16,439 nucleotides of DNA from Armatimonadota bacterium (GTDB lineage Bacteria; Armatimonadota; Armatimonadia; Armatimonadales; Armatimonadaceae). Position 1 is the stretch's first letter; the number at the start of each line of letters is the position of its first letter. The stretch lies in NCBI GenBank assembly GCA_043754515.1, contig JAYUUO010000054.1, positions 1 through 16,439 of the forward strand, in the 5' to 3' direction. The notes beneath the pieces were generated by a model. The model made no database searches and was not told the origin of the DNA. It saw only the letters and a list, made by a program, of their open reading frames with translations. The position numbers and the translations under genes were made by a program. Positions 1 through 16,439 of the stretch are shown here, piece after piece.

Positions 1-98
1 CCGAAATACATGACATTTAGAGCCACCGTTATTTGATGGGGCTTCCTCTGAAAAACACCGGCGACGGGTAAATCCTAAATGTCATGTATTTTGGTACA
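1..98. repeat. Inverted-repeat-bounded ~95-100 bp element (MITE-like), probably starting just left of the window
   Basis: 1-20 CCGAAATACATGACATTTAG is the reverse complement of 75-94 CTAAATGTCATGTATTTTGG at 19/20 positions. The right arm continues TACA. The element abuts the point where IS3 transposase similarity begins. Confidence 0.6.
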
Positions 99-100
99 CA

Positions 101-665
101 CACTTAATGTATGTTGGTTTGACTGCGGGGTGGCTGTATCTGGTCGCTTTCCGGGACTGGCTCAGGTTTTTCGGCTCCGCCGAAAAGACCGACTCGCGCT
201 TCGTGGTCGCTTGGGAGTCCAGGTGGAAACGTGTTTCCACCGCGTCGGACACGCTGGAAATAGCGTTTGTTTTGGCGTGCGGTCAAGCGGCTTTGGCAAA
301 AGCCGTGCCTGAGATCGTCAATTCGGATCAGGGCAGCCACTTTACGAGTGAGCGATTTACGACGCTGTTCCTGACAGCGGGAGCGCAGGTCTCTATGGAT
401 GGTCGTGGTCGTTATGTGGATAACATTTTCACGGAACGTTTGTGGCGTTCCGTGAAATACGAAGAAGTTTACTTGACAGAGTACGACAGTCCGCGAGCGG
501 AACGAGTAGAAATCAGTCGTTATTTGTCGTTTTACAATGAAATTTGTCCACATCAGGCACTTGGTTATAGGACGCCGAAATCGGTTTATGAAGGTTATCC
601 GTCACAAACGGGAAATAGTTCTTAAATTACCGCCTGAATCTGTCTTGACAAATGGGACCACCATA
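101..665 (+). mobile_element. IS3-family insertion sequence remnant (3' part of orfB plus right end)
   Basis: Integrase-core ORF followed by CTTAAA...CTGTCTTGACAAATGGGACCACCATA (621-665), which resembles IS3-family right ends. No orfA or left end is visible. Confidence 0.8.
107..625 (+). pseudogene. IS3-family transposase OrfB, truncated DDE integrase core
   Basis: Motifs GWLYLVA..DW, NSDQGSHFTS, SMDGRGR..DNIFTERLWRSVKYEEVY and FYN...PHQALGYRTP. The first catalytic motif (DITY) reads H-L-M-Y, the N-terminus is missing, and two extra peptides are inserted. Confidence 0.88.
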
Positions 666-684
666 GACCATCGCACGAGACAGG

Positions 685-719
685 AAGATGACACTCTAGG
701 CAACAAGATGACACCCTAG
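685..719. repeat. Two 15-bp direct repeats with 20-bp period, inside a 7-bp inverted repeat
   Basis: AAGATGACACTCTAG (685-699) and AAGATGACACCCTAG (705-719) match at 14/15. They are flanked by ATCGCAC (670-676) and GTGCGAT (727-733). Confidence 0.7.
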
Positions 720-848
720 CGTCGGTGTGCGATTCCGAGGAAGTGATCAGTTACGGCGGCACAAGGTCGGGTCGGGTGTTGTAACTCCAGCCCGACTGAA
801 CCGATATGTTTATCACCACGGGCGCACGGGCATCCGGGCTATGAGGAG

Positions 849-1349
849 CTAGTAGATGTGCTGGTTGGGGAGATATATGTCGCCGAGCCCCGCGACGCAT
901 TCTGGGCCCACGAGGTAGCTCGCGATGGCGGCGGCCGCGGTAGGGGAGCGGCACTGCCCCTTTTTGCAGTTGATGGCGAAGAAGCTGGCCGCCGACGTGT
1001 GGGCGGCGACGAACTGCCATAGCGCGTCGGCTTGCGCCCCCGCCATCCTCGGGATGTCCCCGAAATCCGCCTCTATATCGTAGCAGCGGAGGTGGTGCGC
1101 GCCTAATCGGGTCGGCGAGGGCGGTAGGGTCAGTTTCTTCCCGCTCGGGTTGCCGAAACAGATGCTCACGAACGGCACGTCGTACGCCCGGGCCTCCGCC
1201 TGGGCGACCGAAAACACGACGATCTGTTTGTCCCCGAGTGGGGTTCGGACAGTAAAAATCGGCCGCTCCCGGCCAGGGTCGGCGCGGTACACAGATACCG
1301 ACGCCCACTGAGCGGGGTTCGCCCTACAGCGGGCGTAGCGCGCCGCCAT
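849..1349 (-). CDS. Protein-tyrosine/dual-specificity phosphatase-like protein (CX5R); start uncertain, stop possibly premature
   Basis: P-loop-like INCKKGQCRSPTAAAAI, upstream HLRCYDI and C-terminal PNQHIY. The frame is open back to 1550, but that extension is low-complexity, so ATG 1349 is preferred. Confidence 0.62.
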   Translation of the reverse strand: MAARYARCRANPAQWASVSVYRADPGRERPIFTVRTPLGDKQIVVFSVAQAEARAYDVPFVSICFGNPSGKKLTLPPSPTRLGAHHLRCYDIEADFGDIPRMAGAQADALWQFVAAHTSAASFFAINCKKGQCRSPTAAAAIASYLVGPECVAGLGDIYLPNQHIY

Positions 1350-1459
1350 GTCCTTGGCGGCGGCATTTTGTGACGTATGACAGCCGGGCGAGGCCGCCCT
1401 CGCCTGGCACCCGCCGGCGGCTGCGCGGCCGCAACCCTGGCGGCCTCCGTGAGAGGCCG

Positions 1460-1726
1460 CGCGGAGCGCAGTTCGGCCAGGACACGGGCTACGCGGTGCT
1501 GACGATAACGACGACTGCGGAGCGATTGGGGCGGCTACTATGCCAGTCACGCTCTATCGGCACCGGGCATCTGTTCCGTCACGGAACAACACTGTCCGAA
1601 CTATTCACCGCCGAGGAAGCCACTCCCGTCTGGAGCCAGCAGGGGCTTAACGCGAAAGAGACGCTACAAGGCATTATGTGTCCCTTGCTGGACGCACGGG
1701 AGGAACCAAGCGGATGGCGGCAGTAG
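1460..1726 (+). pseudogene. Possible C-terminal remnant of a replication-relaxation-family-like protein
   Basis: FGQDTGYAVLTITTTAERLGRLL...GHLF...TPVW resembles my recollection of the Replic_Relax C-terminus (VLtvTtS.eR..nL...lF...vW). There is no credible start or N-terminal domain. Confidence 0.25.
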
Positions 1727-1827
1727 TAGTTCTTACAGACAGAATGGACAGACGTGCGACGGGAAATACCGTGGTGTGTCCGAGCAAAAAGTACTAGTTT
1801 CGCGGTTTCCTGTCGGGAAAGAAGGAT

Positions 1828-3096
1828 GTGGCATGCAAATTGCAGAATCGACTTGTATTGGAAAACTCAACGTCAAGTATTGGGGTCGCCCCCAAATACG
1901 GAGTGATCGAACTGTTCGCTGGCGCGGGTGGGCTGGCGCAAGGCTTTCTCCAGAGTGGGCGATTCGCACTGCTCGCTCTGAGTGACAAAGAAGAAAGCGC
2001 GCGACGCACATTCAGGAACAACTTCCCCGACATACCCTACTCCAAGGATGACATACGTGTTCTCGGCGTAGAGGGTATACGTAGAGCGGCTGGGGACGCG
2101 GCGATTTCCGGCATCTTGGGGGGGCCGCCCTGCCAAGGCTACAGCGTAAACGGCAGGCGCAAATCAGACGACGAACGCAACGACCTAACTCTGGAATATG
2201 CCAGGATCGTGAAGGCGATCCGCCCCGGCTTCATGTTAATGGAAAACGTCCCACAGGCGTTGTACCACCCACACTTTAAGAAATTACTGGAGACGTTAGG
2301 TGCCGACTATAAGGTTCTATTCACCGTTCTCAACGCGGCGCGATACGGCGTACCTCAAACCCGCCACCGCGCCTTCGTCCTTGCTTACCGTAATGACCTT
2401 GACGTCGTCCCCACGTTCCCCGCGCCGACACACGGTTTCGTCACCCGACCGACATACAACTATTTCTCACAGCGGCTTGCCAATCCCGAAGAGCACCCGG
2501 ACGACATAAACGCGATCTTAGGCGCGGATTCCGTCGTGGTACGATTCGCCGAAGATCATAAAACGGAGACGTCCATCGGCGGACGATGGGACGGCGGCGG
2601 TACCCACCCCCCGCTACGGCCGTTCAACAATATCCAGGAGGCTCTCGGCGATCTCGACTCGGTTCTCGCCGTCGCCGTAGAAGGGGATGAGGCGGCGCGA
2701 GATCTGAAGAATCATGTGTATCGTCTTCACACCCCGCGTATGCTGAAGCGAATCAAGGGGATCGAGGAAGGGCTTGATTTACGGAACGTGAAGGACGCGG
2801 ACATGCTACCGAAAAGCCACTACTCGCAGGCTTACGGTCGGTTGCATCGGATGGGACTCGCCCGAACTATCACGACCTTCTTCACCAACCCGGGAAGCGG
2901 CAGATTTCTACACCCTTACTTCGATAGGACACTCACCGTCCGGGAGGCGGCGCGGTTGCAGACCTTCCCGGACGGCTATGTTTTTAGCGGCACACAGGAG
3001 GAGCAAATGCGACTCGTCGGGAACGCCGTGCCGCCGCTTTTAGCGCGGGCGATCGCCGAGCACATAGCGAAGGAATTGGCGGGGCGTGAGCCGTAG
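1828..3096 (+). CDS. DNA (cytosine-5)-methyltransferase (DruM-like position)
   Basis: C5-MTase motifs in order: I ELFAGAGG, IV GGPPCQGYS, VI LMENV, VIII PQTRHRAF, variable TRD, IX RTLTVREAARLQTFP, X VGNAVPP. The exact start is uncertain. Confidence 0.96.
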   Translation: MACKLQNRLVLENSTSSIGVAPKYGVIELFAGAGGLAQGFLQSGRFALLALSDKEESARRTFRNNFPDIPYSKDDIRVLGVEGIRRAAGDAAISGILGGPPCQGYSVNGRRKSDDERNDLTLEYARIVKAIRPGFMLMENVPQALYHPHFKKLLETLGADYKVLFTVLNAARYGVPQTRHRAFVLAYRNDLDVVPTFPAPTHGFVTRPTYNYFSQRLANPEEHPDDINAILGADSVVVRFAEDHKTETSIGGRWDGGGTHPPLRPFNNIQEALGDLDSVLAVAVEGDEAARDLKNHVYRLHTPRMLKRIKGIEEGLDLRNVKDADMLPKSHYSQAYGRLHRMGLARTITTFFTNPGSGRFLHPYFDRTLTVREAARLQTFPDGYVFSGTQEEQMRLVGNAVPPLLARAIAEHIAKELAGREP

Positions 3097-3197
3097 AACG
3101 GCGGCTTCGACAGATCGTACGGGCCGGCCCGTCCGCCCATACGCCGGACATTTTCGATCCCAGGTCGTCGCCACGAGTAGACGAATGATCGTACTAA

Positions 3198-3203
3198 AAG
3201 GAG
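3198..3203 (+). promoter_or_regulatory. Shine-Dalgarno sequence for the ~785-aa gene
   Basis: AAGGAG lies 6 nt before ATG 3210. ATG 3204 directly abuts the SD and is a less likely start. Confidence 0.65.
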
Positions 3204-3209
3204 ATGCGA

Positions 3210-5567
3210 ATGCCGAGTTTTCCGATGCGCCCGCAACACAGGGCGACCCCGAGAAATGGCGGGTCTGGGGACGTCGCCCCGTCAGACATTGCACTCGCGG
3301 ATTTGGTAAAGCCAGAACTACTCGCGGTCGTCATGCCGAACGCGGGGCAGAGTTCCCCTACCGACTCAAGAAACGGGCACCGCGTTCGGACCGTCCGTGT
3401 ACTGGCATACTTACATGCCGCCAAGTGGGAACCGCTCGCCACCGGGGTTTTTTTCGAGTGGAGGGACGCGCCTCCGGAGGCGCGTCCCGATTCGCTTTGG
3501 ATATTGCACGTGAGCCCTGTCCCCGAAGGTTCTGGCGAGGACGGAACGGGCACTGATGACGCCGTAGTGGGCAACCCCATCGCCGTGCCGCGATCGCTCT
3601 CGGTACGCAACTCACACCCCGCCCCCGTCGGGATACTGCAAGTCATGAGGCGGTCAGGGGGGACGAAGCCTTCAGCCGCCTCGGGGAAATTAAAAGCGAG
3701 CCCGTTCCCCCCGTTAATAGCGGGTACTGCAGCCAATTTGAGTGACGAAGACTACTCCGTCATTGATGTCTGCCGACGGGAGTTGGTCGAGCAAGGGCTG
3801 GAGACGCCTCCCTTCGGCGAGATACTCATCCAGATCGAGGAGCGGTGCGTCATCGGGCCGGTCGAACTGCGCGAGTGCCCGGACGGAAGATGGCGGGCGA
3901 GTGCCGGGGAGTACGATGTGCGGTCACATCGCACCTTCGGGACGCATACTAGGTCGGTTAAAATCGGCACCCAGAGTGTGACAATCTATTCACGCGCCTC
4001 CCCTCTACCCTCTATCACGGGGCGGGTAGACTTCGGCGAGGATGACGCCGTGTTCGCGGAAGCGATCCGTCTGATCGCGGGCGGCGAGCCGGAACGAGAT
4101 GATGCCACCTCGACCCGGCGTATGTTCGATCTCTTCAACGAGGGTGACCGCCTGCGTGGGACGCTGGGCAAGAAGCCGCTCGACGGGTACCGCATGTGGC
4201 GATTCAAGATGGCACTTGACACCCTGCGCGAGGATGTCCGGCAACAAGAAGCGTTCCGTGCAGCCATCCTTACGTCGGTGGCCGCGAAGGAAGTAATCGC
4301 CGAGGCCAAGTCCGAGGCGGTGCGGCACGCGGAAGTTGATTTACAGGAAGCACGAAAGCAACTCGGGCGCGAACAGGAGAGTGTGCGGTGTGCGGAGGAG
4401 CGCAATAGTATTCTCAAGAAGCAGATCGCCGAATCCGAGCGGTGTTTGTTGACGCTTGAGCAAGAAACCCGCCATGCGCGGGAGACGCTCTCGGAAGCGG
4501 CGGCGGAGCGCACGGCGGCCATCGCGTCACGGGTCGCCGCTACGATGGTAGAGCGCGTCGGCGCATCCTTGGTGGAGCGCGTCATGGCTCTAATCCCCGT
4601 CCCCGTCCTGACCCCGCTAAAGATGGATTCCCCCGACGTTATCCGACGGTCGTGTCCGGTGACAGTGCCTTGGAAGGCATCTAATGTTCCCGCCTCACGG
4701 AGCGTCCTTGACTCCCTCGCTACACTCAAAGCCGGCTTGAAAAACGCGGGGTTCGACGCGTCCGTAGCGAGTCCCCTTCTCGCATCCTGGCTCGCCGGGC
4801 TGATACCCGTCATCGTGTCACGCGACGAGGAAGCGGCTTTCGCCCGCGCGATCCGTATGTCACTGACGGGGGGGAGGTCGGTGTCGGTTCACGCTGGGGC
4901 GGTCTCTTCATTCGGCGAGTTATTCGGTCGCGTAATCCCCGCGGAGCGGAGCTACGTCCCACATCATGACATGCTCGCGGATGCCGTCCTGACTCTGGGC
5001 GGCGGGGAAGACTCCGGCTTCGCGGTCGCTACGTTCGCGGGGGCGGCGATGTCCGAGGCTAACGCCCTTTTCGCCCCACTCATGGCGGCGTGGAACGACC
5101 CGGCGGAGCGGTTGCCGCTCGTGCATCCCTCGGCCCTCGACCGGGACAATACTTACTACCCCCTATGTACATCGACCTGGCCGGACCGACTATTGCCAGT
5201 CATCTGGTTCGCGGAGAGTGCGTTTCCGATCCCCGCGTCGCCGTCGTTTTGGCGCGGGGCGTCCCTGATTCGCCCACGTAGGGGAGGTTCTGCCCATCCG
5301 GGGGATACCCTCCCACCGCTCCCGCCAGGGGAATGGACGAGACTGCGGGCGGGCGCGGCGACCGCGGGTTCCGGGACCGATACCGCCAAAGTCACTCGCC
5401 TCCGAACGGCACTGCGCTCCCTCGGGGTTTCCGACGTGGAAAGTGATCGGCATGTATTTCTTTGCCATTCGCTGCCGCTCGCGCTCGCCGCGGGAGGGCC
5501 CGAACCAACCCGCCCTCCGGACGTCACAGATGACGATGTCGCGTCGGTGAAAGCGGGGATCTGTTAG
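3210..5567 (+). CDS. Hypothetical protein, DruB-like position; central coiled coil and C-terminal degenerate McrB/AAA+-like region
   Basis: Long ORF with SD, and its stop abuts the next ATG. E/R/K/A-rich helical stretch at ~4290-4530. The C-terminal pattern resembles an McrB-type NTPase lacking intact Walker motifs (inference). Confidence 0.75.
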   Translation: MPSFPMRPQHRATPRNGGSGDVAPSDIALADLVKPELLAVVMPNAGQSSPTDSRNGHRVRTVRVLAYLHAAKWEPLATGVFFEWRDAPPEARPDSLWILHVSPVPEGSGEDGTGTDDAVVGNPIAVPRSLSVRNSHPAPVGILQVMRRSGGTKPSAASGKLKASPFPPLIAGTAANLSDEDYSVIDVCRRELVEQGLETPPFGEILIQIEERCVIGPVELRECPDGRWRASAGEYDVRSHRTFGTHTRSVKIGTQSVTIYSRASPLPSITGRVDFGEDDAVFAEAIRLIAGGEPERDDATSTRRMFDLFNEGDRLRGTLGKKPLDGYRMWRFKMALDTLREDVRQQEAFRAAILTSVAAKEVIAEAKSEAVRHAEVDLQEARKQLGREQESVRCAEERNSILKKQIAESERCLLTLEQETRHARETLSEAAAERTAAIASRVAATMVERVGASLVERVMALIPVPVLTPLKMDSPDVIRRSCPVTVPWKASNVPASRSVLDSLATLKAGLKNAGFDASVASPLLASWLAGLIPVIVSRDEEAAFARAIRMSLTGGRSVSVHAGAVSSFGELFGRVIPAERSYVPHHDMLADAVLTLGGGEDSGFAVATFAGAAMSEANALFAPLMAAWNDPAERLPLVHPSALDRDNTYYPLCTSTWPDRLLPVIWFAESAFPIPASPSFWRGASLIRPRRGGSAHPGDTLPPLPPGEWTRLRAGAATAGSGTDTAKVTRLRTALRSLGVSDVESDRHVFLCHSLPLALAAGGPEPTRPPDVTDDDVASVKAGIC

Positions 5568-7589
5568 ATGCGAGCATCGAGCCACGCCGACTACACGAGG
5601 TGGAACGCGGAACTGATCGACTACGCTTGCGAGTACGGCGTCGACCCAGACGGGCGGTTCTTCCTCGTCGTGCGGCAAATGCTCGAGGACGCGGAGTCCT
5701 CCGGCCAACTAACCGCCGAGCAAAGCTTCCTCCAGGCCGTGCGACAGGAATACGCAGAACTGCTTTTATCCACCGATGACCCGCTCGGGACGTTGCGCGG
5801 GATGCGCGATCCTAAGGGACGCCCCCTTTGCGTAGGCATGCTCGGGGCATTCGTGCTGGCCGCGGAGGACATGGTAGACAACGGCTATTATGATCACCTC
5901 GGGCGTCTACTCGCGCAACACCGGACGCCATCCGCTGTGACCGGATTCGTGGGCGAAACGTTCGAGTCGTGTTGGGACGCGCTCGATCAATTTCTGCTAC
6001 CCTGCGGCTATTACCTCGCCAAGCCGGAAGGAGGGAAGCGATATGTGAAGTGGCCTCGCATGCACGCACTCCTCCGGGCGTGCGACGTGGAAAAACTGCC
6101 CACGTTCTTTATGTGGGCGGGGACATCTCCGACGAGCAGTGTTGCCGAGGGCCGGATGAAAACCCGTTTCGATTATTGGCTCTCAAGCCAGCACTGCAAC
6201 TTCACCCAGTCCGGCAAGAAGGCGAGCCAACATGATGTTCGGGGCCCCGCCATCCTCAGGCAGGTTATGCGCGTGTTTAGCGGGTGGGACGGGACCCCCC
6301 GGACGTCAACCCAAAGAGGCGGTGCACCCGGGGGGAAGCGTTCCGTGCCCACCGGGGTGCGGATATTCGCCGACGTCCCCGCGCCCCCTGCCGAACCGAC
6401 GCTCTGGCTCCGGGCGGAGAAAAAAGCGGGGTGTCCGCCCGGGTTCACGATAGGAGGTGTGCACATCACGGCGACCCGGGATGACGACCCGTTCTACCCG
6501 GATGTCCTTCTCCCGCCATTCTGGAAGGATCACATTCTGATAAACGGCACTTCTTCGGTGTCGGATAACAAGAAATTTGTGTTCCGAGGCGCAGAGGCAT
6601 TCGCGCTTTGCTGGATGGATGACACGGGGGGGTACGAGTCACGCGACGCCCTAATCGCCGGAGTTACCGCCGCCGCTGTCTGCACCGCCGGTATAGCCCC
6701 CTCTCTCGAAAGGCACTTATGTCACCTGAGCGGCAAGGCATCGCCCCCGAAACGGATCACTCTGGGCGGGTGCTTACCGGGATGGTATCTATACCACGGC
6801 TTCGTCCCCAACGTGATTCTCCCCGCCCCGATGGGCCTGGACAACTTCGGCGTCGAAGACCGCCTGACAATCCGGCCGGTAGGCGGCTTGCGACTGGGTC
6901 GGCAACGTGAATGGATGCACGGTATGCCTCCAGTTTCCATTGACGTGCTAGGAGTCTCGCCGCCGCCGACGGTCAGCGTGAACGGGAAAGACGTGGATAC
7001 ACGAGCTGAGACCGCCCACCTGTTCGGGAACGCCCAGACCTACGAACTGAGGGCGGGACGTTTCGACTACCGGCTCAGCGTCGTGGAACCGCGTCTTTCC
7101 CTGACCCTGCTCGACGCGATGTCGCAAATATTCAGCGCGCCGGCGGCATCGATCGAAGATGCCTCCGCCTTCGGCGGAAACCAAGAAGCGTGTCTCGGTG
7201 AACTGAGGAAGGGCGGGCGGGCCTATTTCATAGGGAGTGTGCCGGGATTCATCGCCTCCGCCGAGTCATCTGTGCGACCGGGTTGGGCACGATGGCTCGT
7301 CGTTTTGTCGGATGAGGCGGCGGTCGTGGTGCGTTTATGTGCATCGCCCGGCGATGAACACGGGGGCACCTCCCCCATGCCGGGAGCGGCTATACAGGCA
7401 TGGGGCGACATCGCGCGGGCGGTGCTCAGCCGGATATTTTGGGGTGGTTGCCGGATCGGTATACTCGCGGGCGAACTCGAAGCTGGCGGAACCGCCGGAA
7501 ATAATCAAGAGGCGTTTACGCGCCGTTGGGCGCGTATGGCGCATTCCGCAGCGGAAGCACGCTGCCCGTCTCGTAAGGACAGCCGTTAG
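5568..7589 (+). CDS. Hypothetical protein, 673 aa, DruC-like position
   Basis: Long ORF coupled on both sides (TAG-ATG, TAGTG). The N-terminal Y..WN..L, VLAAEDM...YY..L and GG.R.G..REW patterns recall proteins found upstream of DUF1998 helicases. The Dru assignment is by synteny and size. Confidence 0.75.
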   Translation: MRASSHADYTRWNAELIDYACEYGVDPDGRFFLVVRQMLEDAESSGQLTAEQSFLQAVRQEYAELLLSTDDPLGTLRGMRDPKGRPLCVGMLGAFVLAAEDMVDNGYYDHLGRLLAQHRTPSAVTGFVGETFESCWDALDQFLLPCGYYLAKPEGGKRYVKWPRMHALLRACDVEKLPTFFMWAGTSPTSSVAEGRMKTRFDYWLSSQHCNFTQSGKKASQHDVRGPAILRQVMRVFSGWDGTPRTSTQRGGAPGGKRSVPTGVRIFADVPAPPAEPTLWLRAEKKAGCPPGFTIGGVHITATRDDDPFYPDVLLPPFWKDHILINGTSSVSDNKKFVFRGAEAFALCWMDDTGGYESRDALIAGVTAAAVCTAGIAPSLERHLCHLSGKASPPKRITLGGCLPGWYLYHGFVPNVILPAPMGLDNFGVEDRLTIRPVGGLRLGRQREWMHGMPPVSIDVLGVSPPPTVSVNGKDVDTRAETAHLFGNAQTYELRAGRFDYRLSVVEPRLSLTLLDAMSQIFSAPAASIEDASAFGGNQEACLGELRKGGRAYFIGSVPGFIASAESSVRPGWARWLVVLSDEAAVVVRLCASPGDEHGGTSPMPGAAIQAWGDIARAVLSRIFWGGCRIGILAGELEAGGTAGNNQEAFTRRWARMAHSAAEARCPSRKDSR

Positions 7590-8548
7590 TGAGTGCCGAC
7601 CCGAACATCCTCCTACACTGGGCGAGCCACCGGGGTACATTCACGGGGCAACAATGGCGCGACGCCGTCGCCGTCGTGGCGAGGTGGCGGGATGACGAGG
7701 CGGAGATGATTTTTCGCGCGGCACTGATCAAACGTATGAGACTCCTATGTCACGTGACGGAACTGGATGGGCACTATCAGACGTACCTCCCCTGCCTCGC
7801 GGCGGCGGAGCCACGCACCGGCGGCGACCTCTCCGTCTTCTGGTGCGGCGCGCGGGTCCCGGCACTGGTGAGACACGCGGAGCGGGTGGCGGCGAAGCAC
7901 GGGTGTGCGTGGAACACGGAGCGGCTGTCCTGCGCCCCCGACCGCTTGTCGCTGACCGGCAGTGCCGCGTCGCTAGCGGCTTGCGCGTCCGAACTTGGCG
8001 TGCGCCTCGCGGGTTTCGCGGCGCGGCGGGCGTTGACCCACATCAACCCGCTACCTAACCCGGTTTCCCAGAGTAATAAGGCGGGATCCTTACCGCCTGC
8101 CGCTAGGGTGGAGACGTTTGATTTTGATTCAGGAACGTGGTGCGTCAAAAAGCCGGGGAAATACGCGGCACAGAAGTACAAGCCGCAGTTCGACGCGACG
8201 CGTTACTATTACGCGGAGTGCGGGGTGCGGTACAACATCGCAGAGGCTGGCACGGCCATCCTACTCGCCGCAGACCGTAGCCGAATCCCGGTGTGTGAGT
8301 ATGACACGGAGACGGCCATGTTCGTCGCACCCAGAGATCTGCCCTTCGCGGCCGCTCGCGCACTCTGCCTTTGCTCCGGCTACCCGCCTGTGACCGACCT
8401 GAGGACAAATCGCCAGATCTACCGCGACGTGCCGTCCGGAATCGCCGCCGTGGTACTAGAGCGTCTGGGGCAGTACGAACTCGTCGTGAAGCCGGCTATC
8501 GTCTGGCTCCACGACGGGCTCGATAGGAAAGAGAAGAGGATTACCTGA
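7589..8548 (+). CDS. Hypothetical protein, 319 aa, DruD-like position
   Basis: GTG start overlapping the upstream stop, with AAGGA at 7575-7579. Motifs LLHWASHRG, WCGAR, ARALCLCSGYPP and YRDVP..IA..VL..LGQ. It lies directly upstream of the helicase (TGATG overlap). Confidence 0.75.
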   Translation: MSADPNILLHWASHRGTFTGQQWRDAVAVVARWRDDEAEMIFRAALIKRMRLLCHVTELDGHYQTYLPCLAAAEPRTGGDLSVFWCGARVPALVRHAERVAAKHGCAWNTERLSCAPDRLSLTGSAASLAACASELGVRLAGFAARRALTHINPLPNPVSQSNKAGSLPPAARVETFDFDSGTWCVKKPGKYAAQKYKPQFDATRYYYAECGVRYNIAEAGTAILLAADRSRIPVCEYDTETAMFVAPRDLPFAAARALCLCSGYPPVTDLRTNRQIYRDVPSGIAAVVLERLGQYELVVKPAIVWLHDGLDRKEKRIT

Positions 8549-11500
8549 TGACCGACCCGTTCCGCGTTTTCGACGCCGTTCGCACTTCCTACCTGCGCTA
8601 CCTGGAAAGCCCGTTCCGGCTCCGCTACGACGATGTCATGCGGGAGCGGCGTGGTCTGCTCGACAGGGAGGGCGAGTTGTACCGTGAGCCTTTGTTCGAG
8701 CCGATGCCGCCGTACGTCTCCGACGGCAAAACGGTCTCCCAGACCTGTATAGACTTCGGCATCCCGCCGCAGGTCGGCGGCTTTCTGACAGCGGGACTGT
8801 TTCCCGCGACTGGTCATCTGTACAGCCACCAGTACGACGCGTGGCGCATATCACGTACAGGGAAGCCCGTCGTCGTCACATCCGGGACGGGTTCCGGGAA
8901 AACAGAATGTTTCCTTCTGCCGCTTTTCGCCCACCTAGCCGAGGAGGGGCTGCGCGATTGGGCGAAGGAATCGAACACCGGGGCGACGGGGAACTGGTGG
9001 GACGCACCCGGGAAGCGCAAAGAACAACGCGCGACGGAACCCCGGAGCCACGTGGGGGCGGTGCGCGCCCTCATGTTGTATCCGCTGAACGCCCTCGTCG
9101 AGGATCAGCTGAGTCGCATCCGCGAGGCTTGTGACTCGGGGCTGGCGTCCCACTGGCAACGTGAAAATATGGGAGGACACCGGATCTGGTTCGGGAGGTA
9201 TATCGGGGCGACCCCGATCCCCGGCCGCCCCGATTCCACCGAAGCGAAGAAGAGCGAGCACAAGAGAAAGATGACGGCCATGTCGCAGGACTGGCGTAAG
9301 GCGAATCGCTCCTGCGCCAGACTCCGTGCCCGGGCGGATGTCGCCGAACAGGGCGGCGACCCCGCCCGCGCCAAGGAGCTACGCCGCGACGCGGAACGGG
9401 CACTGCTGTTCTATCAAAACCCGGACGGGGCGGAAATGTGGTCGCGCTGGGATATGCAGGCGAGTCCGCCCGACATCCTGATCACCAACTACTCCATGCT
9501 GAACATCATGCTCATGCGCGGCGTAGAGAGCGGCATCTTCGAGAAGACGAAGGCGTGGCTCGCGGCGGATCGTAGGGGGAATGTTTTCCACCTGGTGGTG
9601 GACGAACTACACTCCTACCGGGGGACCCCCGGCACGGAGGTCGCCTACCTCCTCCGGGTGTTCCTCGACAGGATCGGGCTTTCGCCGGACTCGCCGCAAC
9701 TGCGGATCATCGCCACGTCCGCATCCATCGAGGAAAGCGACCCGAAGAGCCGCCTTTACCTGGAGGCGTTCTTCGGGCGGGACGGAGCCGATTTTGCCAT
9801 CCTGCCCGGCGACCGGACGGTCTACCCTCCCGCGCCGGGGGGCGTCGCGGGGCATGCCACCGCGCTCGCCACTTTCAACCGCGCCGTGTCCGCCGGGTCA
9901 GGCGTGGCGTCGCCCGAGGCGGCGGGAGAACTCGCCCGCAGTCTGTCGCCCGGCTCCCCGGATCTCGGCGAGGCGTTGAAGGCGTCGGGCGCGTTAGAGG
10001 TGCTACGCTTGGCAGGTAACAGCAAACCATTCACCGCCTCCCGGTTGGCGGAGGAAGCGTTCGGCGGTGCCGACGGCATGGGACTGGCGGCGGCGAAAGG
10101 TCTCGTGCAAGCCGCCACCTCGGCCGGCGATGTCGTCCCGCTACCGCTACGATGCCATCTATTTTTTCGCAACGCCGGGCGGATGTGGGCATGCGCGAAC
10201 CGCGCCTGCGGCGGGGCGCGTCACGAGGGGGCTGTCGCGGGTCAGATACGCCCGATAGGTAAACTATTCAGCGAGCCACAAACCCGCTGCGACATCTGCG
10301 GCTCCGCGGTACTAGAGCTACTCTACTGTCAGGCGTGCGGCGAGACATTCTTGGGCGGATACAAAGACGCGGGCGGGCAACTCACCCCCGACTACCCGGA
10401 TTTGGAATCTCTGCCCGATAAAACACCCGGATTCGAGCGCAAGTACGGCGAATACTCCCTGTTCTGGCCCGCCGGGGATAAAGAGTTATACGAAAATAAT
10501 GCCCCTGCGGGCGTGCGGGCAAGACCCGTCTGGTCGTGGCAACTCGACAACGAGATGTGCCGGTGGGAACCGGGGACCCTGCACCTGCTCTCCGCCGTTC
10601 TGGAACACCGACTCACCCGCGATGAGCCCGCTCCGGACAATTCGGTCGGCTATGTTTTCGCGGCGGCGGGCGACGAGGGCAAAGCACTCGCCAGCCGTTG
10701 CCCGCACTGCGGCGAGGATTGGGGTAAGCGCAAACACGGCCCGAAATCCCCGATTCGCTTCCTCAGTGCGGGCGTACAACGTATCACGCAGTTGATGTAC
10801 GATTCGCTTTTGCGGGAGATGCCGGACGCCCGGAACCGAAAACTCATCCTTTTCTCAGACAGTAGGCAGGACGCCGCCAAGTTGTCCACGGGTATCAAGG
10901 GGAGTCATTACCTGGACGTCCTGCGACAAGCCGCGTTTTCAGCAATGACGGACGGGAGAGCGTCCCGATCTTCCGAGAGGGACGCGCGCGACGAGGAGCG
11001 GAGTCGTGCCGGAACGCTACTAACCCTGCTCCGGCGCAGAAAGGACGGTACGGCATCGACCGCGGAGTTGGAAAGCATTCCGACCTTGATGCAATCATGC
11101 GGCGAGTCGGCGATGGAGATCATGCTCCACGTCGACTACGGCATGCGACCCCCGGATTTGCTCGCCGAGCCTCCCCCGCCCGTGCCCCCGTTCACGACGG
11201 CGTCTTACCCACAACTTTCCGCCACTTGTCGCAAAAGGCTACTCTCGCACGGAGTTAATCCGGGCGGCGTGGGCAGGCTTGTCACCACTCACGAAGATTC
11301 GGACGGGCGCGAACTAGCCCACTGGCGTTCGATAGTAGATTGGCAGTCGCTGGAATACACCCCCCACCCGTCAGGAGCGCAGGGGGCATTGCGGGATCGC
11401 ATCGAAGAAGCCGCGCGCGAGGCACTATTGACCCGCGTCCTCTTCGCCACGGGGAACCGTGATTTCGAGTCGCTCCGCCTGGGTTACTTAAGCCTGGAAC

Positions 11501-14187
11501 CGTCCGAGGCGAACAGCTGGTTGGAACAAGTATCCGGCGTTTCCCTTCGCCTACTCTGTCGCAAGTGGCGCATCGAACGTATCGGGGAACCCGCGAGGGC
11601 AATGCCTTCATACGTTAATAAGTACGTGGATGCCGCCGCTCGTGCGGACGGACGAGGGGTCGAGGCCGCCCGAACGACGGTGCGCAACCATCTCATCGAC
11701 AGCGGGGCGGTCACCGGCGAGTGGCTCGTCCGCTCGGAGCAATTAAACGTCGTGATGCCACACCCCGACGCTCAGGCACAACTGCGGCTTTGGCGGTGCG
11801 CCCGATGCCTGCGCATACACTTGCACCCGTCCGCCGGTGTCTGCTCGCAGTGCTACCGACCGCTGGGGGCGGAGCCCGTACTCGAGAAAGTGGATGACGA
11901 ATCCGCGTTCGACTTCTACGAGTTCCTCGCCCGCACCTCCCCGCCGATGTTCCGGCTTTCGTGCGCCGAATTAACCGGGCAGACCGACGCGGAGGAGCGA
12001 CGCTCCCGGCAGAGGCGATTCCAAGATGTGTTTCTCGATGACGAGATACCGCTCGCGGACGGGGTTGACCTGCTCTCGGTCACGACGACGATGGAGGCGG
12101 GCGTCGATATCGGTTCGCTCCTCGCCGTGGGGCTGGCGAACATGCCGCCGATCCGCTTCAATTATCAGCAACGGGTCGGTCGCGCCGGGCGGCGCGGAGC
12201 AGGATTATCGGTCGCACTCACGTTTTGCCGGGCCAGAACTCATGATGAATATTATTTCGCCCGGCCGGAACGCATCACCGCCGATCCGTCGCCTACTCCT
12301 ACCCTCGATGTCGAGCGAATCGCTATCGCGGAGCGAGTTGTCAATAAGGAGTTACTACGGCTCGCCTTAAACCCGGAGGGGGAAGAGGAAGCCCCGAGCG
12401 GTCCCGATGTTCACGGTGAATTTGGTACTCTGGATGACTGGGAACAACGCAACAAAGATACAGTGCGGCGTTGGTTTGCAAACAACACCGAGAAAGTAAA
12501 AAGTGTCTGTCGCACGGTCGCTTACAAGACTCGCATATCCCCCGACGACTTAACACAACACGCGATGTCGCTTCCCAACCGAGTAGAAGATGCGGTTCGC
12601 GCCGCGATAGCGGAAGGGGTTCACATCGCGCCGGATTCTCCTCTCAGTAAACGTCTCGCTAGTGACGGGCTTCTGCCTATGTTTGGATTCCCGACGCGAA
12701 TTCGTAGTCTCTATCATCAACAACCTAAGGAGTTTCCTGTCCGAAAAGGAACGGTAGAGCGCAATTTGGATATCGCAGTCAGTCAATTCGCGCCGGGAGC
12801 ACAAACAGTAAAAGATGATGCGATCCATACTGCTATTGGTGTCGCAAACTTCAAGCCGAAACGCCGAGGATCATCTGTTGATTTGGTCGCACAACCAAAT
12901 CCGTTGGGAGCAAACGTTCAAATAGGCATTTGCCGCTCTTGTCAAGCGATTGTACCAAATCCAGTGAAAGGGAGTTGTCCAGTCTGCAACACCGCAGAGG
13001 ACGACACAGGGTTCAGAATATCGTCAGTATCTGAGCCGATAGGGTTTATTTCGTTGTGGAAGGCAAGAGCAGACTATAGTGGCAATTTCGAGTACACCCC
13101 CCAATCTTTACGAGCGCGTATGGGAGCAATGCCTGTCGCGCCAAAGAGTCATCGTAATTTTGTTCTTGATTCATTGCGCCAATCTAAAGTGTATTTAGTA
13201 AATGATAATGATGGAAAGGACTTCATTTTCAAGTGTGGCAAATCTGCATACAGAGACATCTGGTATACGGATGAAGCAGTTAAGGTAGCCATTGACGCTC
13301 TACCAAACCAAGATCAGAAGACTTTTACGGGAAAACCGTTCGAGGATACAGATGCAGGAACTATAAAAAGATCGTTGGCATCCATTGCAGTCACTGACAT
13401 AATAACTGTAGGCATCCACGATATTCCAGCGTATTTTTGGATGAGTCCCAATACAGCCGCTGGTAGGGCAACGTGGTACTCGTTTGGTTTTCTAATCCGT
13501 CGTGCCTTGGCGACACGACTTGACGTGCCAGAGGGTGAGGTGCAAGTGGGAATCCAACCTTACACCGACGCACTTGCAGGGACACCACGGACACTAGCAC
13601 GACTTTTCCTCTCGGACACACTGGAGAATGGAGCGGGTTATAGTTCGGCATTTGGGGAGCCGGAGGCAATGGAAGACTTGCTCCGATACATGGTGGATGA
13701 GGCCGATGACTTTGTGAAACCGCTTGCAGACCCAACACATAGCGGACAATGTCGCACCTCCTGCCATCACTGCCTGCGTGACTTCAGTAATATGCCGTAC
13801 CACTCCCTTCTCGATTGGCGCATCGGGCTGGATGTGGCGCGACTCGCACTTGACGGTGATACGTCAGTGACACTTGCAGGAAACAGTTGGGAAGGGGTAG
13901 TAGCGTATGCCGTTTCGACATATTTTCGAGTACACGGACTGACGACAGAGCGGTTCGGTTCCTTAGAAGCCGGAGTCCGCAAGGAGCAGACAGAGGATGG
14001 AGAACGCACGGTCGCCTACACTCTTGCTCACCCGCTTTGGAATCTGCGCCCTGCCCATTTCTGCCGCGATCTCGCTGAGGCATCTGCACAAGCGGAAGCC
14101 GACCCAAGAGGTGTCGTGTTCCGTCCGGTGTCACTCTTTAATGCCTTACGCATCCCGCACAAACTTCCGACTGAGGGTGCGCCATGA
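8548..14187 (+). CDS. druE: Large DEAD/DEAH-box SF2 helicase with zinc fingers and DUF1998-like C-terminus (Druantia DruE-like)
   Basis: Q motif LYSHQ, Walker A SGTGSGKTE (8881-8907), Ia YPLNALVEDQ, ITNYSML, Walker B DELH (9601-9612), III ATSAS, IV LFSDSRQDA, V TTTMEAGVDIG, VI QQRVGRAGR (12166-12192), several CxxC pairs, and C-terminal DTLENGAGY...H-x3-CRTSCHHCL. The 1879-aa length fits DruE. Confidence 0.9.
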   Translation: MTDPFRVFDAVRTSYLRYLESPFRLRYDDVMRERRGLLDREGELYREPLFEPMPPYVSDGKTVSQTCIDFGIPPQVGGFLTAGLFPATGHLYSHQYDAWRISRTGKPVVVTSGTGSGKTECFLLPLFAHLAEEGLRDWAKESNTGATGNWWDAPGKRKEQRATEPRSHVGAVRALMLYPLNALVEDQLSRIREACDSGLASHWQRENMGGHRIWFGRYIGATPIPGRPDSTEAKKSEHKRKMTAMSQDWRKANRSCARLRARADVAEQGGDPARAKELRRDAERALLFYQNPDGAEMWSRWDMQASPPDILITNYSMLNIMLMRGVESGIFEKTKAWLAADRRGNVFHLVVDELHSYRGTPGTEVAYLLRVFLDRIGLSPDSPQLRIIATSASIEESDPKSRLYLEAFFGRDGADFAILPGDRTVYPPAPGGVAGHATALATFNRAVSAGSGVASPEAAGELARSLSPGSPDLGEALKASGALEVLRLAGNSKPFTASRLAEEAFGGADGMGLAAAKGLVQAATSAGDVVPLPLRCHLFFRNAGRMWACANRACGGARHEGAVAGQIRPIGKLFSEPQTRCDICGSAVLELLYCQACGETFLGGYKDAGGQLTPDYPDLESLPDKTPGFERKYGEYSLFWPAGDKELYENNAPAGVRARPVWSWQLDNEMCRWEPGTLHLLSAVLEHRLTRDEPAPDNSVGYVFAAAGDEGKALASRCPHCGEDWGKRKHGPKSPIRFLSAGVQRITQLMYDSLLREMPDARNRKLILFSDSRQDAAKLSTGIKGSHYLDVLRQAAFSAMTDGRASRSSERDARDEERSRAGTLLTLLRRRKDGTASTAELESIPTLMQSCGESAMEIMLHVDYGMRPPDLLAEPPPPVPPFTTASYPQLSATCRKRLLSHGVNPGGVGRLVTTHEDSDGRELAHWRSIVDWQSLEYTPHPSGAQGALRDRIEEAAREALLTRVLFATGNRDFESLRLGYLSLEPSEANSWLEQVSGVSLRLLCRKWRIERIGEPARAMPSYVNKYVDAAARADGRGVEAARTTVRNHLIDSGAVTGEWLVRSEQLNVVMPHPDAQAQLRLWRCARCLRIHLHPSAGVCSQCYRPLGAEPVLEKVDDESAFDFYEFLARTSPPMFRLSCAELTGQTDAEERRSRQRRFQDVFLDDEIPLADGVDLLSVTTTMEAGVDIGSLLAVGLANMPPIRFNYQQRVGRAGRRGAGLSVALTFCRARTHDEYYFARPERITADPSPTPTLDVERIAIAERVVNKELLRLALNPEGEEEAPSGPDVHGEFGTLDDWEQRNKDTVRRWFANNTEKVKSVCRTVAYKTRISPDDLTQHAMSLPNRVEDAVRAAIAEGVHIAPDSPLSKRLASDGLLPMFGFPTRIRSLYHQQPKEFPVRKGTVERNLDIAVSQFAPGAQTVKDDAIHTAIGVANFKPKRRGSSVDLVAQPNPLGANVQIGICRSCQAIVPNPVKGSCPVCNTAEDDTGFRISSVSEPIGFISLWKARADYSGNFEYTPQSLRARMGAMPVAPKSHRNFVLDSLRQSKVYLVNDNDGKDFIFKCGKSAYRDIWYTDEAVKVAIDALPNQDQKTFTGKPFEDTDAGTIKRSLASIAVTDIITVGIHDIPAYFWMSPNTAAGRATWYSFGFLIRRALATRLDVPEGEVQVGIQPYTDALAGTPRTLARLFLSDTLENGAGYSSAFGEPEAMEDLLRYMVDEADDFVKPLADPTHSGQCRTSCHHCLRDFSNMPYHSLLDWRIGLDVARLALDGDTSVTLAGNSWEGVVAYAVSTYFRVHGLTTERFGSLEAGVRKEQTEDGERTVAYTLAHPLWNLRPAHFCRDLAEASAQAEADPRGVVFRPVSLFNALRIPHKLPTEGAP

Positions 14188-15362
14188 ACTTGCCGCAACG
14201 CCCTACGTTCCAGCCACTCCCCTGTATCACGCCAAGTCAATACAACACCGGGCTTTCTTGCCGGGCAAAAGTCGTGTTCGGTAAGCACTACAAGAGGGAC
14301 GCTTTTCCTTCCACCGCCCCGGCGATACTGGGGCAGGCATTTCACGCCGCCGTCGAGTTGGCGACAAGAGGAAGACTTCCGTGGGGCGACGCGGCGCGGC
14401 GCGATGCCGTGCGCTCTCGATTCGCGGAGGCGGCGCGTGAGGCCCTCGCCACGGCCCACCCGTATTTACGCGAACGCTACGGCCGGATGGAAAACTTGCC
14501 CGGCTTCTACCGGCAACAAGAGCGAGCCGTCAGTCTGGCGATGCTATCGGACTCGATTCATCAAAACGTGGGGGTGGCGGTTGATGGTGCCGCGCCGCCT
14601 TCCGACGAGGAGATGCCCGTGCAACCTCATAGCCTTGAGGAGCCGAAAGTGGAATGGTCGGTTTCTTCGCGTGACGGGCTTATCCGAGGGCGTGTTGACC
14701 AATTCGTCCCGGGTAGATGTGAGATAGTTGACTACAAGAGCGGAATCCACGATAGCACGGGCGTGTCGGATTCCGAACTGCGGCAGTTGCGACTGTACGC
14801 CTATTTATGTCACGAGCAGGGGTATGAAGCGCGACGCGGGGTCGTCGTTCGCGCGAGCGGGGCGGTTGACCGAGTAACTATTTCCGAGGAGGAAGCACAG
14901 TGCGAGGGCGATGCGGCGAAGTCTTTCCTCCGCTCGCTCAACGCCGATCTTTCGGCGGGTGGCGTCGGTGGTCTGTGCTCACCGGACGCCGCCCAATGTT
15001 TTCGGTGTGCTTTCGTCCCCATCTGTGACCGATTCTGGGAGGAGGTTTCCGTGGATTGGGGGGAGGCGTCGGGAGTATTCGTTGCGGGCAAGGTGGAGGA
15101 AACACAACGTAATACTGGTGACGAATCGAAAGGAGGGCGGATCGCTTTGCGGGCGGACATTCACGCGGGGAACATGTGCGCCACATCGGTGACAATAGGC
15201 CCGTTGCCGATATGGACTTCCGAGGCTGATGGGAGCGATCCCCTTCAACCCGAGGATGACGTGCGGGTGATCGGGGTCTACAGGAGAGAGGGCGCGGATG
15301 GGCATTTGGGCATGGCCCCTATTGGGTCGCCGTGCGTCTGGCGCATTCCGGGTGGAGAGTAG
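14184..15362 (+). CDS. PD-(D/E)XK nuclease, RecB/AddB/Cas4-like, predicted 4Fe-4S
   Basis: ITPSQ...SCR (first Cys), GQAFH, RGRVD..IVDYKSG, QLRLY and C-x2-C-x5-C (CFRCAFVPIC). ATGA overlap with the helicase stop. Confidence 0.9.
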   Translation: MNLPQRPTFQPLPCITPSQYNTGLSCRAKVVFGKHYKRDAFPSTAPAILGQAFHAAVELATRGRLPWGDAARRDAVRSRFAEAAREALATAHPYLRERYGRMENLPGFYRQQERAVSLAMLSDSIHQNVGVAVDGAAPPSDEEMPVQPHSLEEPKVEWSVSSRDGLIRGRVDQFVPGRCEIVDYKSGIHDSTGVSDSELRQLRLYAYLCHEQGYEARRGVVVRASGAVDRVTISEEEAQCEGDAAKSFLRSLNADLSAGGVGGLCSPDAAQCFRCAFVPICDRFWEEVSVDWGEASGVFVAGKVEETQRNTGDESKGGRIALRADIHAGNMCATSVTIGPLPIWTSEADGSDPLQPEDDVRVIGVYRREGADGHLGMAPIGSPCVWRIPGGE

Positions 15363-15453
15363 CAATAGCGGATGGCGGCTGGAAAACTGTAGCGATAAAC
15401 GAAGATTTTTTAAGACAACAGTCCTTCGCACGTGAAAATGGTTGATAACAGGG

Positions 15454-15459
15454 TATAAT
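15454..15459 (+). promoter_or_regulatory. Possible sigma70 -10 box upstream of the tRNA-like remnant
   Basis: Perfect TATAAT in an AT-rich intergenic tract. The -35 match is weak (GTGAAA, 16-nt spacer). Confidence 0.35.
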
Positions 15460-15481
15460 CAGATTGAGCGGCGCGAAGAAG

Positions 15482-15518
15482 GCCCAGGTTGATTCGTAAA
15501 CAGCAGGTCGGGGGTTCG
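15482..15518 (+). pseudogene. tRNA-Thr(CGT)-like remnant (D-arm deleted, 3' end missing)
   Basis: GCCCAGG-T (acceptor-like 5' strand), TGA-TTCGTAA-ACAGC (anticodon arm, CGT at 15495-15497), AGGTC variable loop and GGGGG-TTCG T-arm start. Similarity ends inside the T-loop. Confidence 0.5.
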
Positions 15519-15971
15519 CGTTCATGGTCGGCAGGTGGACGTCTATCACGAACTCGCACCCGACGTGCCACGCGTCCGTGGTATCGATATGGTACTCCGC
15601 GCCCGACCCGAAGGCCGCCACGTTTTGGGTGCGGATCGTGTAGGCTTCCTGGGCGAAACAGGTCAGCAGACGCGCCCGCCCGAACCCGCCTATGCTCGCG
15701 GAGCCGTTCTCTCCGGAGCCACCTTTTGTCGTCTCCCCTAGGCGGAAGTAGACGTCCTCCAGCACGTCATGGCTCATGCCCGTGCCGTGTCACTGAACGT
15801 CACGCGTACGACGTTTTTGTCCCCGAGGATTTCGCTAGTCGTGACCTCGATTTTCGTCGCCCCGTTGTCTACGGCGTTCTGGATAAGTTCCCGCCAGAAG
15901 GCGGCTTTTACACTCGCATACGAACGTACTTCGTTCCGAAAGAAATTGTTACCGATTGCGATTCGTAGCAT
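15515..15971 (-). pseudogene. GHKL-family ATPase (HATPase_c) N-terminal domain, frameshifted and 3'-truncated
   Basis: ATG 15971 with SD AGAGGA. N-box RELIQNAVD is present. Restoring one base near 15788 gives the G1 box DNGTGM and joins ORFs 15774-15971 and 15319-15777. Downstream are G.TTK, G2 IGGFGRA and GCEFVI. Confidence 0.85.
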
Positions 15972-16164
15972 TTAAGTGTAGTCCTCTTACCGATGTCGAC
16001 GGCGCCGATCAGTCTCGAAAATCGGTCGGTAAGCGTCCGCTGTCATATGTCACGGAGGGTGAGCGGCGAGTTGTGTCTGCACACAAACCGCGGCGTTTTG
16101 TGGTTCACACAAACGAAAGAAATCGCCGTGATTTTTCCATGCTTGCGCTTTGTGTAAGGAAGCG

Positions 16165-16192
16165 GAGTCCGGGGGGATTCTCCCCCGGACTC
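16165..16192. repeat. 12-bp stem-loop
   Basis: GAGTCCGGGGGG-ATTC-TCCCCCGGACTC (11 Watson-Crick pairs plus 1 G-T). No U-tract follows. Confidence 0.7.
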
Positions 16193-16261
16193 GGTCCTCA
16201 CCTAAATATAGCGTCGAAGGAAGCAACATTAACCAGAAAACAAACAAAAGTTTTACCAAAA

Positions 16262-16439
16262 AGCGGCGTAAAGCCCCCTCCACGCCTTTAGGCGGGGGAT
16301 ATAAGCCGCGCCCCGCAAAGCGGGGCAGAGAAACCGTGTTTCGGCACGGTTTTCACGCGCTTTAGCGCGTGGTAAAAAAGCCCCATGTTAGCGCCTAAGA
16401 GCCATAGAAGCCCCCGTGCTTTAGCAGGGGGAGCAGTCA
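16262..16439 (+). mobile_element. Non-autonomous IS200/IS605-family derivative (PATE-like): left-end and right-end palindromes with no tnpA/tnpB
   Basis: Left-end-like GCGGCGTAAAGCCCCCTCCACGCCTTTAGGCGGGGGATATAAGCCGC (16263-16309) and right-end-like GAAGCCCCCGTGCTTTAGCAGGGGGAGCAGTCA (16407-16439). Both are imperfect hairpins with TTTA loops, ~100 bp apart. Confidence 0.7.

Follow-up and report, generated by a model that had tools for sequence, protein, structure and literature searches.

A predicted six-gene Druantia operon from an Armatimonadota bacterium, with a type IV-clade helicase and the gene complement of type II

The window analysed here is a whole contig (G000:C54; 16,439 nt) from the genome of an Armatimonadota bacterium. 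Six co-oriented, intact open reading frames (ORFs) on its forward strand span positions 1828-15362, in the order druM-druG-druF-druL-druE-druK (M-G-F-L-E-K; Table 1). The junctions from ORF1 to ORF6 measure 107, 0, -1, -1 and -4 nt, so that the last five ORFs abut or overlap, and both the ORF list and these gaps agree with the span, orientation and close packing given in a preliminary description of the locus. When the bases were shuffled (n = 50), the longest stop-free stretch had a mean of 242 and a maximum of 416 codons. Four of the ORFs are longer than this maximum, and the 319- and 392-aa ORFs, which are not, each have numerous homologues. The gap between ORF1 and ORF2 holds an RBS-like stretch before ORF2; no forward-strand terminator-like site was found between the two genes, no forward-strand sigma-70 site near them, and no tRNA or meaningful repeat array in the window.

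The operon had also been described as lying in decayed mobile DNA. This is borne out on the left, where the C-terminal part of an IS3-family transposase remains according to Pfam. On the right the evidence is weak, consisting of a GHKL/HATPase-like gene split over two reading frames, of which the first piece gives weak HATPase_c and SACS matches (E 0.02 and 0.002) and the second none. The left flank also contains a 20-nt inverted repeat and a reverse-strand ORF without a Pfam match, whose C-terminal part carries a CxxGxxRS loop that, we presume, resembles those of protein tyrosine phosphatases.

Table 1. Positions of the six genes, of neighbouring features and of features seen in related loci (L numbers); blank cells, no value given.
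Feature	Location	Positions	Strand	Length	Assignment or remark
Inverted repeat	window	1-20 and 75-94		20 nt	
IS3-family transposase remnant	window	107-625	+		C-terminal part, left of operon
ORF with CxxGxxRS loop	window	849-1550	-		no Pfam match
ORF1	window	1828-3096	+	422 aa	C5 cytosine methyltransferase, putative DruM role
ORF2	window	3204-5567	+	787 aa	DruG/DruC-family protein, by homology
ORF3	window	5568-7589	+	673 aa	DruF
ORF4	window	7589-8548	+	319 aa	DruL
ORF5	window	8548-14187	+	1879 aa	DruE, YprA-family SF2 helicase with MZB/DUF1998 domain, type IV/II clade
ORF6	window	14184-15362	+	392 aa	DruK, Cas4/AddB-like PD-(D/E)XK nuclease, four conserved cysteines
GHKL/HATPase-like gene	window	15319-15971	-		split over two frames, right of operon
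McrB/CnuB-like GTPase	G000:C17	15031-17028	-		intact Walker motifs
Methyltransferase	L001	2211-4301		~700 aa	sister clade
Methyltransferase	L003	4071-6185		~700 aa	sister clade
Methyltransferase	L013	3728-5902		~700 aa	sister clade
Methyltransferase	L021	4808-6958		~700 aa	sister clade
HhH-GPD glycosylase	L043	5819-6628			
HhH-GPD glycosylase	L046	5214-6971			
HhH-GPD glycosylase	L048	16890-18539			
HhH-GPD glycosylase	L054	8765-10570			
Extended DruF	L012	4463-5662			
Extended DruF	L013	5847-7136			

The largest gene, ORF5, scores 1613 bits against the PADLOC model DruE4, 1477 against DruE2 and 606 against DruE1, and it matches DEAD, Helicase_C and MZB in Pfam. It thus bears the signature of Druantia, a DruE of ~1800-2000 aa with an MZB/DUF1998 domain. 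GTGSGKT, DELH and QRVGRAGR, which we take to be its helicase motifs, are intact, as are eight CxxC motifs; 9wae and 9tu7 are the solved structures that match the protein, and a Pfam scan detected no PLD domain. In a FastTree of 89 DruE proteins, where the quoted supports all lie off the path of re-rooting, ORF5 is sister to the protein of G079 (1.0), and the pair is sister to a clade of 27 loci (1.0) among those with the order F-L-E. Type I loci and M-F-G-E loci each have a clade of their own, and ORF5 lies outside that of the latter. Within the 27-locus sister clade, a methyltransferase gene occurs in 27 loci (one doubtful), F and L in 26, and K in 19.

ORF3 matches DruF2 (9e-16) and DruF4 (6e-07), and ORF4 matches DruL4 (1e-13) as well as positions 743-1028 of the DruF2 models of 1011 and 1030 positions. 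ORF3 aligns to the start and ORF4 to the end of these two long models, F and L form a single protein in L125 and L126, and DruL corresponds to the C-terminal third of the long fused DruF proteins. The matches to opposite ends, together with the fusions, indicate that in one DruF subfamily the C-terminus has been split off as DruL. The AlphaFold model of DruF (pLDDT 82.9) comprises a helical N-domain, beta-sandwich domains and C-terminal helices, and its Ig-like matches go no higher than Z 6.3; the ESM Atlas gave nothing usable for ORF4. ORF2, ORF3 and ORF4 had been called B/C/D-like genes in the preliminary description. The relation to DruC holds for ORF2 (see below), whereas ORF3 and ORF4 proved to be DruF and DruL. 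Comparing profiles, homology between DruF and DruB was not detected (E 0.2 and 0.28), and that between DruL and DruD was weak, with E 0.15 and 0.0017 (probability 15.7%) in two runs. Nor was homology between DruF and DruH detected with a stand-in for DruH, against which DruF and DruL gave E 0.12 and 0.37; the stand-in is an unconfirmed gene upstream of a DruE3-like helicase, without a match among PADLOC models or PDB chains. In the sister clade, DruF is often extended at its N-terminus by 300-430 aa that have no Pfam match, some of which may be start-site overcalls.

ORF6 matches DruK (2e-14) and Pfam PDDEXK_1 (9e-15). Among 31 near full-length sequences (of 33 aligned, the window protein included), C26, C272, C275, C281, D172 and D183 are kept in 31/31 and K185 in 30/31. 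The cysteines follow what we take to be the Fe-S pattern of Cas4 and AddB, for which reason DruK is predicted to carry an Fe-S cluster. PADLOC matches are at hand for the C5 methyltransferase, for DruE and for the Fe-S nuclease, as the preliminary description would have it; its list of Druantia types had left out type IV and DruK, for both of which PADLOC models exist. The per-gene HMM scan against the Dru models that it proposed named five genes (DruM-like, DruF, DruL, DruE, DruK) and missed ORF2.

ORF2 has no direct match to the PADLOC Dru models, and a word-index search with ORF2 alone returned no other protein. A relative occurs in one of 80 related loci (L054; best 80 of 285), and this L054 protein matches DruC1 and DruG2. 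A profile of the two proteins retrieved 377 proteins at E <=0.001. An HMM of 122 full-length family members, from which both were left out, scores ORF2 at E 4e-67, a value that is not fully independent, as the members were gathered with ORF2 in the query. When 36 family members were scanned against PADLOC, 19 matched DruG2/DruC1 and 17 did not, including the six closest relatives of ORF2. The family HMM recognises, at 76-270 bits, the gene that separates druF from druE in seven loci of the M-F-G-E type, PADLOC confirming DruG2 in four of five tested, and it also marks the gene between the DruB-like and DruD genes of type I loci, the DruC slot. On this profile evidence we assign ORF2 to the DruG/DruC family. 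In the family tree it groups with its counterpart from G079, and its position among DruC and DruG proteins is weakly supported (~59-67; labels shifted by re-rooting). A search of the five genomes behind chosen loci with the ORF2 profile gave no match in four.

The ORF2 model (pLDDT 79.9) consists of a beta-rich N-terminus, a long coiled coil at ~325-440 and a McrB/CnuB-like AAA+ domain at ~500-780. It aligns with MoxR 2r44 (Z 13.5, rmsd 4.6, 242 residues) and about equally well with McrB 6hz4 (Z 12.5, rmsd 3.3, 172 residues). Foldseek returned no match at E <=0.001 for the ORF2 or the DruF model, profile searches of PDB sequences for ORF2, DruF and DruL yielded only coiled-coil matches or none, and the ESM Atlas placed ORF2 near unnamed clusters, where AAA/AAA_5 clusters (0.86-0.87) offer no more than a lead. 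Walker A and the DE of Walker B are missing in 124/124 aligned family members, and the AAA+ motifs of ORF2 are more eroded than the family consensus. By sequence, four weak matches of the family profile are intact CnuB-type GTPases; they carry a GTxNxDE motif and are encoded next to McrC-like genes. According to the text covered of Bell et al. (2025, PMC12458937), Druantia I and II encode an inactivated CnuB, and the coiled coil and McrB/CnuB-like fold without Walker motifs in ORF2 fit this description. A separate McrB/CnuB-like GTPase is encoded elsewhere in the same genome (Table 1).

The RecA1 insert of DruE was measured in 67 of the 89 sequences. The eight longest inserts (84-93 aa; 92 in the window, at about residues 216-307) all come from loci with an ORF2-family gene. 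L054 departs from this pattern, having a DruG-family gene and an insert of 70 aa; in the four loci with the other DruC-like family it measures 65-72 aa. Only two lineages supply the long inserts. When DruE 1-430 and ORF2 270-787 were predicted as a complex, the score was 0.00, which gives no verdict either way.

ORF1 matches Pfam DNA_methylase (E 2e-60) and the PADLOC models MTase_II (1e-83) and DruM2 (3e-73). As generic MTase_II models outscore DruM2, the match denotes an activity class rather than orthology. FAGAGG, GGPPC, ENV and GNAVP, which we assume to be the catalytic motifs of C5 methyltransferases, are all intact. ORF1 is only 25-30% identical to the methyltransferases of the sister loci, a tree of 62 methyltransferases puts it outside their clade at the end of a long branch, and its GC content (0.579; genome 0.624) is the lowest among the six genes. 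ORF1 is thus of another lineage than the sister-locus enzymes and may be a swapped-in accessory. Its closest relatives share 50-57% identity, and matches to these were found neither in 351 genomes nor in 310 other genomes of its own phylum, nor among plasmids and viral contigs. The sister-clade methyltransferases, at ~700 aa, begin with a domain that weakly matches the transposase-like DDE_5. In many F-L-E loci an HhH-GPD glycosylase adjoins the methyltransferase or is fused to it (18/80 by HMM; best 80 of 285), and in other F-L-E loci druK is followed by Vsr or HNH genes.

Gene content was surveyed in the best 80 of 285 confirmed loci, of which 31 were left out for short flanks and 49 were counted. 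F and L are present in all 49, a methyltransferase in 38, mostly directly before druF, DruK in 24, M+F+L+K in 23, Vsr in 19, the other DruC-like family in three and the ORF2 family in none; the methyltransferase is absent in 11. All six genes occur together in 0/49, in keeping with the unusual combination noted in the preliminary description. Among 121 relatives, five have a DruE match, G000 included, and searches for the DruE2 family found it in 3/400 and 1/401 genomes. The order G-F-L-E is shared by two genomes of the same family, G079 and G361, the nearest relatives with this core; in the stretches fetched they have neither methyltransferase nor DruK, and the DruG-family gene and DruE of G361 are broken up. 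Two further cases, G218 and G413, are short fragments. A lack of methyltransferase and nuclease in homologous loci, which was to refute the reading of the preliminary description, is seen in the stretches fetched from G079 and G361, and 23/49 loci (from the best 80 of 285) contain M+F+L+K. Elsewhere in the collection, L114, L115 and L120 are type I-like (B-C-D-E) with a UvrD helicase upstream of druB, where druA would be, L115 and L120 having a PD-(D/E)XK nuclease upstream of druB too, and L045, L051, L053, L068 and L103 show F-(DruC/G-like)-L, which sets a type IV core in the gene order of type I-like loci.

By homology, the six genes have the identities given above, the motifs of the methyltransferase, helicase and nuclease are intact, and those for nucleotide binding are lost from DruG. 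Every gene comes from a catalogued family; only the full combination and its order are uncommon. We regard the assignment of the system to Druantia type II/IV as very likely, and the overall explanation, an intact anti-phage operon of this branch, as probable.

The mechanism may be pictured in five steps. DruE would load on phage DNA at single-strand/duplex junctions and unwind it 3'-5', as type III DruE does, and the translationally coupled nuclease DruK would then cut; these first two steps, taken jointly, are a good bet. According to the available text of two preprints, type III DruE loads at duplex/single-strand junctions and moves 3'-5', and type III protects without abortive infection (10.64898/2026.05.13.724313, 10.64898/2026.05.13.724758). 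Cutting is ascribed to DruK because DruE of types I and II is predicted to end in an inactive Vsr-like domain (PMC12458937, text covered). DruF and DruL, as halves of one protein, could fill the position of type III DruH as a scaffold or as a sensor of the substrate, and the dead McrB-like DruG could, free of nucleotide, act on DruE as a coiled-coil adaptor or as a regulator, one that most relatives can do without; we put forward this pair of steps tentatively. Finally, the methyltransferase may mark host cytosines, by which self DNA would be spared, a step that we favour by a small margin. Restriction-modification logic is kept as a plausible candidate. Type I defence has been linked to marking by m6A in the portion consulted of 10.1101/2024.04.14.589459.

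This last step is where the strongest alternative applies, namely that the methyltransferase is a passenger and that the working unit, G-F-L-E(-K), reads the structure of DNA (ends, forks), as type III does, without requiring a self mark. The different lineage and lower GC of ORF1, the 107-nt gap with its RBS-like stretch, and the nearest core relatives G079 and G361, without a methyltransferase in the stretches fetched, all agree with this, and so does type III, which works without host methylation (10.64898/2026.05.12.722862, 10.64898/2026.05.13.724313, as far as these texts were covered). On the other hand, a C5 methyltransferase accompanies 38/49 flanked loci (best 80 of 285) and 27/27 loci of the sister clade (one doubtful), no forward-strand terminator-like site separates ORF1 from ORF2, and several methyltransferase lineages occupy the same neighbourhood, which suggests selection for the activity. 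We consider the passenger reading unlikely.

Far less probable is a distinct type I/II hybrid, in which DruBCD-E would have exchanged DruA for a methyltransferase and acquired a new nuclease, as in the earlier proposal of a type I-like system with the methyltransferase in the druA slot. ORF2 does fall, weakly supported (~59-67), among the DruC-like proteins of type I, DruL reached E 0.0017 against the DruD profile in one of two runs, and the six genes are together in 0/49 loci (from the best 80 of 285). However, the helicase largely refutes this proposal, as DruE4 and DruE2 score far above DruE1 and the tree places DruE in the F-L-E clade; ORF3 and ORF4 are recognised by the models for DruF and DruL but by none for DruB or DruD, DruK is already modelled, and the order is G-F-L-E, not B-C-D-E. 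Equally remote is a decaying island remnant that has lost protection, to which the IS3 remnant and two-frame ATPase-like gene at the flanks, the pieces in G361 and the eroded AAA+ motifs of ORF2 might point, but six frames open over 13.5 kb, coupled junctions and intact catalytic residues speak against it.

Returning to the type II/IV operon, a bolder version can be formulated, in which DruL is the split C-terminus of DruF, DruF and DruL together are the counterpart of DruH, and the dead DruG docks on the lengthened coiled-coil insert of DruE, the locus being a complete type II/IV machine. We hold this to be rather doubtful. If true, this would merge types II and IV into a single modular system that gains, loses or exchanges DruG, DruK and the methyltransferase, and would make G-F-L-E a subtype not yet described, which HMM tools miscall because they miss its DruG. 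The literature searched, which includes PMC11090510 and PMC7251935 as far as they were covered, yielded no mechanistic work on types II or IV; the studies found concern type III and, in one case, type I. No paper was found that names Druantia and DruK together, six name Druantia and DruL, and figures, bioRxiv supplements and subscription journals may already show the gene order. All known type II/IV modules are united here in a single intact operon, in which single-gene deletions could show the roles of DruG, DruL, DruK and the methyltransferase, and also whether the choice between self and non-self rests on methylation or on DNA structure. The result refines the classification and does not constitute a new kind of system.

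Compared with type III (DruH-DruE; 2026 preprints), the locus shares the DruE helicase core, as the matches to 9wae and 9tu7 indicate, and the DruF model resembles the helical-Ig-helical DruH described in the part consulted of 10.64898/2026.05.13.724313. It differs in that no PLD domain was detected in ORF5, and in having a separate nuclease, a methyltransferase and DruG. Type I requires DruA, DruB, DruC, DruD and DruE1 all together, according to the portion seen of the supplement to PMC8565338. ORF2 is related to DruC and DruL may be a remote relative of DruD, but no DruA, DruB or DruD model matches (E up to 0.1), and DruE1 scores 606 bits vs 1613 for DruE4.

Type II, as Doron and colleagues reportedly defined it in 2018, consists of DruM, F, G and E. 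The same requisite genes are quoted in the covered text of PMC8565338. All four functions are present here by homology and DruE2 is the second-best helicase model; DruG is recognised through the family HMM that also marks PADLOC-confirmed DruG2, while the PADLOC DruG models miss ORF2. On the other hand, the order is M-G-F-L-E and not M-F-G-E, DruE falls outside the M-F-G-E clade, and DruF belongs to the F+L subfamily and not to that of the M-F-G-E loci (models PDLC00018/19/22). With type IV, defined as lacking DruM and DruG in the text covered of Payne et al. (2021, PMC8565338), the locus shares the DruE4-type helicase, the co-located DruF and DruL and the order F-L-E, but it adds a C5 methyltransferase, a DruG-family gene and DruK, contrary to the clause on DruM and DruG. 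The published type II/IV boundary (M and G present vs L) does not hold, because M accompanies F-L-E in 38/49 relatives (best 80 of 285) and DruL corresponds to the C-terminal end of DruF where the two are fused.

The locus also resembles the Type II-like / Type IV CoCoNuT of Bell et al. (2025, PMC12458937), which in the text covered share a YprA helicase with a RecA1 coiled-coil insert and an inactivated CnuB/McrB-like GTPase with a long coiled coil in the operon. The six-gene order, DruK and the F/L split are absent from that text, figures aside. Among the rows seen of its table, the Type II-like entries include the helicases of L001, L018 and L021 (sister clade) and those of L041 and L139; two other accessions were not found in these rows, and the window DruE nests among the listed relatives. 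Judged by homology, the locus joins a type IV-clade helicase to the full type II complement, and it fits this broader Type II-like class.
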